From IMG/VR virus record IMGVR_UViG_3300045988_069864: a stretch of 64,000 nucleotides of DNA. The stretch is one strand, 5' to 3'. The notes under the pieces were generated by a model. That model ran no database searches. It was given only the letters and a program-made list of their open reading frames with translations, and was not told the origin of the DNA. Position 1 is the first letter of the stretch, and every line of letters starts with the position of its first letter. Of this stretch, positions 1 through 64,000 are shown one piece after another. The position numbers were made by a program, and so were the translations under genes. This stretch comes from a virus.

Positions 1-168
1 ATGACTCGACAAGGTGTTAGTCAATTAGAGCTTTCGGAACTTACTGGCATTCCTCAGTCAACAATCAGTAATTACTTAACGGGTAAGTTTCTTCCTGGAT
101 TCTACAACATGGATAAGATCGCAAAAGCTTTGAAGTGTTCTATTGATGAGTTTAGATATACTGAGTGA
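1..168 (+). CDS. XRE-family helix-turn-helix DNA-binding protein (possibly 5'-truncated by the window edge)
   Basis: Open frame from base 1 (ATG) to TGA 166-168. 'LSELTGIPQSTISNYLTG' is a typical HTH_3 motif. Confidence 0.6.
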   Translation: MTRQGVSQLELSELTGIPQSTISNYLTGKFLPGFYNMDKIAKALKCSIDEFRYTE

Positions 169-176
169 TATTTTTA

Positions 177-204
177 GTCGCGTTAGAAACGTATTCCTTT
201 ATGC
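177..204 (+). promoter_or_regulatory. Bipartite promoter-like motif, copy 1 (GTCGCG-N16-TTATGC)
   Basis: GTCGCG TTAGAAACGTATTCCT TTATGC. Same 6+16+6 architecture as the other copies. Confidence 0.5.
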
Positions 205-263
205 AGAGTAAATTCTGATAACTCTTGCAAGAGTCTTGGCAAAAGCTAGGACTCTTTATTTTT
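205..263 (+). ncRNA. ORF-less short transcript or attenuator candidate with alternative hairpins and a terminator
   Basis: AGAGT 205-209 can pair with ACTCT 221-225. ACTCTTGCAAGAGT 221-234 is a perfect 14-nt palindrome. AAGAGTC 229-235 pairs with GACTCTT 250-256 and is followed by TATTTTT. Confidence 0.3.
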
Positions 264-279
264 CCAGTTTTGACAAAAA

Positions 280-307
280 TTCGCGAAAAAAACAACGACT
301 GTTATGA
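280..307 (+). promoter_or_regulatory. Bipartite promoter-like motif, copy 2 (TTCGCG-N16-TTATGA)
   Basis: TTCGCG AAAAAAACAACGACTG TTATGA. Immediately followed by hairpin AAGAGAA 307-313 / TTCTCTT 320-326 and TTAGCTTTTT. Confidence 0.55.
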
Positions 308-370
308 AGAGAAGATACTTTCTCTTTTAGCTTTTTCAAAAATGATATTTCACGAAAGGAGGTCCACTGA

Positions 371-661
371 ATGTTAGAAAACAAATTCCAAGCAAATCTT
401 ATCAAAGAGCTTAAGAAACTGTTTCCTGGATGCATCGTAATGAAGAATGACTCGAGTTATATTCAAGGCATTCCCGATTTGTTGATTCTCTTCCAGGATA
501 AGTGGGCTTCCCTCGAAGTCAAGAAGAACGCGAGCGCGTCAAAACGACCGAATCAAGAATACTATGTTGGGATGATGGATAAGATGTCATTTTCTCGTTT
601 CATCTGTCCCGAGAACAAAGACGAAATCCTAAATGAACTTGCAAATAAATTCAACAGTTAA
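371..661 (+). CDS. VRR-NUC-like PD-(D/E)xK nuclease (Holliday-junction-resolvase-like)
   Basis: 96 aa. 'GIPDLLIL...ASLEVKK' gives the D...ExK core. SD GAAAGGAGG lies upstream. Confidence 0.55.
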   Translation: MLENKFQANLIKELKKLFPGCIVMKNDSSYIQGIPDLLILFQDKWASLEVKKNASASKRPNQEYYVGMMDKMSFSRFICPENKDEILNELANKFNS

Positions 662-676
662 GGAGAATAGTTAGCA

Positions 677-1234
677 ATGATATTTAACAATCATCGAAAT
701 CTTAACGGTCTACACGCTCCGTTCTCAGCGAGTCAATCCAGTTGGCTTCGCTATGATATTTCAAAAGCAATTGAAGTTTATCAAAACAAGAAAGCTGCAG
801 AGATTGGAACTAAACTCCATGCCTGGGCTAAAGAAACTATAGATCTTGGTATTAAGCAGCCTCGTTCTAAGAAGACCCTTTATGCGTATGTGAATGACGC
901 AATTGGTTTTCGAATGGCGACTGAGGTGGTGTTATATTATTCTGACAGATTCTTCGGTACTGCCGATGCTATTTCTTTCAGAGATAATTTTTTGAGAATC
1001 CACGATTTGAAAACTGGAAAAGGACCTGTACACAGAGAGCAGCTTGAAGTATATGCTGCTCTTTTTTGTTTGGAGTACAGAGTCAAACCTAGTGATATTC
1101 GTATCGAGTTGAGAATCTATCAGAACGATGACTGTGATATTTGGGAACCGTCTCCCGAAGACATCGAGTTCGTTATGAACAAGATTATTACTCTGAATAA
1201 AGAACTTGAACGACTAGATTTTGAGGAGGCTTAG
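677..1234 (+). CDS. PD-(D/E)xK exonuclease-fold protein (RecB/Cas4-like, no Cys cluster)
   Basis: 185 aa. 'GTADAISF...LRIHDLKTGK' is a D...DxK nuclease core. Confidence 0.45.
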   Translation: MIFNNHRNLNGLHAPFSASQSSWLRYDISKAIEVYQNKKAAEIGTKLHAWAKETIDLGIKQPRSKKTLYAYVNDAIGFRMATEVVLYYSDRFFGTADAISFRDNFLRIHDLKTGKGPVHREQLEVYAALFCLEYRVKPSDIRIELRIYQNDDCDIWEPSPEDIEFVMNKIITLNKELERLDFEEA

Positions 1235-1238
1235 TACC

Positions 1239-4187
1239 ATGAATTCTGTTGCGGAAGAAATTAAATCATATTATGGTTCTAATTCCATGAACGATGACGA
1301 ATACCTTGAACATTATGGCATGCCTCGCCGTAGTGGTCGATATCCTTGGGGTTCTGGCGAAAATCCATATCAGCACGGTAATGATTTTCTAAGCCGAATC
1401 GAAAAACTAAAAAGTAAAGGCTGGACCGAGACACCTGAAAACATCAAGAACGAATTTGGTCTGACTACTACTCAATATCGAGCTCAGAAAGCATTGGCTA
1501 AAGATGAACGTCGAGGCTATGACGTGGCGAGAGCTAAATCGTTGGAAAGTGACGGTTTGGGTCCTACTGCCATTGCCAAAAAGATGTCTGAAGAACAAGG
1601 CAAAAACATCAACGAATCTACTATTCGTTCTTGGCTTAATGAAGAGTCCGAAGCTCGTATGAATCAGGCTAAACAGACTGCTGAATTTATTAAGAAACAA
1701 ATCGACGAAAAAGGCATGATTGATGTCGGTGTTGGTGTTGAACGAGAACTTGGTATATCCAAAGAAAAACTTAATCAAGCACTGGCAATTCTCGAAGCTG
1801 AAGGCTATGAGCTTTATGGCGGTCGTGTTCCGCAGGTTACTAATCCTAATCAAATGACCACTCTTAAAGTCATTTGTCCTCCTGGTACTGAACATAAAGA
1901 TATTTATGACTACGAAAATGTACATTCTCTGAATGAATATATTTCTCGTGACGGTGGCGAAACTTACGAAAAGAAGTTCCACTATCCTGAAAGCATGGAT
2001 GCTAGTCGTCTTATGATTCGGTATAAAGAAGATGGCGGTATCGATAAAGATGGTGTTATTGAACTTCGTCGAGGCGTTCCTGATTTGTCTCTTGGTGAAT
2101 CTCGTATCTCTCAGGTTCGAATCCTCGTTGACGGTGACAGATATTTGAAGGGCATGGCTGTTTATTCGGATAATATGCCTGATGGTGTCGATGTTATATT
2201 TAACACCAATAAGTCCAAAGACGTTGCTATGCGAGATGTCCTCAAAAAGATTAAGGATGATCCGGACAATCCCTTTGGTTCCGCTATCAAGGATGTGGAA
2301 AAGGGCGGTCAGTATTGGTATGATCCTAAAACCGGTAAACAAGTATCGGCATCAACTCCTGGTGCTAAGTTGGGTCTGATCAATAAACGAGCTGATGAGG
2401 GCGATTGGTCTGAATGGAAAGATGCACTTCCTGCTCAGTTCTTGTCTAAGCAATCATTGCATTTGGCTAAACAGCAGCTGAACATTGCCGCTTCTGATAA
2501 AGAGGCTGAGTTTGCAGAACTAAGTTCACTTACTAATCCTACTGTAAAGAAGTATTTACTTAATAAATTTGCAGATGAGTGTGATTCAGCAGCTGTACAT
2601 CTTCAAGCAGCAGCTCTGCCTGGTCAGAAGTATCATGTTATATTACCTGTTACTTCTATGAAGGACACCGAAGTGTATGCTCCAAGGTATGAAAATGGAT
2701 CTAAGCTCGCACTTATTCGATATCCTCATGGCGGCACCTTTGAGATTCCTATCTTGACTGTTAATAATAAACAGAAAGACGCCAAAGCTTTGCTTGGCAC
2801 TGATATTTCGGATGCTATCGCTATCAATAGTAAGGTTGCTGAGCGTCTGTCTGGTGCCGACTTTGATGGCGATACCGTTATGTGTATTCCTACTCATGAC
2901 AAAGCTGGCAAGGTCAAGATTACATCTACGAATCCGCTTAAGGGTCTCGAAGGATTTGATCCCAAGACTTCTTATGGTGCTACGAAGACTGTCAAAGATT
3001 CCGATGGCACTGAACATTATCTTCGTAACGGTAAAGAATATAAGATTATGAAGAATACTCAGACCGAAATGGGTAAGATCTCTAATCTTATCAGCGATAT
3101 GACACTGAAAGGTGCTAATGATGACGAGTTAGCTAGAGCTGTTCGTCATAGCATGGTTGTCATCGATGCCGAGAAACATAAGCTTGACTATAAGCAGAGC
3201 GAGATCGACAATAACATCTCCGCTCTTAAGAAGGAGTACCAGAATGGCGGCGGTGCATCCACCTTGATCTCTAGAAGTAAAGGCGAAATCCCGGTTCTTA
3301 AACGACAGGGTAGCCCTATAGTCAATACCAAGACCAAGAACGGAAAACCCAACCCCGACTATGATTCTAGTAAGCCTGAAGGGTCTCTCATATGGAAGAC
3401 TGCCGATGATGTGAATTACCAGTATACAAAAGTAAACAAGAAAACTGGTGAAGTTACTACCATCACCAAGCAACGTACTCAGAAGAGTACTCGTATGGCG
3501 GAGACAACCGATGCACGTACCCTTATCTCGGATGCAGATACCCCCATGGAACGGGCCTATGCGGACTATGCTAACCATATGAAGAACCTGGCCAATAAGG
3601 CCCGCATTGAGGTATCCACTACCGGTAAGATAGCATACTCCTCTAAGGCTAAAGCTACCTATCAGACCGAGGTAAAGAGTCTCAATGATAAGCTGAATAA
3701 TGCCTTACTTAATGCTCCACGAGAGCGACAGGCTACCCTTAAGGCTAATGCAGAGGTACAGCGCAAGGTTGATGCTGCTAAGGCCGCTATCAAAAAAGAG
3801 AACCCCGAGGCCACTAATAGGGAGATTAACAAGCTTGTTCGTAAGAAGATTGATGTTAAGAAGACCGGACAGCAGGCTCTTACTAAATATCGTACTGAGG
3901 CTGGTTCTGTAAAACGTAGTGATCGATCTATTAAGATTACTGATAAGGAATGGGAAGCTATTCAGGCTGGTGCTATTAGTGAGAATGTACTTAAGAAGAT
4001 CCTTGCTAACTCTGACGTGGATAGTCTTAGACAAAGAGCAACGCCTCGTTCTACAACAACGCTTAGTACAGCTAAGATTAATAGAATCAAAGCTATGCGC
4101 GCTTCTGGTAAAACACTTAATGAAATCGCAAATGCGCTTAATGTTTCTGCATCAACAGTTGCAACTTATGTGAAAGGAGTGAATTGA
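1239..4187 (+). CDS. Large multidomain protein with an RdRP/YonO-like two-barrel RNA polymerase catalytic motif and several HTH-like segments
   Basis: 982 aa from ATG 1239 (SD GAGGAGG 1223-1229). 'LALIRYPHGGTFEI...AERLSGADFDGDTVM' (DFDGD at nt 2859-2873) matches the metal-binding loop pattern of beta-prime, YonO and eukaryotic RdRP DPBB domains. C-terminal 'TLNEIANALNVSASTVATYVKG' looks like an HTH. Confidence 0.5.
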   Translation: MNSVAEEIKSYYGSNSMNDDEYLEHYGMPRRSGRYPWGSGENPYQHGNDFLSRIEKLKSKGWTETPENIKNEFGLTTTQYRAQKALAKDERRGYDVARAKSLESDGLGPTAIAKKMSEEQGKNINESTIRSWLNEESEARMNQAKQTAEFIKKQIDEKGMIDVGVGVERELGISKEKLNQALAILEAEGYELYGGRVPQVTNPNQMTTLKVICPPGTEHKDIYDYENVHSLNEYISRDGGETYEKKFHYPESMDASRLMIRYKEDGGIDKDGVIELRRGVPDLSLGESRISQVRILVDGDRYLKGMAVYSDNMPDGVDVIFNTNKSKDVAMRDVLKKIKDDPDNPFGSAIKDVEKGGQYWYDPKTGKQVSASTPGAKLGLINKRADEGDWSEWKDALPAQFLSKQSLHLAKQQLNIAASDKEAEFAELSSLTNPTVKKYLLNKFADECDSAAVHLQAAALPGQKYHVILPVTSMKDTEVYAPRYENGSKLALIRYPHGGTFEIPILTVNNKQKDAKALLGTDISDAIAINSKVAERLSGADFDGDTVMCIPTHDKAGKVKITSTNPLKGLEGFDPKTSYGATKTVKDSDGTEHYLRNGKEYKIMKNTQTEMGKISNLISDMTLKGANDDELARAVRHSMVVIDAEKHKLDYKQSEIDNNISALKKEYQNGGGASTLISRSKGEIPVLKRQGSPIVNTKTKNGKPNPDYDSSKPEGSLIWKTADDVNYQYTKVNKKTGEVTTITKQRTQKSTRMAETTDARTLISDADTPMERAYADYANHMKNLANKARIEVSTTGKIAYSSKAKATYQTEVKSLNDKLNNALLNAPRERQATLKANAEVQRKVDAAKAAIKKENPEATNREINKLVRKKIDVKKTGQQALTKYRTEAGSVKRSDRSIKITDKEWEAIQAGAISENVLKKILANSDVDSLRQRATPRSTTTLSTAKINRIKAMRASGKTLNEIANALNVSASTVATYVKGVN

Positions 4188-4189
4188 TC

Positions 4190-4438
4190 ATGGAAAACGT
4201 TTGTGCATTGACCACAATTGACAATCCTTTTGATCCTTTTGATCAATTCAGTCAATGGTTTCTCTTTGATACAGAAAAAGGTTACAATTCTTGTTCTTAT
4301 CTTGCTCGAATTGCACAAACTTCTGATGAAATGTCTGAACAAGAATACAATCATGAAGTTGAACGAGCAATTGACGAAATTGTCACGATTAATCCTTTAG
4401 GAATTTACAAGAAAGTAACCAAACCCCAGGTAAATTAA
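4190..4438 (+). CDS. hypothetical phage protein
   Basis: 82 aa ORF, ATG 10 nt after AGGAG, abutting the stop of the upstream gene. Confidence 0.5.
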   Translation: MENVCALTTIDNPFDPFDQFSQWFLFDTEKGYNSCSYLARIAQTSDEMSEQEYNHEVERAIDEIVTINPLGIYKKVTKPQVN

Positions 4439-4458
4439 AAAGATGTAGAGCTAATGAT

Positions 4459-4467
4459 GGGGGGGGG
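4459..4467. repeat. G9 homopolymer tract
   Basis: GGGGGGGGG in a roughly 40% GC genome. It can pair with CCCCCTCC about 14 nt downstream. Confidence 0.9.
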
Positions 4468-4624
4468 TCGCTAAAACTACACCCCCTCCTCACATCGCCG
4501 GCCTCCTTGAAAATTCTCCGGAGGGATTTTTCAGAAAAGCATTTATATTTGAGGTAATGACGATACCAGTACGCTTAAGGTCGAGGAAGTTACGAATTGA
4601 TTGAGAATTAGATTGCTATTTTCC

Positions 4625-4727
4625 TGGGTAGTGTTTAGACGAGTTCATAAGGTTGAATATTGGTCATACTTTGCGCTCCTTTCAGTGAATCGTTATTGAC
4701 CTTATGGGCTCCTTTAAGCACTACCCA
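4625..4727 (+). other. Long imperfect inverted repeat or hairpin in the non-coding region upstream of terS (cos/pac or structured-RNA candidate)
   Basis: The left arm TGGGTAGTGTTTAGACGAGTTCATAAGGTTGAATA matches the reverse complement of the right arm TATTGACCTTATGGGCTCCTTTAAGCACTACCCA at about 27 of 34 positions. Confidence 0.45.
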
Positions 4728-4775
4728 AAACTGTAACTAAAGTCATTAATAACTGTATGAAAGGAGGCAGGATTA

Positions 4776-5120
4776 TTGGCTAAAGTTAAATCAAAACCAA
4801 AGTATTCTAAAGAAAACCAACCCAAAATAAGGCCAGCTCTTACCCCAGAAGCAAGAGAGAATCAGCTTATTTCTTTAGCAGTCGACTTAGTGGAACAGAG
4901 ATTGCTTGATGGTACTGCCTCTTCTCAGGAAACTACTCATTTTCTCAAACTCGGTTCTATGAAGAATCGTCTTGAGATGGAAAAACTTCAAGAAGAGAAC
5001 AAGTTACTCCAGGCAAAGACTGAAGCGCTTCAATCCGCTAAACGAGTTGAAGAACTGTATTCCGAAGCTATCTCTGCCATGCGTCGATATAGCGGTAATG
5101 GTGATCCTGATGAGTATTAG
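4776..5120 (+). CDS. terS: putative terminase small subunit
   Basis: 114 aa, TTG start 8 nt after AAGGAGG. Basic N-terminus and coiled-coil C-terminus. It is the first gene after a 340-bp non-coding region and lies next to an HNH endonuclease. The motif 'DGTASSQETTHFLKLGS' is recalled from terS-like proteins. Confidence 0.45.
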   Translation: MAKVKSKPKYSKENQPKIRPALTPEARENQLISLAVDLVEQRLLDGTASSQETTHFLKLGSMKNRLEMEKLQEENKLLQAKTEALQSAKRVEELYSEAISAMRRYSGNGDPDEY

Positions 5121-5559
5121 ACGATATTCCGAGCTAATTACCATTCCTACATACGAGGAACGATTTAAGTATCTTCAACTTAAAGGTGCTGTTGGCGCTG
5201 ATACCTTTGGCTATGATCGATATTTGAATCAGATTCTGTATAACTCTCCGGAGTGGAAGCGATTCAGAAATGACATCATCATTCGAGATAATGGCTGTGA
5301 TCTTGCTTGTGAAGGATATGAGATTAAAGGTTGGAAAGATCAAGAAGGTAAGATTCATAGAGCTAGAATAATCATTCATCATATGAATCCTATCACAGTC
5401 GACGACATTCTTAATCATAATCCAATGGTGTTTGATCCTGAGAATGTTATAACTACAGTTCTCAATACTCACAACGCCATTCATTACGGTGACGAGAAGT
5501 TATTAGTTACTGGACCAGTCACAAGGTCTCCTAACGATACGTGTCTCTGGCGAAAATAA
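5110..5559 (+). CDS. HNH endonuclease (packaging-associated)
   Basis: 'IIIHHMNPIT...NVITTVLNTHNAIH' is an HNH core. The position next to terminase genes is typical of cos phages. Confidence 0.8.
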   Translation: MSIRRYSELITIPTYEERFKYLQLKGAVGADTFGYDRYLNQILYNSPEWKRFRNDIIIRDNGCDLACEGYEIKGWKDQEGKIHRARIIIHHMNPITVDDILNHNPMVFDPENVITTVLNTHNAIHYGDEKLLVTGPVTRSPNDTCLWRK

Positions 5560-5576
5560 TCAAAAGGAGAATAATT

Positions 5577-5918
5577 GTGGAAAGTATTCTGACATCAATT
5601 AAAAAGTTACTCGGAATCGCCGAAGAAGATACCAACTTTGATCAGGATCTTATTATGCATATCAACTCGGTATTCATGATCCTAACTCAACTTGGTGTTG
5701 GTCCTTCCAAGGGATTCTCCATCAAAGATGAGAATGACGTCTGGTCCGATTTTATACCAGAACAGTCTCCTCTCGAGGCAGTCAAAACTTATGTCTACAT
5801 GAAAGTTAGACTTATGTTTGATCCTCCTTTAAGTTCCGCAGTCGTAGACGCCATTAATAGAAACATCTCCGAACTTGAGTGGCGACTTAATGTTGGTGCT
5901 GAGAATGGAGGTGAGTAA
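5577..5918 (+). CDS. putative head-tail connector (gp6/QLRG-like) protein
   Basis: GTG start after AAGGAG. The 'SIKKLLGI..ED..FD.DLI' N-terminus and the size fit connector/adaptor proteins. The position before terL is unusual. Confidence 0.35.
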   Translation: MESILTSIKKLLGIAEEDTNFDQDLIMHINSVFMILTQLGVGPSKGFSIKDENDVWSDFIPEQSPLEAVKTYVYMKVRLMFDPPLSSAVVDAINRNISELEWRLNVGAENGGE

Positions 5919-5919
5919 T

Positions 5920-6192
5920 ATGACAGAATGGATGGTTGCTGGGATCGTTGTAACAATTATTGGCGGTGGTTGGGCAGTTATTAAAGCTATTTCCGGTATT
6001 GTTCAACCATTGACAGAACAAATCACAAGACTCAATGATAGCATGAAATCGATCACTAATGATATGAACGAACTTACTGAACGAAACAGTAAAACTCATA
6101 CCCGATTGTTTCAAGCTATCGAAGAGCATGGTAAAATGCTAAGCGAACATGAAATTCGAATTGTAAAACTGGAAGAACATGAAAAGAAATGA
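5920..6192 (+). CDS. small membrane protein with coiled coil (BhlA/UviB holin-like architecture)
   Basis: 90 aa. N-terminal TM 'WMVAGIVVTIIGGGWAVIKAI' followed by a coiled coil. SD GGAGGTGAG. Confidence 0.35.
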   Translation: MTEWMVAGIVVTIIGGGWAVIKAISGIVQPLTEQITRLNDSMKSITNDMNELTERNSKTHTRLFQAIEEHGKMLSEHEIRIVKLEEHEKK

Positions 6193-6209
6193 GTGAAAGG
6201 AGGGATAGT

Positions 6210-6764
6210 ATGAAGTCTTATAATCACTCTGAAGAACTCTATCATCATGGCATCAAAGGTATGAAATGGGGTGTCCGGCGCTATCAGAATTCCGATGGTT
6301 CGCTTACTGCGGCTGGTCAGAAACGATACGCGAGAGATGCTCGAGAAAAAGAATTTAATAAGTATGATTCGTCCACTAAGACATATTACAAAACGTCTAA
6401 GAAAAATGGGCGAAGTGATTTGGAAGCAGATCCTAAACGTTATGCTAAAGAGGATCTATCTCGAACCAAAAAACTTGCTGACGAGTCAGCCAATCTTACA
6501 AGAAATCTAAAAACTGCTAATGATCAGGCTATCAAAAGTAAACCCAAGACTCGAATGGACCTTAGCAAGATGACTGACCAGGAGATGCGGGAAAAGATTA
6601 ATCGAGAATTACTTGAACGACAGTATAACGATGTCTTTAATCCTCCTACTGTTTCTAAGGGTCGGGAGTATGCAAGCAAAGTTCTCGATACTACTGGTAC
6701 TGTTTTGGCTATTACTAGTTCCGCATTGGGAATCGCCCTGGCTATTAAAGATCTTAAGGGGTGA
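6210..6764 (+). CDS. 'ELYHHGxKGxKWG' paralog 1 (basic, C-terminal TM helix), function unknown
   Basis: N-terminus 'SEELYHHGIKGMKWGVRRYQNSDGSLTAAGQKRY'. SD AAGGAGGG. C-terminal 'VLAITSSALGIALAI'. Confidence 0.7.
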   Translation: MKSYNHSEELYHHGIKGMKWGVRRYQNSDGSLTAAGQKRYARDAREKEFNKYDSSTKTYYKTSKKNGRSDLEADPKRYAKEDLSRTKKLADESANLTRNLKTANDQAIKSKPKTRMDLSKMTDQEMREKINRELLERQYNDVFNPPTVSKGREYASKVLDTTGTVLAITSSALGIALAIKDLKG

Positions 6765-6772
6765 TCGTCAAA

Positions 6773-7828
6773 ATGGAATTGTATCACCACGGAATCAAGG
6801 GACAGAAGTGGGGCATTCGCCGGTATCAATATGCTGACGGTACTTATACTCCTGCTGGTAGGAAGCGATACGGCGTTAGTCAAAGTTCAAGTAATGCTCA
6901 ACGTGTTGCAACCATGATGGGTATGAGAGTAAAAGATGTGGTTAACACAGCGAGAACTCAAGTTACCGGAAGACAGTATGTTGATACATATCTGAAACGA
7001 GGTACAACATTTGCAAGAATTCAAACTTCTAAAGAGTTTGAAAATTTTGCATTCTACGCCACTTATAAGAAGGCTGACTCTGATAAGTATATGGGTCTGT
7101 TTGGGAAGAATCTGACTAGTCGTGCAAACAGTGATGCTAAGCGAGCAGAGAAAACAGCCAATGCTTCCGGTAGTGAAGCTGATGCCGCCACAGCTAAGCA
7201 ACTTCGAGATAAAGCTAACAACATGAAAGTTTATCAGCTGAAGCTAGAGACTACTAAGAAACTGAAAGTTCCGTCAGATGAGAATGCTAGTGACATCACT
7301 GCTAATCTACTGAAAGACTCTGAGTTTAAGAAGAATGTTGTTGCTTCAATTGAGGACTCGAAGGAAAAGATGCGTCGTCCTACTCAACAGGTCTTGTTTA
7401 AGCAAGCTCAAAATGCTTTGAATAAAGATCCGAGTAGGATGACAACTTCAGAGAAGGTTGCAGTCTACAAAGCTTTGAATCTGTCTTTGACTAATCACAA
7501 TCAGCAGGAAGTTGCAGCTCAGGCTAAGTTCTACTCGGAACTAAAGAAGAAAGGTTACAATGCACTGCTCGATTATAATGACAAAGATTATTCGAGTTAT
7601 CATGCTAAGCGACCAATGATCGTGTTCGATACTGACTCCGTGAAGCTTCAATCAGTGGCTGAGGCTAATCCGAAGGTCGTGGAAAAGATGTATGCGAAGT
7701 ATAACGCTGAACGAATCATGAAGGAAGTCGGAGCCAATACAATTGGCTATGTCGGCAAACTTGGTAAAAAGACTGTATCCGAATGCGAATCTTATGTGAA
7801 ACAGAAAACTGACAGCTATTTGAGTTAA
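6773..7828 (+). CDS. 'ELYHHGxKGxKWG' paralog 2, function unknown
   Basis: N-terminus 'MELYHHGIKGQKWGIRRYQYADGTYTPAGRKRY'. 351 aa. Confidence 0.7.
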   Translation: MELYHHGIKGQKWGIRRYQYADGTYTPAGRKRYGVSQSSSNAQRVATMMGMRVKDVVNTARTQVTGRQYVDTYLKRGTTFARIQTSKEFENFAFYATYKKADSDKYMGLFGKNLTSRANSDAKRAEKTANASGSEADAATAKQLRDKANNMKVYQLKLETTKKLKVPSDENASDITANLLKDSEFKKNVVASIEDSKEKMRRPTQQVLFKQAQNALNKDPSRMTTSEKVAVYKALNLSLTNHNQQEVAAQAKFYSELKKKGYNALLDYNDKDYSSYHAKRPMIVFDTDSVKLQSVAEANPKVVEKMYAKYNAERIMKEVGANTIGYVGKLGKKTVSECESYVKQKTDSYLS

Positions 7829-7833
7829 TTTTA

Positions 7834-7843
7834 GGGGGGGGGG
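7834..7843. repeat. G10 homopolymer tract forming the SD region of paralog 3
   Basis: TTTTAGGGGGGGGGGTAGATTAATG. Confidence 0.9.
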
Positions 7844-7850
7844 TAGATTA

Positions 7851-8570
7851 ATGAATTCCAATGAACTTTACCACCATGGCGTCAAAGGCATGAAATGGGG
7901 TGTTCGCAAAGATCGATCTAGCTACACATCGACTGGACTTAGAGCTGCTATTGCTAGAAGACAGAATGAAAAAGTAGATGCGAACTTTAAAAACTGGAAA
8001 GAAAATTCTGAGAAAAGGACCAATGCCATTGAGCTCGGCAAGAAAATGAACCAATCCAAGATGGCATACGAAAATAACAAATCCGATAAGACATTTCGGC
8101 AGACGTATAAGCAGGACAGTAAAGCTTATAAAAAGGCTCTTAGAAGTAACACTACTTATCGCAAAGGTCAGATTAAGCAGGAAGTTGGTCAGGATGCTTC
8201 TCGGAAATACCTGAGCGAAGCTAAAAAGATAAAGAAACAGTTGGATTCCGATCCTTCTAATAAGCAGCTCCAAAAGAAGTATAATGATCTGATGAGTAAG
8301 CACGACATTGAACGAGCTAATGCTCGTAGAGCTCCAGAAGTAGCAGCGAACCGGTCTAGAAAGAAAGCTGCCATCAAGAGAGCGATGACAATGTCCGTAA
8401 AAGCTGCAGCTACAACCGCTGTTGTTACTGCTGGAACATACGCGGTAAATAAGTATTTGTCAGATCATAATGTAACTTTGAATGGCAACAATCTTCGAGT
8501 CGATTCTAACATGGTCAACACATTTAGTAATGCTGTCAAAGTTGGTAGCGAAATTTTTAAGTATATTTAA
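7851..8570 (+). CDS. 'ELYHHGxKGxKWG' paralog 3 (basic, C-terminal TM helix), function unknown
   Basis: N-terminus 'NSNELYHHGVKGMKWGVRKDRS'. C-terminal 'SVKAAATTAVVTAGTYAV'. Confidence 0.7.
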   Translation: MNSNELYHHGVKGMKWGVRKDRSSYTSTGLRAAIARRQNEKVDANFKNWKENSEKRTNAIELGKKMNQSKMAYENNKSDKTFRQTYKQDSKAYKKALRSNTTYRKGQIKQEVGQDASRKYLSEAKKIKKQLDSDPSNKQLQKKYNDLMSKHDIERANARRAPEVAANRSRKKAAIKRAMTMSVKAAATTAVVTAGTYAVNKYLSDHNVTLNGNNLRVDSNMVNTFSNAVKVGSEIFKYI

Positions 8571-8607
8571 CATTTGAGTTCCAGATTAAAGGAGGTGACA
8601 ACTCTAA

Positions 8608-9195
8608 GTGGATTCCAGTGAACTTTACCACCATGGCGTCAAAGGCATGAAATGGGGTGTTAGGCGGTATCAGCGTGAAGATGGTACTCGTACTATTGCT
8701 GGACAGAAGCACGCTCAGACATTAACCGGCGGAGTTGCTGGTGTGATCAGAAAGAAGCAGCGCAGTAATGCTGAAAAAGACTTAGCACGAACGATCTCTA
8801 AGCAAAAGCAAGTCAATAGTGAACTGCGTGAACTTCGCGGTTATTCAAAAAACCCAAGTAAAATCGGTCGTTCAAAATTGGCTACTGCTATTCGAAATCA
8901 GCAGATTAAGTCTTTGGAACGGACCAATTCTAAGCTCGACCAGCGTAAAAAAGAGAGCACGAGCGCTTTGAAAGAGCTGAAACAGATCGATGAATATCAG
9001 GCAAAGAAAGCTGCCGACAGAGCGCAGAGGAAACTCGCTAATGCAAAGATCAAAGATCTTCAGAAGAAGTATGGGCGTCTCGAAGATCAGATGACTTATG
9101 GTAAAAACGCCGACACTAAGGCTAACGCTCGTATTCAGAAGCAGATGTCTAGTATCGACACTCAGATTAACAAGCTTAAAAAGTCTACACGATAA
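8608..9195 (+). CDS. 'ELYHHGxKGxKWG' paralog 4 (very basic coiled coil), function unknown
   Basis: GTG start after AAAGGAGGTG. N-terminus 'DSSELYHHGVKGMKWGVRRYQREDGTRTIAGQKH'. Confidence 0.7.
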   Translation: MDSSELYHHGVKGMKWGVRRYQREDGTRTIAGQKHAQTLTGGVAGVIRKKQRSNAEKDLARTISKQKQVNSELRELRGYSKNPSKIGRSKLATAIRNQQIKSLERTNSKLDQRKKESTSALKELKQIDEYQAKKAADRAQRKLANAKIKDLQKKYGRLEDQMTYGKNADTKANARIQKQMSSIDTQINKLKKSTR

Positions 9196-9209
9196 GGAGC
9201 TAATTCAAA

Positions 9210-10955
9210 ATGGCATTATCAAATACTGCCGTGCCAATCTATTACGGCCAGTTTCGTGATGCCGTATTGAGAGGCGAAATTCCAGTATGTAAAGAAATCT
9301 CTATGGAGATGAACCGAATAGATGGACTCATTGCAAACCCCGGCATTTGGTATGATGACCAAGCTGTCGAGGGTTTTATTGCATTTTGTGAGAATGAACT
9401 TACGTTGACTGACGGAGAAGACCTTAAGCTTCTAGATTCATTCAAACTTTGGGCTGAGTCAATTTTCGGTTGGTATTACTTTGTAGAGAGAAGTGTATAT
9501 GTTCCGTCTCCGGATGGTCATGGCGGTCACTATGAAAGAAAGTCTATTAAGAAACGATTAGTTAACAAGCAATATCTCATCGTTGCTCGCGGTGCGGCTA
9601 AATCAATGTATGGTGCATGTCTTCAGAGTTTCTTCTTGAATGTGGATACCTCAACTACAAATCAGATCACGACTGCTCCGACAATGAAGCAGGCTGAAGA
9701 AGTTATGAGTCCAATTCGAACCGCAATTACTCGATCCCGTGGACCATTGTTTAAGTTCTTAACCGAAGGTTCACTTCAGAATACGACCGGATCTAAAGCC
9801 AATCGTCAGAAGCTTGTACCTACCAAAAAGGGTATTGAGAATTTCTTAACTGGTTCTCTTCTTGAGATCCGACCGATGACAATCGACAAGATTCAGGGTT
9901 CTCGTGCGAAGATCTGGACAATCGATGAATGGCTTTCTGGCGATGTTCGAGAGGACATTGTTGGTGCTGCTGAACAGGGTGCTTCCAAGAACGACGACTA
10001 TCTGATCGTAGCTATCAGCTCAGAAGGTACCGTCCGTAATGGTAGTGGTGATACGATCAAAATGGAATTGATGGACATCTTAAAAGGTGATTACATCAAT
10101 CCTCATGTGTCAATCTGGTGGTACAAGCTGGATGACATTGACGAAGTCGCTAATCCTGATATGTGGCTCAAAGCCAACCCGAATCTCGGTAAGACTGTCA
10201 GCTATGAAACTTATCAGCTTGACGTCGATCGAGCCGAAAAAGCTCCTGCTACACGAAACGACATCCTGGCAAAGCGCTTCGGTATTCCGTGCGAAGGCTA
10301 TACGTATTACTTTACGTACGAGGAAACTCTTCCTCATCGGAGACGAGATTACTGGAGTATGCCGTGTGCACTTGGCGCTGACCTTTCTCAGGGCGATGAC
10401 TTCTGTGCATTTACGTTCATGTTTCCATTGTCCGATGGTTCATTCGGAATCAAGACTCGTAACTACATAACCGAGCTTACATTGATGAAGCTTCCCGGTG
10501 CTATGCGGAACAAGTACAACGAGTTCATGCGCGAAGGAAGCTTAATTGTTATGCCCGGAACTGTTCTTGACATGATGCAAGTTTATGAGGATCTGGATGA
10601 CCACATCGCCAAGTGCGAGTATGACGTTCGTTGCTTCGGTTTCGACCCCTACAATGCTCGTGAGTTTGTAGAACGATGGGAAAGAGAGAATGGTCCTTTT
10701 GGTATTGAAAAAGTCATTCAGGGTGCCAAAACTGAGTCTGTGCCTTTGGGTGAACTGAAGAAACTTTCTGAGGAAAGAATGCTTAGGTTCGATGAAGATC
10801 TTATGACTTTCGCTATGGGTAACTGCATTACTTTGGAAGATACCAACGGTAACCGTAAACTTTTGAAAAAGCGATATGATCAGAAGATCGATGCTGTTGC
10901 AGCTATGATGGATGCTTATGTGGCATTCAAACTTAATCGAGAAGCATTTGAATAA
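9210..10955 (+). CDS. terL: terminase large subunit
   Basis: 581 aa. Size, position before the portal gene and COG4626/Terminase_1-like sequence features (ATPase N-terminus, nuclease C-terminus). Confidence 0.85.
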   Translation: MALSNTAVPIYYGQFRDAVLRGEIPVCKEISMEMNRIDGLIANPGIWYDDQAVEGFIAFCENELTLTDGEDLKLLDSFKLWAESIFGWYYFVERSVYVPSPDGHGGHYERKSIKKRLVNKQYLIVARGAAKSMYGACLQSFFLNVDTSTTNQITTAPTMKQAEEVMSPIRTAITRSRGPLFKFLTEGSLQNTTGSKANRQKLVPTKKGIENFLTGSLLEIRPMTIDKIQGSRAKIWTIDEWLSGDVREDIVGAAEQGASKNDDYLIVAISSEGTVRNGSGDTIKMELMDILKGDYINPHVSIWWYKLDDIDEVANPDMWLKANPNLGKTVSYETYQLDVDRAEKAPATRNDILAKRFGIPCEGYTYYFTYEETLPHRRRDYWSMPCALGADLSQGDDFCAFTFMFPLSDGSFGIKTRNYITELTLMKLPGAMRNKYNEFMREGSLIVMPGTVLDMMQVYEDLDDHIAKCEYDVRCFGFDPYNAREFVERWERENGPFGIEKVIQGAKTESVPLGELKKLSEERMLRFDEDLMTFAMGNCITLEDTNGNRKLLKKRYDQKIDAVAAMMDAYVAFKLNREAFE

Positions 10956-10975
10956 TTCAAAATGGAGATGATTGA

Positions 10976-12223
10976 ATGGGTTTTATAGACCGGCTTCAGC
11001 ATGGATGGAACGCATTCATGAGCAGAGCCCCCACTGGAAGCTATTACGACATTGGACAGAGCTATTCATATCGACCGGATCGAGTGGTTTTTACCCGAGG
11101 CAATGAACGTTCCATTATTACGTCGGTATACAACCGAATTGCTTTGGACGTTTCTGCAATCAATATCAAACATTGCCGTCTGGATAATAATGATCGATAC
11201 ATGTCTGTAATCGACTCTGGTTTGAATAGCTGTTTGAATCTGGAGGCTAATATCGACCAAACTGGACGAGCCTTCATCCAGGATATTGTCATGTCGATGC
11301 TGGACGAAGGTTGCGTAGCTATTGTTCCAGTCGATACGTCTATCGATCCCAAGGTGAGTAGTTCGTACGATATTTTATCGATGCGAACTGGTAAGATCTT
11401 GGATTGGTATCCGGAGCATGTGAAAGTTCGACTCTATAATGAGCGAACAGGTAATAAGGAGGAAATCATCGTCCCGAAGAAAACGGTGGCGATCATTGAG
11501 AATCCTCTTTATGCAGTGACTAATGCTCCTAACTCAACAATGCAACGTCTTATTAGGAAGCTTAGTCTACTCGACGTAACAGATGAGAAGACCGCTTCAG
11601 GTAAATTGGATTTGATCATTCAGTTGCCCTATGTTATTAAGACGGAAGCTAGACGTCAACAAGCCGAAACAAGGCGCAAAGATATCGAGATGCAGCTTGC
11701 CGGAAGTAAGTATGGTATTGCGTACACGGATGGCACTGAAAAGATCACACAGTTAAATCGTTCTGTTGAGAACAATCTTATGTCTCAGATTGAATACTTG
11801 ACGAGCATGCTTTATAGCCAGTTAGGTATCACTCAGAGTATTTTGGATGGTTCTGCAGATGAGAAAACTATGCTGAACTACCATAATCGAACTATCGAAC
11901 CAATTGTTTCTGCGATTGTTGACGAAATGAAACGAAAATTCTTAACTAAAACTGCTCGGTCACAACAGCAGTCTATCTTGTTCTTTAGAGATCCGTTTAA
12001 ACTTGTTCCGTTGAATGACATCGCTGAAATTGGCGATAAATTTACCAGAAATGAGATTATGACGTCTAATGAAATTAGGCAAATCATTGGTATGACACCG
12101 TCTAACGATCCGAAGGCTGACCAGTTGGTTAACAGTAATCTGAATCATCCCGATGAGGAGTCTATGGTACCTGCGGTTTTGACCGAAAACTCTAACGAAG
12201 GGAGAATAAATCAAAATGGTTAA
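10976..12223 (+). CDS. portal protein
   Basis: 415 aa immediately after terL, with portal-like sequence character. Confidence 0.8.
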   Translation: MGFIDRLQHGWNAFMSRAPTGSYYDIGQSYSYRPDRVVFTRGNERSIITSVYNRIALDVSAINIKHCRLDNNDRYMSVIDSGLNSCLNLEANIDQTGRAFIQDIVMSMLDEGCVAIVPVDTSIDPKVSSSYDILSMRTGKILDWYPEHVKVRLYNERTGNKEEIIVPKKTVAIIENPLYAVTNAPNSTMQRLIRKLSLLDVTDEKTASGKLDLIIQLPYVIKTEARRQQAETRRKDIEMQLAGSKYGIAYTDGTEKITQLNRSVENNLMSQIEYLTSMLYSQLGITQSILDGSADEKTMLNYHNRTIEPIVSAIVDEMKRKFLTKTARSQQQSILFFRDPFKLVPLNDIAEIGDKFTRNEIMTSNEIRQIIGMTPSNDPKADQLVNSNLNHPDEESMVPAVLTENSNEGRINQNG

Positions 12224-14045
12224 ATGCGATTTTGCTGGTTGGGCCACGCGAAACGATTTGTTGTGTGGCGATGGCAGAATTATTAAGAAAGATGCGTTTA
12301 AGGATAACGATGGCGACACGGTATCGTTGGTTTGGAATCACGATCATTCTGATCCTAATGCAGTTCTGGGTCATGCTCTGCTTGAGAATCGAGACGAAGG
12401 TGTTTATGCATATTGCACCTTCAATGACACTGAGCAGGGTCGAAACGCCAAGGAACTGGTTCGTCATGGTGATGTAAGTGCTCTTTCCATTTATGCTAAT
12501 AAGCTGAAACAGAATGGTAAAGAAGTTGTTCATGGTGCAATTCGGGAGCTGAGTCTCGTACTTGCTGGCGCTAATCCCGGTGCATATATCGATTTCGTCA
12601 TGGCTCACAGTGACGATGGCGAAGAATCTGTAGATGGTCTGTATGCTGGATACAATGAAAACATTGTGCTCTATCATTCGGATGAGTCTAGTAATGAAAC
12701 TGACAGTAAAAAGGAGGATTCCAAAGTGGCAGAAGAAACTAAGAAGCCCGAGAGTGAAAAGACTGTTAAAGATGTGTTCGATACTCTCAATGAAGAGCAG
12801 AAGACCGTTGTTTACGCACTGATTGGTCAGGCATTGGAAGATGCCGGTGTTAGTGACGATGACAATGATGCTAATAACGATGACAACAAGGAGGACGACG
12901 AGATGAAACACAATGTATTTGACAATGATGATCAGGAGATGGATAATGTTCTGACTCATTCCGCCATGAATGATGTTCTGGACCTGGCTAAGACGCCCAG
13001 TGTGGGTAGCTTCAAGCAGGCCATGAAAATCTACGAGAATGAGAATGAGCTTCAGCATGACGCTTTCGATAGCGAGACCATGGACATGCTGTTGCCGGAG
13101 TATAAGCTGATCGATCCTGCCGAACCGAAGATTCTGTATCCTGATGACACTTGGGTGTCCAGCGTTATCAATGGTGTACATAAGTCTCCGTATAGCCGTG
13201 TCCGTACTCGTCGTGCTGATGCTCGTCAGGCTGAACTGCAGGCCCTGGGTTACAAGAAGGGTGACTACAAGAAGGAAGGTCAGAAGATCAAACTGCTGGG
13301 TCGTACTCACGATGCTCAGACGGTTTATGTAAAAGATAAGATCAACCGTGATGACGTTCTGGACATCACTGATTTCGACATCGTCGCTTACCAGTGGAAG
13401 ATCATGCGTCACGCTATGGACCAGACTCTGGCCACTGCAATTCTGATTGGCGATGGTCGTGATGATCTGGACCCGGATAAGATCAAGGAAGATCACATTC
13501 GTCCTATTTGGAAGGATGATGATATGTACTGCATCCATCAGGATATCGATATCGCTTCCGCTAAGGCAGAACTTCAGGGCACCAATACTGGCGCTAATTT
13601 CGGCGAGAACTACATTTATGCTGAAGCAATCATCACTGCTGCTCTGTATTCTCGTGAAAAGTATAAGGGTTCTGGCAATCTGACTTTCTTCTGCACTCCG
13701 CATCTGCTGAATGTCATGCTGCTGGCTCGTGATCTGAATGGTCGTCGTATCTATTCTTCTAAGAATGATCTGGTTGCAGCACTGAACGTTAAGGATATTC
13801 AGACCGTCGAACAGTTTGAGGGTCTGACTCGTACCACTACTGATAGCAAGACTAAGAAGCTGCTGGGTCTGTTCGTTAATCTGGCTGACTATCAGCTGGG
13901 CTGTGTCAAGGGCGGCGAGATTACCAAGTTCGAAGGCTTCGATATCGATTTCAACCAGCACAAACTGCTGCTGGAGACTCGTGCTTCTGGTGCCTTGGTT
14001 GAGTGGTATTCCGCTATTGCTCTGGAAGAAGACGTTACTGAATAA
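12216..14045 (+). CDS. prohead protease (HK97/S78-like) fused to an HK97-fold major capsid protein through an acidic linker
   Basis: N-terminus 'VSLVWNHDHSDPNAVLGHA...LSIYA...ELSLVLAGANPGA' is protease-like. It is followed by a D/E/N-rich linker and a roughly 400-aa MCP-like C-terminal part. Confidence 0.7.
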   Translation: MVKCDFAGWATRNDLLCGDGRIIKKDAFKDNDGDTVSLVWNHDHSDPNAVLGHALLENRDEGVYAYCTFNDTEQGRNAKELVRHGDVSALSIYANKLKQNGKEVVHGAIRELSLVLAGANPGAYIDFVMAHSDDGEESVDGLYAGYNENIVLYHSDESSNETDSKKEDSKVAEETKKPESEKTVKDVFDTLNEEQKTVVYALIGQALEDAGVSDDDNDANNDDNKEDDEMKHNVFDNDDQEMDNVLTHSAMNDVLDLAKTPSVGSFKQAMKIYENENELQHDAFDSETMDMLLPEYKLIDPAEPKILYPDDTWVSSVINGVHKSPYSRVRTRRADARQAELQALGYKKGDYKKEGQKIKLLGRTHDAQTVYVKDKINRDDVLDITDFDIVAYQWKIMRHAMDQTLATAILIGDGRDDLDPDKIKEDHIRPIWKDDDMYCIHQDIDIASAKAELQGTNTGANFGENYIYAEAIITAALYSREKYKGSGNLTFFCTPHLLNVMLLARDLNGRRIYSSKNDLVAALNVKDIQTVEQFEGLTRTTTDSKTKKLLGLFVNLADYQLGCVKGGEITKFEGFDIDFNQHKLLLETRASGALVEWYSAIALEEDVTE

Positions 14046-14059
14046 GGAGGAAATTAATT

Positions 14060-14341
14060 ATGGCTATGATTACTATTATGGAACACGCTGACGATCAGCA
14101 CGTTCGCGCTTATGTTGTCTATGGTAAGGCCGCTGACCATAAGCTGTATTACGAGAAGGATTATAAGACTCAGGTCACCCAGGCTGATGCTGAGAACGCT
14201 TTCAAGAAGAACCTGCTGCAGATCGTGGATACTACCACTACTCTGGTTCCGGTTGCCATGACTGGTACTACTGTTAAGACTGTTGCTGGTTCCAGCACTG
14301 CTGCCACTCTGACTGATTGGGCTGTTAAGGCTGATAGCTAA
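14060..14341 (+). CDS. hypothetical head-associated protein
   Basis: 93 aa directly after the capsid gene, with an SD. Confidence 0.5.
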   Translation: MAMITIMEHADDQHVRAYVVYGKAADHKLYYEKDYKTQVTQADAENAFKKNLLQIVDTTTTLVPVAMTGTTVKTVAGSSTAATLTDWAVKADS

Positions 14342-14369
14342 AACTATTAAGTTGAGGTGAGAATTCAAA

Positions 14370-14684
14370 ATGGCAAAATACTGTGGAAAAATTGGATTCG
14401 CGGTTACCGAGGAAACCAAACCCGGTGTATGGACCGAGCAAATGGTGGAACGACGGTATTACGGTGATCTAACGAGAAATACTCGGCGACTTCAATCGTC
14501 TGGTAATCTCAACGATAACGTAACCATCTCTAATCAGATTTCTATCGTGGCTGATCCTTTTGCCAATGAGAATTTTCATGCGATGCGTTACGCTGAGTTT
14601 ATGGGTACTAAATGGAAGATCGCTAGTGTCGAAGTTCAGTACCCTAGACTGATACTGGAATTGGGGGATGTGTTCAATGCATGA
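14370..14684 (+). CDS. putative head-closure / head-tail adaptor protein
   Basis: 104 aa in the neck-gene position. 'RYAEFMGTKWKIASVEV' resembles SPP1-type head-closure C-termini. Confidence 0.4.
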   Translation: MAKYCGKIGFAVTEETKPGVWTEQMVERRYYGDLTRNTRRLQSSGNLNDNVTISNQISIVADPFANENFHAMRYAEFMGTKWKIASVEVQYPRLILELGDVFNA

Positions 14685-14982
14685 CCGCTTAGGTTTACAC
14701 GAGGAATTATGTAAAATCCTCGGATCAAGGAACGTATATTTTCAACCCCCAGTATCAGTATCAATGAAGTATCCGGCGATTGTGTATGAACGTGATAACA
14801 TTCGTAATGAACATGCGAATGATAGCGTTTACATGCAACCTCTGGTATATTCTTTAACGGTTATCGATTCAGATCCCGATAGTGAGATTGTCGAGAAGAT
14901 TTCTAAACTTCCCAAATGCAGTTTCTCTCGGCATTTCACATCGGATAATCTTAATCATGATGTATTTACTATATATTATTAA
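14677..14982 (+). CDS. hypothetical neck/tail-completion protein
   Basis: About 101 aa between the adaptor and the major tail gene. The start is uncertain (14668 or 14677). Confidence 0.45.
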   Translation: MHDRLGLHEELCKILGSRNVYFQPPVSVSMKYPAIVYERDNIRNEHANDSVYMQPLVYSLTVIDSDPDSEIVEKISKLPKCSFSRHFTSDNLNHDVFTIYY

Positions 14983-15000
14983 CAAAAGGAGGAATAATAA

Positions 15001-15672
15001 ATGCCTGAAACTTCTAAAGCTCTTGTTTGGGATGCTGCCGGTGAGCGTCTGTATGAGACTGGCGTAAAGAAAGGTGTTCTTTATGTTCAGGGCGATGACG
15101 GCAAGTATCCGAAAGGCGTTGCCTGGAACGGTCTGACTGGTGTTACGGAATCTCCGTCTGGTGCAGAAGCAAACGCTATCTATGCCGACGATATGAAGTA
15201 TCTGAACCTGTATTCTGCAGAGGAGTTCGGTGCAACCATCGAGGCTTACACCTATCCTGATGAATTTGCAGAATGTGATGGTTCTGCTGAACTGACGAAG
15301 GGTGTTAATATCGGTCAGCAGAAGCGTAAAGCATTTGGTATGTGCTATCGTACTGTGCTGGGTAACGACATTACTGGTGAAGATTACGGTTATAAGTTGC
15401 ATATCATTTATGGCGCTATGGCATCTCCGTCTGAGAAGGCTTATGCAACTATCAACGATAGCCCCGAGGCTATCACTTTCTCTTGGGAGATTACTACTAC
15501 CCCTGTCAACGTCGCTGGTCTGAAGCCGACCGCTTCTTTGGTGATCGATTCCACTAAAGCAGATTCTACTAAACTGACTGCTCTGGAAACTATTCTGTAT
15601 GGTAGTGAGAGTGTTGATCCTCGTCTGCCGCTGCCTGATGAAATCAAGACTCTGATGACTGCTGGCGGCTGA
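15001..15672 (+). CDS. major tail protein (phi13/TP901-1-like)
   Basis: 223 aa, in position before the chaperones. The N-terminus 'ALVWDAAGERLYETGVKKGVLYV' is typical of siphovirus major tail proteins. Confidence 0.8.
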   Translation: MPETSKALVWDAAGERLYETGVKKGVLYVQGDDGKYPKGVAWNGLTGVTESPSGAEANAIYADDMKYLNLYSAEEFGATIEAYTYPDEFAECDGSAELTKGVNIGQQKRKAFGMCYRTVLGNDITGEDYGYKLHIIYGAMASPSEKAYATINDSPEAITFSWEITTTPVNVAGLKPTASLVIDSTKADSTKLTALETILYGSESVDPRLPLPDEIKTLMTAGG

Positions 15673-15744
15673 TCAAATTATTTACATGCGTGAAATTCGT
15701 AGCATTGACCGTTATAGCCGGTTTTATTTGAAAGGAGATTTATT

Positions 15745-16113
15745 ATGCTGAAAAAATCTATTACTTATTACGATTACAATGGTGTTGAGCGTACTGAGGA
15801 TTTCCGTTTTAATCTGTCCAAGGCAGAACTGATGGAAATGGAGATGAGTACTAATGGCGGTCTGACTGAAATGATCGATAAGATTGTCGCTGCTCAAGAC
15901 ATTCCGGCAATTATTAAAGTCTTCAAGGATCTTATCCTGAAGGCTTATGGTGAGAAGAGCCCGGATGGTAAGCGATTCATTAAGTCTGAAGAGCTCTCCA
16001 CTGCGTTTGCTCAGACTGAAGCCTACTCTCAGTTGTTTATGGAATTGGCTACTAATCCGGAAGAAGCCGCCAAGTTTATTAATGGCATTATTCCAACGGA
16101 TGCCGACAAATAA
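15745..16113 (+). CDS. tail assembly chaperone
   Basis: 122 aa, acidic, between the major tail gene and the tape measure. Confidence 0.65.
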   Translation: MLKKSITYYDYNGVERTEDFRFNLSKAELMEMEMSTNGGLTEMIDKIVAAQDIPAIIKVFKDLILKAYGEKSPDGKRFIKSEELSTAFAQTEAYSQLFMELATNPEEAAKFINGIIPTDADK

Positions 16114-16139
16114 TGTGAATATAATAGAGGTGATAAGAA

Positions 16140-16685
16140 ATGCTTCGAATAATAGTACCGGCAGTCGAAGGGTGGGATGAAGCTAAGCAAGAATTTGTTG
16201 ATCTAAAACCAGCCCAAACATTGTCGCTTGAACATTCTCTTGTCTCTCTTTCAAAATGGGAATCGAAATGGTGCAAACCGTTTGTTTCTACAAAAGATAA
16301 AACTTCAGAAGAAATGATCGACTACATTAAATGTATGACATTAACACAGAATGTCAGTGACGATGTTTATAATCGATTATCTACTGAAAACATTAGACAA
16401 ATAAATGAATACATAAATGCTCCGATGACTGCTACCTGGTTTAATGAACGAAAAAATGGATCACAACGTAGTGAGCAGATTACATCGGAGCTTATTTATT
16501 ATTGGATGATTGCTTTGAACATTCCTTTTGAGTGTCAAAAGTGGCATCTAAATCGTCTTCTCACTTTGGTGCGGATTTGTAATATAAAGAATCAGCCATC
16601 TAAAAAGATGAGTAGAAATGAGATATTGAGTCAAAACGCAGCGTTAAATGCTGCTCGAAAAAAGCAACTTAATTCAAGAGGGTGA
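16140..16685 (+). CDS. second tail-chaperone-like protein (Gp15-like)
   Basis: 181 aa. 'LSLEHSLVSLSKWESKWCKPF' resembles the Phage_Gp15 family. Supported by position. Confidence 0.5.
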   Translation: MLRIIVPAVEGWDEAKQEFVDLKPAQTLSLEHSLVSLSKWESKWCKPFVSTKDKTSEEMIDYIKCMTLTQNVSDDVYNRLSTENIRQINEYINAPMTATWFNERKNGSQRSEQITSELIYYWMIALNIPFECQKWHLNRLLTLVRICNIKNQPSKKMSRNEILSQNAALNAARKKQLNSRG

Positions 16686-16691
16686 TAGTTT

Positions 16692-18095
16692 ATGAGTAAC
16701 AGTCCTTTGGTTGTTTATACAAAAATCAGTCCTAACCGAAATAGTCCTCGTAATCGGCCGATTCGTAAGATCACCATTCATCACATGGCCGGTAATCTGA
16801 GTATTGAGCGATGTGGTGAAGTATTTGCACCGGTTAGTCGCCAAGCTTCTAGTAATTATGGTATTGGTACTGACGGCCGAATCGGAATGTATGTTGAAGA
16901 GAAGGATCGTGCTTGGACAAGTTCTAGTCCGGAGAATGATCATCAGGCTATCACGATCGAAGTGGCTAATGATGAGATTGGTGGGCAGTGGCATGTTTCT
17001 GACAAAGCTATGGTCTCTCTGATTAACTTGTGTGCCGACATTTGTAAACGCAATGGTATCAAGAAGCTGAACTATACCGGCGACAAATCTGGTAACTTGA
17101 CGATGCATTGTTGGTTTGCAAATACTCTTTGTCCAGGTCCGTATTTGAAGAGTAAATTCCCTTATATCGCCGAAGAAGTGAACAAGCGTCTTGGCCAGAG
17201 TTCTGCAAATCAAACCGGAACTCAAGCCGCTGATTTGGGAAGCCTGTCTGAAGAGGCGATCATATCTAAAATCGGCCCGTTGTTTACTGCCGATCAGAAG
17301 AAGACTGGCGTTCTGGCATCTGTATCTATGGCTCAGTTTATTCTTGAATCCGCTTATGGCAAAAGCGAGCTTGCTAAGAATGCTAACAACTGTTTTGGCA
17401 TGAAGACTCAGTTGTCCGGTAATACTTGGTCGGGTTCTACTTGGGACGGAAGTGTTTATATCAAAGAAACTAAAGAGTTTACGAATGGCACATATACGAC
17501 CATCACTGCAAATTTTCGTAAGTATTCGTCCATTGAAGATTCTATTGCCGACCATTCTGCATATTTGCTTGGCGCTATGAACGGTTCCAAGAAGCGTTAT
17601 GAAGGTTTGAAAGGTGAACCTAATTATAAGAAAGCTGCTCAGCTGATTAAGGATGGCGGTTATGCAACATCACCTACTTATGTCGAGAACCTTTGCAAAG
17701 TGATCGAAAAATGGAATCTTACCAAATACGAATGTAAACAGACAGAAAGTGAGTCTAGTGATATGGCATTTCCTAATGTCCCGTTTGCGGTAACGGTACT
17801 TGTAAACGATTTGAACTATCGTTCGGAGCCTTCTATGAAGGGGGCTGTTAAGGGTCAGACTGGTAAAGGCATCTTCACGATTGTCAAAGTTTCCGATGGT
17901 TGGGGTAAACTCAAATCTGGTGTTGGTTGGATTTGGCTTGGAAACAGTGACTATTGCACTTTTGAAAAGCCTGCCGCTCCTAAATCTATTTGGGACACTA
18001 ACGGACCATGGCGAATTGAAGGCGCTACTGGTACTGATAAAACTGCGTTGAAAGAAGTATGTGAGAAATACGGTCTTAAGGTGACGTCTATCTAA
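16692..18095 (+). CDS. bifunctional peptidoglycan hydrolase: N-acetylmuramoyl-L-alanine amidase + glucosaminidase + SH3-like domain
   Basis: 'ITIHHMAGNLS...HQAITIEVAN' is Amidase_2-like. 'ASVSMAQFILESAYGKSELAKNANNCFGMK' is glucosaminidase/FlgJ-like. 'GIFTIVKVSDGWGKLKSGVGWIWL' is SH3-like. Confidence 0.85.
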   Translation: MSNSPLVVYTKISPNRNSPRNRPIRKITIHHMAGNLSIERCGEVFAPVSRQASSNYGIGTDGRIGMYVEEKDRAWTSSSPENDHQAITIEVANDEIGGQWHVSDKAMVSLINLCADICKRNGIKKLNYTGDKSGNLTMHCWFANTLCPGPYLKSKFPYIAEEVNKRLGQSSANQTGTQAADLGSLSEEAIISKIGPLFTADQKKTGVLASVSMAQFILESAYGKSELAKNANNCFGMKTQLSGNTWSGSTWDGSVYIKETKEFTNGTYTTITANFRKYSSIEDSIADHSAYLLGAMNGSKKRYEGLKGEPNYKKAAQLIKDGGYATSPTYVENLCKVIEKWNLTKYECKQTESESSDMAFPNVPFAVTVLVNDLNYRSEPSMKGAVKGQTGKGIFTIVKVSDGWGKLKSGVGWIWLGNSDYCTFEKPAAPKSIWDTNGPWRIEGATGTDKTALKEVCEKYGLKVTSI

Positions 18096-18106
18096 CGGAG
18101 GGTCAA

Positions 18107-18484
18107 ATGATCACATTTAGACAAAAGGGTGACTTTTCTAAGTTAACTCAATACTTGGAAAGAGTAAAGGGGGTCGTTAAATTAAGTCAACTTGATAAAT
18201 ACGGCCAACAAGGTGTAGCTGCCCTTTCGTCTGCGACACCAGTTGATTCAGGATTGACGGCTACTTCTTGGTATTATAAGGTCGAACATCAAAATGGTTC
18301 GACTTCGATTAATTTCTATAATTCGAATACGAACAAAGGGGTCAACATCGCCATCATTTTACAGTATGGTCATGGAACTCGCAATGGTGGCTGGGTTCAG
18401 GGTCGAGATTATATCAATCCTGCAATTCAGCCTATTTTTGATAAGATCGCGAATGATGCATGGGAGGAGGTTACTAAAGTATGA
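18107..18484 (+). CDS. HK97 gp10-family neck/tail component
   Basis: 125 aa. 'GVAALSSATPVDSGLTATSW' is the gp10-family signature. Confidence 0.6.
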   Translation: MITFRQKGDFSKLTQYLERVKGVVKLSQLDKYGQQGVAALSSATPVDSGLTATSWYYKVEHQNGSTSINFYNSNTNKGVNIAIILQYGHGTRNGGWVQGRDYINPAIQPIFDKIANDAWEEVTKV

Positions 18485-21400
18485 GTCGAACAATTGATGA
18501 AAAAATTGTATCGATGCAATTCGACAATAAACAGTTTGAAAGCAATGTTAAGACGAGTCTGTCCACTTTGGATAAACTTAAGCAAAGTTTGAAATTGGAC
18601 GGAGCTTCTAAAGGTCTTGAGAATGTTAGCTCTGCAGCTAAAAGTTTCGATATGTCTCCTATGGGTAATGGCATCGAAATGGTCCAGGCTAAATTTTCAG
18701 CTTTGGAGGTTATGGCTGTAACCGCCCTTGCAAATATTACTAATTCCGTGGTCAATGCCGGTAAAAAGTTGGTTTCTGCTATAACAATTGAACCAATCAA
18801 AAGCGGTTTCCAAGAATATGAGACACAGATGAATGCCGTTCAGACCATTTTAGCTAATACGCAAAAAGAAGGTACGAACGTTAAAATTGTAAATGCGGCA
18901 CTCGATGATTTGAATCATTATGCTGATAAGACGATCTATAACTTTACTGAGATGACTCGTAACATCGGCACCTTTACTGCTGCTGGCGTTAAGTTGGATA
19001 CATCAGTATCGGCAATTAAGGGTATTGCTAACCTCGCAGCTGTATCGGGATCTAGTTCTCAGCAGGCGTCTACGGCTATGTATCAGCTATCACAGGCAAT
19101 TGCTTCCGGTACTGTAAAACTTATGGACTGGAACTCGGTTGTTAATGCCGGTATGGGTGGTCAGGTATTTCAGGATGCTCTTATTAGAACATCTGAACAT
19201 CTGAAGACTGGTGCAAATGCTGCGATTAAGGCGAAAGGCTCTTTCCGAGAGTCTTTGCAAGAAGGATGGCTTACAACTGAAGTTCTTACTCAAACTTTGG
19301 ACCAATTTGCAACCGCTGCAGATACTCAAGAAGAGTATGAAGCTGCTGTTAAGAAGTTTGTTGACCAAGGGTATACTCAAGAAGAAGCAAAGCAGATGGC
19401 CAATATGGCTAGAACGGCTGGCGATGCTGCTACTAAAGTTAAAACCTTCTCTCAGCTTATTGATACCTTGAAGGAAGCTCTTGGTTCTGGTTGGACTGAG
19501 AGTTGGCGACTCATAATTGGTGACTTTGAGGAAGCAAAAGAATTATGGACACAAGCTTCTGATTATTTTAGCGAAGCAATCAATAAATCTTCGGATGCTC
19601 GTAATGAATTGATAAAAGCTTGGGCTGATGGTGGCGGACGTGAAATGGGCATCGAGGCCATCAAAAATGCATTCGATGCTCTTCTTAGAATAGTCAAACC
19701 AATCAAAGAGGCTCTTAGCGAGGTATTTCCTCGAGTAACATCTGATCAACTGCTCAAAATCACTAAAAGTATTAAAGACTTCACAGAAAAATTGAAGATA
19801 AGCGATGAGACCGCAGATAAACTTAAGAGAACATTCAAGGGCGTCTTTTCTGTCTTTGATATTTTCAAAAAAGTGCTAGGGACTGTCGGAAAAGCTATTG
19901 CAAGTCTCCTCGGTTCGGATGGTGTATCTAGTCTTGGCAGTTTCCTTCTCGATATTACGGCAAGTATTGGTGACTTCTTGACCTCGCTTAATGAGGGTTT
20001 TAGTACAGATGGCATTTCTGGAATCATTTCGAAAGCTGTTTCCGGGATATCTAATGCTCTAAAGGGAGCAGTCAGCGGTCTTGGCAGTTTTGGGGACATG
20101 CTCTCATCAGTAGGAAGCACTATCACTACTGTTGCCGGTAAAATCTGGGAAGCTCTTAAAGGCTTTTTTGGATGGCTTACCGAAAATATGTCTTTCAAAG
20201 GAATTTTGAGTGCTATTGCCGGAATATTCGGAGTTTTAACTGGTAAAAAGCTGTATAACGCCGCATCCGGTGTTCAAGAGTTCATTCAGAAAATATTTGA
20301 TAAGAGTGGATTCAAGCAGATGGGTATCAAAGAGAAAATCAGTGATTTGCTTAATTCGGTACACGATTCTCTTCAATCGTTCACTAGTGGAATTAAGGTG
20401 TCGTCGCTTCTTGCAATTGCAGCTGCCATCGGAATTCTTGCTGCATCCATGAATACTATAGCTAAACTTAAATTCCCAGACGTATTAAAGTCTTTGACCG
20501 CTATCGGCGTTATGTTCAAAATGCTTAGTGTTACACTTGACTCCGTAACCAAATCGTTGTCTAAAAATGGCTCTAAAGGTTTGATCAAAGCCGGTGTATC
20601 GCTTTTACTTATAGCAGAAGCCATTAGTATTTTGGCTAAAGCTATGACCAAAATGGCTGGATTGTCTCTTAAAGAGATTGGTAAAGGTCTTATAGGCATT
20701 GGTGGAGGTCTGGCTGAACTTTGTGCTGGTCTTAAAGTTCTAGACGGTACAAAAGTTTCGCTTCGCACGAGTGTGGCTATGCTTGCGTTGGCTGAAAGCT
20801 GTAAGATTCTTGCAGATGCACTTGAAAAGTTTGGCAAAATGAAATGGGACGAGATCAAGCATGGTCTTGTTGGCATGGGTGGAGCTCTTGCTGAACTCGT
20901 CATCTCTCTTGGAGTGTTGAATAAATTTGGTGGTGGCGGTTCTCTTCTTGGAAGCGTCAGTATATTAATCGTGGTTCAATCTCTAAAGAAAATGGCTGAC
21001 GGTCTTAAGAGCTTTGGCGACATGAAATGGGATGAGATCAAACGTGGTCTTGCCGGCATGGGCGGAGCTCTTGCTGAATTGAGTGTAGCTGTTGGAGCTC
21101 TTGGCAAATTTTCTGGATTCTCTGGTGTTCTTGGATCGGTATCGATTCTTCTTGTTGTACAGTCTCTACAGAAAATGGCAGATGCATTCAAAGATTTCGG
21201 TAGTATGTCCTGGGATGAGATCAAACGTGGTCTTGCCGGCATGGGCGGAGCATTAACCGAAGTCGGTGTCATTAGTGGCGCGCTTGGATATTTGACTAAT
21301 TTTGCTGGATTACTTGGTAGTGGCTCACTGCTCTTGGCAATTCAGGGCTTAGGCGATTTAGCCGATGCTTTTAAGAAATTTGGAGAAATGTCTTGGGATG

Positions 21401-23835
21401 AGATCAAACAGGGTCTGGCTGGAATGGCCGGAGCTCTTGGTGAGACTGCTCTCGGCGGTTTGTTAAATACCTTCTCTGGTTTCGGTGCTGCAGCTATAGG
21501 TGAAATGGCTCAACCTTTGGGTGATTTAGCTGATGCGGTCAAGAAATGGAGTGGAGTAACTGTTCCTGAAGGTCTGAGTCTTCAGCTTGGGTCTCTTGCT
21601 AGTGGCGTTAATACTTTTATGTTTTCTGGCATGGGTGCTGACGCCATTGCTACTGCAGCTCCTGGCGTCGGTGCTATGGCCGATGCTGTTAAAAAATGGA
21701 GTGGTGTAACAATACCCGAGGGGATAGGGTCTAGTTTAGGATCGCTTGCTAATGGTGTCAACACTTTTACATTCAGTGGTCTAGGTGCAAGTGCTATTGC
21801 TACGGTAGCTCCTGGAATTGGAACTTTAGCTGATTCTGTTAAAAAATGGAGTGGTGTGACAGTTCCTGAGGGCATTGGCACAAAACTTATGGCTCTTGCT
21901 AATGGCATCAATTCTTTCACATTCAGTGGAATGGGCGCTGGTGCAATCGCTACAGCAGCTCCGGCTATTGGAACGATGGCTGATTCCATTAAAAAGTGGT
22001 CGAACGTTACCATACCAGAGAATATTGGTACTCAACTTAGCGATCTAGCTAATGGTGTTAAAGCGTTTAGCTTTGCATTTATGGGCGGATTGAGTATAGC
22101 TACACTCGTCGAGCCTCTTGGTAATTTGGCTGGTTCTGTTAAGAAATGGAACGGAGTGAAGATTCCCGATACCCTTGGCGATCAACTTGATAAACTCGCC
22201 AGTGGTGTAAAAGCGTTTACGTTCGCTTTCATAGGTGCATGGACGATTGACACACTCGTCGAGCCTCTTGGTAATTTGGCTGGGGCCGTTAAGAAGTGGA
22301 ATGGCGTTAGTATTCCAGAGGGTCTCGGCGATCAGTTATCGACACTTGCTACTGGAGTAAAATCGTTCGCCAATGTTGGTGATATATCTGGTGCAACTTC
22401 CGGTATGAAGACCATTGTTTCCTCGGTAAACACCCTTTCGAGTATTAATTTTGGGACCATATCTGATGGCTTTACGAGTTTAATCACATCCATAACCAAT
22501 CTGAGTGCGGCTGGCCCTATCATTAGTTCGGCAGCTCAACAGATATCGTCGTCGATTTCCAGTTTGATGACCGGTCTTGTTGTGAGTATCGCTTCTAGTG
22601 GTCCGATGATTAGTATGGCATTTTCTAGTGTAATAACTAATGCTTTAAATTCTGTAGTTAGTAATCAGCAATCTTTTTATTTTGCTGGCACGAATGCCAT
22701 ACAGAGTTTCGCTAGTGGTATTACTGCTGGTGGTGGTTCGGTTATGGTGTCTGTATCGGCGTTTGTTAGTATGATTGCGACTAGCATTTCTGGTTGTCAG
22801 GGTCTATTTCAAAATGCTGGTATTATGCTTATGACTCAATTTTATGCTGGTATAAATATAGGCATGAACAATGTTCAGGTGACAGTATCGTCTGCTATTA
22901 CTAGAATCGTATCTTATCTTAATAACAATCAGGGTAGATTCCAAGCTTCTGGTATGATGCTGATGACTCAGTTTAATAGCGCTATACTTTCCGGCAGCAG
23001 CATGGTAATTTCGACGATGAACGTTTTTATTACGCGTCTGCTTACCATGATAACTAATCGGGCTGCTTTGTTCAGCAATGCCGGTAGGATGCTTATGGAA
23101 CGAATGAAACAAGGTATCATGATCGGCGGCGCTGGATTCTCGGCCGCTATAGCATCGATTATTGTCAGTGCCGTGAGTACGATCAATAGTTGCTATCAGT
23201 CTTTCTACAGCGCTGGTGCATATCTGGGTGATGGTTTGATCGATGGTATTGAGTCTAAAGAAACAGAAGCTTATGATGCTGGTTATGCTCTGGGTCAAGC
23301 TGCTGTTCAGGGCGAGAAGGATGGTCAGCAATCCAATTCTCCGTCCAAGCTTACCATTAAAGCTGGTAAATGGATTGGGGAAGGTCTCGTTATTGGCATG
23401 AATCAGATGAGTAAATCTGTATACAAAGCCGGCGAAAATATGGGCGGTTCTGCTGTTGATAGTATTTCTGGTGCATTGGCGCGAGTGTCCAATTCTACTA
23501 AATACGCTATGGATGTTCAACCTACCATTAGACCGGTCGTAGATTTGAGTAACGTTAATGCTATGAATTTCGATCTTGGATCTACCGTCAAATTCTCAAT
23601 GGCTAAACCGATTAACTCTTTGTCTCAAATCGTTACCGATGCACAATCTAGTATTGATGCTAGTAATCGAGAAGTTGTGTCGGCTATTGATGGCTTGCGA
23701 AAAGATCTTTCGGAATTGTATTCTTCCGATGGACAAGAGGTAGCTCTCTACGTTGACTCTAAGAAGCTCGCAAGCTCTATTGCTAAACCCATGAATCGTC
23801 AACTCAATATTCTTTCGAAAAGGGGTGATTACTAA
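18481..23835 (+). CDS. tape measure protein
   Basis: 1784 aa, the largest tail gene. N-terminal TMP-like region, glycine/alanine-rich TM-like segments and two internal repeat families. Confidence 0.9.
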   Translation: MSRTIDEKIVSMQFDNKQFESNVKTSLSTLDKLKQSLKLDGASKGLENVSSAAKSFDMSPMGNGIEMVQAKFSALEVMAVTALANITNSVVNAGKKLVSAITIEPIKSGFQEYETQMNAVQTILANTQKEGTNVKIVNAALDDLNHYADKTIYNFTEMTRNIGTFTAAGVKLDTSVSAIKGIANLAAVSGSSSQQASTAMYQLSQAIASGTVKLMDWNSVVNAGMGGQVFQDALIRTSEHLKTGANAAIKAKGSFRESLQEGWLTTEVLTQTLDQFATAADTQEEYEAAVKKFVDQGYTQEEAKQMANMARTAGDAATKVKTFSQLIDTLKEALGSGWTESWRLIIGDFEEAKELWTQASDYFSEAINKSSDARNELIKAWADGGGREMGIEAIKNAFDALLRIVKPIKEALSEVFPRVTSDQLLKITKSIKDFTEKLKISDETADKLKRTFKGVFSVFDIFKKVLGTVGKAIASLLGSDGVSSLGSFLLDITASIGDFLTSLNEGFSTDGISGIISKAVSGISNALKGAVSGLGSFGDMLSSVGSTITTVAGKIWEALKGFFGWLTENMSFKGILSAIAGIFGVLTGKKLYNAASGVQEFIQKIFDKSGFKQMGIKEKISDLLNSVHDSLQSFTSGIKVSSLLAIAAAIGILAASMNTIAKLKFPDVLKSLTAIGVMFKMLSVTLDSVTKSLSKNGSKGLIKAGVSLLLIAEAISILAKAMTKMAGLSLKEIGKGLIGIGGGLAELCAGLKVLDGTKVSLRTSVAMLALAESCKILADALEKFGKMKWDEIKHGLVGMGGALAELVISLGVLNKFGGGGSLLGSVSILIVVQSLKKMADGLKSFGDMKWDEIKRGLAGMGGALAELSVAVGALGKFSGFSGVLGSVSILLVVQSLQKMADAFKDFGSMSWDEIKRGLAGMGGALTEVGVISGALGYLTNFAGLLGSGSLLLAIQGLGDLADAFKKFGEMSWDEIKQGLAGMAGALGETALGGLLNTFSGFGAAAIGEMAQPLGDLADAVKKWSGVTVPEGLSLQLGSLASGVNTFMFSGMGADAIATAAPGVGAMADAVKKWSGVTIPEGIGSSLGSLANGVNTFTFSGLGASAIATVAPGIGTLADSVKKWSGVTVPEGIGTKLMALANGINSFTFSGMGAGAIATAAPAIGTMADSIKKWSNVTIPENIGTQLSDLANGVKAFSFAFMGGLSIATLVEPLGNLAGSVKKWNGVKIPDTLGDQLDKLASGVKAFTFAFIGAWTIDTLVEPLGNLAGAVKKWNGVSIPEGLGDQLSTLATGVKSFANVGDISGATSGMKTIVSSVNTLSSINFGTISDGFTSLITSITNLSAAGPIISSAAQQISSSISSLMTGLVVSIASSGPMISMAFSSVITNALNSVVSNQQSFYFAGTNAIQSFASGITAGGGSVMVSVSAFVSMIATSISGCQGLFQNAGIMLMTQFYAGINIGMNNVQVTVSSAITRIVSYLNNNQGRFQASGMMLMTQFNSAILSGSSMVISTMNVFITRLLTMITNRAALFSNAGRMLMERMKQGIMIGGAGFSAAIASIIVSAVSTINSCYQSFYSAGAYLGDGLIDGIESKETEAYDAGYALGQAAVQGEKDGQQSNSPSKLTIKAGKWIGEGLVIGMNQMSKSVYKAGENMGGSAVDSISGALARVSNSTKYAMDVQPTIRPVVDLSNVNAMNFDLGSTVKFSMAKPINSLSQIVTDAQSSIDASNREVVSAIDGLRKDLSELYSSDGQEVALYVDSKKLASSIAKPMNRQLNILSKRGDY
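20620..21470 (+). repeat. Tape measure repeat family A (about 180 nt / 60 aa, 4-5 copies)
   Basis: Repeated 'KMADxxKxFGxMxWDEIKxGLxGMGGALxE...LGSxSxLxxxQSL'. Confidence 0.85.
21520..22380 (+). repeat. Tape measure repeat family B (about 120 nt / 40 aa, 6-7 copies)
   Basis: Repeated 'LADxVKKWSGVTxPEGxGxxLxxLAxGVxxFxFSGxGAxAIATxAPxxG'. Confidence 0.85.
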
Positions 23836-24728
23836 TGGGTTATCCGGATTTCCCTAAAAATAGATTGATTGTCGATGGTGCTGATCTATCTGAGACATTT
23901 GGTATGATTTTGGTCGATGGATATACATTAGAGCCTCCTGAACCGAAGCTATACAAAGTTGATGTTCCTGGCGGTGATGGATGTTTGGATTTAACGGAGG
24001 CTATCACAGGAGACGTTTTGTTTTCAAATCGAAAACAAGAATTCGAATTTTATGTGATCGCACCTGAAAACTTTGAAAAAGTAAAGACGAGAGTTACAAA
24101 CTTTCTTCATGGAAAAGCATATGACTATAAAATGACCATGGACCCGGATTATACCTACCATGGTCGTTTTACTGTTTCTAGCTATACACATGAGGCATAC
24201 TCCATAGGAAAAGTTGGAATCATCAAAATAGCAGTCGATAGCGATCCGTACAAATTTAAAAAGCCAATCACCTTATTTGTCGATAATTCATACGGTCAAT
24301 ATCTTACCCTTGAAAGTGGTAGGAAAATAGTCCAACCTACATTCGAGTTTTCTTGTCCGTCCGTAATCATATTTGATAAGTATCGATATGAAGTCGTCGA
24401 AGGTTCTTATAAATTTGAAAATATTTGGTTTACTAGCGGCTATAACAATGTTTACATCGGTCGTGTAGGATTTCAAAGCGCAATGATGTATAGTGATATG
24501 GCATCTTATACATACAGCACGCTAAAAAGTAAATACCGAATTTTTGAATGGTATAAAGGGACTGACGAAGGAAGTGCTAAAAAGACGGCGACATTTGGCG
24601 ACTATGCTAAAGCGGGATCAAATCCTAAGACGTATAGCCAGATGAAGAAAATGATTTCTCGTTTGTATTTGATTGACGACAGCGCTTCGTATCCAACCTA
24701 TATACAATATGATTGGAGGGATTTGTGA
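23835..24728 (+). CDS. distal tail protein (Dit)
   Basis: 297 aa directly after the tape measure. 'GMILVDGYTLEPPEPKLYKVDVPGGDGCLDLTEA' is Sipho_tail-like. Confidence 0.75.
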   Translation: MGYPDFPKNRLIVDGADLSETFGMILVDGYTLEPPEPKLYKVDVPGGDGCLDLTEAITGDVLFSNRKQEFEFYVIAPENFEKVKTRVTNFLHGKAYDYKMTMDPDYTYHGRFTVSSYTHEAYSIGKVGIIKIAVDSDPYKFKKPITLFVDNSYGQYLTLESGRKIVQPTFEFSCPSVIIFDKYRYEVVEGSYKFENIWFTSGYNNVYIGRVGFQSAMMYSDMASYTYSTLKSKYRIFEWYKGTDEGSAKKTATFGDYAKAGSNPKTYSQMKKMISRLYLIDDSASYPTYIQYDWRDL

Positions 24729-25261
24729 TGGGTACAACCACGTCAAAACTTAAACTCACTAAACCGTACGAAAGTGATTATTTTGATATCGGTGTTTTTA
24801 ATGATAACGCTGATAAGATTGATGCTCTTACGCATATCGTTGCTTCTGGTAGCACCACTTCCACTAAGTATGCTATTAATTCCACCAGTACCTCGGATGG
24901 AACGTTTACCTGGTATTACAAGAAGTATGACGATAAAACATTTGAAGCCATGGGTAATTTTACAACGACTAATCTCCGTTGTAATGAATCTTGGGGGGAA
25001 GACGGAACATATATTAGTGGCTATATTCGTATCAAACTTCCTAGTTTGGGAATCAAGTCTATCTATATGAAATCCCTCAACATCGCAGCAAACGGAGCTA
25101 GTGAAACGGGTTATTGTCGCTTCAATTGGACTGTCGACACCACGGAGATTGGTAGCGTTCTTCAGCATGTTGACGTCCGCCTTGCTGGTTTCTCCAATGA
25201 ACCTGTCTCGGAGGCAATCAACAAGACTATTTACATTAGTATTCATGGGACCTGGGGTTAA
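24728..25261 (+). CDS. hypothetical tail-tip/baseplate protein
   Basis: ATG overlaps the Dit stop (TGATG). The N-terminus 'TSKLKLTKPYESDYFDIGVFNDNADKIDAL' resembles fibre-anchor N-termini. Confidence 0.4.
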   Translation: MGTTTSKLKLTKPYESDYFDIGVFNDNADKIDALTHIVASGSTTSTKYAINSTSTSDGTFTWYYKKYDDKTFEAMGNFTTTNLRCNESWGEDGTYISGYIRIKLPSLGIKSIYMKSLNIAANGASETGYCRFNWTVDTTEIGSVLQHVDVRLAGFSNEPVSEAINKTIYISIHGTWG

Positions 25262-25264
25262 TCT

Positions 25265-27586
25265 ATGTACCTCGTAAAATATGGAACTGAGTGTCTGCAT
25301 GATGTTCGCACTGATAACTGTCAACTATTAAGCTTGACTCTGGACGGCGAATCAAATGCGTGTGATCACTGCGAATTTGAAATAGCTACCAATCATCCTA
25401 TGTATGACAAACTAAAGGAACGAGATCTTAGTTCTCCTGTATGCGTATATGATGGCGAGGAGATGATATTCTCTGGCTTTATCTATGAGATTGGCGAGGA
25501 ATTTAATCGAACCAAAACCATCAAATGTAAGGGCGAATTAGCATATCTTGGAGACACTGTCGTCAGACCATATTCTACACTTAAAGGCGAGTACGGAGAA
25601 ATCGTTCCGAATTATCTATCCGGATATTTCGAATGGCTTATCGATCAGCATAATCTTCAAGTCGATGTCTCTAAGCAGTTTGTTGTTGGTTATAACGAAG
25701 GCTCCATGCTGTATTCTGGACTGGTTTACAAATCGTCCGTTGAATATCCAACGACTTCTACTGAAATTAAAGAACAAATTTTGGACTCGTTTGGAGGTTA
25801 CCTTCGGATCAGAAGAGAAAATGGAATTCGGTACATCGATTTGCTTAGCGAGTATACAGATGTCAATGAGCAATTGATTGACTTTGGTGTTAACATTCTA
25901 GATTATGCCAAGACCGACGATTCCCTTGATGTTTATACGGCTATTGTTCCTCTTGGTGCGAATATGTCCGAAACAGATTACTATTATTCTGATGGATATT
26001 TTCTAACCAAAGATAAAACCCCCAGCTCGATCAAGACTTATTATTCTCAAAGTACTTATGAGCGATGCAGCGATATTGAGACTTTTGAGTCTGGTGTAAA
26101 ATATTTCGAGTTACTTACTAGAGATACTTATACACGGACTGCTGACACGACTCCGAGTACGTTTAAAACGTATTATACAAAAGGGAGTATGTCTGAACAG
26201 TCGAAATTGTTGTATTTTACATATGGCATTGAGTATTACGAAAAGAACGGGGACTCTTACTATAGAACCCCAGATTTAACGCCCAATTATCGCAAATCGT
26301 ATTATACGCAATCTTGGTCGAGTAATACTGGAGTAGCAGAATGGGAAGCAAATACCGTATATTACGAGCTATCGAGCTACCAGTGGTATAGTGAAACAAA
26401 AGACAGTAAACCTATTTACGGTAAAACGTATTATACTATGGCTGTGTACAGTACTTCTAAAACTGAAGAAGAAGGTCTTACTGCGTTTGCCAATGATAAA
26501 ACGTATTATGAGTTCGACGAATCACTAAATCAATCGGACAAACCGCTTACCCTATCGATGATTGCCGACTGGAAAGTAACGGATGATCTTTATCATACCG
26601 GCGACTATATATTTTCTAAGGAGAATGTTGCTGCTCATGGTTTGAGGGTTTTCTCCTCTAAAAATACCGACATTATTACCGTTGGTGATCTTCTTATGTG
26701 GGGAACAAAAGAGCTAAATTCGGTTCTTTCTCCGATTACAACAATCGAAATCAAGGCAATCGATTTGTCGTTGGTGGATAAAAATTATAAGGGGATTCGA
26801 GTTGGGCAATATGTTCGAGTTCGTAGTAAACCACATGGGTTTGACTCGTACATGCTTTGTGACAGTATCGATCTGGATTTAGTAAATCCGGAGAATACGA
26901 CATATACATTTGGTATGTCTTATGATACATTCACTGGCCAGCAAAGTAAGAAAATTAGTGCTCTGAATAGTACGATTAACAAAGAGTATCAAAATGCGGC
27001 CACTATAAGTCAGGAAGCTAAGAAAACAGCTCAAGATGCGCTAAACATATCCAAAGATGCTAATAACAACGCTAGTTCTGCTAAAGATACTGCCAGTTCT
27101 GCCGTAGTATCTGTAACTGAGCAATATGCTGTATCTGCTTCAAGGACTGAAGTTCCAACCGAAGGATGGTCTACAGAGACGCCGTCGGATACTGATAAAT
27201 ACGTTTGGCATCGAATAGTCACAACCTATGGAGACGGTTCGACTGTTGTTGGTGAACCAGCATTGCTTACTGGACCGAATGGTGAAAATGCGGTGCTTCT
27301 TCGAATCGATAGTAGTCGCGGAACTGTATTCAAGAACGACTCTATTTCAACGGTGTTAAGTGCTGTTATTTATAATGGTTCCAACCGAATTACTGGAATT
27401 GACGATCTACATTCCATTTTTGGTTCTGGGGCTTATTTGCAATGGTATTGGCAAAAAGTTGACGATGAAACATTTGGTGTCATTTCTTCTGGTGATAGCA
27501 TGATTAGTAATAACGGTTTTACTCTTACAATCGCCGCGAATCAAGTGGACACCAAAGTTACTTTTATGTGCGAACTTATAACTTAA
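25265..27586 (+). CDS. tail-associated protein (Tal / prophage-tail endopeptidase family N-terminus) with internal repeats and a C-terminal Ig-like domain
   Basis: 773 aa after Dit, with a Prophage_tail-like N-terminus. It has four repeats of about 40 aa ('TPxxxKTYY...YYE'). The C-terminal segment is similar to the next ORF. Confidence 0.7.
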   Translation: MYLVKYGTECLHDVRTDNCQLLSLTLDGESNACDHCEFEIATNHPMYDKLKERDLSSPVCVYDGEEMIFSGFIYEIGEEFNRTKTIKCKGELAYLGDTVVRPYSTLKGEYGEIVPNYLSGYFEWLIDQHNLQVDVSKQFVVGYNEGSMLYSGLVYKSSVEYPTTSTEIKEQILDSFGGYLRIRRENGIRYIDLLSEYTDVNEQLIDFGVNILDYAKTDDSLDVYTAIVPLGANMSETDYYYSDGYFLTKDKTPSSIKTYYSQSTYERCSDIETFESGVKYFELLTRDTYTRTADTTPSTFKTYYTKGSMSEQSKLLYFTYGIEYYEKNGDSYYRTPDLTPNYRKSYYTQSWSSNTGVAEWEANTVYYELSSYQWYSETKDSKPIYGKTYYTMAVYSTSKTEEEGLTAFANDKTYYEFDESLNQSDKPLTLSMIADWKVTDDLYHTGDYIFSKENVAAHGLRVFSSKNTDIITVGDLLMWGTKELNSVLSPITTIEIKAIDLSLVDKNYKGIRVGQYVRVRSKPHGFDSYMLCDSIDLDLVNPENTTYTFGMSYDTFTGQQSKKISALNSTINKEYQNAATISQEAKKTAQDALNISKDANNNASSAKDTASSAVVSVTEQYAVSASRTEVPTEGWSTETPSDTDKYVWHRIVTTYGDGSTVVGEPALLTGPNGENAVLLRIDSSRGTVFKNDSISTVLSAVIYNGSNRITGIDDLHSIFGSGAYLQWYWQKVDDETFGVISSGDSMISNNGFTLTIAANQVDTKVTFMCELIT
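25990..26520 (+). repeat. About 4 tandem divergent 40-aa repeats inside Tal
   Basis: 'DKTPSSIKTYYSQ..', 'DTTPSTFKTYYTK..', 'DLTPNYRKSYYTQ..', 'DSKPIYGKTYYTM..'. Confidence 0.7.
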
Positions 27587-27607
27587 TAGTAAAGGAGAAA
27601 ATTCAAA

Positions 27608-28297
27608 ATGGCAGTTAAAGCTTCTGATCAAATTTCAATTGTTGACGTAACCGATGCTTATTCAATTACTCTTACTTCCGAGGCTTACACTTTTGTCGGT
27701 AGTGCATCTGGTGTAGCCTCTGGTAATTCTTGTAGTACTCAGGTGGTTGCCTATTGTGGTACCAACCAATGTTCTAGTGTGACCGTGGATGCTAGTAAAA
27801 TTACCTGTCCTACAGGTATTTCCGCTTCGGTATCCAATAGCGGAAGTTCAGTTGTAACTATTTCTTTTACTACTACTGCCACTATTTCCAAAGCTTGTGA
27901 GGCGACCATTCCTGTATCTGTAGATGGTATCGCGATTAACAAGAAGTTCTCTTTTGCCGTCGCCATTGCAGGTCAAAAAGGTGAGAAAGGTAAAGATGGT
28001 ACCAACGGTAAAGATGGCACTAATGGTAAAAACGGAGCGGATGCTATTACTATGAGTATTAGTTCTAGTAACGGTACTGTCTTTAAAAACAGCTCCGGTT
28101 CTACTGTACTGACAGCTCATGTGTACAAAGGCGGTGCTGAACAAACTATTACGGATGCCGGTGTTTGCGGTTCTCTTGGTTCCGTTAAATGGTATAAAGG
28201 TACTTCGACCACTGCTTTCAAGACGTCTAAAACCATTACTGTTTCTGCTTCTGAAGTCGATAATGCTTTGGCATATACTTGTCAGCTGGAGGGATGA
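27608..28297 (+). CDS. collagen-like tail fibre protein
   Basis: 229 aa. A G-X-Y x8 run 'GQKGEKGKDGTNGKDGTNGKNGADA'. Shares the 'MAVKAS' N-terminus with the next ORF and an Ig-like segment with Tal. Confidence 0.65.
   Translation: MAVKASDQISIVDVTDAYSITLTSEAYTFVGSASGVASGNSCSTQVVAYCGTNQCSSVTVDASKITCPTGISASVSNSGSSVVTISFTTTATISKACEATIPVSVDGIAINKKFSFAVAIAGQKGEKGKDGTNGKDGTNGKNGADAITMSISSSNGTVFKNSSGSTVLTAHVYKGGAEQTITDAGVCGSLGSVKWYKGTSTTAFKTSKTITVSASEVDNALAYTCQLEG
27971..28045 (+). repeat. collagen-like G-X-Y repeat
   Basis: 25 codons of Gly-X-Y. Confidence 0.9.
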
Positions 28298-28300
28298 TGT

Positions 28301-29938
28301 ATGGCGGTAAAAGCTAGTGCATCAATTACTTTGAGTTTTATGGTGGATGTCTACGCTAGTTATCGCTATTACAAATTGCAGGCATCTACCGCATCTGCTC
28401 CTAATGCGCCTACAGTATTTCCTCCAAGTACTTCCAGTGGTTGGGACGATACAGAGCCAAGCTATACAAGTGGAAGTACCAATACGTTATACTTCGTTGA
28501 CTGTACCGTATTTACTGACGATAGCTTTGCGTATTCCAAAGTATCCATATCTAGCAGCTATGAAGCAGCTAAGGAGGCATGGAATAAAGCTAATAACGCC
28601 CAGAAGACAGCTGACGATGCTAAGGACAAAGCAAATGATGCAAATGTCAAGATTGATAATCTGGAAGTCGGCGGAAGGAATCTGCTTGTTAATGGAACGC
28701 TAGTTAACGGTTACCCATCTGCTAGTACTGGACAAATGGCATCAACAAGTGCTAATTTCAGAACGTCTGATTTTATTCCTTTAAAAACTGGAGAAACGTA
28801 TACGATAAGTTGGAGAAGAAACAGTAAAATAATTCGCCAATGGCTCGGTGTGTTTTACTATAAGTCAGACAAGACATTTATTAGTTGCGAAGATTTACAA
28901 CGAACTGGCGATCCAGTCATTCTAACAAAAGTGGCTCCTACTGAATGCGCTTATTTAAGAATCTATTGGCAATACTCGGTTGATGATAAAGTCAAAGTCG
29001 AAAAAGGCAACAAAGCTACCGACTGGACTCCTGCACCAGAAGATGTTGACAATGCTATTGACGATGCTGCCAAAACTGCAACCAATTATATGGAATTCAC
29101 CGAAGGAACTGGTTTGGTAGTTGGTGACATGACATCTGATACATTAGGGAAGAACTCTTTGATCGACTCCGATGGAATGGCTATTCGAGATGGCACTACA
29201 GAAATAGCTAGATTTTGTGCTAATAAGATTGAACTTGGTAAAAATAACGATTCATCTAAAACTAGCATAAGTCTGCTAAATGGATATGGAAACATAGATA
29301 CTACAACTGTTAATATAACCGACGTAGGAGAATACAAGTATTTGGATATATATGCAGAGAAAATTAGCATGGCATCCCAAACCGCAGCAAATAACATAGA
29401 TGGTTATATCCCAAGTATTATTATTACTCCAGATATTGCATCACTAAGATCCAGAGGCGCTTATGTTAGTGCTAATGCTGATGGGTCGGTATCTATACAT
29501 TCGGGCCTTAATAATGTATCTATTGAAGCAGGGTCTGTTAATTTCAAAACCGGTAATACTTCCTTGACCAAAAACTCGAATTATCGTATTTATGGTGGTC
29601 GCGTACTTTATAGTAATTCCAGCGGATCAACCGGAACCATTACTTTAAATGAAACAGCTAATAACTTTTCCATGATTGAAATATTTTACGGAAAAGACGG
29701 TCAAGGATATGACTCTACTAAAATATTTCTTCCGAATGGAAAAACGGCATCTCTTACCGTCACGAATATGTATAGTACTACTGGGATTCAGACGGCAACC
29801 AAACTTGTGACTATTTCCGGAACATCAGTTACCCCCAATACATCAAGATGCGGTTATGTTAACTTGGATGGTTCTAGTTTTTCAAAGACAGGCGCAGAAA
29901 ATACGATAAAAATACGCTATGTTGTCGGATACAAATAA
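28301..29938 (+). CDS. tail fibre / receptor-binding protein 1
   Basis: 545 aa. 'MAVKAS' N-terminus and a coiled-coil 'AKEAWNKANNAQKTADDAKDKANDA'. The C-terminal roughly 90 aa are homologous to the C-terminus of ORF 30259-31125. Confidence 0.6.
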   Translation: MAVKASASITLSFMVDVYASYRYYKLQASTASAPNAPTVFPPSTSSGWDDTEPSYTSGSTNTLYFVDCTVFTDDSFAYSKVSISSSYEAAKEAWNKANNAQKTADDAKDKANDANVKIDNLEVGGRNLLVNGTLVNGYPSASTGQMASTSANFRTSDFIPLKTGETYTISWRRNSKIIRQWLGVFYYKSDKTFISCEDLQRTGDPVILTKVAPTECAYLRIYWQYSVDDKVKVEKGNKATDWTPAPEDVDNAIDDAAKTATNYMEFTEGTGLVVGDMTSDTLGKNSLIDSDGMAIRDGTTEIARFCANKIELGKNNDSSKTSISLLNGYGNIDTTTVNITDVGEYKYLDIYAEKISMASQTAANNIDGYIPSIIITPDIASLRSRGAYVSANADGSVSIHSGLNNVSIEAGSVNFKTGNTSLTKNSNYRIYGGRVLYSNSSGSTGTITLNETANNFSMIEIFYGKDGQGYDSTKIFLPNGKTASLTVTNMYSTTGIQTATKLVTISGTSVTPNTSRCGYVNLDGSSFSKTGAENTIKIRYVVGYK

Positions 29939-29954
29939 AAAAGGAGTAATGAAT

Positions 29955-30242
29955 ATGGCCCTGTATAAAGAAATTGATCTTGATAATGGAGTAACTGTTA
30001 GGTATCACCGAGTAGTATCTGTCAATACGATCACTAATGTTCAGAACATCATCGAAGTGGCAAGCTATACCAGCAAAGAAAAACGCGATGAAGAGAAAAA
30101 ATCGATTGAGACTGGGGGCGATTCCAATGTCTTCATTGAAACGACATTTGTAAATGCCGATTATAATCAAAGTATGACCATTATCGATGCGTATGATTAT
30201 TTGAAAGCGCTTCCCGAGTATGAGGGAGCAATTGAGGTGTGA
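29955..30242 (+). CDS. hypothetical protein between the two fibre genes
   Basis: 95 aa. SD AAAGGAG then ATG 29955. Confidence 0.5.
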   Translation: MALYKEIDLDNGVTVRYHRVVSVNTITNVQNIIEVASYTSKEKRDEEKKSIETGGDSNVFIETTFVNADYNQSMTIIDAYDYLKALPEYEGAIEV

Positions 30243-30258
30243 ACCAAAGGAGTTTATT

Positions 30259-31125
30259 ATGGTAGTTAAAAAGGGAACCTTGAGTGTAAGTTTGTATGAG
30301 GGCGCTCCCTCCACAATCTATACCGTTTGGGAATTCATCGAAGATGTTGAAAATTTGATTGTAATGCGTAATGAAGCATTTCCGTCCGAACAGGCAAAAG
30401 CTTATGCCGGAATTGACGTATCTGAGATTGCGTCGATCTTTGATTCTGCTCAGTATCCCGATCCCATTTGTACATGGGATGTCGAATTGACTCCGGTATC
30501 TGAAGAATCCGAGTCGGTTGACGTCAATCTTATTCCCAATGCTTCTGTTGATTGCAACCTCGTTGATACAAGCGGAAAACTCTATAACATGTTCTCCAGA
30601 GATTCTGATGAAACTAGAAACTTCCCTATTAGAATTAATGGTTGGCTTGAAACCATGGTTTATTCTAGTGATACAAACTACAGAACTCAACGCTATACTA
30701 CCTACAAAGGCGTCGTATATGAACGAAATATGATCGATGGCGTGTGGACTGCTTGGGCTAGACAGATGCGACAGTATGTTCTGTTTAACAATGATTCGGC
30801 TAGCCTTAGCGGTTCTGTCACTTTGTCCGAAAGTGCAGCAAATTTCGATAAGCTTACCATCATGTACCGCTCCAATGATAACTATTTTGCCAGTATTGAT
30901 GTGTGGAATCCGAATGGGAAATATGCAGTTCTTACGTCTTCCAGTTATACAAGTGTTTCTAACGTTATCCTGAAGAGTAAGACTATTTATATTTCTGGAA
31001 CCAGTATCACTACTCATCATAATAGCTCTAATTTCTATTATACAGGAGAAGCAGCTGTTAATGGGAATCAGCCGACTACTCATAAAGATTCGGTATGTGT
31101 GACTCAGGTAATCGGTTGGAAGTAA
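30259..31125 (+). CDS. tail fibre / receptor-binding protein 2
   Basis: 288 aa. The C-terminus 'LTIMYRSNDNYFASIDVWNPNGKYAVLT...ISGTSIT...VIGWK' parallels 'IEIFYGKDGQGYDSTKIFLPNGKTASLT...ISGTSVT...VVGYK' of RBP1. Confidence 0.55.
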   Translation: MVVKKGTLSVSLYEGAPSTIYTVWEFIEDVENLIVMRNEAFPSEQAKAYAGIDVSEIASIFDSAQYPDPICTWDVELTPVSEESESVDVNLIPNASVDCNLVDTSGKLYNMFSRDSDETRNFPIRINGWLETMVYSSDTNYRTQRYTTYKGVVYERNMIDGVWTAWARQMRQYVLFNNDSASLSGSVTLSESAANFDKLTIMYRSNDNYFASIDVWNPNGKYAVLTSSSYTSVSNVILKSKTIYISGTSITTHHNSSNFYYTGEAAVNGNQPTTHKDSVCVTQVIGWK

Positions 31126-31187
31126 TTTAATATTACTTATAAATCATGTCCTGCGATATATAGCTATGGACATAGTAAGGAGGCGTA

Positions 31188-31502
31188 ATGATGAGACTTC
31201 TACAGTTTATGGTTGATAACCAGAAATTAACTAGAAATGGAGATTTCTCTCATATTATTCGAGGTACAAAGGGCTACTTGAGATGCTTCTTCGAGTTCCA
31301 TGGTAACGAATGGACAAATTGCAATATTGTAGCTATTTTTGAAAAAGGCTCTGAAGAATTTTATGAAAGGGTATCTAAAAATGGAATGTGCAAAGTTCCA
31401 GACGAGGTAACTGATAATGCAAGTTTTCGAGTTAAACTCGTAGGGGCAAGAAACAACATTAGACTTGTAACGAATAAAATTCTCATAAGTCAGGAGGGAT
31501 GA
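31188..31502 (+). CDS. hypothetical tail-module protein
   Basis: 104 aa. SD AAGGAGG. Confidence 0.5.
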   Translation: MMRLLQFMVDNQKLTRNGDFSHIIRGTKGYLRCFFEFHGNEWTNCNIVAIFEKGSEEFYERVSKNGMCKVPDEVTDNASFRVKLVGARNNIRLVTNKILISQEG

Positions 31503-31503
31503 T

Positions 31504-33762
31504 ATGGCGAATCTTGAGGAATTACTTACTACCTCCACAAACACAGACGATAACAACATAGATTATTACAATGATGAGATCCAGTTTGATATTGATAATG
31601 ATCTAAGAGCAATTTCCTATTCGAGTAAAGGTGCCGTTATTGGTGTAGTTGGAGATAAGAATGTAAATCGCATTAATTTTCGAATGCCAAGATACTATAA
31701 CGGCTTTGATATGTCTGAATTTTCAATCAGAGTCAACTATGTAAATGCCAATGGTGATCCCAACTATTATGATGTTAATGATGGAATTGTTGAAGAAGAT
31801 AAAATTAAATTTACCTGGTTAGTAGATTCAGATGTTACTGCATATATTGGCGATGTGAATTTCGCAATCGAGTTGTATAAATTAATCGATACCGATACTA
31901 TCACCCAGTCGTTCAATACGACAACAACATCATGTAAAGTTCTTAAGGGTTTAAATGCTAATTCTTATATAACTCCAGAACAAATTCAGGATCTCATTGC
32001 GCATTTGCAATCGGATCTTGACGCGTATAGTGACATCAAGAAAAAAGAGATATCCAATTCTAGCATGCAGACAGTTACGACTGGCGGACGCCGTATACGT
32101 CCTATTATTAGTTTTATTGATGACGACTGTCGTGACACTGTATACACCACGTTGTATCCGCTTATTAAGGAACTAAATATTCCGTATGCATTGGCTTGTC
32201 CAGCGCAGCAGATTGACACAAATGGGTATCTCACATCATCACAAATCAAAGAAATGATGAATGATGGAGTTGAGATTTCTTGTCATTTTGCTAAACAAGA
32301 ATCGATGGGGTCTTTTACCACAGTCGACGATCTGACCAAAAACTTGGATGCTTGTATGACGGTATATCGTTCTCTTGGTGCACAAGTAAATTCGATTGCT
32401 TATCCAAATGGCATATATGTATCCGATTATTTAAATACCATTAGGAAATATTTCAAACTTGGAATGACTGTTACTCGTGGTATAAATAAAATTCCATATT
32501 CTAGTTCAGTGATGATGCGTGTGGAAGTATTTCCGAGAGCGAATACGAGTGGTACATATCCATATTCTTTTAGCGATGTGAAAAAATATGTAGATATGGT
32601 AAATGCTAACGGCGGTTGGTTGATCTTGATGACACACTGTTGGTATACCAGTTTCGATGCTGATAAGTTAAACGAATTGGTACAGTATATCCAGAGTAAT
32701 GGTATTGATATTGTTGGTATAAATGAAGCCATGGAACTGACCGAAAACCCGGTTGATTGCGGTAGCTCTACTGAAACTTCAAAATACAATGCAGATGCCT
32801 ACACAATTATAGATGCGAATGGTGAATTGTGGACAAACGCATTTCATGACATGGGTACTGGATACGGTGTGGAGAATATCGAAATCGAGTTTAGTCCAGG
32901 GAGTGAATCGAAACCTGGATGCATGCTAGATGGGACTACTGGAAAGAAAACCACCACAAGTGACCCCTCGTATAAAATTACGCAGGAGATCGATTGCAGT
33001 GGTTATGGCGCGGTAATCGTATCTGGCTGGGCTTGTGATGGTTATAACATCTATTCGTTCTTTGACGAAAATAGAGCATATATTAGCGGCTATAGTAGTA
33101 CTGGAACTTACAATGAGGCTCAAACGCTGAGCGAGTATATCGTGGAGATCCCGTCTAATGCCAAGTACGTACGAATTGCTGGTTATCTTTATAAGCAGTT
33201 GCCAAAAGCTACTCTGATAAGTAAAGATCGTTATGTCGTATATAATACCAATGTTACACCTGCTTGGAATAGCGGATATAAACTAAGTACAAATGGTAAG
33301 TTACTTAACAAAAAAGAAAGTTCTTTCCGTGTAAGTGTGGATGTGGCAGCGGAAGAAGGCGACATCTTTGAAATCTCAGCTAGTTCGAATTACAACAATG
33401 CTTTGTATGTTGTTTACGATGCAAATAATAATGTCGTAACTTATTTAGCAGACACTACCAATACGGTTGCAGGTACTACAATTACAGATTATCGTGTTGT
33501 GATGCCGGCAGATACAGCTAAGTTCAAAGTAGCCACAAATATCACGGTACAGCCAAATGGATTTTCTGTAAAACATCTTGGTTCAATTAATGCTAGTAAA
33601 TATGATGTAACTTTAACTCGACGCGATCAAGCTCCTGATTCCCAGGTAGTTGGGGAGAAATTGAATAAAAATTCCAACGATATTACAGCTTTGCAAACAA
33701 TAATCGCATCACTCGAACAACGTATCACTAAACTCGAAAATCCTTCAGATACTGGTACCTAA
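31504..33762 (+). CDS. tail fibre/spike-like protein with a polysaccharide deacetylase (CE4/NodB-like) domain
   Basis: 752 aa. 'RPIISFIDDDCRD...EISCH...AYPNG' fits the NodB-homology motif order (DD, H, YPxG). It also has beta-rich C-terminal domains and a terminal coiled coil. Confidence 0.55.
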   Translation: MANLEELLTTSTNTDDNNIDYYNDEIQFDIDNDLRAISYSSKGAVIGVVGDKNVNRINFRMPRYYNGFDMSEFSIRVNYVNANGDPNYYDVNDGIVEEDKIKFTWLVDSDVTAYIGDVNFAIELYKLIDTDTITQSFNTTTTSCKVLKGLNANSYITPEQIQDLIAHLQSDLDAYSDIKKKEISNSSMQTVTTGGRRIRPIISFIDDDCRDTVYTTLYPLIKELNIPYALACPAQQIDTNGYLTSSQIKEMMNDGVEISCHFAKQESMGSFTTVDDLTKNLDACMTVYRSLGAQVNSIAYPNGIYVSDYLNTIRKYFKLGMTVTRGINKIPYSSSVMMRVEVFPRANTSGTYPYSFSDVKKYVDMVNANGGWLILMTHCWYTSFDADKLNELVQYIQSNGIDIVGINEAMELTENPVDCGSSTETSKYNADAYTIIDANGELWTNAFHDMGTGYGVENIEIEFSPGSESKPGCMLDGTTGKKTTTSDPSYKITQEIDCSGYGAVIVSGWACDGYNIYSFFDENRAYISGYSSTGTYNEAQTLSEYIVEIPSNAKYVRIAGYLYKQLPKATLISKDRYVVYNTNVTPAWNSGYKLSTNGKLLNKKESSFRVSVDVAAEEGDIFEISASSNYNNALYVVYDANNNVVTYLADTTNTVAGTTITDYRVVMPADTAKFKVATNITVQPNGFSVKHLGSINASKYDVTLTRRDQAPDSQVVGEKLNKNSNDITALQTIIASLEQRITKLENPSDTGT

Positions 33763-33811
33763 GCTCGGTTCACGGATATTAAAGTTTCAAAAAAATAAGG
33801 AGGTAACATTT

Positions 33812-34072
33812 ATGGACTTCACTGTGTTTGAAAACTATTTCGTTCTTTCGGTTGTACTGGCCTGCCTTATTGTGGGCTACATTATCAAAAAATGGATTAA
33901 GGATGTAGATAATAAGTACATTCCCACCATTGTCACCGTTGTTGGTATGCTGCTGAATCTGGCAGTAAGCGGCGTTTCCATTGAATCCGCTATTTTTGGC
34001 GCATTTATGGGTCTCGCTTCCACTGGTCTGCATCAGGCATTCAAACAGTATATTGAGAAAGATAAAGAATGA
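33812..34072 (+). CDS. holin
   Basis: 86 aa with 2-3 TM segments and a charged C-terminus 'KQYIEKDKE'. It is the last gene of the late operon and is followed by a terminator. Confidence 0.7.
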   Translation: MDFTVFENYFVLSVVLACLIVGYIIKKWIKDVDNKYIPTIVTVVGMLLNLAVSGVSIESAIFGAFMGLASTGLHQAFKQYIEKDKE

Positions 34073-34076
34073 AAAC

Positions 34077-34120
34077 AAGGAGGGGCAGTCCGTGTGGGCT
34101 ACTCCTCCTTTTATTTTTTA
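34077..34120 (+). terminator. intrinsic terminator after the holin
   Basis: AAGGAGG...CCTCCTT stem followed by TTATTTTTTATTT. Confidence 0.7.
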
Positions 34121-34125
34121 TTTAC

Positions 34126-34153
34126 TTCGCGTAAAATGCACCTCTTTTTATGA
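34126..34153 (+). promoter_or_regulatory. Bipartite promoter-like motif copy (TTCGCG-N16-TTATGA)
   Basis: TTCGCG TAAAATGCACCTCTTT TTATGA, directly abutting the SD AAGGAGG. Confidence 0.55.
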
Positions 34154-34168
34154 AAGGAGGCAATAAAT

Positions 34169-34459
34169 ATGTTGCTAAAAACAGTTGCATTCAATGCGGA
34201 ATGCGCTAATTGGACGGACGATATAAAAATCAATGTTGCATTTTTGAAGAATGCTGAACATCATCTGAATACAATTATTCAATACAGAGGATACGTATAT
34301 CTAAATCAGATATATGAACACTTAGGTATCAAGTGGAATCCAGAAGATGAAAACATATGTATCAAAAATGACAACACGGATCAAAATGCGTTCATCGAAT
34401 TTAAGGTGTTTCCAAATTTGAAAAATTCGTTTTTAATTAACATTTATTCCCGCGAATAA
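34169..34459 (+). CDS. moron-position protein related to the C-terminal domain of the three 2-TM paralogs
   Basis: 96 aa. 'RGYVYLNQIYEHLGIKWNPEDE' parallels 'RDYAYLNEWYEELDLD', 'NMYQSLNDFYDLLGVEY' and 'KGYLFLNDVYEMLGIPK'. Confidence 0.6.
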   Translation: MLLKTVAFNAECANWTDDIKINVAFLKNAEHHLNTIIQYRGYVYLNQIYEHLGIKWNPEDENICIKNDNTDQNAFIEFKVFPNLKNSFLINIYSRE

Positions 34460-34465
34460 GAAAAA

Positions 34466-34500
34466 GAGGCTCTGCCACTATGACAGGGCCTTTTATTTTT
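34466..34500 (+). terminator. intrinsic terminator after the moron gene
   Basis: GGCTCTG...CAGGGCC stem followed by TTTTATTTTT. Confidence 0.6.
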
Positions 34501-34602
34501 GCTCGTGTTATTGACCTGAATAAATAAAACTTTTAGAATAATAAGAGAGACGGATGCCATTGCATATTAAGTACATCTACTTTGGAGAAGATTCTCTTAA
34601 TA

Positions 34603-34637
34603 CGCAAAAGAACCCAAGCCAGTGATAGCAAGGGTTC
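34603..34637 (-). terminator. intrinsic terminator after the integrase (minus strand)
   Basis: On the minus strand, GAACCC..GGGTTC stem followed by TTTTGCG. Confidence 0.5.
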
Positions 34638-34647
34638 CACGTATATT

Positions 34648-36105
34648 TTATGCAAATTTCCAGTAGACATGAAGATCTTCTTCGTCTACGACAATCTCTT
34701 TAATCAGCTCTTGTACAAGGGCTTTGATCTCGTCAATATCTCCACTATCAATCACATCACACAAACTCGATGCGATTTCTACAGCTTCTTCTTTTGACAT
34801 CTTCTCTTTATTTTCTAAAGATCTCATGTTAACTTCTAGCTTTTCTTTTTCAGCGAGCAATGCATCGGTTCTACTCTTAATCACATTTATATCTAGAGTT
34901 CCAAGAGTATATAAATCTATCAATTTATCAAGTTGTGAATCTATTTCTTCGATACGTTTGGAGATGACTTTTATTTTCATCGCATTCTCATCGCTTTCGG
35001 TTGAACCAATATCAAACGATTCCGGATGTAATGCAAGTTTACGAACTTCATCAAACACTTCTTTCTCGAGTTCTTCAGCTTTCCAAATTTTATTTTTGCA
35101 ACGTTCTTCTTTGGGTATGTCTTTCCACTTACCAGCACGACAAGATCGTTTGTAGCAATTGCAATACAACTTCGCACTGTTCTTGGTCTTCGCTCGACGG
35201 AAGAAGAACTTATTTCCGCAGTGACCGCAACGTATCATTCCAGCAAGAGGAGCATTAATTCGAGATATACGACTGTTAGCATCTTCGTCACGCTCGGCTA
35301 GTATAGCCTGTGTTTTTTCAAATGTTTCCTTATCTATAATCGGTTTGTGAATTCCTTCGTACCATTCACCTTTATATGATACCATGCCGATATAATGCTT
35401 ATTTTCTAGCAATGGTCTAATATTATGTCGATTCCAGTTTCCATCGTAAGTAGTTCTATACCCCTTTGATTGTAGCATTTCTGCAACTCGTCTTTGCGAT
35501 ATTCTCATGTTGAACAGTCTAAACATTTCTCGAATTTGCATTGCCTCATATTCGTGGACTACGAGTTCATCATTTTCGACTCGATATCCGATAGGTACGT
35601 AACGACTACCACACCATTTTCCTTCTTTGGCTCTACCGATCTTACCAACTTCCATACGCTCTTTTATTTGTTCACGTTCAAGTTGGGCGAAAACACTTAG
35701 AATACCAATCATAGCTCGTCCGAACGGCGTACTCGTATCTAGATTCTCAGTCATACTAATGAAATCTACGTTGTTTGGAAGGAACACGTCCTCGATAAGA
35801 GTCAGTGTATCCTTCTGCGAACGTGAAAGTCGATCGAGTTTATATACTAAAACGGCGTTGACCTTGTTACTTTCTGCATCTTTAATTAAAGACTGTAGTC
35901 CGGGACGATCTGTGTCTGCTCCAGAGTAACCAGCATCTGTGTATATTTTATGAACTACCCAACCTTTAGCTTCACAGTATTTAATCATTCTCTCAGTTTG
36001 TTCATTGATAGAGTATCCATCCTTAGCTTGCTCTAATGTAGATACGCGTGGATATAATGCTACACGCATGGCGTTTCTATTGACCACTCCGTATGTTTCG
36101 CCCAT
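34648..36105 (-). CDS. int: large serine recombinase (integrase)
   Basis: 485 aa. 'VALYPRVSTLEQ...GYSINEQ' is the resolvase catalytic N-terminus. It also has a recombinase domain, a Cys-rich zinc ribbon 'CGHCGNKF..' and a C-terminal coiled coil. Confidence 0.9.
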   Translation of the reverse strand: MGETYGVVNRNAMRVALYPRVSTLEQAKDGYSINEQTERMIKYCEAKGWVVHKIYTDAGYSGADTDRPGLQSLIKDAESNKVNAVLVYKLDRLSRSQKDTLTLIEDVFLPNNVDFISMTENLDTSTPFGRAMIGILSVFAQLEREQIKERMEVGKIGRAKEGKWCGSRYVPIGYRVENDELVVHEYEAMQIREMFRLFNMRISQRRVAEMLQSKGYRTTYDGNWNRHNIRPLLENKHYIGMVSYKGEWYEGIHKPIIDKETFEKTQAILAERDEDANSRISRINAPLAGMIRCGHCGNKFFFRRAKTKNSAKLYCNCYKRSCRAGKWKDIPKEERCKNKIWKAEELEKEVFDEVRKLALHPESFDIGSTESDENAMKIKVISKRIEEIDSQLDKLIDLYTLGTLDINVIKSRTDALLAEKEKLEVNMRSLENKEKMSKEEAVEIASSLCDVIDSGDIDEIKALVQELIKEIVVDEEDLHVYWKFA

Positions 36106-36110
36106 TTAAA

Positions 36111-36500
36111 TCATTCCCCTTTATCTAAGATGTCTTTAGCCAATTGTAGAATTTTAATAAGCATATATTTTTCTCGCTCAGTGACTTGCCTCGAGCCGAT
36201 TGTCAGATATTTAGAGTTCTTTACATAATTAATGAAATGATCCAATGAAAACAACAAATTGGTCGTCTTCCCTTCATTTCGTTCTTTAATGTCTGATTTA
36301 CCAATAAGCCAAGCAGGATTCACATTGAGCATAGATGCTATAGTTTCTAAAACTGGCAACTTGATGTCTTTTATTTCTCCATTCTCGTATCTGTGTATTG
36401 TAGCTTTACTCAGTCCTGTATAAGCAGCTACATCCGCAACTGATATATTTAAGGCTTTGCGTTGCTGTCGTATTCGCTTGCCTATTTCCATGTTCTTCAT
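36111..36500 (-). CDS. CI-like XRE-family repressor
   Basis: 129 aa. 'IGKRIRQQRKALNISVADVAAYTGLSKATIHRYENG' is an HTH_3 motif. Divergent from the cro-like gene. Confidence 0.8.
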   Translation of the reverse strand: MKNMEIGKRIRQQRKALNISVADVAAYTGLSKATIHRYENGEIKDIKLPVLETIASMLNVNPAWLIGKSDIKERNEGKTTNLLFSLDHFINYVKNSKYLTIGSRQVTEREKYMLIKILQLAKDILDKGE

Positions 36501-36522
36501 ATATTCACTCCTTCCATGTATA

Positions 36523-36552
36523 ATTATAAGCTAAAAAATTGCGCCATGCGAA
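36523..36552 (-). promoter_or_regulatory. sigma-A-type promoter candidate for the repressor/integrase operon
   Basis: The minus strand reads TTCGCA-N18-TATAAT, upstream of GGAAGGAG and the repressor ATG. Confidence 0.5.
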
Positions 36553-36561
36553 TGATTTGTA

Positions 36562-36572
36562 TGCGTAACGCA
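36562..36572. promoter_or_regulatory. operator candidate (palindrome TGCGT-A-ACGCA)
   Basis: Perfect 5+1+5 inverted repeat in the divergent intergenic region. Confidence 0.4.
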
Positions 36573-36588
36573 ACTTTCTATGTTATTT

Positions 36589-36610
36589 CAAACTTTTTTC
36601 AAACTTTTTT
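36589..36610. repeat. tandem 11-nt repeat CAAACTTTTTT x2
   Basis: Perfect direct repeat in the switch region. Confidence 0.8.
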
Positions 36611-36637
36611 CATAAATTCGAGTTATTATTCTTTTTA

Positions 36638-36665
36638 GTCGCATAACGCGACAAAATTTTATAAG
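36638..36665 (+). promoter_or_regulatory. cro-side promoter-like variant of the bipartite motif, overlapping an operator-like inverted repeat
   Basis: GTCGCA TAACGCGACAAAATTT TATAAG. GTCGC-ATAAC-GCGAC (36638-36652) is an inverted repeat. Confidence 0.4.
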
Positions 36666-36677
36666 GAGTGACGCATT

Positions 36678-36899
36678 TTGATAAACACTAAAGAATTAAA
36701 GAAACTACTTATAGATAAAAATTTGAAAGTTAGCGATATAGCTGTACATATAGAGAAATCATATTCTAGCACAATGCTTAAGATAAACGGTAAATCTTCG
36801 ATGTCGTTAGGAGAAGCAGAGAAGATTCAGTTTCTTTTAGATATAGATGACAATGACTTTTGTTTTTATTTCTTGAGTCATGAGTCCGGGCTATGGTAA
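36678..36899 (+). CDS. Cro-like small DNA-binding protein
   Basis: 73 aa, TTG start after AAGGAG. Divergent from the repressor. 'LKVSDIAVHIEKSYSSTMLKING' is HTH-like. Confidence 0.55.
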   Translation: MINTKELKKLLIDKNLKVSDIAVHIEKSYSSTMLKINGKSSMSLGEAEKIQFLLDIDDNDFCFYFLSHESGLW

Positions 36900-37007
36900 T
36901 CCATCACATGGTCGATGGAACGATAAGGCATAGTATAGATGGTCTTATCATTCCCAAAAGTTTTGTGACTGTATACGAATTAGCAAACAAAAGAAGAGGA
37001 ATACAAA

Positions 37008-37427
37008 ATGGCAACAGTAATACGAGCGGAACTATCAAAAAGAAATAAGTACTGGGTCGAGAAACACCGATACTACGAATTGAAACATTTTTGCTTGCAA
37101 TATCCAATTTGGAAACGAGCATATTCCGAGATTGAAATGCTAGGTGGGTGTACGTACGATCCAATGATATTTCATAGATCGAGTTCGCCAGGCGACCCAA
37201 CCGGACGACTAGCCGAGAAGCGGATGCTGTACCACGATCGAATGAAACTTGTCGAGCAAACAGCATTAGCCGCCGATTCGGAACTAGCCACTTATATTTT
37301 AAAGGGGGTGACTGAAGAACTAAGTTTTAACATGCTGAAATCAAAGTTGGACATACCGTGTAGTAAAGATACTTACTACGATCGGTACAGAAGATTCTTT
37401 TGGTTATTGGATGAAATAAGAGATTGA
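37008..37427 (+). CDS. RinA/ArpU-like (sigma region-4-like) phage transcriptional regulator
   Basis: 139 aa. 'YYELKHFCLQYPIWK' N-terminus and C-terminal 'DIPCSKDTYYDRYRRFFWLLDE' resemble the architecture of RinA-family late activators. Confidence 0.45.
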   Translation: MATVIRAELSKRNKYWVEKHRYYELKHFCLQYPIWKRAYSEIEMLGGCTYDPMIFHRSSSPGDPTGRLAEKRMLYHDRMKLVEQTALAADSELATYILKGVTEELSFNMLKSKLDIPCSKDTYYDRYRRFFWLLDEIRD

Positions 37428-37447
37428 TATTTTAGGAGGAAACAACA

Positions 37448-37588
37448 ATGGAAAACAAAATTCTTAATGCAGTAATGATTGCAGTAGCAGGCGGTATCGT
37501 GGCTAAAGTATTGAAAACAGTAAGAGATAGAAAGATCGAAAAAGAATTATATGATACGGAGGTTGTTTGCGATGAACAATCAGATAAA
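37448..37588 (+). CDS. small membrane protein (46 aa)
   Basis: SD AGGAGGAAA. TM segment 'ILNAVMIAVAGGIVAKVL'. Confidence 0.45.
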
Positions 37589-37802
37589 GAGTAGTATTCG
37601 TGCAAAAGCTAGATTAATTTACGGATTACTGAATGTTCTTGAATACGATATTGATAATCTTCGTTCAGATGTAAACACTTGCGAAGTTGCTAGTTTGATG
37701 AAAACCATCCAAGATACTAACATGACACTTGAAAACCTAATCGATATTGTAGCTGAGATCGAATACTTATTATATTTACATAATGCAGAGGAGTCCCTAT
37801 AG
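37572..37802 (+). CDS. hypothetical protein
   Basis: 76 aa. SD GGAGG before ATG 37572. Followed by a terminator. Confidence 0.5.
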   Translation: MNNQIKSSIRAKARLIYGLLNVLEYDIDNLRSDVNTCEVASLMKTIQDTNMTLENLIDIVAEIEYLLYLHNAEESL

Positions 37803-37813
37803 GGGCTCTTTTT
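37791..37813 (+). terminator. intrinsic terminator
   Basis: GAGTCCC TATA GGGGCTC followed by TTTTT. Confidence 0.7.
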
Positions 37814-37814
37814 G

Positions 37815-37842
37815 TTCGCGCGAAAAGCATGTTCATTTATGA
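37815..37842 (+). promoter_or_regulatory. Bipartite promoter-like motif copy
   Basis: TTCGCG CGAAAAGCATGTTCAT TTATGA. Confidence 0.55.
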
Positions 37843-37944
37843 AGAGAGAACAAAAGTGAACATTAGAAAGACAAATTTATAAGATGCGACCGTCTATGCC
37901 TTCGCAAGAAGGAGGGAACACATATCGCACTCTCTTTTCATTTT
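37841..37944 (+). ncRNA. candidate ~100-nt ORF-less RNA closed by stem AAGAGAG/CTCTCTT plus a T-run
   Basis: 37842-37848 pairs with 37930-37936, followed by TTTTCATTTT. There is no SD-preceded ORF. The next motif copy follows immediately. Confidence 0.3.
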
Positions 37945-37970
37945 CGCGAAAAAAACTTGTTCCTTTATGC
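37943..37970 (+). promoter_or_regulatory. Bipartite promoter-like motif copy
   Basis: TTCGCG AAAAAAACTTGTTCCT TTATGC. Confidence 0.55.
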
Positions 37971-37997
37971 AAATAAAACTTTTAGGAGGAATTTATT

Positions 37998-38150
37998 ATG
38001 ATGCCTGTAGGAGCTAAAATTGTGTCGAATATTGCTATTGGAATTATTTATATATGCACGATTCCAGTTGTAGTTACGACAATCAAAGCTGTCATTGCAG
38101 AAATCAAAAATATTCTTAGCGAAGAAGCATTTGACGACGAGGAGAGCTGA
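37998..38150 (+). CDS. small membrane protein (50 aa)
   Basis: SD TAGGAGGAA. TM segment 'IVSNIAIGIIYICTIPVVV'. Acidic tail. Confidence 0.5.
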   Translation: MMPVGAKIVSNIAIGIIYICTIPVVVTTIKAVIAEIKNILSEEAFDDEES

Positions 38151-38170
38151 GCAAGCTCTTCTTTTTTATT
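38143..38170 (+). terminator. intrinsic terminator
   Basis: AGAGCT GAGCA AGCTCT followed by TCTTTTTTAT. Confidence 0.7.
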
Positions 38171-38197
38171 TCGCGTAGAAAACATCCTCCTTTATGC
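38170..38197 (+). promoter_or_regulatory. Bipartite promoter-like motif copy
   Basis: TTCGCG TAGAAAACATCCTCCT TTATGC. The motif and 5'UTR are near-identical to the copy at 37943. Confidence 0.55.
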
Positions 38198-38225
38198 AGA
38201 ATAAAACTTTTAGGAGGTATTTATT

Positions 38226-38426
38226 ATGAGTAACAGTATTATTCACAAGGTATTGGATTGGACTGAGAAAACAACGAATGAACTCGATCCTAAGACTGAC
38301 AAACATGCCTACGCAAAAGCGTTTGGTTTGGGTGCCATTGAAGGATTGATTGATTCCGCTGTATTCTGGTATCTGCCATTGCTTGCATTGTGCTATTACT
38401 GGAAAGGTAAGGCTGAAAAGAAGTAA
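38226..38426 (+). CDS. small membrane protein (66 aa)
   Basis: SD TAGGAGGTA. C-terminal TM 'AVFWYLPLLALCYYW'. Confidence 0.55.
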   Translation: MSNSIIHKVLDWTEKTTNELDPKTDKHAYAKAFGLGAIEGLIDSAVFWYLPLLALCYYWKGKAEKK

Positions 38427-38435
38427 TTCTGAGGT

Positions 38436-38470
38436 GAGGGCCATCTAAACGATGGCTCTTTCTTTTATAT
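38436..38470 (+). terminator. intrinsic terminator
   Basis: GAGGGCCATC..GATGGCTCTT followed by TCTTTTATATTTT. Confidence 0.65.
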
Positions 38471-38607
38471 TTTCTAATCTAGATTAAGTATCCTAACCTA
38501 GCTTTAAAAGTTCCGTACTCGGGTGACGACAAACAATGTTATTTTTATAAAGTCGAAATTTTCCCGGGTGGGATTTTTGAAAAAACAAAATGAAAGGAGG
38601 TGGGTAT

Positions 38608-38823
38608 ATGGATTACATAATTCTCTTTGTTGTCTGTATCTTGGTTAATATTGCGATCAACATTATATTTTTCGATCATAAACCATCCGGAACCCTTCGA
38701 ATCGATCATTCTAATCCTGAGAAAGATATCTATCGTTTTGAAATAAACGATTTTGATGCACTGTCCAAGAAAAAGCGAATCGTCATCAATGTGGATAACA
38801 ATGCTTATCTTTCGCAAGAGTAG
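38608..38823 (+). CDS. small membrane protein (71 aa)
   Basis: SD AAAGGAGGTGGG. N-terminal TM 'IILFVVCILVNIAINIIFF'. Confidence 0.55.
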   Translation: MDYIILFVVCILVNIAINIIFFDHKPSGTLRIDHSNPEKDIYRFEINDFDALSKKKRIVINVDNNAYLSQE

Positions 38824-38874
38824 CATGCACTATTATGGAACGTAAGTTCACATATTTGAAAGGAGTAGTTATTT

Positions 38875-39258
38875 ATGAGCTACAAGACCCTGTTGAATGA
38901 AGAAATCGAAAACGAGTTCAAAGAATTAAAGAAATTGAATGTTGGCTCGGAACAGTACAAAACGGCAGTTGATGGTCTGACCAAACTGATGGACAAAAAT
39001 CTTGAGATTCAGAAGTTCGAAGCGGAACGTTCGGAGAAGGATACTAGTCATTGTGACGACTATGAACTTCAAACGAAACAGTTCGAAAGCGAACGTCGGG
39101 ATCGCATTGTGAAGAACGTCCTGACTGCGGCCGGTATCGTATTGCCGCTTGGTGTAACTATCTGGGGAACAATCGTATCGATGGATTTTGAGAAGGAGGA
39201 GACGTTTACTACGATCATGGGTCGAGGCTTTATCCAAAAGCTTCTTCCAAAGAAGTAA
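38875..39258 (+). CDS. hypothetical coiled-coil protein with a C-terminal TM helix
   Basis: 127 aa. SD AAAGGAG. Confidence 0.55.
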   Translation: MSYKTLLNEEIENEFKELKKLNVGSEQYKTAVDGLTKLMDKNLEIQKFEAERSEKDTSHCDDYELQTKQFESERRDRIVKNVLTAAGIVLPLGVTIWGTIVSMDFEKEETFTTIMGRGFIQKLLPKK

Positions 39259-39270
39259 GAACTAAGTTTT

Positions 39271-39305
39271 AAGAAGGGGCCGTGGAAACATGGTCTCTTC
39301 TTTTT
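39271..39305 (+). terminator. intrinsic terminator
   Basis: AAGAAGGGGCC..GGTCTCTTCTT followed by TTT. Confidence 0.6.
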
Positions 39306-39331
39306 CGCGAAATTTACAGCGTGTATTATGA
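39304..39331 (+). promoter_or_regulatory. Bipartite promoter-like motif copy
   Basis: TTCGCG AAATTTACAGCGTGTA TTATGA. Confidence 0.55.
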
Positions 39332-39480
39332 GAGAAAGCAATGGATAAATGCTGGTGGAAATCCAGCGGTGAGACACGAAGGCGGTGCGCCAAGTAATAA
39401 CTTAATAAAAGATGCACCCTACCGGGCAACGGTTTTCGTTGGGCCGACCCTGAAGTCATTACTTTCTCTCTTTTATTTTT
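39330..39480 (+). promoter_or_regulatory. structured ~150-nt leader: a 13/14-bp closing stem around an internal multi-hairpin domain, followed by a T-run (attenuator, riboswitch-like element or sRNA candidate)
   Basis: GAGAGAAAGCAATG 39330-39343 pairs with CATTACTTTCTCTC 39457-39470, then TTTTATTTTT. Internal hairpins are GCTGG..CCAGC and CAACG-GTTTT-CGTTG. Confidence 0.4.
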
Positions 39481-39508
39481 ACAAAACTTTTACAAGGAGA
39501 GGATTGTC

Positions 39509-40250
39509 ATGAGATTACGTCCCAGGCTTAGAAAGATTCATTAAAAAGAATGGAGCAACTATTCTAACTGGTATCGGGGTCACCGGAGTTGTGGCTACTT
39601 CAGTTTTAGTCGGTAAAGCTACATTCAAAGCTTCCGAAATTTTAGAAGAAACCAAGAAAGAAAAAGGTGGAAAACTGGAAACTATGGAAGCCGTTAAACT
39701 TGTAGCTCCGGTTTATATTCCGTCAATCGTAATGGGCGCATCTACTATTGCTTGTATTCTTGGTGCGAACGTACTGAACAGACATCATCAAGCAGCTTTA
39801 ACTAGTGCGTATGCGTTTGTTGATCAATCTTTCAAAGAGTACAAAGCAAAAGTTACTGAATTGTATGGTGAAGAAGCCGATCAAGCAGTAGAAGAGGCAA
39901 TCGAGCAAGATCATGTTTCAGGAGAAAACGATCTTCAATTATTCTATGATGAATTATCAGACCGATATTTTGAATCTACGCCATACAGAGTCCAAAGAGC
40001 AGAATACGAGTTGAATAGAAATATGCTTAAGCGAGACTATGCATACTTGAATGAATGGTATGAAGAATTAGACCTAGACATCGTAGAGAACGGCTATGCT
40101 TTAGGTTGGTCTACATTCCAATGTATGGAAATGTACTGGCAACCATGGATTGACTTCGATCACTATTCATTCACCACTGAAGATGGTCGAGAATGTATGG
40201 GACTTTGCATTATCCAACAACCGATCTTAGATTTTGAGGATTATTGCTAA
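39509..40250 (+). pseudogene. 2-TM paralog 1; the SD-preceded ATG (39509) is out of frame by +1 with the conserved body
   Basis: The ATG frame stops at 39542-39544. The body frame is open from 39513 and encodes 'LERFIKKNGATILTGIGVTGVV', homologous to the paralog 2 N-terminus. The only in-frame start is GTG 39591, inside the first TM helix. Confidence 0.5.
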
Positions 40251-40276
40251 TTCGCGATAGAAACTCCTTCTTTAAT
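40249..40276 (+). promoter_or_regulatory. Bipartite promoter-like motif copy
   Basis: TTCGCG ATAGAAACTCCTTCTT TAATGA. Confidence 0.5.
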
Positions 40277-40303
40277 GAAAGATATTTAAAGGAGGAACCT
40301 ACT

Positions 40304-40603
40304 ATGTTAAACAAACAAGTTAAAAACCTATTCGAAAGCGAAAAGATGGCTAGAAACATAGAAAACTTTGTGGAAAATATCTACATTGACCAGCTTGTAC
40401 GAGATGATCTCGGAGTTGAAGAGAAAGAAGACATTGCCAAAAGAGCTAAGGAACATTTAGCTAATATGGGAAAGTACGAAGAACAAAACTCTGAGTACTG
40501 GTACAAGTATGGCATTATTGAAGGTGAAATCAAAGGTATGTGGAAAGCTATTGGTGTCTTTGCAGTAAGTTATGCACTTGGAGCTTTACTATTTAGAAAA
40601 TGA
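40304..40603 (+). CDS. hypothetical protein with a C-terminal TM helix
   Basis: 99 aa. SD AAAGGAGGAA. Confidence 0.55.
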   Translation: MLNKQVKNLFESEKMARNIENFVENIYIDQLVRDDLGVEEKEDIAKRAKEHLANMGKYEEQNSEYWYKYGIIEGEIKGMWKAIGVFAVSYALGALLFRK

Positions 40604-40616
40604 CTTAAAATCTTTC

Positions 40617-40656
40617 AAGGGGAGGGTCCTTGGTCGGACTCTTCCTTTTATTTTTC
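40617..40656 (+). terminator. intrinsic terminator
   Basis: GGGGAGGGTCC..GGACTCTTCC followed by TTTTATTTTT. Confidence 0.65.
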
Positions 40657-40667
40657 CGGAGATAACA

Positions 40668-41024
40668 ATGAGATACCATTATGAAAAACCAGCTATATAT
40701 TCGTCTAAATATGGTGCTACATATACATGTAACCATCCAGTTTACAATAAATGTACTTTATATTTAATTGACGGGAAAGGATTAGCCGTAATCCAGCAGC
40801 GATGTGACGATGAAAAACGAACCTGGTGGGATGAGATAGATCCATGGTTAACTAATGAATTATATTTACATCCAAGATTCAAAAAATTCTTCGATACTCG
40901 CGCAGGAAAGCATGACGAGGGATTATATCCAACTGTGACCATTAGACAAATAATGTGGGCATTAAGAATGAAACCTTTAAAACGTGAGCGATGGGAAACA
41001 TGTTTTGATAAAAAAGATATTTAG
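40668..41024 (+). CDS. conserved hypothetical phage protein
   Basis: 118 aa. SD GGAGA. 'CTLYLIDGKGLAVIQQRCDDEKRTWWDEID'. Confidence 0.5.
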   Translation: MRYHYEKPAIYSSKYGATYTCNHPVYNKCTLYLIDGKGLAVIQQRCDDEKRTWWDEIDPWLTNELYLHPRFKKFFDTRAGKHDEGLYPTVTIRQIMWALRMKPLKRERWETCFDKKDI

Positions 41025-41025
41025 T

Positions 41026-41053
41026 TTCGCGATGAAAACATTTTCCTTTATGA
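41026..41053 (+). promoter_or_regulatory. Bipartite promoter-like motif copy
   Basis: TTCGCG ATGAAAACATTTTCCT TTATGA. Confidence 0.55.
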
Positions 41054-41085
41054 GAAAATAAACTTTCTGAAAAGGAGAAAGGAAT

Positions 41086-41310
41086 ATGTTTGACATTATG
41101 CAAATCAAAACTAAATTCATGAGAGGCATGATCGCAAAATTGATCGGAATAGCAATTAAGAACAAATTGGGCTGTAAGATTAAAGTCCAATTTGACGATA
41201 TTGATATTCGCATCGATGACGAGATTGCTCACGTACATGTGAACGGTGGATTTGACATGAAAGTCGACGATCTAAAAAAGTTCACAAAGTTTATCGACGA
41301 AGAGGACTGA
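41086..41310 (+). CDS. hypothetical protein
   Basis: 74 aa. SD AAAGGAGAAAGG. Confidence 0.55.
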   Translation: MFDIMQIKTKFMRGMIAKLIGIAIKNKLGCKIKVQFDDIDIRIDDEIAHVHVNGGFDMKVDDLKKFTKFIDEED

Positions 41311-41337
41311 GCTAGCAATAGCTCTTCCTTTTGATAT
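41309..41337 (+). terminator. weak intrinsic terminator
   Basis: GAGCTA GCAA TAGCTC followed by TTCCTTTTGATATTT. Confidence 0.45.
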
Positions 41338-41365
41338 TTCGCAAAAATTACAAGCTGTATTATGA
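41338..41365 (+). promoter_or_regulatory. Bipartite promoter-like motif copy
   Basis: TTCGCA AAAATTACAAGCTGTA TTATGA, abutting the SD GAAAGGAGG. Confidence 0.5.
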
Positions 41366-41383
41366 GAAAGGAGGTAATGCTTT

Positions 41384-41530
41384 ATGAACGGAACTACATT
41401 GAAAATTATCAAAACTACTCTTACCGTTATCGGTTTGGGCGTAAATATCGCCTCTACCGTTTTGGCAGAGAAAGAACTTGATGTTAAGATTGCAAAAGCT
41501 GTTAGCAAAGCAGTTACCCGCCACAAGTAA
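41384..41530 (+). CDS. small membrane protein (48 aa)
   Basis: SD AAAGGAGGTAA. TM segment 'IIKTTLTVIGLGVNIASTVL'. Confidence 0.5.
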   Translation: MNGTTLKIIKTTLTVIGLGVNIASTVLAEKELDVKIAKAVSKAVTRHK

Positions 41531-41532
41531 TG

Positions 41533-41566
41533 AGAGGGGCCCACATCGGGCCTCTTTTATTTTTCC
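41533..41566 (+). terminator. intrinsic terminator
   Basis: GAGAGGGGCCC..GGGCCTCTT followed by TTATTTTT. Confidence 0.65.
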
Positions 41567-41587
41567 ACAAATGAAAGGAGTTTAACT

Positions 41588-42361
41588 ATGAACGCATCAA
41601 TCGTAACTAATTTTATCAAAAGCATTAGAAGTACCGCGACTAAGCATAGTCCTGAAATTCTCACTGGCATCGGCATTGCTGGTATGGTTACTACTACCGT
41701 ATTGGCTGTACGAGCTACTCCGAAAGCTATGACGCTCATCGAGGATAAGAAAGAGGAATTGAAAACCGAAAAATTGCCGGTGATAGAAACCGTAAAAACA
41801 ACGTGGAAATGCTATATTCCGGCGGTTATCACTGGTGCTCTTTCTGTTTCTTGTCTTGTAGGCGCAAGTGCGACTAACCTGAAACGTAATGCAGCTCTTG
41901 CTACTGCATATAAACTGTCTGAAACAGCTCTTAGTGAGTATAAGGACGCAGTAGTTGAGACTATTGGCGAGAAAAAGATGCAGGACGTTAAAGATAAAGT
42001 TGCTGAAAAACAGCTTGAGAGAAGTTCTGCTACTAGATCTGACGTGATTGTTGAGGGTAAGGGTACTACACTTTGCTGCGAAGGTTTCACTGGCAGACGT
42101 TTCTATTGCGATATGGACACATTGAAGAAAGCTGAGAACGAACTCAACCGTAATATTATTAACAACATGTATCAATCTTTGAATGATTTCTACGATTTAC
42201 TTGGGGTTGAATACAGTGAAATGGGTGACGAACTTGGCTGGAATCTTGATAGCGGGACAATTGAATTAAGTTTTAGTTCTCAGCTTACTAGTGATGGTCG
42301 TCCTTGCCTTGTTTATGACTTTAATCATGCCCCGGAGTATAACTTTTCCAACTTTCTATGA
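41588..42361 (+). CDS. 2-TM paralog 2, function unknown
   Basis: 257 aa. Two TM helices, a conserved 'RNAALATAYKLSETALSEYKDAV' segment and a C-terminal globular domain shared with paralogs 1 and 3. Confidence 0.7.
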   Translation: MNASIVTNFIKSIRSTATKHSPEILTGIGIAGMVTTTVLAVRATPKAMTLIEDKKEELKTEKLPVIETVKTTWKCYIPAVITGALSVSCLVGASATNLKRNAALATAYKLSETALSEYKDAVVETIGEKKMQDVKDKVAEKQLERSSATRSDVIVEGKGTTLCCEGFTGRRFYCDMDTLKKAENELNRNIINNMYQSLNDFYDLLGVEYSEMGDELGWNLDSGTIELSFSSQLTSDGRPCLVYDFNHAPEYNFSNFL

Positions 42362-42394
42362 TTGGTTTACACCATATATTCCGTACTATATACG

Positions 42395-42422
42395 TCCGCG
42401 AAATTTGCAAGTTATTTTATGA
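42395..42422 (+). promoter_or_regulatory. Bipartite promoter-like motif copy
   Basis: TCCGCG AAATTTGCAAGTTATT TTATGA, followed by the hairpin GAAGC-AGATA-GCTTC. Confidence 0.5.
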
Positions 42423-42465
42423 GAAGCAGATAGCTTCCGTTATATTTCGAAAGGAGTAATTAATC

Positions 42466-42738
42466 ATGAGTGAAAATGTTGAAATGAATGCAGTTGAGGT
42501 CAAGGAAACTGTCGAAACCAAAAAGAACTTTGGTTCCAAACTTATCGATGGCATCAAGGAGCATAAGAAGGAAATCGCAGGTATTGCGGTGACCGCCGTA
42601 TGCAGCTATGCCGCATATAAGTATGGTGTCAAGGTCGGACTTAAAAAGATCGACGTTAAACCTGTCATCGAAGCTGTAGCTGACACTGACATTGGCGACG
42701 TGGTTGAGGACGTTATTGAAGACACAACGGAAATCTGA
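42466..42738 (+). CDS. hypothetical single-TM protein with an acidic C-terminus
   Basis: 90 aa. SD AAAGGAG. TM segment 'IAGIAVTAVCSYAAY'. Confidence 0.55.
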   Translation: MSENVEMNAVEVKETVETKKNFGSKLIDGIKEHKKEIAGIAVTAVCSYAAYKYGVKVGLKKIDVKPVIEAVADTDIGDVVEDVIEDTTEI

Positions 42739-42744
42739 TTACTA

Positions 42745-42790
42745 AAAGGGGAGGCACCCATAACAAGGTGCTTTCCCTTTTTACTTTTTG
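42745..42790 (+). terminator. intrinsic terminator
   Basis: AAGGGGAGGCACC..GGTGCTTTCCCTT followed by TTTACTTTTT. Confidence 0.65.
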
Positions 42791-42799
42791 GAGGTTAGG

Positions 42800-43000
42800 A
42801 TGAGCGAGTATCATCGATATGTTTATATAGGCCCGGTGTTGTTATTTGACAGCTGCATCACTGGAAATTGGAAAGCAGAGACAATGGCTGTCTCTAAAGA
42901 GAAAGCTTTGAGTAATCTCAAACATCAATATAAGAAAAAACAACGATTGGCAGTTAATTCCAAAATTGATTTGCCTGGAAAATTAAAAGCTGTCGATTAA
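42800..43000 (+). CDS. hypothetical protein
   Basis: 66 aa. SD GGAGGTTAGG. Confidence 0.5.
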   Translation: MSEYHRYVYIGPVLLFDSCITGNWKAETMAVSKEKALSNLKHQYKKKQRLAVNSKIDLPGKLKAVD

Positions 43001-43014
43001 AGGAGGCATTTATC

Positions 43015-43626
43015 ATGGATGATTTTAAACCAAACTCTCACCGTTTCAAAGAAGAACAGAACAACCTGCCCGCATTGCCGGAGCCAAAGAAAGTTGAAAA
43101 GGTTGTAACTGGCACCGTTAAAACTCGAAAGAAAACTGAGTTTGACAAGATCAAAGAAACGTTTATTTCCGAAGACGCTCGTAATATCAAAAGTTTTGTG
43201 ATTGACGACGTTCTTATTCCGTCCATCAAGAAAGCGATCAGCGATATTGTTGTTAATAGTATCGACATGCTCCTTTATGGAGATAGTGGTAGACCTAATA
43301 GACGTACTACTGTAACTGATCGTTTCTCTTATGATCAATGCAGTCGAAATCGTACTACTAGAACTGAATCTCGTGGACGTTCCGGGTATGACTTCGATGA
43401 TATTGTTCTCGAGACTAGGGGTGAAGCTGAAGCTGTCTTGTCTCAAATGGATGCAATTATTGATACTTACGGTGTGGCGAAAGTATCTGACTTGTATGAT
43501 CTTGTCGGTAAAACTTGCGCTTACACTGATAATAAATACGGTTGGACCAATCTTCGCAATGCCGAACCGATTCGAGTTCGTGATGGATATTTGTTGAAGA
43601 TGCCCAAAGCAATTCCCATTGATTAA
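43015..43626 (+). CDS. conserved hypothetical phage protein
   Basis: 203 aa. SD AAAGGAGG. Confidence 0.6.
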   Translation: MDDFKPNSHRFKEEQNNLPALPEPKKVEKVVTGTVKTRKKTEFDKIKETFISEDARNIKSFVIDDVLIPSIKKAISDIVVNSIDMLLYGDSGRPNRRTTVTDRFSYDQCSRNRTTRTESRGRSGYDFDDIVLETRGEAEAVLSQMDAIIDTYGVAKVSDLYDLVGKTCAYTDNKYGWTNLRNAEPIRVRDGYLLKMPKAIPID

Positions 43627-43636
43627 GGAGTAACAA

Positions 43637-43978
43637 ATGATTAGGAATGATATTTTGGAAAAGGCTCGTTCTATCATTAACGGTGAGCGAGCCGGTACTT
43701 ATGGTAAAGCGGAAGATAGCTTTGCTACCATTGCCCAAATGTGGAGCGCATATTTGGACCATCCGGTTACTAGTGCCGATGTGGCAAATATGATGATTCT
43801 TTTGAAAATTGCTCGTAATTCCAGTGGTGTTTATAAGGATGACAATTGGATTGATATTTGTGGCTATGCGGCTTTGGGTGCCGAAATTCAGAGCGATGCA
43901 AGTAAAACAGAATTTGGAAAAATGTATTCTGAAACTATCGCGGCCATGAAAAAATATGCTAATAACGAAAAGGAGTAA
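43637..43978 (+). CDS. conserved hypothetical phage protein (DUF6378-like pattern)
   Basis: 113 aa. 'GERAGTYGKAEDSFATIAQMWSAYL...ADVANMMILLKIAR...DNWIDICGYAALGAEI'. Confidence 0.5.
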   Translation: MIRNDILEKARSIINGERAGTYGKAEDSFATIAQMWSAYLDHPVTSADVANMMILLKIARNSSGVYKDDNWIDICGYAALGAEIQSDASKTEFGKMYSETIAAMKKYANNEKE

Positions 43979-43984
43979 TGAACT

Positions 43985-44911
43985 ATGAAATTCAATGATA
44001 TTATGGCGAGTGCATCTCGTACGTTCAGCAAGGTAAGTCTGCAGGGCAAGAAGTATGCACCCGAGGTTATGATTGTTGTCGGTGTCGTTGGTGTTGTAGC
44101 CAGTGCTGTTATGGCATGCAAAGCCACTACTAAGGCCGGTGCTATTGTAGAAGATACCAAGGATCAGATGGATCAGATCCATGAAGTAGCTGAAACTCAT
44201 GCTGAGGAATATTCTGAAGACGATATGAAGAAAGACACTGTCATCGTCTACACTCAGACTGCTGTCAAATTCGCAAAACTGTACGGTCCAGCGGTTATTC
44301 TTGGCGCTGCTTCTATCGCATGCATCCTTGGTTCTCATCATATTTTGAGTAAACGTAATGCTGCTTTGGCTGCTGCTTACGCAACTGTGGATAAAGGATT
44401 TAAAGAATACCGTGGTCGTGTAATCGAGCGTTTCGGCAGGGAACTCGATAAAGAACTTCGCTATAATGTCAAGGCGAAAGACTTTGAGGAAACTGTAGTC
44501 AACGAAGAAACCGGTGAAGAGACTAAAGTTACGAACACTGTAAACGTAGCTGATCCTAATGATTATAGTGACTATGCTCGTTTCTTTGATGATGGATGCA
44601 CTGGTTGGACCAAGGATTCTGAGCAGAATTTATATTTCCTGAAATGTCAGCAGAACTATGCTAATGAGCGTCTTCAGAAAAAAGGCTATTTGTTCCTGAA
44701 TGATGTGTATGAAATGCTTGGTATTCCTAAGACCAAGGCTGGTCAGATTGTTGGTTGGATCTATGACAAGAAGAATCCTGTAGGCGACAACTTTGTAGAT
44801 TTCGGCATTTACAACATGAACCGTGAGAAAGCTCGCGACTTTGTTAACGGTTATGAACGCACTATCCTGCTTGACTTCAATGTCGATGGTAATATTCTCG
44901 ACTTGATCTAA
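43985..44911 (+). CDS. 2-TM paralog 3, function unknown
   Basis: 308 aa. 'VMIVVGVVGVVASAVMACKATTKA', 'AVILGAASIACILGSHHILSKRNAALAAAYATVDKGFKEYRGRV' and 'KGYLFLNDVYEMLGIPK'. Confidence 0.7.
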   Translation: MKFNDIMASASRTFSKVSLQGKKYAPEVMIVVGVVGVVASAVMACKATTKAGAIVEDTKDQMDQIHEVAETHAEEYSEDDMKKDTVIVYTQTAVKFAKLYGPAVILGAASIACILGSHHILSKRNAALAAAYATVDKGFKEYRGRVIERFGRELDKELRYNVKAKDFEETVVNEETGEETKVTNTVNVADPNDYSDYARFFDDGCTGWTKDSEQNLYFLKCQQNYANERLQKKGYLFLNDVYEMLGIPKTKAGQIVGWIYDKKNPVGDNFVDFGIYNMNREKARDFVNGYERTILLDFNVDGNILDLI

Positions 44912-44978
44912 TCTCAAATTACCTTTGTCTCTTTGCTAGCGGAGACAGGGGTAATTATATTTGAAAGGAGTGACTTAA

Positions 44979-45206
44979 ATGACTGGGCGAGATCTGATCG
45001 TGTATATTCTTCAGAACAATCTTGAAGATACAGACGTGGACTCCATTATGTCATCGGTTTTCATTGATGAGGAAAAAGTTGCTAAGAAGTTTAACGTTGG
45101 TGTTGCAACGGTAAGAACTTGGTATGCTCTTGGAATCATTAGAGGTTTCGAGGACCATAACAAGTTATATTTCCCAATCACCATTAAAGATCCTAGAAAG
45201 GAATGA
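44979..45206 (+). CDS. small HTH (MerR/excisionase-like) DNA-binding protein
   Basis: 75 aa. 'VAKKFNVGVATVRTWYALGIIRG'. Confidence 0.45.
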   Translation: MTGRDLIVYILQNNLEDTDVDSIMSSVFIDEEKVAKKFNVGVATVRTWYALGIIRGFEDHNKLYFPITIKDPRKE

Positions 45207-45302
45207 GCAATATGCTAAAAACCCTAGAAGCAGTTTTTGCAGTAATGTCAGCTCTATGTCTTGCTAGTGGTATCGCAATCCTACACGGAAGGGGCTGATC
45301 TT

Positions 45303-45449
45303 ATGGACAGATTCGAAGAGATTCTATCTATTATAGATGAAGCATTAAACACAAAACGGAAGCGTCATATTGTTGGTGGAGTTCTTTTGAGTACCGCATT
45401 ACTTTTCGGGAGGCTTAGCTTTCACCGTTATAACGTTACGAGAGGATGA
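45303..45449 (+). CDS. small membrane protein (48 aa)
   Basis: ATG 45303. TM segment 'IVGGVLLSTALLFG'. Confidence 0.35.
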   Translation: MDRFEEILSIIDEALNTKRKRHIVGGVLLSTALLFGRLSFHRYNVTRG

Positions 45450-46027
45450 AGATGATGGGAGATAAAATTGTAAAACTTCTTATATTTGGAGTAGGTGCTG
45501 CTATCGGTTCGGTCGTAACTTGGAAACTTGTAAAAACAAAATATAAGCGAATTGCAGACGAAGAGATCGAGTCTGTGAAAAAAATCTACAATTATAAAAA
45601 GATCGCTGAAGAACACGCAGCAAAGCCTGAAGTTAAGGTTCAAAATGTTGTTGAAGTTGAGCCAAAGGTTAACCAGGATCGTGTCGATTATTCGAAGTTA
45701 ACCGTGGATCTTGGTTATACAAATGAATCTAAGGAAGGAGGAGAGGACATGCATGAGAAGCCCTATGTGATTGCTCCAGAAGAATTCGGCGAAATGGATG
45801 ACTACGAAACTGTTAGTCTGACATACTATTCCGATGGTGTTTTGACTGACGACTTTGACAATGAGATTGAAGATGTCGAAGGTATGGTCGGTGAAGATTC
45901 GCTGGATCATTTTGGTGAGTATGAGGACGACTCTGTCTTTGTACGAAATGACCGATATAAAACCGATTATGAAATTCTTCTGGATCTTCGTAAGTATTCT
46001 GATGTTAAAAAGTCCAATCCTAATTAA
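45446..46027 (+). CDS. hypothetical N-terminally anchored protein with an acidic C-terminal domain
   Basis: 193 aa. TM segment 'IVKLLIFGVGAAIGSVVTW'. Confidence 0.6.
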   Translation: MKMMGDKIVKLLIFGVGAAIGSVVTWKLVKTKYKRIADEEIESVKKIYNYKKIAEEHAAKPEVKVQNVVEVEPKVNQDRVDYSKLTVDLGYTNESKEGGEDMHEKPYVIAPEEFGEMDDYETVSLTYYSDGVLTDDFDNEIEDVEGMVGEDSLDHFGEYEDDSVFVRNDRYKTDYEILLDLRKYSDVKKSNPN

Positions 46028-46041
46028 GGAGTGGATAGTTT

Positions 46042-46596
46042 ATGACATTTGGAGATCGAATAACTAATGAATACTTCGATTGGATGTATGATCTAGCTTG
46101 TAAAGATCGATATCCTGAACAAATCTCATATCGAAAACTGTTTGTGCTGCTTCATGATACCGAATTCATCTATTCTATTCCGAGAGATAAAAACCGAGCT
46201 GAGGATGGAATAGATTTACGTTATCGATTTTCTCGTCTTAAAGGCTATGAGCAAGATGGTATTGATATTTATCAGTATCTCGACATGCCATGTAGTGTGC
46301 TTGAGATGATTCTTGCACTGGCTATCAGATGCGAAGAAACGATAATGGACGATCCAAGCATTGGTGATCGAACTCAGCAATGGTTTTGGGGGATGATCAC
46401 TAATCTTGGTCTTGGTTCTATGACTGATAGCAGATTTGACAGAGATGCCGCGAATGATATTCTTGAACGGTTTCTTAATCGAGAATATGAGCCCGATGGT
46501 AAGGGCGGATTATTCACGGTTAGAAATTGCGATTCCGATCTACGAGATGTTGAAATCTGGTATCAGATGTGCGGGTATCTCAACCATATTACTTGA
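46042..46596 (+). CDS. hypothetical protein
   Basis: 184 aa. SD AAGGAGTGG. Confidence 0.6.
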   Translation: MTFGDRITNEYFDWMYDLACKDRYPEQISYRKLFVLLHDTEFIYSIPRDKNRAEDGIDLRYRFSRLKGYEQDGIDIYQYLDMPCSVLEMILALAIRCEETIMDDPSIGDRTQQWFWGMITNLGLGSMTDSRFDRDAANDILERFLNREYEPDGKGGLFTVRNCDSDLRDVEIWYQMCGYLNHIT

Positions 46597-46615
46597 TATT
46601 TGAAAGGAGTCATAA

Positions 46616-46879
46616 ATGGAACCACTCTATATTCAGCTTGCTAAAGAATGTGAAATGATCAATCGTAACTTTGCTAATGTTGGTGAGGATATTAACGCTA
46701 TCGCCAAAGCACTTGCGAAGCAGCGTAGATTCAATACTAAGACTACTATCCTTCTAGTTGTGGGCGGTATTTGTATCTATGGCATTGCCGAACAGTGTAA
46801 AGAGCTGACCAAAAAAGTAAATGATTTAGAGCAAGAGGTCTACAAACTCAAATATCCCGACGTGTTCAAGGAGGATTGA
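46616..46879 (+). CDS. hypothetical single-TM protein
   Basis: 87 aa. SD AAAGGAG. Confidence 0.55.
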   Translation: MEPLYIQLAKECEMINRNFANVGEDINAIAKALAKQRRFNTKTTILLVVGGICIYGIAEQCKELTKKVNDLEQEVYKLKYPDVFKED

Positions 46880-46883
46880 GAAT

Positions 46884-49800
46884 GTGCTTGATTTCTTGCT
46901 GATTTCAACAAGATCCAAGAAGCAAGGAGTCGTCGAGGTATATCCTAAGTTCGTGATAAAGAAAAGTAAGGACTTAATGATCCGAGGCGGCGATTTCTAT
47001 GCTGTTTGGATCGAGGATCGGGGCTTGTGGTCCACAGATGAGCAGGACGCTTTATATTTGATTGACCAAGCGTTGGATGCATACGCAAATGATTATAAAC
47101 AGAAAACTTCTGATACGGTCATAACCCTTCATTTGTGGGATGCTGGCTCAGGAATGATTGACGCTTGGCATAAGTATTGTCAGAAGCAGATGCGTGATAA
47201 CTTCCACATGCTTGATGAAAAATTGATATTCTTGAACACTCCTACGAATAAGAAGGATTATGCAAGTAAAAAGCTCAATTATTCTCTTGAACCTGGCAGC
47301 ATTGATGCATATGAGAAGATCATTTCTACCTTATATTCTCCAGAAGAGCGCCACAAGATTGAATGGGCTATTGGGTCTATTATCGAAGGCGATTCGAAAA
47401 CGATTCAGAAATTTGTAGTCTTTTACGGTTCAATGGGCACAGGTAAATCTACGATTCTGAATATTATTCAACAGTTATTTGAGGGTTACTATTCGGTCTT
47501 TGATGCTAAGGCATTGGGATCGTCTAGTAACTCTTTTGCTTTGGAGCCGTTCAAAAACAATCCTCTTGTGGCTATTCAACATGATGGTGACTTATCGAAA
47601 ATCGAAGATAACACTCGTTTAAACAGTCTGGTTTCTCACGAGATGATGACCGTGAATGAGAAGTTTAAGTCTGCATATTCTAATCGATTTAAATGTTTCT
47701 TGTTCATGGGTACGAATAATCCTGTGAAGATTACTGACGGTAAATCCGGTTTGATTCGAAGACTGATTGATGTATCTCCATCTGGAAACAAGTTGAAGCC
47801 AAAAGAGTATAAGGCTGCTGTAAAGCAGGTGTCGTTTGAACTTGGAGCTATAGCAAGCCATTGTCATGAGGTATATTTAGACGATCCTGGAGCATACGAT
47901 GACTATATTCCGGTTGCAATGCTGGGAGCATCAAACGACTTCTACAACTTTATTGTCGATAACTATCATATTTTCAAGAAAGACGATGGAACGACACTGA
48001 AAGCTGCTTGGGAGATGTATAAAGTATATTGTGATGAGGCGAAGGTTCCTTTCTCGTTGAGTAAGATGAAATTCAAGGAGGAATTGAAGAACTATTTCTG
48101 GGACTTCAAAGAACGATTCGTAGCAGAAGATGGATCTCGTGTACGTAGCTACTACACAGGATTCAGAACTGATAAATTTGAAAACGAAATTGAAGATCCA
48201 AAAATTCCCAGGGAGGAAAAACCGTGGATTCAATTCAATTCGACGGAATCTATATTTGACAAAGAATGCGCGGATTGCTTTGCACAGTATGCTTCGTCAA
48301 AAGAGACTCCGAGTAAAAAATGGGATGACGTAACTTCTACTCTGAAAGATTTGGATACAACAAAGCTTCATTATGTGAAAGTTCCGGAGAATCATATAGT
48401 GATCGACTTCGATATTCCAGATGAGAAAGGAGAGAAGTCGCTTGAGAGAAACCTTGCTGCTGCTTCTTCTTGGCCTACTACTTATGCGGAACTTTCTAAA
48501 AGTGGTGCGGGTATCCACCTACATTATGTTTACGCTGGCGATGTTACTCGCCTTAGTCGGGTGTACGATGATCATATTGAAATAAAAGTATTTAACGGAA
48601 AAAGCTCGCTGAGGCGCAAATTAACCAAATGCAATGATATTCCGATCGCGACTATTAACTCCGGGTTGCCGTTGAAGGAGGATGCAAAATTGATTAATAA
48701 AGACGTAGTTCAGACTGAAAAAGGTCTTCGAACTACTATTAAGAAATGCCTAAACAAAGAGGTTCATCCGAACACGAGATGTAATGTTGATTTCATCAAT
48801 GATATTTTGACTAAAGCCTATGATAGTGGAATTTCATATGACGTATCTGATATGAAAAATGCTGTAATTGCTTTTGCAGCACAAAGCACCAATCAATCGG
48901 ACTATTGCATCAAGCTCGTCAATAGGATGAAATTCAAGTCGGACGAACCTTCAGTTAATAAAGAAGATGAGTCAGCAGACCTGGTCTTTTACGATGTAGA
49001 GGTCTTCCCGAACTTATTCCTTGTGAACTGGAAAATTGCTGGCGAAGGAAAACCGGTAGTCCGAATGATCAATCCTAAGCCGAGTGAGATTGAGGATTTA
49101 CTGAGATTCAAACTTGTTGGCTTTAACTGTCGTCGTTACGACAATCACATGCTTTATGCCAGAATGATTGGCTATACAACCGAGCAGTTGTATGAATTGT
49201 CTCAAAAGATCATTAACACCAAGAAAGGTACTAAAGGCGTATTCTTCGGTGAAGCCTATAACCTCTCGTACACTGATATTTACGACTTCGCTTCTGCCGG
49301 TAACAAAAAGAGCTTGAAGAAACTCGAGATCGAGATGGGTATCCATCATCAGGAGCTCGGACTTCCTTGGGATCAGCCGGTACCGAAAGAAAGATGGATT
49401 GAGGTTGCTGAATATTGCGATAATGACGTTATTGCGACCGAGGCAGCATTCAACTATCTGAAAGCGGATTGGACTGCTCGAGAAATTCTGGCTGACTTGG
49501 CTGGCATGACGGTTAATGATACGACTAACAGTCTCACAACCAAGATTATATTTGGTAACAACAAGAAACCCCAAGGATCTTTCTGTTATCGAGATATGTC
49601 GAAACCGGTCACGGCACTTGATCCGGAAGTCGAAGCATTCTTGAACATGGCTTGTCCCGAAATGATGCAGGCTGCTACTGATGAATCTTATCTCCCATAT
49701 TTTCCTGGGTACAAATTCGAGGGTGGCAAGTCTACTTACCGTGAGGAAGAAGTCGGTGAGGGTGGCTATGTATATTCTGAACCTGGCATATATTTCGATG

Positions 49801-50861
49801 TAGCGCTGCTTGATATTGCTTCCATGCATCCTCATAGTCTTATTGCCGAGTGTTTGTTGGGTGTCCAATTCACTAAAGCATTCCGTGATATTGTTGAGGG
49901 TCGAGTGAGTATCAAGCATGAAGCTTGGGATGAAGTTAGCCATATGCTGGATGGTAAGCTTGTTCCTTATATTCAGAAAGTAAAAGATGGAGAACTAACT
50001 TCAAAACAGCTTGCTGATGCACTTAAGACGGCCATTAACTCGGTTTATGGTTTAACATCTGCCAGCTTCGACAATCCGTTCCATGATCCTCGTAACAAGG
50101 ATAACATCGTAGCTAAGCGTGGCGCTCTATTCATGATCGACTTGAAACATGAAGTTCAGAAACGAGGATTCACTGTTGCTCATATCAAGACGGACTCAAT
50201 CAAGATCCCGAATGCTACTCCGGAGATTATTGAGTTTGTTATGGATTTCGGCAAGCGTTATGGCTACACATTCGAGCATGAGGCTACTTATGAACGTATG
50301 TGTCTCGTGAATGATGCTGTTTATATTGCTAAGTATAAAGACGGTAAACATGCTGGAGAATGGACTGCTACTGGTAAGCAATTCGCTGTTCCTTATTTGT
50401 TCAAGACTCTGTTTAGCAAGGAACCTATTGAATTCGACGACGTATGTGAGACTTTCTCGGTTAGCTCTGCTTTATATTTGGACATGAATGAACGTCTACC
50501 CGAAGGCGAACATAACTACCAATTCATCGGAAAGGTTGGTCAATTCTGTCCGATTAAACCTGGCTGCGGTGGCGGTGAACTTGTTCGGGAGGGTGTCGAT
50601 AAGGATGGTAACACCAAATACGATTCTGCTTCTGGTGCCAAAGGTTATCGTTGGCTTGAATCTGAGATGGTTCGAGTTCTTGGTAAAGAGGAAGATATTG
50701 ATCGCTCGTTCTATGGAAAACTCGTAGATGACGCTGTTGAATCTATTTCTCAGTACGGAGATTTCGAACAGTTTGTCGGAGATGATATTTCTAATGAGGA
50801 ACCTCCGTGGAATAATCCAGACGAGCCTTGGAACGAAACAACCGCATTCGATGTGCGATAA
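46884..50861 (+). CDS. replicase fusion: D5/P4-type P-loop NTPase + AEP-like primase module + 3'-5' exonuclease/family-B DNA polymerase
   Basis: 1325 aa, GTG start after AAGGAGGA. Walker A 'YGSMGTGKST'. AEP-like 'VIDFD' and 'SGAGIHLHY'. Exo motifs 'FYDVEVFPN', 'NCRRYDNHML' and 'YCDNDVIATE'. PolB motifs 'DIASMHPHS' (A), 'KTAINSVYG' (B) and 'IKTDSI' (C). Confidence 0.75.
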   Translation: MLDFLLISTRSKKQGVVEVYPKFVIKKSKDLMIRGGDFYAVWIEDRGLWSTDEQDALYLIDQALDAYANDYKQKTSDTVITLHLWDAGSGMIDAWHKYCQKQMRDNFHMLDEKLIFLNTPTNKKDYASKKLNYSLEPGSIDAYEKIISTLYSPEERHKIEWAIGSIIEGDSKTIQKFVVFYGSMGTGKSTILNIIQQLFEGYYSVFDAKALGSSSNSFALEPFKNNPLVAIQHDGDLSKIEDNTRLNSLVSHEMMTVNEKFKSAYSNRFKCFLFMGTNNPVKITDGKSGLIRRLIDVSPSGNKLKPKEYKAAVKQVSFELGAIASHCHEVYLDDPGAYDDYIPVAMLGASNDFYNFIVDNYHIFKKDDGTTLKAAWEMYKVYCDEAKVPFSLSKMKFKEELKNYFWDFKERFVAEDGSRVRSYYTGFRTDKFENEIEDPKIPREEKPWIQFNSTESIFDKECADCFAQYASSKETPSKKWDDVTSTLKDLDTTKLHYVKVPENHIVIDFDIPDEKGEKSLERNLAAASSWPTTYAELSKSGAGIHLHYVYAGDVTRLSRVYDDHIEIKVFNGKSSLRRKLTKCNDIPIATINSGLPLKEDAKLINKDVVQTEKGLRTTIKKCLNKEVHPNTRCNVDFINDILTKAYDSGISYDVSDMKNAVIAFAAQSTNQSDYCIKLVNRMKFKSDEPSVNKEDESADLVFYDVEVFPNLFLVNWKIAGEGKPVVRMINPKPSEIEDLLRFKLVGFNCRRYDNHMLYARMIGYTTEQLYELSQKIINTKKGTKGVFFGEAYNLSYTDIYDFASAGNKKSLKKLEIEMGIHHQELGLPWDQPVPKERWIEVAEYCDNDVIATEAAFNYLKADWTAREILADLAGMTVNDTTNSLTTKIIFGNNKKPQGSFCYRDMSKPVTALDPEVEAFLNMACPEMMQAATDESYLPYFPGYKFEGGKSTYREEEVGEGGYVYSEPGIYFDVALLDIASMHPHSLIAECLLGVQFTKAFRDIVEGRVSIKHEAWDEVSHMLDGKLVPYIQKVKDGELTSKQLADALKTAINSVYGLTSASFDNPFHDPRNKDNIVAKRGALFMIDLKHEVQKRGFTVAHIKTDSIKIPNATPEIIEFVMDFGKRYGYTFEHEATYERMCLVNDAVYIAKYKDGKHAGEWTATGKQFAVPYLFKTLFSKEPIEFDDVCETFSVSSALYLDMNERLPEGEHNYQFIGKVGQFCPIKPGCGGGELVREGVDKDGNTKYDSASGAKGYRWLESEMVRVLGKEEDIDRSFYGKLVDDAVESISQYGDFEQFVGDDISNEEPPWNNPDEPWNETTAFDVR

Positions 50862-50889
50862 TTCGCTAATTTTGCATGTCATATTATGA
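50862..50889 (+). promoter_or_regulatory. Bipartite promoter-like motif copy
   Basis: TTCGCT AATTTTGCATGTCATA TTATGA, abutting the SD AAGGAG. Confidence 0.45.
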
Positions 50890-50904
50890 AAGGAGTGATT
50901 CTAA

Positions 50905-51105
50905 ATGAAAATCACTGATGGTATCAAACTCGGTTTTGGTCTTGCAATTGGTAAGACTCTGTATGACATCGCATTTGCTGCCGGTGGAACAGTATTGTTC
51001 CAGGTGGCTAGCAATGACGATAAGTTCGTAGAATGGTGTGAAACCAATGCACCCAAAACCTACGCGAACCTCATGAAATTCAAAGGTGAAAATCACACCG
51101 ACTAA
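50905..51105 (+). CDS. hypothetical protein
   Basis: 66 aa. SD AAAGGAGTG. Confidence 0.55.
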   Translation: MKITDGIKLGFGLAIGKTLYDIAFAAGGTVLFQVASNDDKFVEWCETNAPKTYANLMKFKGENHTD

Positions 51106-51107
51106 AA

Positions 51108-51146
51108 AAGCCCAAAGGGCCCTGTAACAGGGGCTCTTTGCTTTTA
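51108..51146 (+). terminator. intrinsic terminator
   Basis: AGCCC..GGGCT with an inner CCTG/CAGG stem, followed by CTTTGCTTTT. Confidence 0.55.
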
Positions 51147-51176
51147 TATTTTACTATTTTAAAGGAGACTCTACCA

Positions 51177-51428
51177 ATGGAAGAAAAGAAGAATGTGAAA
51201 TGCGTTTGCAAGAAATGCGGTAAAGAATTTACTGCGCCTAAAGCTTATGAGCTTTGCTACGATTGCAGTAACGAAGTAGTCGAAACTCGTAAGTGTCGTC
51301 AGTGCGGTAAGGAATTTAAAATCAAGCTTGGTGAATCCGTTTTTTATGAAAAGACGGGTCTTAAACTTCCTAATCGTTGTCCCGAGTGCCGCAAAGAACA
51401 TAAAGTACGTCCTAAGAAAATTAATTAA
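51177..51428 (+). CDS. double zinc-ribbon protein
   Basis: 83 aa. 'CKKCGKEF...CYDC' and 'CRQCGKEF...CPEC'. Confidence 0.6.
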   Translation: MEEKKNVKCVCKKCGKEFTAPKAYELCYDCSNEVVETRKCRQCGKEFKIKLGESVFYEKTGLKLPNRCPECRKEHKVRPKKIN

Positions 51429-51458
51429 AAATATTTAAGAAAAAAGGAGAATTATATT

Positions 51459-51938
51459 ATGAACATTGCATATGCACCTCGCGGTATCCTTCAGATCGAT
51501 GATGCTCGTATCATTTACCGTAACTTTGCAGGCGTTGGTAGTAAGTTTAATCGTGATGGCGATCGCAACTTCGCAGTTATTATTCCTAATCAGGAGATTG
51601 CCGACGAGCTGATTGAAGCCGGTTGGAACATTAAGATCAAGCCTCCCAGAGATGATCAGGACATGCCGTTCATGTATCTGCCGGTTAAGATCAAGTTCAA
51701 TGACCGCGGTCCTAATGTATATTTGGTTACTGGTGACCGTCGTAATCCGCTGAATGAAGAGACTGTTGGCTGCATTGACGACATTGATATTTCCAGTGTA
51801 AATCTGGACATTCGCCCGTATGACTGGGAAGTGAATGGTAAGGCTGGTCGTACTGCGTATCTGCAGGCAATGGAAGTCATTCAGGAGATCGATCGCTTCG
51901 CAGCTCGCTATGCTGAGGAAGAACATCCTGAGGAATAA
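51459..51938 (+). CDS. putative ssDNA-binding protein (T7 gp2.5-like pattern)
   Basis: 159 aa. 'DIRPYDWEVNGKAGRTAYLQAMEV' parallels the 'LVPYKW..G..VKLQL' region of gp2.5. Acidic tail 'AEEEHPEE'. Confidence 0.4.
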   Translation: MNIAYAPRGILQIDDARIIYRNFAGVGSKFNRDGDRNFAVIIPNQEIADELIEAGWNIKIKPPRDDQDMPFMYLPVKIKFNDRGPNVYLVTGDRRNPLNEETVGCIDDIDISSVNLDIRPYDWEVNGKAGRTAYLQAMEVIQEIDRFAARYAEEEHPEE

Positions 51939-51966
51939 ATCGCGAATCCTACTTCTTCTTTAATGA
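51939..51966 (+). promoter_or_regulatory. Bipartite promoter-like motif copy
   Basis: ATCGCG AATCCTACTTCTTCTT TAATGA, abutting the SD AGGAGG. Confidence 0.45.
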
Positions 51967-51981
51967 AGGAGGTTGATATTT

Positions 51982-52116
51982 ATGAAAAAACTCAAAGTAA
52001 TGGTATCTAAACTAATTTGGAAAATAGCTGGCATTTCTCCTGAGTGGGGAAATAGGGTTATGGATATTTTAGGTGAAGATCTGTACTGCAAAGTTATGAG
52101 GTATCAACAAATGTAA
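51982..52116 (+). CDS. small hypothetical protein (44 aa)
   Basis: SD GAAGGAGG. ATG 51982. Confidence 0.4.
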   Translation: MKKLKVMVSKLIWKIAGISPEWGNRVMDILGEDLYCKVMRYQQM

Positions 52117-52121
52117 AAGTT

Positions 52122-52160
52122 TAGGGCATCTGAAACATGGTGTCCTATTCTCTTTATCGC
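52122..52160 (+). terminator. intrinsic terminator; diverged third copy of the 44-nt terminator repeat
   Basis: TAGGGCATCTGAAACATGGTGTCCTATTCTCTTTAT. Confidence 0.6.
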
Positions 52161-52183
52161 GAACTGAAAAACTAACTTAAAAG
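52156..52183 (+). promoter_or_regulatory. weak variant of the bipartite motif
   Basis: ATCGCG AACTGAAAAACTAACT TAAAAG, followed directly by a terminator hairpin and then the tRNA. Confidence 0.3.
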
Positions 52184-52185
52184 GG

Positions 52186-52226
52186 TAAGACCTGGTGGAA
52201 ACGCTGGGTCTTATTCTTTTATATTT
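52186..52226 (+). terminator. intrinsic terminator-like hairpin immediately 5' of the tRNA
   Basis: TAAGACC..GGTCTTA followed by TTCTTTTATATTT. The tRNA starts at the next base. Confidence 0.55.
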
Positions 52227-52301
52227 GGGCCATTAGCTTAAGGGTAAAGCTGGCAGCTCATAACTGCTTGAGTGCGGGTTCGAATCCTGCATGGCCCACC
52301 A
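52227..52301 (+). tRNA. tRNA-Met(CAU): tRNA with anticodon CAT (Met elongator type, or Ile2 if lysidinylated), CCA encoded
   Basis: Cloverleaf folded by hand. Perfect 7-bp acceptor stem GGGCCAT/ATGGCCC. D stem GCTT/AAGC with a GG in the loop. Anticodon stem GGCAG/CTGCT with loop CTCATAA. T arm GCGGG-TTCGAAT-CCTGC. Discriminator A followed by CCA. Confidence 0.9.
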
Positions 52302-52332
52302 TTTATATTTTATAGAAAGGATGCGACTAATC

Positions 52333-52440
52333 ATGAGAAAGCGAGGACTTTTAGGTCTTATCTTGGACTTCATTTTAGTGTTCGCTACTGGTGGATTGTG
52401 GTTGATCTGGATCTTGATTCGATTTTTAAGAAATAGTTGA
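52333..52440 (+). CDS. small membrane protein (35 aa)
   Basis: 'LLGLILDFILVFATGGLWLIWILI'. SD AAAGGA. Confidence 0.4.
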   Translation: MRKRGLLGLILDFILVFATGGLWLIWILIRFLRNS

Positions 52441-52452
52441 GGAGTGATATTT

Positions 52453-52666
52453 ATGGCACGAATTATGTTCACTAATCAGAAATGCCCTATTTGTGGGAGG
52501 CGAAGTTCATTATCCAGTCGGTTATAATCCAAAGACGGCTAAAGATCATGGGAATGTCGAATGGATTGTAACTAAAAGAGGTTTAAAACAATTCTTTCAT
52601 ACTAATTGCTATTGGGCTTTAATTGAAGCACAAAAGATCGAAACCGAGATGAATTCTCATGACTAA
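52453..52666 (+). pseudogene. zinc-finger-type small gene apparently split by a +1 frameshift
   Basis: The ATG frame gives 'MARIMFTNQKCPICGRRSSLSSRL*'. The +1 frame continues 'GGEVHYPVGYNPKTAKDHGNVEWIVTKRGLKQFFHTNCYW...' to TAA 52664-52666. Joined, they give CxxC...HxxC. Confidence 0.4.
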
Positions 52667-52829
52667 GTATGCAATATTTGTTCGTTTCGATGAGTCGGAG
52701 TCAGGAGATATTTGTGACTATGCTGATGATTTGGAAGAAGCACGCTATCTGCTTAACGAGTATTATGCAGCTTATCATGGCTATTGTGAATTCAAAGTGT
52801 TACCGATATCTGAAAAGGAGTCTGGTTAA
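52659..52829 (+). CDS. small acidic hypothetical protein (56 aa)
   Basis: 'MTKYAIFVRFDESESGDICDYADDLEEARYLLNEYY..'. The ATG overlaps the upstream stop region. Confidence 0.45.
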   Translation: MTKYAIFVRFDESESGDICDYADDLEEARYLLNEYYAAYHGYCEFKVLPISEKESG

Positions 52830-52830
52830 A

Positions 52831-53275
52831 ATGTTAGCACAAGCTTATCACGACTTACAGGAAAAACAACGACAAGAGATTAATGACTTCCCTATTGCTT
52901 ATGCATTCAGTAATGAACAATTAAAAGAAGCCCTTGTGAAGCTGAGGCAATGTTGAATTATCCGATTGCTGCACTGTAATGAATCATGGCGATATTATGC
53001 TGAAAAAAGACGCTAAACGTTTCATTGAAATGTTGAGACGTCATAATCAAGAAGTTCATGACTTACTCATGAGCAGCGATGATATTGCCTATGAAACATT
53101 CGTGTACGAAATGGATAATCATGAATACGCCATCAACTGGGATGGTGATTATGATGTATTGTGCTCTTTAGGATTAGATGCAAAAGACTTGGAAGACATG
53201 GGACTGCAATGTATCTACCAAAAAGCAAGACATGAACATCTGCGTAAAGCTCATGAAGAATGGGAGATTATTTGA
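52831..53275 (+). pseudogene. conserved hypothetical gene apparently split by a +1 frameshift near 52941-52956
   Basis: Frame 1 'MLAQAYHDLQEKQRQEINDFPIAYAFSNEQLKEALVKLRQC*' stops at 52956. Frame 2 is open from 52946 ('GNVELSDCCTVMNHGDIMLKKDAKRFIEML...') and runs to 53275. Confidence 0.45.
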
Positions 53276-53276
53276 T

Positions 53277-53471
53277 ATGAAAACTGCAAACTGGTATCGA
53301 CATCGATTGGCTAAATACACTGAGGATCATTATGGTAGATATTCGGATGAGATTGAGTTCTTTCCAGATCCGGATATTAATCAATGGAAATTCAAAATTC
53401 CATCTCTCAATCTCGTAGTGGTGTTGGTTTGTCTGGATAGCGGAAATATTAATGAATTTTCATTGTTTTAA
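53277..53471 (+). CDS. hypothetical protein
   Basis: 64 aa. The ATG is adjacent to the upstream stop. Confidence 0.45.
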   Translation: MKTANWYRHRLAKYTEDHYGRYSDEIEFFPDPDINQWKFKIPSLNLVVVLVCLDSGNINEFSLF

Positions 53472-53497
53472 CGCGGCCTAAACAAGCCCCTTTATGA
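53470..53497 (+). promoter_or_regulatory. Bipartite promoter-like motif copy
   Basis: AACGCG GCCTAAACAAGCCCCT TTATGA, abutting the SD AAGGAG. Confidence 0.45.
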
Positions 53498-53511
53498 AAG
53501 GAGTGGTTTAA

Positions 53512-53793
53512 ATGACCGATAAACAAGTTTATATTTATGGAATTGGTGGAGCTGATAAGCAGTATAAAGTTTTAGCTTATTGTTTTGTCATGGACGAGGA
53601 GGTGACAATTAGAAATATTTTATACCAAGCAGCCATGCTTAAGGCTAGAAACCCGAGCGTGGAGAAGGTATATGCTATTGATAATTATCGCGGTTTGCGT
53701 CGTGACTTCAACGATAGCATAAGAAAAAATACCATCGAAAGCTGTGCCATTTTCAAGAACATTCTTGAATCCCAAGGTATTAAAATCCTCTAA
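53512..53793 (+). CDS. hypothetical protein
   Basis: 93 aa. SD AAAGGAGTGG. Confidence 0.55.
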   Translation: MTDKQVYIYGIGGADKQYKVLAYCFVMDEEVTIRNILYQAAMLKARNPSVEKVYAIDNYRGLRRDFNDSIRKNTIESCAIFKNILESQGIKIL

Positions 53794-53800
53794 AAAGGTT

Positions 53801-53844
53801 TAGGAGATCTGAAACATGGTCTCCTATTCTTTTATATTTGTAAA
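53801..53844 (+). terminator. intrinsic terminator; 44-nt element repeated perfectly at 61039-61082
   Basis: TAGGAGATCTGAAACATGGTCTCCTATTCTTTTATATTTGTAAA. The stem is AGGAGATC/GGTCTCCT. Confidence 0.75.
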
Positions 53845-53870
53845 TTGGTAAAAATTGAAAGGAGTCGATC

Positions 53871-54530
53871 ATGACTTGGAAAGAATTTTCAGATCCTAAC
53901 CGAATTGATCAGCAAGCATCACAAAAACTCGTCGGCAATATTACTGATGGATATTCATTCGTCGATCCCATTAAGTATGCTGCACAACTTAAAACAGAAA
54001 GGAAGACGAATATGGGTTTTGCAAACGGTGACCGTGTAATGGTCGGCTATAACTCTGACGAATACAATGGTAAATTTCGTAGGACTTTTGGAGAGGTTAA
54101 ATTCGATTACGCAAAGGAATCCAAAATAGCCGTGGAAATTGATTACATTACAAACAAAGGGAGTAGATATGGATATTTCTATTTCGCTCCCGAGCATCTG
54201 ATCAAGGTACCCAACGATAAGAAACAGAATTTGGAGGATTATACTATGAATTCGCACGAAGATATTAACACCGCAATGTACAGAGCCTGCGTTAACGCTA
54301 CGTATGGTATCCCCACCAAGGTTCCTGGCATTAAAAACGTCATCTTCAACGCTCCTGCTACCATTGTCTTCTGGGCTGATGACACTAAGACCATTGTAAA
54401 ATGTGGTCCGAATGATATTTATGATCCTGAGAAGGGTTTGGCTATAGCAATTGCTAAGAAGCATTTTGGCAACGATAATTGCTTCCACAAGATCTTTAAG
54501 CAGTGGCTACCTAAGGAGGAAGAGAAATGA
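53871..54530 (+). CDS. hypothetical protein
   Basis: 219 aa. SD GAAAGGAG. Confidence 0.6.
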   Translation: MTWKEFSDPNRIDQQASQKLVGNITDGYSFVDPIKYAAQLKTERKTNMGFANGDRVMVGYNSDEYNGKFRRTFGEVKFDYAKESKIAVEIDYITNKGSRYGYFYFAPEHLIKVPNDKKQNLEDYTMNSHEDINTAMYRACVNATYGIPTKVPGIKNVIFNAPATIVFWADDTKTIVKCGPNDIYDPEKGLAIAIAKKHFGNDNCFHKIFKQWLPKEEEK

Positions 54531-54820
54531 AAAAAGATGATATTTTGGTGGTTAAATGCAATGTTTTTCTGAAACAAGATAAATATAAGGATCTCTATCA
54601 AAGCATTCTTGAGCAAAAAATAAACGGTGTGGTTATTCTTCCAGCATATTGCGATGCCGTCATTGTTCCAAAAGATACTGAAATTAAGGTTGAACCTGAC
54701 TCTGACCAGCCTAACCATACATGTATAAATTGTAAGTGCGGTGATAATATAGCTTCTGATGATCCTTGTTACAGATGTATGGAAAAAAGTCTCTGGGAGC
54801 CTAAGGATGATCTTAAATGA
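54527..54820 (+). CDS. hypothetical Cys-containing protein
   Basis: 97 aa. 'CINCKCGDNIASDDPCYRC'. Confidence 0.5.
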   Translation: MKKDDILVVKCNVFLKQDKYKDLYQSILEQKINGVVILPAYCDAVIVPKDTEIKVEPDSDQPNHTCINCKCGDNIASDDPCYRCMEKSLWEPKDDLK

Positions 54821-56520
54821 ATAAGGAAATATGGAAGGATATCGAGGGCTTTCCTAATTATGAAGTAAGTAATCATGGACAAATTAGAAACAAAACAACT
54901 AACCATATTTTATCTCCGATCCCGGACAAAGACGGATACTTAAGAGTACATTTAAATACTGATAAAACTGTAAAAAGAGTTCATCGATTAGTGGCCGAAG
55001 CGTTTATTCTAAACCCGAACAATAAGTCCCAAGTTAATCATATAGACGGTGACAAAACTAACAATGATGAAACTAATCTCGAATGGGTTACTGTTGGAGA
55101 AAACAACATTCATGCATTAAAAACAGGATTACGAAATATTTCTAGACCAGTCCGAATAGTAGAAACAGGAGAAATTTTTAGCAGTATACGAGAGTGTGCT
55201 TCCGCAATAAATGCTAAAGAACAAAATGTCCAAGCAGTTGCTTCTGAAATGAAAAATCGTAAAACAGTAAATGGTCTACATATTGAATATATGGAAAAAC
55301 CTAAACGTACTCCATTCTTATACGATTATCAAATGGAAGCTGTGCAAAAACTCCATAACGGATGCATTCTTTGTGGTTCTGTGGGATCTGGCAAATCAAG
55401 AACAGGACTTTTCTATTATTTCAAAGAAAACGGTGGTTGGATTGATGAGAACGGTTATGTTCCAATGAAGAACCCTCAAGACTTAATTATCATTACAACT
55501 GCAAAAAAGAGAGATTCGCTCGAATGGGAAGGAGAGTTAGCTAATTTTCTAATTTCAAAAAATCCAGAAGTAAGTTATTACAAAAACAAAGTGATAATCG
55601 ATAGCTGGAATAATATCAAAAAGTACAAAGATGTAACTGGAGCATTCTTTTTGCTGGATGAACAACGATTAGTCGGTAGCGGTTCATGGGTTAAGACTTT
55701 TCTTAAGATTGCTAAATCAAATCAATGGATATTATTAAGTGCAACTCCTGGGGATTCGTACATGGACTATTTGCCGGTATTTTTGGCAAACGGTTTCTTC
55801 AGAAACAAAACCGAATTCACAAGAGAGCATGTTGTATATTCCAGATACACAAAGTATCCAAAGATCGATCACTATGTAGGTACACAATTTCTCAATCGAT
55901 TACGAGACAAAGTTCTTGTAAAAATGAACTATCAGCATAAGATTAATACTCATCATGAGGACATCTATTGCCGGTATGATATTTCAGCTTACAAAGACGC
56001 TATTCGTAACCGTTGGGACCCATATAAAAACGAACCAATTCAACAAGCATCGGGGCTTTGCTATGTTCTAAGAAGAATAGTCAATTCGGATGAATCAAGA
56101 CAGATACAGTTACTCGAAATTCTTGAGGACTACGATCGAGCAATTATATTCTATTCGTTTGACTATGAATTAGATATTCTTAGAAATCTTGGTTACGGCG
56201 AAGATGTTGAAGTTGCTGAATACAATGGGCACAAGCATCAGCCTGTTCCAGAAGGTAAGAAGTGGATATATTTATGTAACTATACATCAGCATGCGAAGG
56301 TTGGGAGAACACACGAACCAACTGTATTATATTTTACAGCCAAAGCTACTCATATAAAGTCATGACTCAAGCTGCTGGACGGATCGATCGACTGAACACT
56401 CCATACGCTGATTTATATTACTATCACCTCAAAAGCCGTTCTGGAATCGACCTAGCCATCTCTAAAGCTCTTAGAGAGAAGAAGCAATTTAATGAAGTTC
56501 GTTGGGTTAACGGACATTGA
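54817..56520 (+). CDS. HNH/NUMOD4 homing-endonuclease-like N-terminus fused in frame to an SF2 (SNF2/DEAD-like) helicase
   Basis: 567 aa. 'WKDIEGFPNYEVSNHGQIRN...VHRLVAEAF...VNHIDGDKTNNDETNLEWVT' is NUMOD4 + HNH_3-like. The helicase motifs are 'GSVGSGKS', 'LLDEQ', 'LSATPG' and 'QAAGRIDR'. Confidence 0.7.
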   Translation: MNKEIWKDIEGFPNYEVSNHGQIRNKTTNHILSPIPDKDGYLRVHLNTDKTVKRVHRLVAEAFILNPNNKSQVNHIDGDKTNNDETNLEWVTVGENNIHALKTGLRNISRPVRIVETGEIFSSIRECASAINAKEQNVQAVASEMKNRKTVNGLHIEYMEKPKRTPFLYDYQMEAVQKLHNGCILCGSVGSGKSRTGLFYYFKENGGWIDENGYVPMKNPQDLIIITTAKKRDSLEWEGELANFLISKNPEVSYYKNKVIIDSWNNIKKYKDVTGAFFLLDEQRLVGSGSWVKTFLKIAKSNQWILLSATPGDSYMDYLPVFLANGFFRNKTEFTREHVVYSRYTKYPKIDHYVGTQFLNRLRDKVLVKMNYQHKINTHHEDIYCRYDISAYKDAIRNRWDPYKNEPIQQASGLCYVLRRIVNSDESRQIQLLEILEDYDRAIIFYSFDYELDILRNLGYGEDVEVAEYNGHKHQPVPEGKKWIYLCNYTSACEGWENTRTNCIIFYSQSYSYKVMTQAAGRIDRLNTPYADLYYYHLKSRSGIDLAISKALREKKQFNEVRWVNGH

Positions 56521-56538
56521 TATTTAAGGAGAAAACTT

Positions 56539-56784
56539 ATGAAAAAACTCACAGCGATTCTTCTTGCAATCGGAATGACATTTATCATGACCGGATGCAA
56601 CAAGCAAATCATCGACACTACATACAAATACACTTATGCCTATGTGGAACTTCCGAACGGCAAATGTGTTGAAGGTAAGATTTCATCTTGGAAGGATTAT
56701 GATGACGGAGATCAGATCCAAGTTGTAATCGATGGTGTCACATATTTCACTGATACGACTCGTGTAGTTCTGACGACTAAGTAA
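56539..56784 (+). CDS. lipoprotein
   Basis: 81 aa. Signal peptide plus lipobox 'LLAIGMTFIMTGC'. Confidence 0.65.
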   Translation: MKKLTAILLAIGMTFIMTGCNKQIIDTTYKYTYAYVELPNGKCVEGKISSWKDYDDGDQIQVVIDGVTYFTDTTRVVLTTK

Positions 56785-56796
56785 AGGAGAAAAACC

Positions 56797-56964
56797 ATGG
56801 GTAACCCTTGTAAGGAATTCTTTCCATATTGTGTTTGTAATAAATGTCAGCATAAAGTAGAAAATCCAAAATGCTGCATTGATCATCATAAAAATTGTTA
56901 TCAAGATCAACAATACCCTGGACGAAAGTATTCATGCAAACAATTCGTCAGGATTAAACGCTAA
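56797..56964 (+). CDS. small Cys-rich protein (55 aa)
   Basis: 'MGNPCKEFFPYCVCNKCQHKVENPKCCIDHHKNC'. SD AAAGGAGAAAA. Confidence 0.45.
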   Translation: MGNPCKEFFPYCVCNKCQHKVENPKCCIDHHKNCYQDQQYPGRKYSCKQFVRIKR

Positions 56965-56975
56965 CGGAGGCTTTT

Positions 56976-57071
56976 ATGTGTCCATTTTGTAAAGTGCCAC
57001 TAACTAAACTCCATGGAATTTATATTTGTCCATTGTGCGGAATGCAGTTTATTGACGAGGAGGATGTCTGA
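56976..57071 (+). CDS. mini zinc-ribbon protein (31 aa)
   Basis: 'MCPFCKVPLTKLHGIYICPLCGMQF'. SD ACGGAGG. Confidence 0.4.
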   Translation: MCPFCKVPLTKLHGIYICPLCGMQFIDEEDV

Positions 57072-57226
57072 TGGAAGAGCAATTCAAAGAAGTATATTTC
57101 GATCAGTACTGTAAAACTTGCAAGCACGAAAAGGTAGCAGAAGAAAAAGATCCTTGTCACGAGTGTTTGAGTGAGCCTACTAATTTATATTCTCACACAC
57201 CTGTCAATTGGGAGGAAAAGGAATGA
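57071..57226 (+). CDS. small zinc-ribbon protein (51 aa)
   Basis: 'YCKTCKHEKVAEEKDPCHEC'. SD GAGGAGGA. Confidence 0.45.
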   Translation: MEEQFKEVYFDQYCKTCKHEKVAEEKDPCHECLSEPTNLYSHTPVNWEEKE

Positions 57227-57504
57227 ACTTCGAAGATTTTAAGATTCAGACTTTTGAGGAGAATCCAGAAGTAAAAGAAGAGTATGACCAGCATGACTAT
57301 ACCAAACTGTCAACAGGTCTTGAAGCAACTTTCGCTACATTTGTTAAAGTTTCAAAAGATGTTATGATGACCATTCTTGGGATTAAAGATTCAGTCCTTG
57401 ATATTTGTCCGAATAAACGAGTGGTTCATTTAGCTAAGCATGGCAGTAAAAAGACTCGTAAGAAGAATTTCCATAGAGCTATTAAAATTCTGGAGGAACG
57501 GTAA
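57223..57504 (+). CDS. hypothetical protein
   Basis: 93 aa. ATGA overlap with the upstream gene. SD GGGAGGAAAAGG. Confidence 0.55.
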   Translation: MNFEDFKIQTFEENPEVKEEYDQHDYTKLSTGLEATFATFVKVSKDVMMTILGIKDSVLDICPNKRVVHLAKHGSKKTRKKNFHRAIKILEER

Positions 57505-57716
57505 TGAGACGCTTTGAATTGATCATTGAAGATGACGGTGTTGGGAACCAAAATATTAAAGCTACCAACGATGGCTTTTATACCATAGAACTAATCGGGT
57601 CGCTGGAAATCGAACTGCACAGTCTTAAAGAGCAGGCTTATAATAAGACAAATTTCGATAGAACCTGTATTATGCCCGACGGTAAAATTATGAAAATCGA
57701 GGATAAAAAGGAGTAA
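57504..57716 (+). CDS. hypothetical protein
   Basis: 70 aa. Start overlaps the upstream stop (TAATG). Confidence 0.5.
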   Translation: MRRFELIIEDDGVGNQNIKATNDGFYTIELIGSLEIELHSLKEQAYNKTNFDRTCIMPDGKIMKIEDKKE

Positions 57717-57720
57717 AACA

Positions 57721-58116
57721 ATGAGTACGCTGCATGATATTACAATCAAACTAGAACGACGGCTTTGCGAAGTTAACGGCGAACTTGGATATTTTCATTG
57801 CTGGGAACAGCATTCTACAACAGTACCTTCGATTGGATCATTACCAGGTGGACAAGAAACTCATATGTTTGGAATCGTGGAGTTTAAGGATCGTGTTGCA
57901 CGTATTCTCCCTTGGGAAATCAAATTCAATGATGAGGAAAATTATACACTTGGAATGATGCAGAAAGAATGGGACAAACGAAAATCCAAACATTGGATCG
58001 ATAATGCCGATTCTTATATTTGCCCGATCTGTGGCGAAGAGGTGCGAAGTCCAAGCGCTTACCCTGGATGCAAATGTCCGAAATGTGGATTCCAGGACGA
58101 AAAAGATAAGGAGTAA
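57721..58116 (+). CDS. hypothetical protein with a C-terminal zinc ribbon
   Basis: 131 aa. 'CPICGEEVRSPSAYPGCKCPKCG'. Confidence 0.55.
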   Translation: MSTLHDITIKLERRLCEVNGELGYFHCWEQHSTTVPSIGSLPGGQETHMFGIVEFKDRVARILPWEIKFNDEENYTLGMMQKEWDKRKSKHWIDNADSYICPICGEEVRSPSAYPGCKCPKCGFQDEKDKE

Positions 58117-58119
58117 ACT

Positions 58120-58614
58120 ATGAAAATCGAAAACTGGTGCGGTTATGATATTCGTTTTGTTGAGATCAATGGTGAATGGTGGGCTATTCTGAAGGATATT
58201 TGCGATGCATTGAATCTAAAGACATTTAAGATTGCCCAACGACTTAATCCCGACATGCTCACCAGAGTTACAGTTGAAGTATCTGATATACCTTCAAAGT
58301 ATAACAGATCACGAGGCGATAATATTACTCGATCTATGCTCGCAGTTAATGAGCTTGGCATATACGAGGCGCTCTTTGCTAGTAGGAAGCTTGAGGCTCG
58401 TAAATTCCGTATGTGGGCCGGCACTGTCATGCAGAAACTTCGTAAGAATGTTGGTCTCGAACAATATGAAGTCATGCGTATGACCGAACCGGAGATTCAG
58501 GATGAGATTGATGATATTCTTGATACCCTGTTCTATGACGAAGAGACTGGCAAGCTCATGCAGTCGGTTACAGTTCAGGGTGGGGATGTTGAACAGGTGC
58601 CGTTTGAGGAGTAA
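58120..58614 (+). CDS. Bro-N domain protein (antirepressor-like)
   Basis: 164 aa. 'IRFVEINGEWWAILKDICDALNL...AVNELGIYEALFASRKLEARKFRMW' is the Bro-N pattern. Confidence 0.7.
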   Translation: MKIENWCGYDIRFVEINGEWWAILKDICDALNLKTFKIAQRLNPDMLTRVTVEVSDIPSKYNRSRGDNITRSMLAVNELGIYEALFASRKLEARKFRMWAGTVMQKLRKNVGLEQYEVMRMTEPEIQDEIDDILDTLFYDEETGKLMQSVTVQGGDVEQVPFEE

Positions 58615-58618
58615 TATT

Positions 58619-58855
58619 TTGAAACGCGATAATTGTCCTATTTGCGATTACCCATTCGAGTACTGTCAGTGCTTATTTGCTGGAAATGCTCATCCGGATA
58701 GAGAAAAACGTAAGCAAGTGGTTAAAGATCATTTATATTTACTATCCAATGCCCAGATACGTCATCTCGCAAAACTCGAATCTTGGTGGGCCACTTCTTA
58801 CGATGACTATGAAAAGAACGTTATTTTAGAAGAACTTAAGGAGAAAAAGCAATGA
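58619..58855 (+). CDS. small Cys-containing protein
   Basis: 78 aa from TTG 58619. 'CPICDYPFEYCQC'. The start is uncertain. Confidence 0.4.
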   Translation: MKRDNCPICDYPFEYCQCLFAGNAHPDREKRKQVVKDHLYLLSNAQIRHLAKLESWWATSYDDYEKNVILEELKEKKQ

Positions 58856-59646
58856 TTAAAATTGAAAATGTAGAGGTAATGGGCTGGGATGCTGCTATTA
58901 GAGGCATGCGTAATCCGATGAACTCTTGGGAGAAGAGTGATAGTAACTATAGACCAATTCTTGCTAGCAGATGTGATACATGTACGTCTTATCTACTCGA
59001 TAATTGGGACGACTGTGACAATTGCGAGGTGCATAAGCTGTGCAATTCGCCAAATTATTTTCTGGTTGGTCCGAATGACCTCGATCTCATGACCCGTCTT
59101 AGTAAAGCCGGTACAGATCATCGTAAGTTCATGCGGATGATTACCGTATACCTTGATATTACAGCTCCGCTGTATTGGTGGAAAGAATTTGATACATACA
59201 AGGTAGGTACTGTTGCGAACTCTTGCTCAACTATGCACAAGATTGCGGCGAAGGAGTTTACGCTGGAGGATTTTAGTTGTGAGCATTTGATGAACCTTAC
59301 GGACTATAAAGAAGCTCCTTGTTTAGAAGATGATTTTCCAGCGTTTGAAGAAAAAGATGGCGAATCATTGTTCTGGACGCCGACCGATATTTTGGTCCGG
59401 ACCATTGGCGGGCTTAATTTCTATCGCCAGCGTTATCTTGAAACCAAAAATAAAAAATACTGGTGGCAGCTCATCCAACTCTTGCCGAGCTCTTATAACC
59501 AACGCCGGACGATCATGCTGGATTACGAGGTGTTGGCGAATATTTATAAATCTCGTAAAGGGCATAAACTTGACGAATGGAATAGCTTCTGCGACTGGAT
59601 TGAAAGTCTGCCTTATGCTGAGCTGATCATGGGTAAAGAGAAATGA
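58852..59646 (+). CDS. ThyX-fold-like protein lacking the canonical RHR...SxR motif
   Basis: 264 aa. 'DHRKFMRMITVYLDITAPLYWWKEFDTYKVGTVANSCSTMH' aligns by eye to the ThyX core 'FEH..F.F.I.G.SR....Q..RHR..S...QSQRY', but the catalytic residues are replaced. Confidence 0.35.
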   Translation: MIKIENVEVMGWDAAIRGMRNPMNSWEKSDSNYRPILASRCDTCTSYLLDNWDDCDNCEVHKLCNSPNYFLVGPNDLDLMTRLSKAGTDHRKFMRMITVYLDITAPLYWWKEFDTYKVGTVANSCSTMHKIAAKEFTLEDFSCEHLMNLTDYKEAPCLEDDFPAFEEKDGESLFWTPTDILVRTIGGLNFYRQRYLETKNKKYWWQLIQLLPSSYNQRRTIMLDYEVLANIYKSRKGHKLDEWNSFCDWIESLPYAELIMGKEK

Positions 59647-59855
59647 TATTTTCCTGTAATCGGTTCGCTCTTTTTCCACGTATGTGTTCCGAATGCAAAC
59701 GTTATATTTGGATGGAACCTTATAGAAGATCAGACGTTTGGCATGGAGGTTTTGTCGATAGATATTTTAAGGGGGATTACAAGAAAGAAAACATTTGTAA
59801 GAAATGTCTACCTAAATTCTTACCAAAAACTGAGCAAGACACAACCGCGATATAA
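59643..59855 (+). CDS. small Cys-containing protein
   Basis: 70 aa. 'CSECKRY...CKKC'. Confidence 0.5.
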   Translation: MIFSCNRFALFPRMCSECKRYIWMEPYRRSDVWHGGFVDRYFKGDYKKENICKKCLPKFLPKTEQDTTAI

Positions 59856-59871
59856 ACCGATCCTTTAATGA
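59844..59871 (+). promoter_or_regulatory. Bipartite promoter-like motif copy
   Basis: ACCGCG ATATAAACCGATCCTT TAATGA, abutting the SD AAGGAG. It overlaps the end of the upstream CDS. Confidence 0.45.
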
Positions 59872-59887
59872 AAGGAGTTGATTTAAC

Positions 59888-60214
59888 ATGACTATTAGAG
59901 ATTGGCTGAAGAAACCGGTAAGGACATACACCTGTTCTGATGGATCGTATGAAATCCAAGAGAATCGACCGAGATTGTACTGTAATGATGGATATTCCAT
60001 TTCGGTACAAGCCAGCAGCTTTCATTACTGTAAACCGAGACTTAATGGGATACGGGACTATGAAAGCGTTGAGCTTGGTTTTCCGAGTACGGAAGATGAA
60101 CTCATTAACGAGTATGCCGAGAATGATTCGATTTACACGCAAACCGTTTATGGTTATGTGCCTATCGAAATTATTGAAAAACTTATCAACAAGCATGGAG
60201 GAATAAAAGCTTAA
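59888..60214 (+). CDS. hypothetical protein
   Basis: 108 aa. SD AAAGGAG. Confidence 0.6.
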   Translation: MTIRDWLKKPVRTYTCSDGSYEIQENRPRLYCNDGYSISVQASSFHYCKPRLNGIRDYESVELGFPSTEDELINEYAENDSIYTQTVYGYVPIEIIEKLINKHGGIKA

Positions 60215-60228
60215 TAAAACAATGAAGT

Positions 60229-60270
60229 AAGAGGTCATAAAATTGGCCTTTTACTTTTTCTTTTTATCTA
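60229..60270 (+). terminator. intrinsic terminator
   Basis: AAGAGGTCA..TGGCCTTTT followed by ACTTTTTCTTTTT. Confidence 0.6.
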
Positions 60271-60306
60271 ATTCTGAGTTGATTACGGGAAAGGAGAAAA
60301 AAGCAG

Positions 60307-60507
60307 ATGCCTGAAGAAGTATACGCTTATTTATGTGACACGCATAAGTGTGAGAAGTGCTCATTTCCTGAATGCTCCCATACAACCGATGAGAGACATC
60401 GATGTATTTCTAACGAAGCGACTGAGATGAGACTTGTCGGGTCGACCAATGGTATTAACTATTATATGGAATTTGTTGCGATAGAAGGGAGAAGCCATGA
60501 AAATTAA
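60307..60507 (+). CDS. small Cys/His-rich protein
   Basis: 66 aa. 'CDTHKCEKCSFPECSH'. SD AAAGGAGAAAA. Confidence 0.5.
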   Translation: MPEEVYAYLCDTHKCEKCSFPECSHTTDERHRCISNEATEMRLVGSTNGINYYMEFVAIEGRSHEN

Positions 60508-60850
60508 AAATGCAAAAATCCATTCCACAATGCTTGGACGAGAAGATCATGGAATTATGACATTCATGATTTATATTGATGCAGACGGTTCCGGTTGTGG
60601 CGTCGGAGGATATTGCCTTGATGAATTCAACTCTGCTACTCAGACAAGAGTGTTCCGAGCTGAGTCCATGGAAGCGATATCTAAGATTTTGGAAGTAGTC
60701 GGTGTGGATAAGTGGGAGGACCTTCCAGGAAAGTATATTCGCTTCGAGGATAACGGCTTGGGTTCTACGGTGACCAAGATTGGCAATATCATCAAGGATA
60801 AATGGTTCGATTTGGAAGAATTCTTTCTGCCAACGAAACACTTTTCCTAG
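60497..60850 (+). CDS. hypothetical protein
   Basis: 117 aa, overlapping the upstream stop. Confidence 0.55.
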   Translation: MKIKNAKIHSTMLGREDHGIMTFMIYIDADGSGCGVGGYCLDEFNSATQTRVFRAESMEAISKILEVVGVDKWEDLPGKYIRFEDNGLGSTVTKIGNIIKDKWFDLEEFFLPTKHFS

Positions 60851-60864
60851 TTATTGCTAGGGGT

Positions 60865-60892
60865 CACGCGAGAATTACATATCGTATTATGA
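60865..60892 (+). promoter_or_regulatory. Bipartite promoter-like motif copy
   Basis: CACGCG AGAATTACATATCGTA TTATGA. Confidence 0.5.
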
Positions 60893-61000
60893 GAGAAAAG
60901 AGAATCATGTATTGGTGATGACCTTTGCCCGGTGTGTAAGGGGAATTGTACATTATTACAACAATACAGTAGAACTCGCACTTTTCTCTTTTATTTTTTT
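60891..61000 (+). ncRNA. candidate ~110-nt ORF-less RNA closed by a 9-bp stem AGAGAAAAG/CTTTTCTCT plus a T-run
   Basis: 60892-60900 pairs with 60981-60989, then TTTATTTTTTT. There is no SD-preceded ORF. A second terminator follows. Confidence 0.3.
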
Positions 61001-61038
61001 GTTTGCGTGGCTAACGGGGAACCACCCATTGGAATCCC

Positions 61039-61082
61039 TAGGAGATCTGAAACATGGTCTCCTATTCTTTTATATTTGTAAA
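61039..61082 (+). terminator. intrinsic terminator; perfect 44-nt repeat of 53801-53844
   Basis: Identical TAGGAGATCTGAAACATGGTCTCCTATTCTTTTATATTTGTAAA. Confidence 0.75.
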
Positions 61083-61094
61083 AAGGAGTAAAGT

Positions 61095-61118
61095 ATGGAA
61101 TGGTGGCATCGTTGTTGA
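61095..61118 (+). CDS. 7-codon mini-ORF MEWWHRC with tandem Trp codons (leader-peptide candidate)
   Basis: Strong SD AAAAGGAG 7 nt upstream. The stop codon is embedded in the hairpin ATCGT..ACGAT, followed by CTTTTGTT. Confidence 0.25.
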   Translation: MEWWHRC

Positions 61119-61193
61119 AGACGATAGCTTTTGTTACAGAGCAGATACCAGAAAACGCTGGTGCGATGATATTCATAGAAAGGACTGATAAAA

Positions 61194-61352
61194 ATGAAAG
61201 TATCTGAAATCTTCGAGACCATTAGTGATATTGAACGATTGCGCGGCGTTCTTGCTACAGATGGTTATCACCCGACAAATGTTGAGATATCTGAGATTCG
61301 TGATCTATTGTGGGGTTATCGGAATGAACTTCTTAAGAAGGAAGTTAAATGA
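61194..61352 (+). CDS. small hypothetical protein (52 aa)
   Basis: SD AAAGGA. ATG 61194. Confidence 0.45.
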   Translation: MKVSEIFETISDIERLRGVLATDGYHPTNVEISEIRDLLWGYRNELLKKEVK

Positions 61353-61366
61353 AAGAGGAATAAAAA

Positions 61367-61483
61367 ATGTTAGCTGTCGCTTTCGCAATCCTATATCTCG
61401 CCAATGCACCATTACCCACATACATAGCAATCGCACTTGCGTGGTATGTCAGTAGTTCATTTAACATTCGTATTGACAAATGA
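61367..61483 (+). CDS. small membrane protein (38 aa)
   Basis: 'MLAVAFAILYLANAPLPTYIAIALAWYV'. SD AGAGGAA. Confidence 0.4.
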   Translation: MLAVAFAILYLANAPLPTYIAIALAWYVSSSFNIRIDK

Positions 61484-61507
61484 TATTTGAGGATAAGGAG
61501 TCTAATT

Positions 61508-61585
61508 ATGAACGAACAGAAATTCATTGAGGAAATGCTTCTAAATATGAATGAACAGAAATTCACTGAGGAAACGCTTCATACG
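61508..61585 (+). repeat. tandem 39-nt duplication at the 5' end of the gene
   Basis: ATGAACGAACAGAAATTCATTGAGGAAATGCTTCTAAAT / ATGAATGAACAGAAATTCACTGAGGAAACGCTTCATACG. Confidence 0.8.
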
Positions 61586-61891
61586 ATGCTTTATTTTTTT
61601 GAAAATCGTAAGAACAAAGAAATTAGCGATCTTGCAGACGAATATTTCGAACATGACATGAGACTGGATGATTTTATTCTTAAGGCACAAGCGATTGTCG
61701 ATAAGCTTGAGTATGTAGAGACTATCGTCAAAAAGATATACCATGGACTGAATCCGAGCGACAGACTTTATGTTTCTTGTCCTAAGTGCGGTGCGTTTAT
61801 GACTTATGATGGCGAGCTCGAAGAATGTTTTTGCCCAGTTTGCAATTTTCATGCAAGGGTAGACACGCGAGGAGGTAAAGCTAATGATTGA
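61508..61891 (+). CDS. hypothetical protein with a duplicated N-terminus and a C-terminal zinc ribbon
   Basis: 127 aa. 'MNEQKFIEEMLLN/MNEQKFTEETLHT'. 'CPKCGAF...CPVCNF'. Confidence 0.55.
   Translation: MNEQKFIEEMLLNMNEQKFTEETLHTMLYFFENRKNKEISDLADEYFEHDMRLDDFILKAQAIVDKLEYVETIVKKIYHGLNPSDRLYVSCPKCGAFMTYDGELEECFCPVCNFHARVDTRGGKAND
61831..61870 (+). repeat. 40-nt direct repeat, copy 1 (3' end of gene 61508-61891)
   Basis: TTGCCCAGTTTGCAATTTTCATGCAAGGGTAGACACGCGA. It matches 62147-62186 at 36 of 40 positions. Confidence 0.85.
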
Positions 61892-62132
61892 ACGAACAGT
61901 AACTATTAGTGGCAGAGAAGAGGACGTTGCTACTGTACTTAGGCTCCTTAAACATATGGAGTATCTTGGAAATGTTGGAGTAAGCAGAAATCTCCTTGTA
62001 TGGGTCGACGGAGACGGCTGTGGTCAGATTCATGTAATGGACAAAAGCGGAGAGAAGCTAGATAATGTCCATTATAGCATAGAGCAGATCCCTACTATGG
62101 GTGCTGTTGCTGGCATTTACGATATCGGTTGA
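61884..62132 (+). CDS. hypothetical protein flanked by the 40-nt direct repeats
   Basis: 82 aa. ATGA overlap with the upstream gene. Confidence 0.55.
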   Translation: MIERTVTISGREEDVATVLRLLKHMEYLGNVGVSRNLLVWVDGDGCGQIHVMDKSGEKLDNVHYSIEQIPTMGAVAGIYDIG

Positions 62133-62146
62133 AAAGAAAACAACAA

Positions 62147-62186
62147 TTGCCCAGTTTGCGATTTTCAAGGAAGAGTAGACACGCGA
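62147..62186 (+). repeat. 40-nt direct repeat, copy 2 (in frame after the TGA of gene 61884-62132)
   Basis: TTGCCCAGTTTGCGATTTTCAAGGAAGAGTAGACACGCGA. It encodes '..CPVCDFQGRVDTR..', a remnant of the C-terminus of a zinc-ribbon paralog. Confidence 0.85.
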
Positions 62187-62219
62187 CTTGGTATTGTACG
62201 TATAGACGAAAAGGAGTGA

Positions 62220-62355
62220 ATGAAATATTTTATGCCCTAAATGCCAAAAAGCCGAAATGAATTATTATAAAATTCCGTATGATGGATGGATTTATATTTA
62301 CAGGTCTTGTCCAGCATGCGGGTTTTATATTAGTAAAGGAATTCGTAATTTATGA
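62220..62355 (+). pseudogene. zinc-ribbon mini-gene, possibly +1 frameshifted near its start (or a 32-aa product from ATG 62257)
   Basis: 'ATG AAA TAT TTT ATG CCC TAA' stops after 6 codons. The +1 frame reads 'LCPKCQKAEMNYYKIPYDGWIYIYRSCPACGFYISKGIRNL*'. Confidence 0.3.
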
Positions 62356-62377
62356 AAATTAAAAGGTGGTGTGTCAA

Positions 62378-62686
62378 ATGGATGTAGCCGATGCAAACTC
62401 TCTGTACACATTGAAAGTAATTGCATTGATATTCATTGGATGTCCTGCTCTTATGCTCACCGGTGCTTTTCTGCTATGGCCCGAGATTTGGGTAGCATCG
62501 CATATTTATAGTGAGATCAATAAGCGATTGCGAAAAGTTATTCGATGCAAGGACTGTCGGTATCGCAACGAAGAAGGCTGTCCGTTGAAAGGTAATTGTA
62601 CAGACTATGATTTCTGCTCAAAAGGAGAAGAAATTCCTTTAAAGCAATATGGTACGGCTTACGAAAATGAGGAGGACAACGCATGA
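62378..62686 (+). CDS. membrane protein with a Cys-rich C-terminus
   Basis: 102 aa. TM segment 'VIALIFIGCPALMLTGAFLLW'. 'CKDCRYRNEEGCPLKGNC'. Confidence 0.55.
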   Translation: MDVADANSLYTLKVIALIFIGCPALMLTGAFLLWPEIWVASHIYSEINKRLRKVIRCKDCRYRNEEGCPLKGNCTDYDFCSKGEEIPLKQYGTAYENEEDNA

Positions 62687-62850
62687 CTAATCCGTGCGAT
62701 AAATGCAAGCACACTGACGTTTGTAAATACAAAGAAGAACTTAATAATTGTTTGAACGACATTGACAAAATTGCACACGGCGATTTCATAACAATTAAAG
62801 TCGAATGTATTTATAGAGATAATATTTTCACTGCGAAAAGAGGTATGTAA
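62683..62850 (+). CDS. small Cys-containing protein (55 aa)
   Basis: 'MTNPCDKCKHTDVCKYKEELNNC'. SD GAGGAGGA. Confidence 0.45.
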   Translation: MTNPCDKCKHTDVCKYKEELNNCLNDIDKIAHGDFITIKVECIYRDNIFTAKRGM

Positions 62851-62853
62851 ACG

Positions 62854-63039
62854 ATGGTTATACCGGTTATTCTTATCTGTTTTGCTGCAGGGTTCATTTG
62901 GTTACTAACATTGGGATCGGTCGGTAGTAATCTTGATAGACACAAATCTGATGCTATATGGCCATGCGTTGCGATGCTTTTCTGCTCTGCTTTAGTCTGT
63001 CTAACTCTGATTAAATTTAGTTTCAGTTTTTTACTATAA
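62854..63039 (+). CDS. small 2-TM membrane protein
   Basis: 61 aa with two hydrophobic helices. Confidence 0.5.
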   Translation: MVIPVILICFAAGFIWLLTLGSVGSNLDRHKSDAIWPCVAMLFCSALVCLTLIKFSFSFLL

Positions 63040-63057
63040 ATAAAAGAGGTATAAATT

Positions 63058-63384
63058 ATGAATTTCTTCGCAATTGTCTCCGCTTTCATCATTGGCGGTA
63101 CTGTTGGATATTTTTACTGCGGACTCACGACTGGCGCCAAGAATGAGAATCTTGATCAAGAAACTACTAGTGAGGATATTAATATTATTGCGCGTTGCGA
63201 TAAACGAATCAAAGAATATGAAAAGACAGTTGAAAAGTACAAACAGATTATCGAAAACGACAATAAAAACATTCAGTATCTTCGTACATTGTTTATGAAA
63301 GCTTGCAAAATGGGCAACATTGATCCATTGACGGTTGATATTTGTGAAGAGACGGATAAAGCCGATAAGGAGGCAACTAAATGA
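63058..63384 (+). CDS. N-terminally anchored coiled-coil protein
   Basis: 108 aa. TM segment 'FFAIVSAFIIGGTVGYFY'. SD AAAGAGG. Confidence 0.55.
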   Translation: MNFFAIVSAFIIGGTVGYFYCGLTTGAKNENLDQETTSEDINIIARCDKRIKEYEKTVEKYKQIIENDNKNIQYLRTLFMKACKMGNIDPLTVDICEETDKADKEATK

Positions 63385-63596
63385 GTCCGATTCAAGGAAA
63401 CAAAAACGAACGCGGAAGAAACTCATCCGGATATTCTGATCCGACTATGACAGAGGCGGTCGATAAGGCCACTAAAGACCGTAAGCGAATGGAGAAGCTT
63501 GTGAAGACCATCTATTATATTTGTGAGATGGCAGGTTTCGAAGTTGGCGAACGGATTATATTAGTTGATAAAACCACAGGCAAGATTTGGAGGTAA
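63381..63596 (+). CDS. hypothetical protein
   Basis: 71 aa. ATGA overlap. SD AAGGAGG. Confidence 0.55.
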   Translation: MSPIQGNKNERGRNSSGYSDPTMTEAVDKATKDRKRMEKLVKTIYYICEMAGFEVGERIILVDKTTGKIWR

Positions 63597-63602
63597 TATA
63601 TT

Positions 63603-63935
63603 ATGAATATGTTCGATTATCAGTACGCAGCAGCTCGTAGCATCAATTATGATCTGACCGATGCAGAGAAAGGTAAACACGCACTTCACGGTATGGTGGC
63701 AGAAATTGGCGAACTCCACTCGATCTATCAGAAACGGTATCAGGGTCATCCGTTCAATGAGGAGCATGCTAAAAAAGAGCTAGGCGACCTGATATGGTTC
63801 ATTGCCGAGTATTGCACTGCTCACAACTGGGACCTTAATGATATTTGCCAAATGAATATTGACAAGCTCAAAGCTCGCTATCCCGATGGTTTCGAGGTTG
63901 ATAAGAGTCTGCATCGTGCTGAGGGTGATATTTGA
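63603..63935 (+). CDS. mazG: MazG-like nucleoside triphosphate pyrophosphohydrolase
   Basis: 110 aa. 'LHGMVAEIGELHSIYQK...AKKELGDLIWFIAEYC...NIDKLKARYPDGF' contains the EExxE/D-type MazG helices. Confidence 0.8.
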   Translation: MNMFDYQYAAARSINYDLTDAEKGKHALHGMVAEIGELHSIYQKRYQGHPFNEEHAKKELGDLIWFIAEYCTAHNWDLNDICQMNIDKLKARYPDGFEVDKSLHRAEGDI

Positions 63936-64000
63936 TGAAAGCTCATGTTGGAAAAAATGGCATAGCACCGTGGGTTTTGGATGAAGCTGTAGCAGAAGCT
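63935..64000 (+). CDS. hypothetical protein, 3'-truncated by the window edge
   Basis: The ATG overlaps the mazG stop (TGATG). The frame is open to the end of the window. Confidence 0.4.
   Translation, partial: MKAHVGKNGIAPWVLDEAVAEA

Follow-up and report, generated by a model that had tools for sequence, protein, structure and literature searches.

What does a short, shared N-terminal block do on otherwise unrelated proteins encoded beside the packaging genes of a phage? The question is raised by a 64,000-nucleotide stretch of viral DNA (IMG/VR record IMGVR_UViG_3300045988_069864; hereafter, the window), in which four consecutive plus-strand ORFs (6210–6764, 6773–7828, 7851–8570, and 8608–9195; ORF1 to ORF4) open with ELYHHG[IV]KG[MQ]KWG[VI]R. 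The reading that we favor, with a probability of roughly 0.55, is that this block, which we call the tag, acts as a virion-packaging and delivery label for polymorphic cargo, analogous but not homologous to the capsid-targeting sequence (CTS) of T4 and to the MuF toxins.

The grouping of the four ORFs by a common N-terminal block, proposed in the first-pass annotation, was confirmed by ORF calls, an alignment, and a six-frame scan of the whole 64 kb, which returned exactly four matches to the pattern, each at the N terminus of a tagged ORF. In the alignment, the four tags matched residue for residue and the bodies did not; the mean column identity of 38% was driven by the tag, and nothing beyond it was alignable. 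The same annotation had described the bodies as divergent and Lys/Arg-rich, and all four proteins are indeed basic, with a pI of 9.7–10.5 and a net charge of +13 to +29.

The block had been left without a named family. Our searches place it in Pfam DUF7211 (PF23847), a family of uncharacterised function whose 25-position model matches all four window proteins. ORF1 (41.3 bits, E = 1e-10), ORF3 (43.9 bits, E = 1.6e-11), and ORF4 (40.5 bits, E = 1.7e-10) scored above the gathering score of 27 bits, and ORF2 (20.4 bits, E = 3.4e-4) fell below it, although its tag aligns residue for residue with the other three. The Pfam entry covers the core only, without the extended motif and without context or functional information, and a literature search on DUF7211 found no publication.

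The consensus core reads [DE]-L-x-H-[HY]-G-[IV]-K-G-M-K-W-G-V-R-[RK], with invariant L/H/G/W/G positions, and in Firmicutes phages it is followed by an extension, YQNxDGSLTxAGxxRY. Tag length here is 17–33 residues, and no conserved cleavage motif was evident downstream. Among 18 tag codons compared between ORF1 and ORF2, 11 differences are synonymous and only 2 are non-synonymous, indicating that the peptide is kept by purifying selection rather than by recent copying. The tag DNA of ORF3 and ORF4, by comparison, is 96% identical over 53 nt.

ORF1 (6210–6764; 184 aa; phrog_32444, E = 1.5e-26) is a DUF7211 protein that we designate type A. Its tag spans residues 9–41 (nt 6234–6332), and its K/R-rich, helical body (protein pI 9.7) contains a second motif, TDQEMREKINRELLERQY, and a C-terminal hydrophobic helix, TTGTVLAITSSALGIALAI, with a Kyte-Doolittle value of 1.64. 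An AF2 model built on a 124-sequence alignment (pLDDT 75) predicted three long helices and a disordered tag core (pLDDT ∼50). The contrast between the low-confidence core and the confidently predicted helices is more consistent with a docking peptide than with a fold.

ORF2 (6773–7828; 351 aa; phrog_7502, E = 7.6e-20), a type B protein, carries its tag at residues 2–34, followed by a conserved body of ∼300 residues that is homologous to gp8 of Streptomyces phage FrodoSwaggins. We found 1478 homologues of ORF2, and its body cluster has 83 members; the AF2 model was poor (pLDDT 54). ORF3 (7851–8570; 239 aa; ATG at 7851) has its tag at residues 5–23, without the YQNxDGSLT extension, on a very basic body (net +29; body cluster of 9). 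ORF4 (8608–9195; 195 aa; GTG start; pI 10.45) has its tag at residues 5–37 and a K/R/Q-rich, probably helical body (cluster of 6). Each tagged ORF is preceded by its own strong ribosome-binding site, including gaaaggaggg 5' of the ORF1 ATG and aaaggaggtg upstream of ORF4, and the GGAGG-type Shine-Dalgarno sequences before 6210 and 6773 bear out the start codons originally chosen for ORF1 and ORF2. The proposal that two of the proteins end in a transmembrane helix held for ORF1; the hydrophobic stretch of ORF3 is weak (Kyte-Doolittle 1.07) and internal rather than terminal, and ORF2 and ORF4 have no hydrophobic segment on the Kyte-Doolittle scale. Pfam and PHROG scans recognized no enzymatic or effector domain in the four window proteins. 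Set against the relatives surveyed below, the window combines the near-universal type A (ORF1) and the common type B (ORF2) with two variable members of rarer kinds (ORF3 and ORF4).

The neighboring genes, all on the plus strand, form a packaging module. Its conserved first gene (4776–5120) matches phrog_4259 (E = 1.2e-45), to which no function is attached, and a homologue lies 5' of the HNH gene in 124 of ∼152 loci; its product has no Pfam, NCBIfam, or PDB match, which leaves the earlier terS label without support. The HNH endonuclease (5110–5559; phrog_4321, E = 5.9e-57) and the connector-like gene had been called correctly. The latter (5541–5918; PF24829 Phage_connect_2, E = 7.5e-41; phrog_4247) encodes a connector or virion structural protein orthologous to orf6 of Lactococcus phage 1706, and it marks the left edge of a first slot for tag genes. 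The small protein encoded at 5875–6192, with an N-terminal transmembrane segment and a coiled coil, had been called BhlA-like; it has no BhlA match in Pfam and matches phrog_1009 instead (E = 7e-14), lies outside the tag family, and is present in only 2 of 78 viral loci.

Downstream of ORF4, the large terminase (TerL; 9210–10955; TerL_nuclease, E = 6.8e-33; phrog_9) is unusually conserved, sharing 70–79% identity with phages of Actinobacteria, and no other protein of the module is as conserved. The portal protein (10976–12223; PF04860, E = 2.5e-19; 56–59% identity across phyla) forms the right edge of a second slot, between TerL and portal, which is empty in this phage. The next gene (12216–14045) encodes a prohead protease–major capsid protein fusion (Peptidase_S78 at residues 22–126, E = 6.1e-7), whose orthologues are annotated as capsid/protease fusions and which is a candidate docking and processing partner of the tag. 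Throughout the lineage this gene directly follows the portal gene, and a MuF gene is absent from its usual place, so the tag system could fill the MuF role.

To define how widespread the tag is and to what it is fused, we ran profile searches, which returned 33,708 clusters at 50% identity (E ≤ 1e-3). We then surveyed 78 IMG/VR loci, 74 GTDB loci, and 8 cultured phages. In these ∼160 related loci and cultured phages, tagged genes occupy fixed slots in the order connector, TerL, portal, and all are co-stranded with TerL, which lay inside the retrieved stretch at 148 of ∼152 tag loci (79 of 78 + 3, and 69 of 74). The ∼4-kb separation of the presumed terS from terL, at first regarded as unusual, is the rule in this lineage. 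There are 1–11 tagged genes per locus, and 1–7 (median 3) in the 103 complete loci. The tag starts a median of 15 residues past the upstream stop codon. It can also be internal, as in ReqiPepy6 gp013 and Chikenjars gp16, where it lies at about residue 340–357, behind a 2H phosphoesterase domain, and there are fusion proteins of up to 1569 aa with 2–5 tags.

All surveyed carriers come from the supergroup of phages like Lactococcus phage 1706, a single lineage with hosts in Firmicutes and Actinobacteria and with a YonO-like RNA polymerase; this restriction may be overstated, because the surveys were seeded with the window's own tag. The human gut and soil are both rich in phages of this lineage, whose cultivable members include 1706, FP_oengus, ReqiPepy6, and many SEA-PHAGES isolates.

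Behind the tag, 434 unique ORFs resolved into 137 body clusters, mostly singletons, and 98% of the bodies are net positive. Some of the relatives' bodies carry effector domains: GNAT, an Ntox50 RNase domain (E = 7.6e-19, locus L156), papain-fold toxin 1 (Gln_amidase/Tox-PL1, in locus L068 and in a BFVD match), PG_binding_1, and 2H phosphoesterase. In L156, the one case examined, the Ntox50 gene is followed by a 64–93-aa acidic ORF without a known domain, an arrangement that resembles a toxin-immunity pair and makes this ORF a candidate immunity gene. No MuF domain (PF04233, PF06152, and relatives) was found in scans of the four window proteins, 132 representative bodies, and another 30 relatives.

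A variant of the tag is also present in the lineage's signature polymerase. The gene at 1221–4187 (plus strand) encodes a YonO-like single-subunit RNA polymerase (phrog_4291, E = 0 over residues 22–986) with a DFDGD motif (GADFDGDT in the translation) and a C-terminal HTH (HTH_38); the two-barrel/YonO-like core with a DxDGD loop described by Koert et al. likewise occurs in this family. The variant tag, LEHYGMPRRSGRYPWGSG, lies at residues 29–46 (nt 1305–1358) and is conserved in the polymerase family. The hunch that this N terminus loosely resembles the block gained statistical support from hhalign comparisons with the tag profile, which gave p = 5.3e-7 for the motif only and 5.6e-4 for the full length, against 0.41 for a reversed control.

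Evidence regarding the virion comes from the record of phage 1706 (EU081845), in which the depositors labeled predictions as “putative” and the remainder as “unknown.” Three proteins of interest, among them both tag-bearing products, are entered there as “structural protein”: orf7, which has two tags; orf75, the RNA polymerase orthologue with the variant tag, relabeled RdRP in RefSeq; and orf6, the connector orthologue. Two further proteins labeled structural, orf62 and orf71, have no tag, and thus the tag is not required for virion presence. The support for tagged proteins being in the virion consists of the database labels of orf7 and orf75.

The type A body is found in 91 of the 103 complete loci (88%), its gene usually lying immediately between those of the connector and TerL. 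So wide a presence is more suggestive of an assembly part than of optional cargo, and ORF1-like proteins may be assembly components. Extended to the whole family, this observation leads to an alternative in which tagged proteins are accessory factors of head assembly or DNA packaging (scaffold-like, portal-TerL docking, or DNA-condensing), the tag binds TerL or portal, and the proteins do their work in morphogenesis instead of being delivered as effectors. Such a role would agree with tag genes flanking the module's most conserved protein, with the long helices predicted for ORF1, which recall scaffolding proteins, with the basic bodies, and with a lineage that has no separate scaffold gene and fuses protease to capsid protein. 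It does not explain, however, why there should be 137 unrelated body families in 1–11 copies per genome, why RNase, deamidase, GNAT, and 2H domains are fused to the tag, or why the motif recurs on an RNA polymerase. We consider it unlikely as a general account, and it may hold for the type A member alone.

A hydrophobic segment (Kyte-Doolittle ≥ 1.6), mostly near the C terminus as in ORF1, was detected in 30% of the bodies. Tagged proteins could thus be tail-anchored in the membrane, have a role in lysis timing, envelope remodeling, or superinfection exclusion, and never enter the capsid, the tag being a cytoplasmic interaction motif. The same region houses endolysin and holin genes in actinophages, the tagged genes of locus L130 come after a GH25/CHAP endolysin, and one body has PG_binding_1. 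Yet 70% of the bodies, ORF2 and ORF4 among them, have no such segment, and ORF3 has only a weak one; 1706 orf7 is labeled structural; and the tag is found on toxins with cytoplasmic targets (RNase and deamidase) and on a soluble RNA polymerase. An ejected protein working at the membrane, moreover, would be just as likely to have a hydrophobic helix. We regard this explanation as very unlikely.

From Actinobacteria phages to Firmicutes phages the tag hardly varies, as would be expected if its partner were a universally conserved host factor. It could accordingly be a short linear motif for recruiting a host chaperone or protease, or else part of the transcription or translation machinery, with a location among head genes that is historical and has nothing to do with packaging. 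Its predicted disorder in isolation and its occurrence on the RNA polymerase agree with this, but the phage-encoded TerL and portal are highly conserved too, and a host partner would not account for the fixed position around TerL and portal in ∼160 loci, the two “structural protein” labels in 1706, or the parallel with MuF-fused toxins; we give this idea little credence. That the similarity is an artefact of chance or low complexity, or that the ORFs are four pieces of one broken gene, has nothing in its favor except the low-complexity bodies and is refuted by four exact-register matches with none elsewhere in six frames, Pfam E-values down to 1.6e-11, ORFs in different frames with their own Shine-Dalgarno sequences, and the same arrays in hundreds of genomes.

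We return to packaging and delivery as the preferred reading. The capsid-targeting idea of the first-pass annotation is strengthened by the locking of tag genes to TerL and portal, the toxin bodies, the 1706 labels, and the polymerase match; the internal tags of some relatives, the multi-tag fusions, the near-universal type A body, and the lack of an effector domain in all four window proteins speak against its simple form. The layout of the locus suggests that tagged genes are expressed with the head genes, as part of the same co-directional late block. The tag, disordered on its own, would then dock on a highly conserved component of the packaging vertex or the procapsid interior, for which TerL, the portal, and the inward-facing side of the protease-capsid fusion are candidates. 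Tagged proteins would be enclosed in the head, their basic, largely helical bodies lying with the DNA, and on infection they would leave with it through the tail, as their domain content and the T4 and MuF precedents suggest. The membrane is a possible site of action for the C-terminal hydrophobic helices, and the acetyltransferase, RNase, deamidase, and phosphoesterase bodies of relatives may act on host targets. Finally, the near-identical ORF3 and ORF4 tag DNA and the multi-tag fusions suggest that conserved tag-coding DNA could serve as a recombination handle for body swapping.

Should the tag prove to be a packaging signal, DUF7211, so far an orphan family of very large size (>33,000 clusters at 50% identity), would acquire a function, and the variability of the gene arrays around terL in a gut- and soil-abundant lineage would be explained. 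Alongside MuF toxins and T4 internal proteins there would be a second system, not homologous to them, by which phages deliver polymorphic effectors. Such a signal would also suggest that the signature RNA polymerase travels in the virion, changing the view of early transcription in this lineage, and would offer a short peptide for loading foreign proteins into phages of Gram-positive bacteria. A broader and more tentative version, which we think possible but doubtful, is that one tag loads a freely exchangeable arsenal, made up of toxin-type enzymes, small basic proteins that associate with DNA, and the phage's own YonO-like RNA polymerase, into the capsids of a very widespread lineage of siphoviruses, from gut Clostridia to soil Actinobacteria. 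In that case, the tag would be the first packaging signal common to a virion RNA polymerase and other ejected cargo, and a natural portable protein-delivery tag for Gram-positive phages, and the polymerase would be the first virion-borne two-barrel enzyme in siphoviruses.

Among known systems, the T4 CTS is a short N-terminal peptide common to unrelated, mostly small basic proteins (IPI–III) and the enzyme Alt, which it directs into the prohead; these are injected with the DNA and counter host defences (PMC3012670). The likeness lies in a short N-terminal peptide shared by unrelated proteins (4/4 in the window), in basic bodies, and in occasional enzymatic ones. The enzyme Alt is an ADP-ribosyltransferase; the CTS itself has ∼10 residues, with the gp22 scaffolding core as its binding partner and gp21 as the protein that cleaves it off. 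The tag, in contrast, is 17–33 residues long, shows no sequence similarity to the CTS by inspection, can be internal or repeated, and occurs in siphoviruses that have a protease-capsid fusion and no separate scaffold. Its genes cluster at the terminase and portal genes, whereas those of the T4 internal proteins do not, and the Pfam and PHROG matches of the four proteins include DUF7211 and unannotated PHROGs only, with no T4 IP or Alt family.

The MuF polymorphic toxins of temperate phages (Jamet et al. 2017, PMC5576092; Zhang et al. 2012, PMC3482391) are likewise encoded in the packaging module beside portal and terminase, join a constant N-terminal part to variable C-terminal toxin domains, have a small downstream ORF as candidate immunity gene, and are predicted to travel by packaging into the head. 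Ntox50 and papain-like Tox-PL1, found here in relatives only, are among the published toxin fusions of MuF, a phage head protein (PMC3482391; PMC5576092). The constant part of MuF, however, is a folded domain of ∼300 residues versus a peptide of ∼20–30 residues here, and there is one MuF gene per genome versus arrays of up to 11. Most bodies behind the tag, moreover, are short, basic, and helical and lack a toxin domain, unlike MuF toxins.

Polyvalent proteins of phages and conjugative elements, reportedly described by Iyer et al. in 2017 as large multi-domain combinations of effectors, are said to be delivered with the DNA, and the 2–5-tag fusions resemble them. Polyvalent proteins string enzymatic domains together in single chains without a repeated address peptide, whereas each module here opens with the tag and in most genomes is a separate gene.

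RNA polymerases packaged in virions include the N4 vRNAP and gp66 of crAss-like phages (a YonO/RdRP-like two-barrel enzyme); the known cases belong to podoviruses. For these no packaging tag common to the polymerase and other cargo is known to have been described, and the SPbeta YonO is a late-gene polymerase not known to be packaged. The polymerase of the present lineage resembles the virion enzymes in being YonO-like with a DFDGD motif, in having a 1706 orthologue labeled as a structural protein, and it carries the variant tag.

Four consecutive ORFs on the + strand, ORF1 (6210-6764), ORF2 (6773-7828), ORF3 (7851-8570), and ORF4 (8608-9195), open with the core ELYHHG[IV]KG[MQ]KWG[VI]R, here called the tag, and diverge afterwards into unrelated-looking bodies; our ORF listing and alignment confirmed this observation of the first-pass annotation. 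When the six-frame translation of the entire 64 kb was scanned with a regular expression, the core appeared exactly four times, only at these N termini. A strong Shine-Dalgarno sequence precedes each start (ATG 6210, ATG 6773, ATG 7851, and GTG 8608), and with these starts the tag begins between residues 2 and 9. The four ORFs occupy different reading frames and are therefore separate genes. Over 18 tag codons, ORF1 and ORF2 differ by 11 synonymous but only 2 non-synonymous changes, an excess indicating purifying selection on the tag peptide. Over 53 nt of tag DNA (7852-7904 and 8609-8661), ORF3 and ORF4 share 96% identity, and the two genes are unrelated outside this stretch. This identity suggests a recent duplication or gene conversion, and the shared stretch is a possible handle for body exchange. 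All four proteins are strongly basic (pI 9.7-10.5, net charge +13 to +29). Two had been described as ending in a transmembrane helix: ORF1 has a convincing C-terminal hydrophobic helix, but ORF3 has a weak internal stretch. The region had no megablast match among GenBank phages, and a scan for promoters and terminators returned no more hits than shuffled sequence.

The first-pass annotation had not been able to place the block in a named family. It matches Pfam DUF7211 (PF23847, a 25-position model) in all four proteins, with E values of 1e-10 (ORF1), 3.4e-4 (ORF2), 1.6e-11 (ORF3), and 1.7e-10 (ORF4). Apart from DUF7211, Pfam and PHROG scans of ORF1-ORF4 returned unannotated PHROGs only; NCBIfam has no model and no names for the block, and a literature search found no paper mentioning the family. 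A PDB sequence search gave nothing for the tag profile, ORF2, or the terS-like protein, and an initial protein search using the tag alignment yielded nothing but fragments of 33-74 aa, which were uninformative on fusion partners. A profile of the four N termini, run against 1.84 billion representative proteins, matched 33,708 clusters with E ≤ 1e-3 and 14,800 when the threshold was E ≤ 1e-10; the tag family is therefore very large. Its conserved positions are L(-4), H(-2), G0, G3, W6, G7, and R9. Actinophage tags consist of the core alone (L.HYGVKGMKWGV[RK]), and most Firmicutes tags carry a YQNxDGSLTxAGxxRY extension. Three other identities were ruled out: a T7SS WXG signal, because the tag has W-G rather than W-x-G and another structural context; a choline-binding or YD repeat, because there is one copy only and no Pfam match; and a Prp-cleaved L27-type N-terminal extension, which has no sequence resemblance to the tag.

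The tagged genes sit within a module that is that of the Lactococcus phage 1706-like supergroup, described by Koert et al. (bioRxiv 10.1101/842583); the passages of that preprint retrieved by our search do not mention the tagged genes. The supergroup spans phages of Lactococcus and Faecalibacterium on the Firmicutes side and phages of Streptomyces, Arthrobacter, Gordonia, Rhodococcus, Microbacterium, Curtobacterium, and Bifidobacterium on the Actinobacteria side. TerL stands out in conservation: its protein identity across the phyla is 70-79%, far above the 56-59% of the portal and the 32-41% of the capsid fusion. The TerL of the window (9210-10955) reaches 70-79% identity with its counterparts in Streptomyces, Rhodococcus, Arthrobacter, and Gordonia phages, even though the G+C contents are very different (~42% in the window). 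Just upstream of the packaging module lies a YonO-like RNA polymerase of the single-subunit, two-barrel type (RNAP; 1221-4187, +; phrog_4291) with a DFDGD motif (GADFDGDT) and a C-terminal HTH_38 domain. It is followed by the gene first annotated as terS (phrog_4259, conserved and without functional assignment), an HNH endonuclease, a connector (PF24829), and a small transmembrane/coiled-coil protein, then by the four tagged genes, TerL, portal, and a protease-capsid fusion. The last is a single 609-aa ORF (12216-14045), in which an acidic linker connects an S78 prohead protease domain (residues 22-126) to the major capsid protein. The window has neither a separate scaffold gene nor a MuF gene between portal and capsid; in this lineage protease-capsid comes immediately after portal, which leaves the usual place of MuF without such a gene. 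The small protein ahead of the tagged genes (5875-6192; phrog_1009), with an N-terminal transmembrane segment and a coiled coil, had been labeled BhlA-like, for which Pfam gave no support. Just 2 of the 78 related viral loci contain it, and it occupies the position of the holin and endolysin genes in actinophage relatives. Between the post-RNAP gene and the first packaging gene, ~340 nt (4439-4775) contain no listed ORF of at least 40 aa and are likely the cos region; linear actinophage chromosome ends coincide with this position, and related IMG/VR contigs of ~65.5 kb begin nearby.

Using tblastn with the tag, we found it in cultured Streptomyces, Curtobacterium, Rhodococcus, and Faecalibacterium phages, always adjoining TerL or portal. 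In Streptomyces phage FrodoSwaggins, gp6 and gp8-11 are tagged, and four of these five genes are consecutive between TerL and portal; ReqiPepy6 has six tagged genes. Circum, Chikenjars, BitterVaud1, and Camille, which were chosen via the RNAP and not via the tag, all carry tagged genes. We then mapped the tag and the window's own module proteins in 78 IMG/VR loci and 74 loci from GTDB genomes. Most of these are prophages from Oscillospiraceae, Lachnospiraceae, Ruminococcus, and Faecalibacterium; Clostridium leptum DSM 753 is represented. The near-universal order, on one strand, was RNAP, terS-like, HNH, connector, tagged genes, TerL, tagged genes, portal, and protease/capsid. The number of tagged genes per locus was 1-11 (1-7, median 3, in the 103 complete loci); these loci were retrieved with the window's own tag, and the sample is therefore tilted to close relatives. 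On contig JAEEHF010000085.1, tagged genes, one of them two-tagged, lie directly behind an endolysin and away from TerL (locus L130, 617-13585). This endolysin is multi-domain (GH25, ChW, CHAP, and PG_binding_1), and a second set of tagged genes lies by TerL ~15 kb further on the same contig (locus L139).

The 434 unique tagged ORFs in these loci fell into 137 body clusters, with tag onset at a median of 15 residues past the upstream stop codon. Bodies resembling that of ORF1 (type A, 123 members) are short and basic, contain LSxxELxxxxNRxxLExxY as a second motif, and usually have a hydrophobic helix at the C terminus; they occur in 91 of the 103 complete loci, mostly immediately upstream of TerL. 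It is for this type that a reading of the tagged proteins as assembly factors, unlikely for the set as a whole, is strongest. Type B bodies, resembling that of ORF2 (83 members), are shared with FrodoSwaggins gp8 and occur in 45 of the 103 loci. The remainder are many small families and singletons, encoded for the most part between TerL and portal. Nearly every body (98%) carries a net positive charge; a hydrophobic segment, in most cases C-terminal, is present in 30%.

Scanning 132 representative bodies against Pfam, together with follow-ups, identified several fused domains: GNAT acetyltransferases (e.g. L097:10224-10799), PG_binding_1, a Gln_amidase/papain-fold toxin 1 domain (L068:3950-5104, and a BFVD protein of Siphoviridae sp. 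ctgBD49), and an Ntox50 domain (L156:3531-4025; E = 7.6e-19, full-length match) in a cluster of five. A 2'-5' RNA ligase/2H phosphoesterase domain is present in ReqiPepy6 gp013 and Chikenjars gp16. An ADP-ribosyltransferase-like R/STS pattern in locus L083 and an HExxH motif in FrodoSwaggins gp10, both seen by eye, were unconfirmed by Pfam and were not counted. In L156 (3531-4203), the tagged Ntox50 RNase gene (164 aa) is followed by a partly overlapping small acidic ORF and then by the portal gene. The acidic ORF found behind this gene encodes 64-93 aa and matches no known domain, making the two a candidate toxin-immunity pair within the head module.

The tag can also recur within one polypeptide. 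Two tags occur in 13 of the 434 ORFs, in Circum gp7, and in orf7 of Lactococcus phage 1706, and the top-scoring 150 representatives all have 2-5 tags per polypeptide and reach 1569 aa, with a tag opening every module. In five such metagenomic proteins (P0121, P0124, P0128, P0131, and P0145; 323-1569 aa, 2-5 tags, each starting a new module), an H[SGA] pair was seen by eye 5-25 residues ahead of internal tags. In ReqiPepy6 gp013 and Chikenjars gp16, the N-terminal 2H domain precedes the tag. An N-terminal position is therefore the usual one for the tag but not a requirement.

An AlphaFold2 model of ORF1 from a 124-sequence alignment (mean pLDDT 75) placed the tag core (residues 6-20) at pLDDT ~50, followed by a small helix-and-bridge element (residues 21-40, pLDDT 79-89) and a body of three long helices. 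Such a predicted architecture is consistent with a docking peptide attached to a helical body. Foldseek searches of BFVD with the ORF1 model returned sequence relatives only and no usable fold match. The ORF2 model was poor (pLDDT 54), and its best Foldseek match, an otubain, was not meaningful (E = 0.56).

The GenBank record of phage 1706 by its depositors (EU081845) bears on the location of these proteins. It uses "putative ..." for predictions, "unknown" for 55 ORFs, and plain "structural protein" for 11 (orf6, 7, 11, 12, 13, 17, 20, 21, 62, 71, and 75). Among the latter are the two-tagged orf7 (462 aa), directly upstream of TerL, and orf75, the orthologue of the window's RNAP. For three of the 11, which are encoded outside the morphogenesis module, the label can hardly derive from position or homology, and we infer that it reflects experimental detection. 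The 2008 paper of Garneau on phage 1706 reportedly used SDS-PAGE and LC-MS/MS. In RefSeq, orf75 was later renamed "RNA-dependent RNA polymerase", which hides the hint of a virion-borne polymerase. The labeled orf62 and orf71 carry no tag; they are small proteins from the 1706 replication region (1053-1331 and 5659-6012 of locus L168).

A loosely similar motif near the N terminus of the RNAP had been pointed out before, and profile-profile comparisons back it, whereas tag HMMs stayed below significance on the RNAP. The conserved motif of the RNAP family, [DE][DE]-I-L-x-H-Y-G-[VMTI]-[KP]-R-[RH]-S-G-R-Y-P-W-G-S-G, has L, H, [YH], G, [IV], W, and G in common with the tag, with a four-residue insertion. 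In a first hhalign run, the RNAP N terminus did not match the four-sequence tag alignment significantly (P = 0.076); significance was reached only with larger profiles. Alignment of 45 RNAP motifs with 352 tag instances gave a probability of 92% (P = 5.3e-7, 23 columns). An unbiased run with the RNAP family profile at full length (920 columns) placed its best match at the same N-terminal site (P = 5.6e-4), compared with P = 0.41 for a reversed-tag control. The pattern L.H[YHWF]G[IVMT].{4,14}WG, searched outside the flagged tag ORFs and the 45 unique RNAP motifs, had 16 matches in 2.59 million residues of six-frame ORFs, and the 10 of these that were listed were all duplicate RNAP copies. A relationship between the tag and the RNAP N terminus is supported but not proven.

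The analysis shows that the tag exists and is under selection, that its gene neighborhood is conserved, and that its partners are polymorphic and include toxin domains; the 1706 labels and the similarity of the RNAP N terminus to the tag are likewise observed. The best-supported reading, to which we give a probability of roughly 0.55, is that the tag is a packaging and delivery label for a polymorphic cargo set. The tag would dock onto a conserved head component, and the tagged proteins would be enclosed in the capsid, ejected into the host, and act there. The same tag may also load the lineage's RNAP into the virion. The first-pass annotation had proposed capsid targeting, and this holds in part: synteny, toxin bodies, and the 1706 labels favor it, whereas we infer docking, enclosure, and ejection. 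The assembly-factor reading covers part of these data but not the whole set, as do two improbable ones, in which the tagged proteins are membrane or lysis-associated proteins or the tag is a host-factor-binding motif.

Phage-delivered proteins with a shared address are already known, and the DUF7211 tag set would be a variant of them. In T4, a short tag is common to the Alt enzyme and a group of mutually unrelated, basic internal proteins, which are injected against host defenses (PMC3012670); we propose a similar working for the DUF7211 tag, although it has no sequence similarity to the T4 capsid-targeting sequence. MuF toxins, among whose domains Jamet et al. name Ntox50, are encoded beside portal and terminase genes, with small putative immunity ORFs downstream (PMC5576092). 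The tagged Ntox50 gene likewise has a small acidic ORF behind it, ahead of portal, and a similar working is proposed here too, although the tagged proteins contain no MuF domain. The tag system therefore belongs to neither family.
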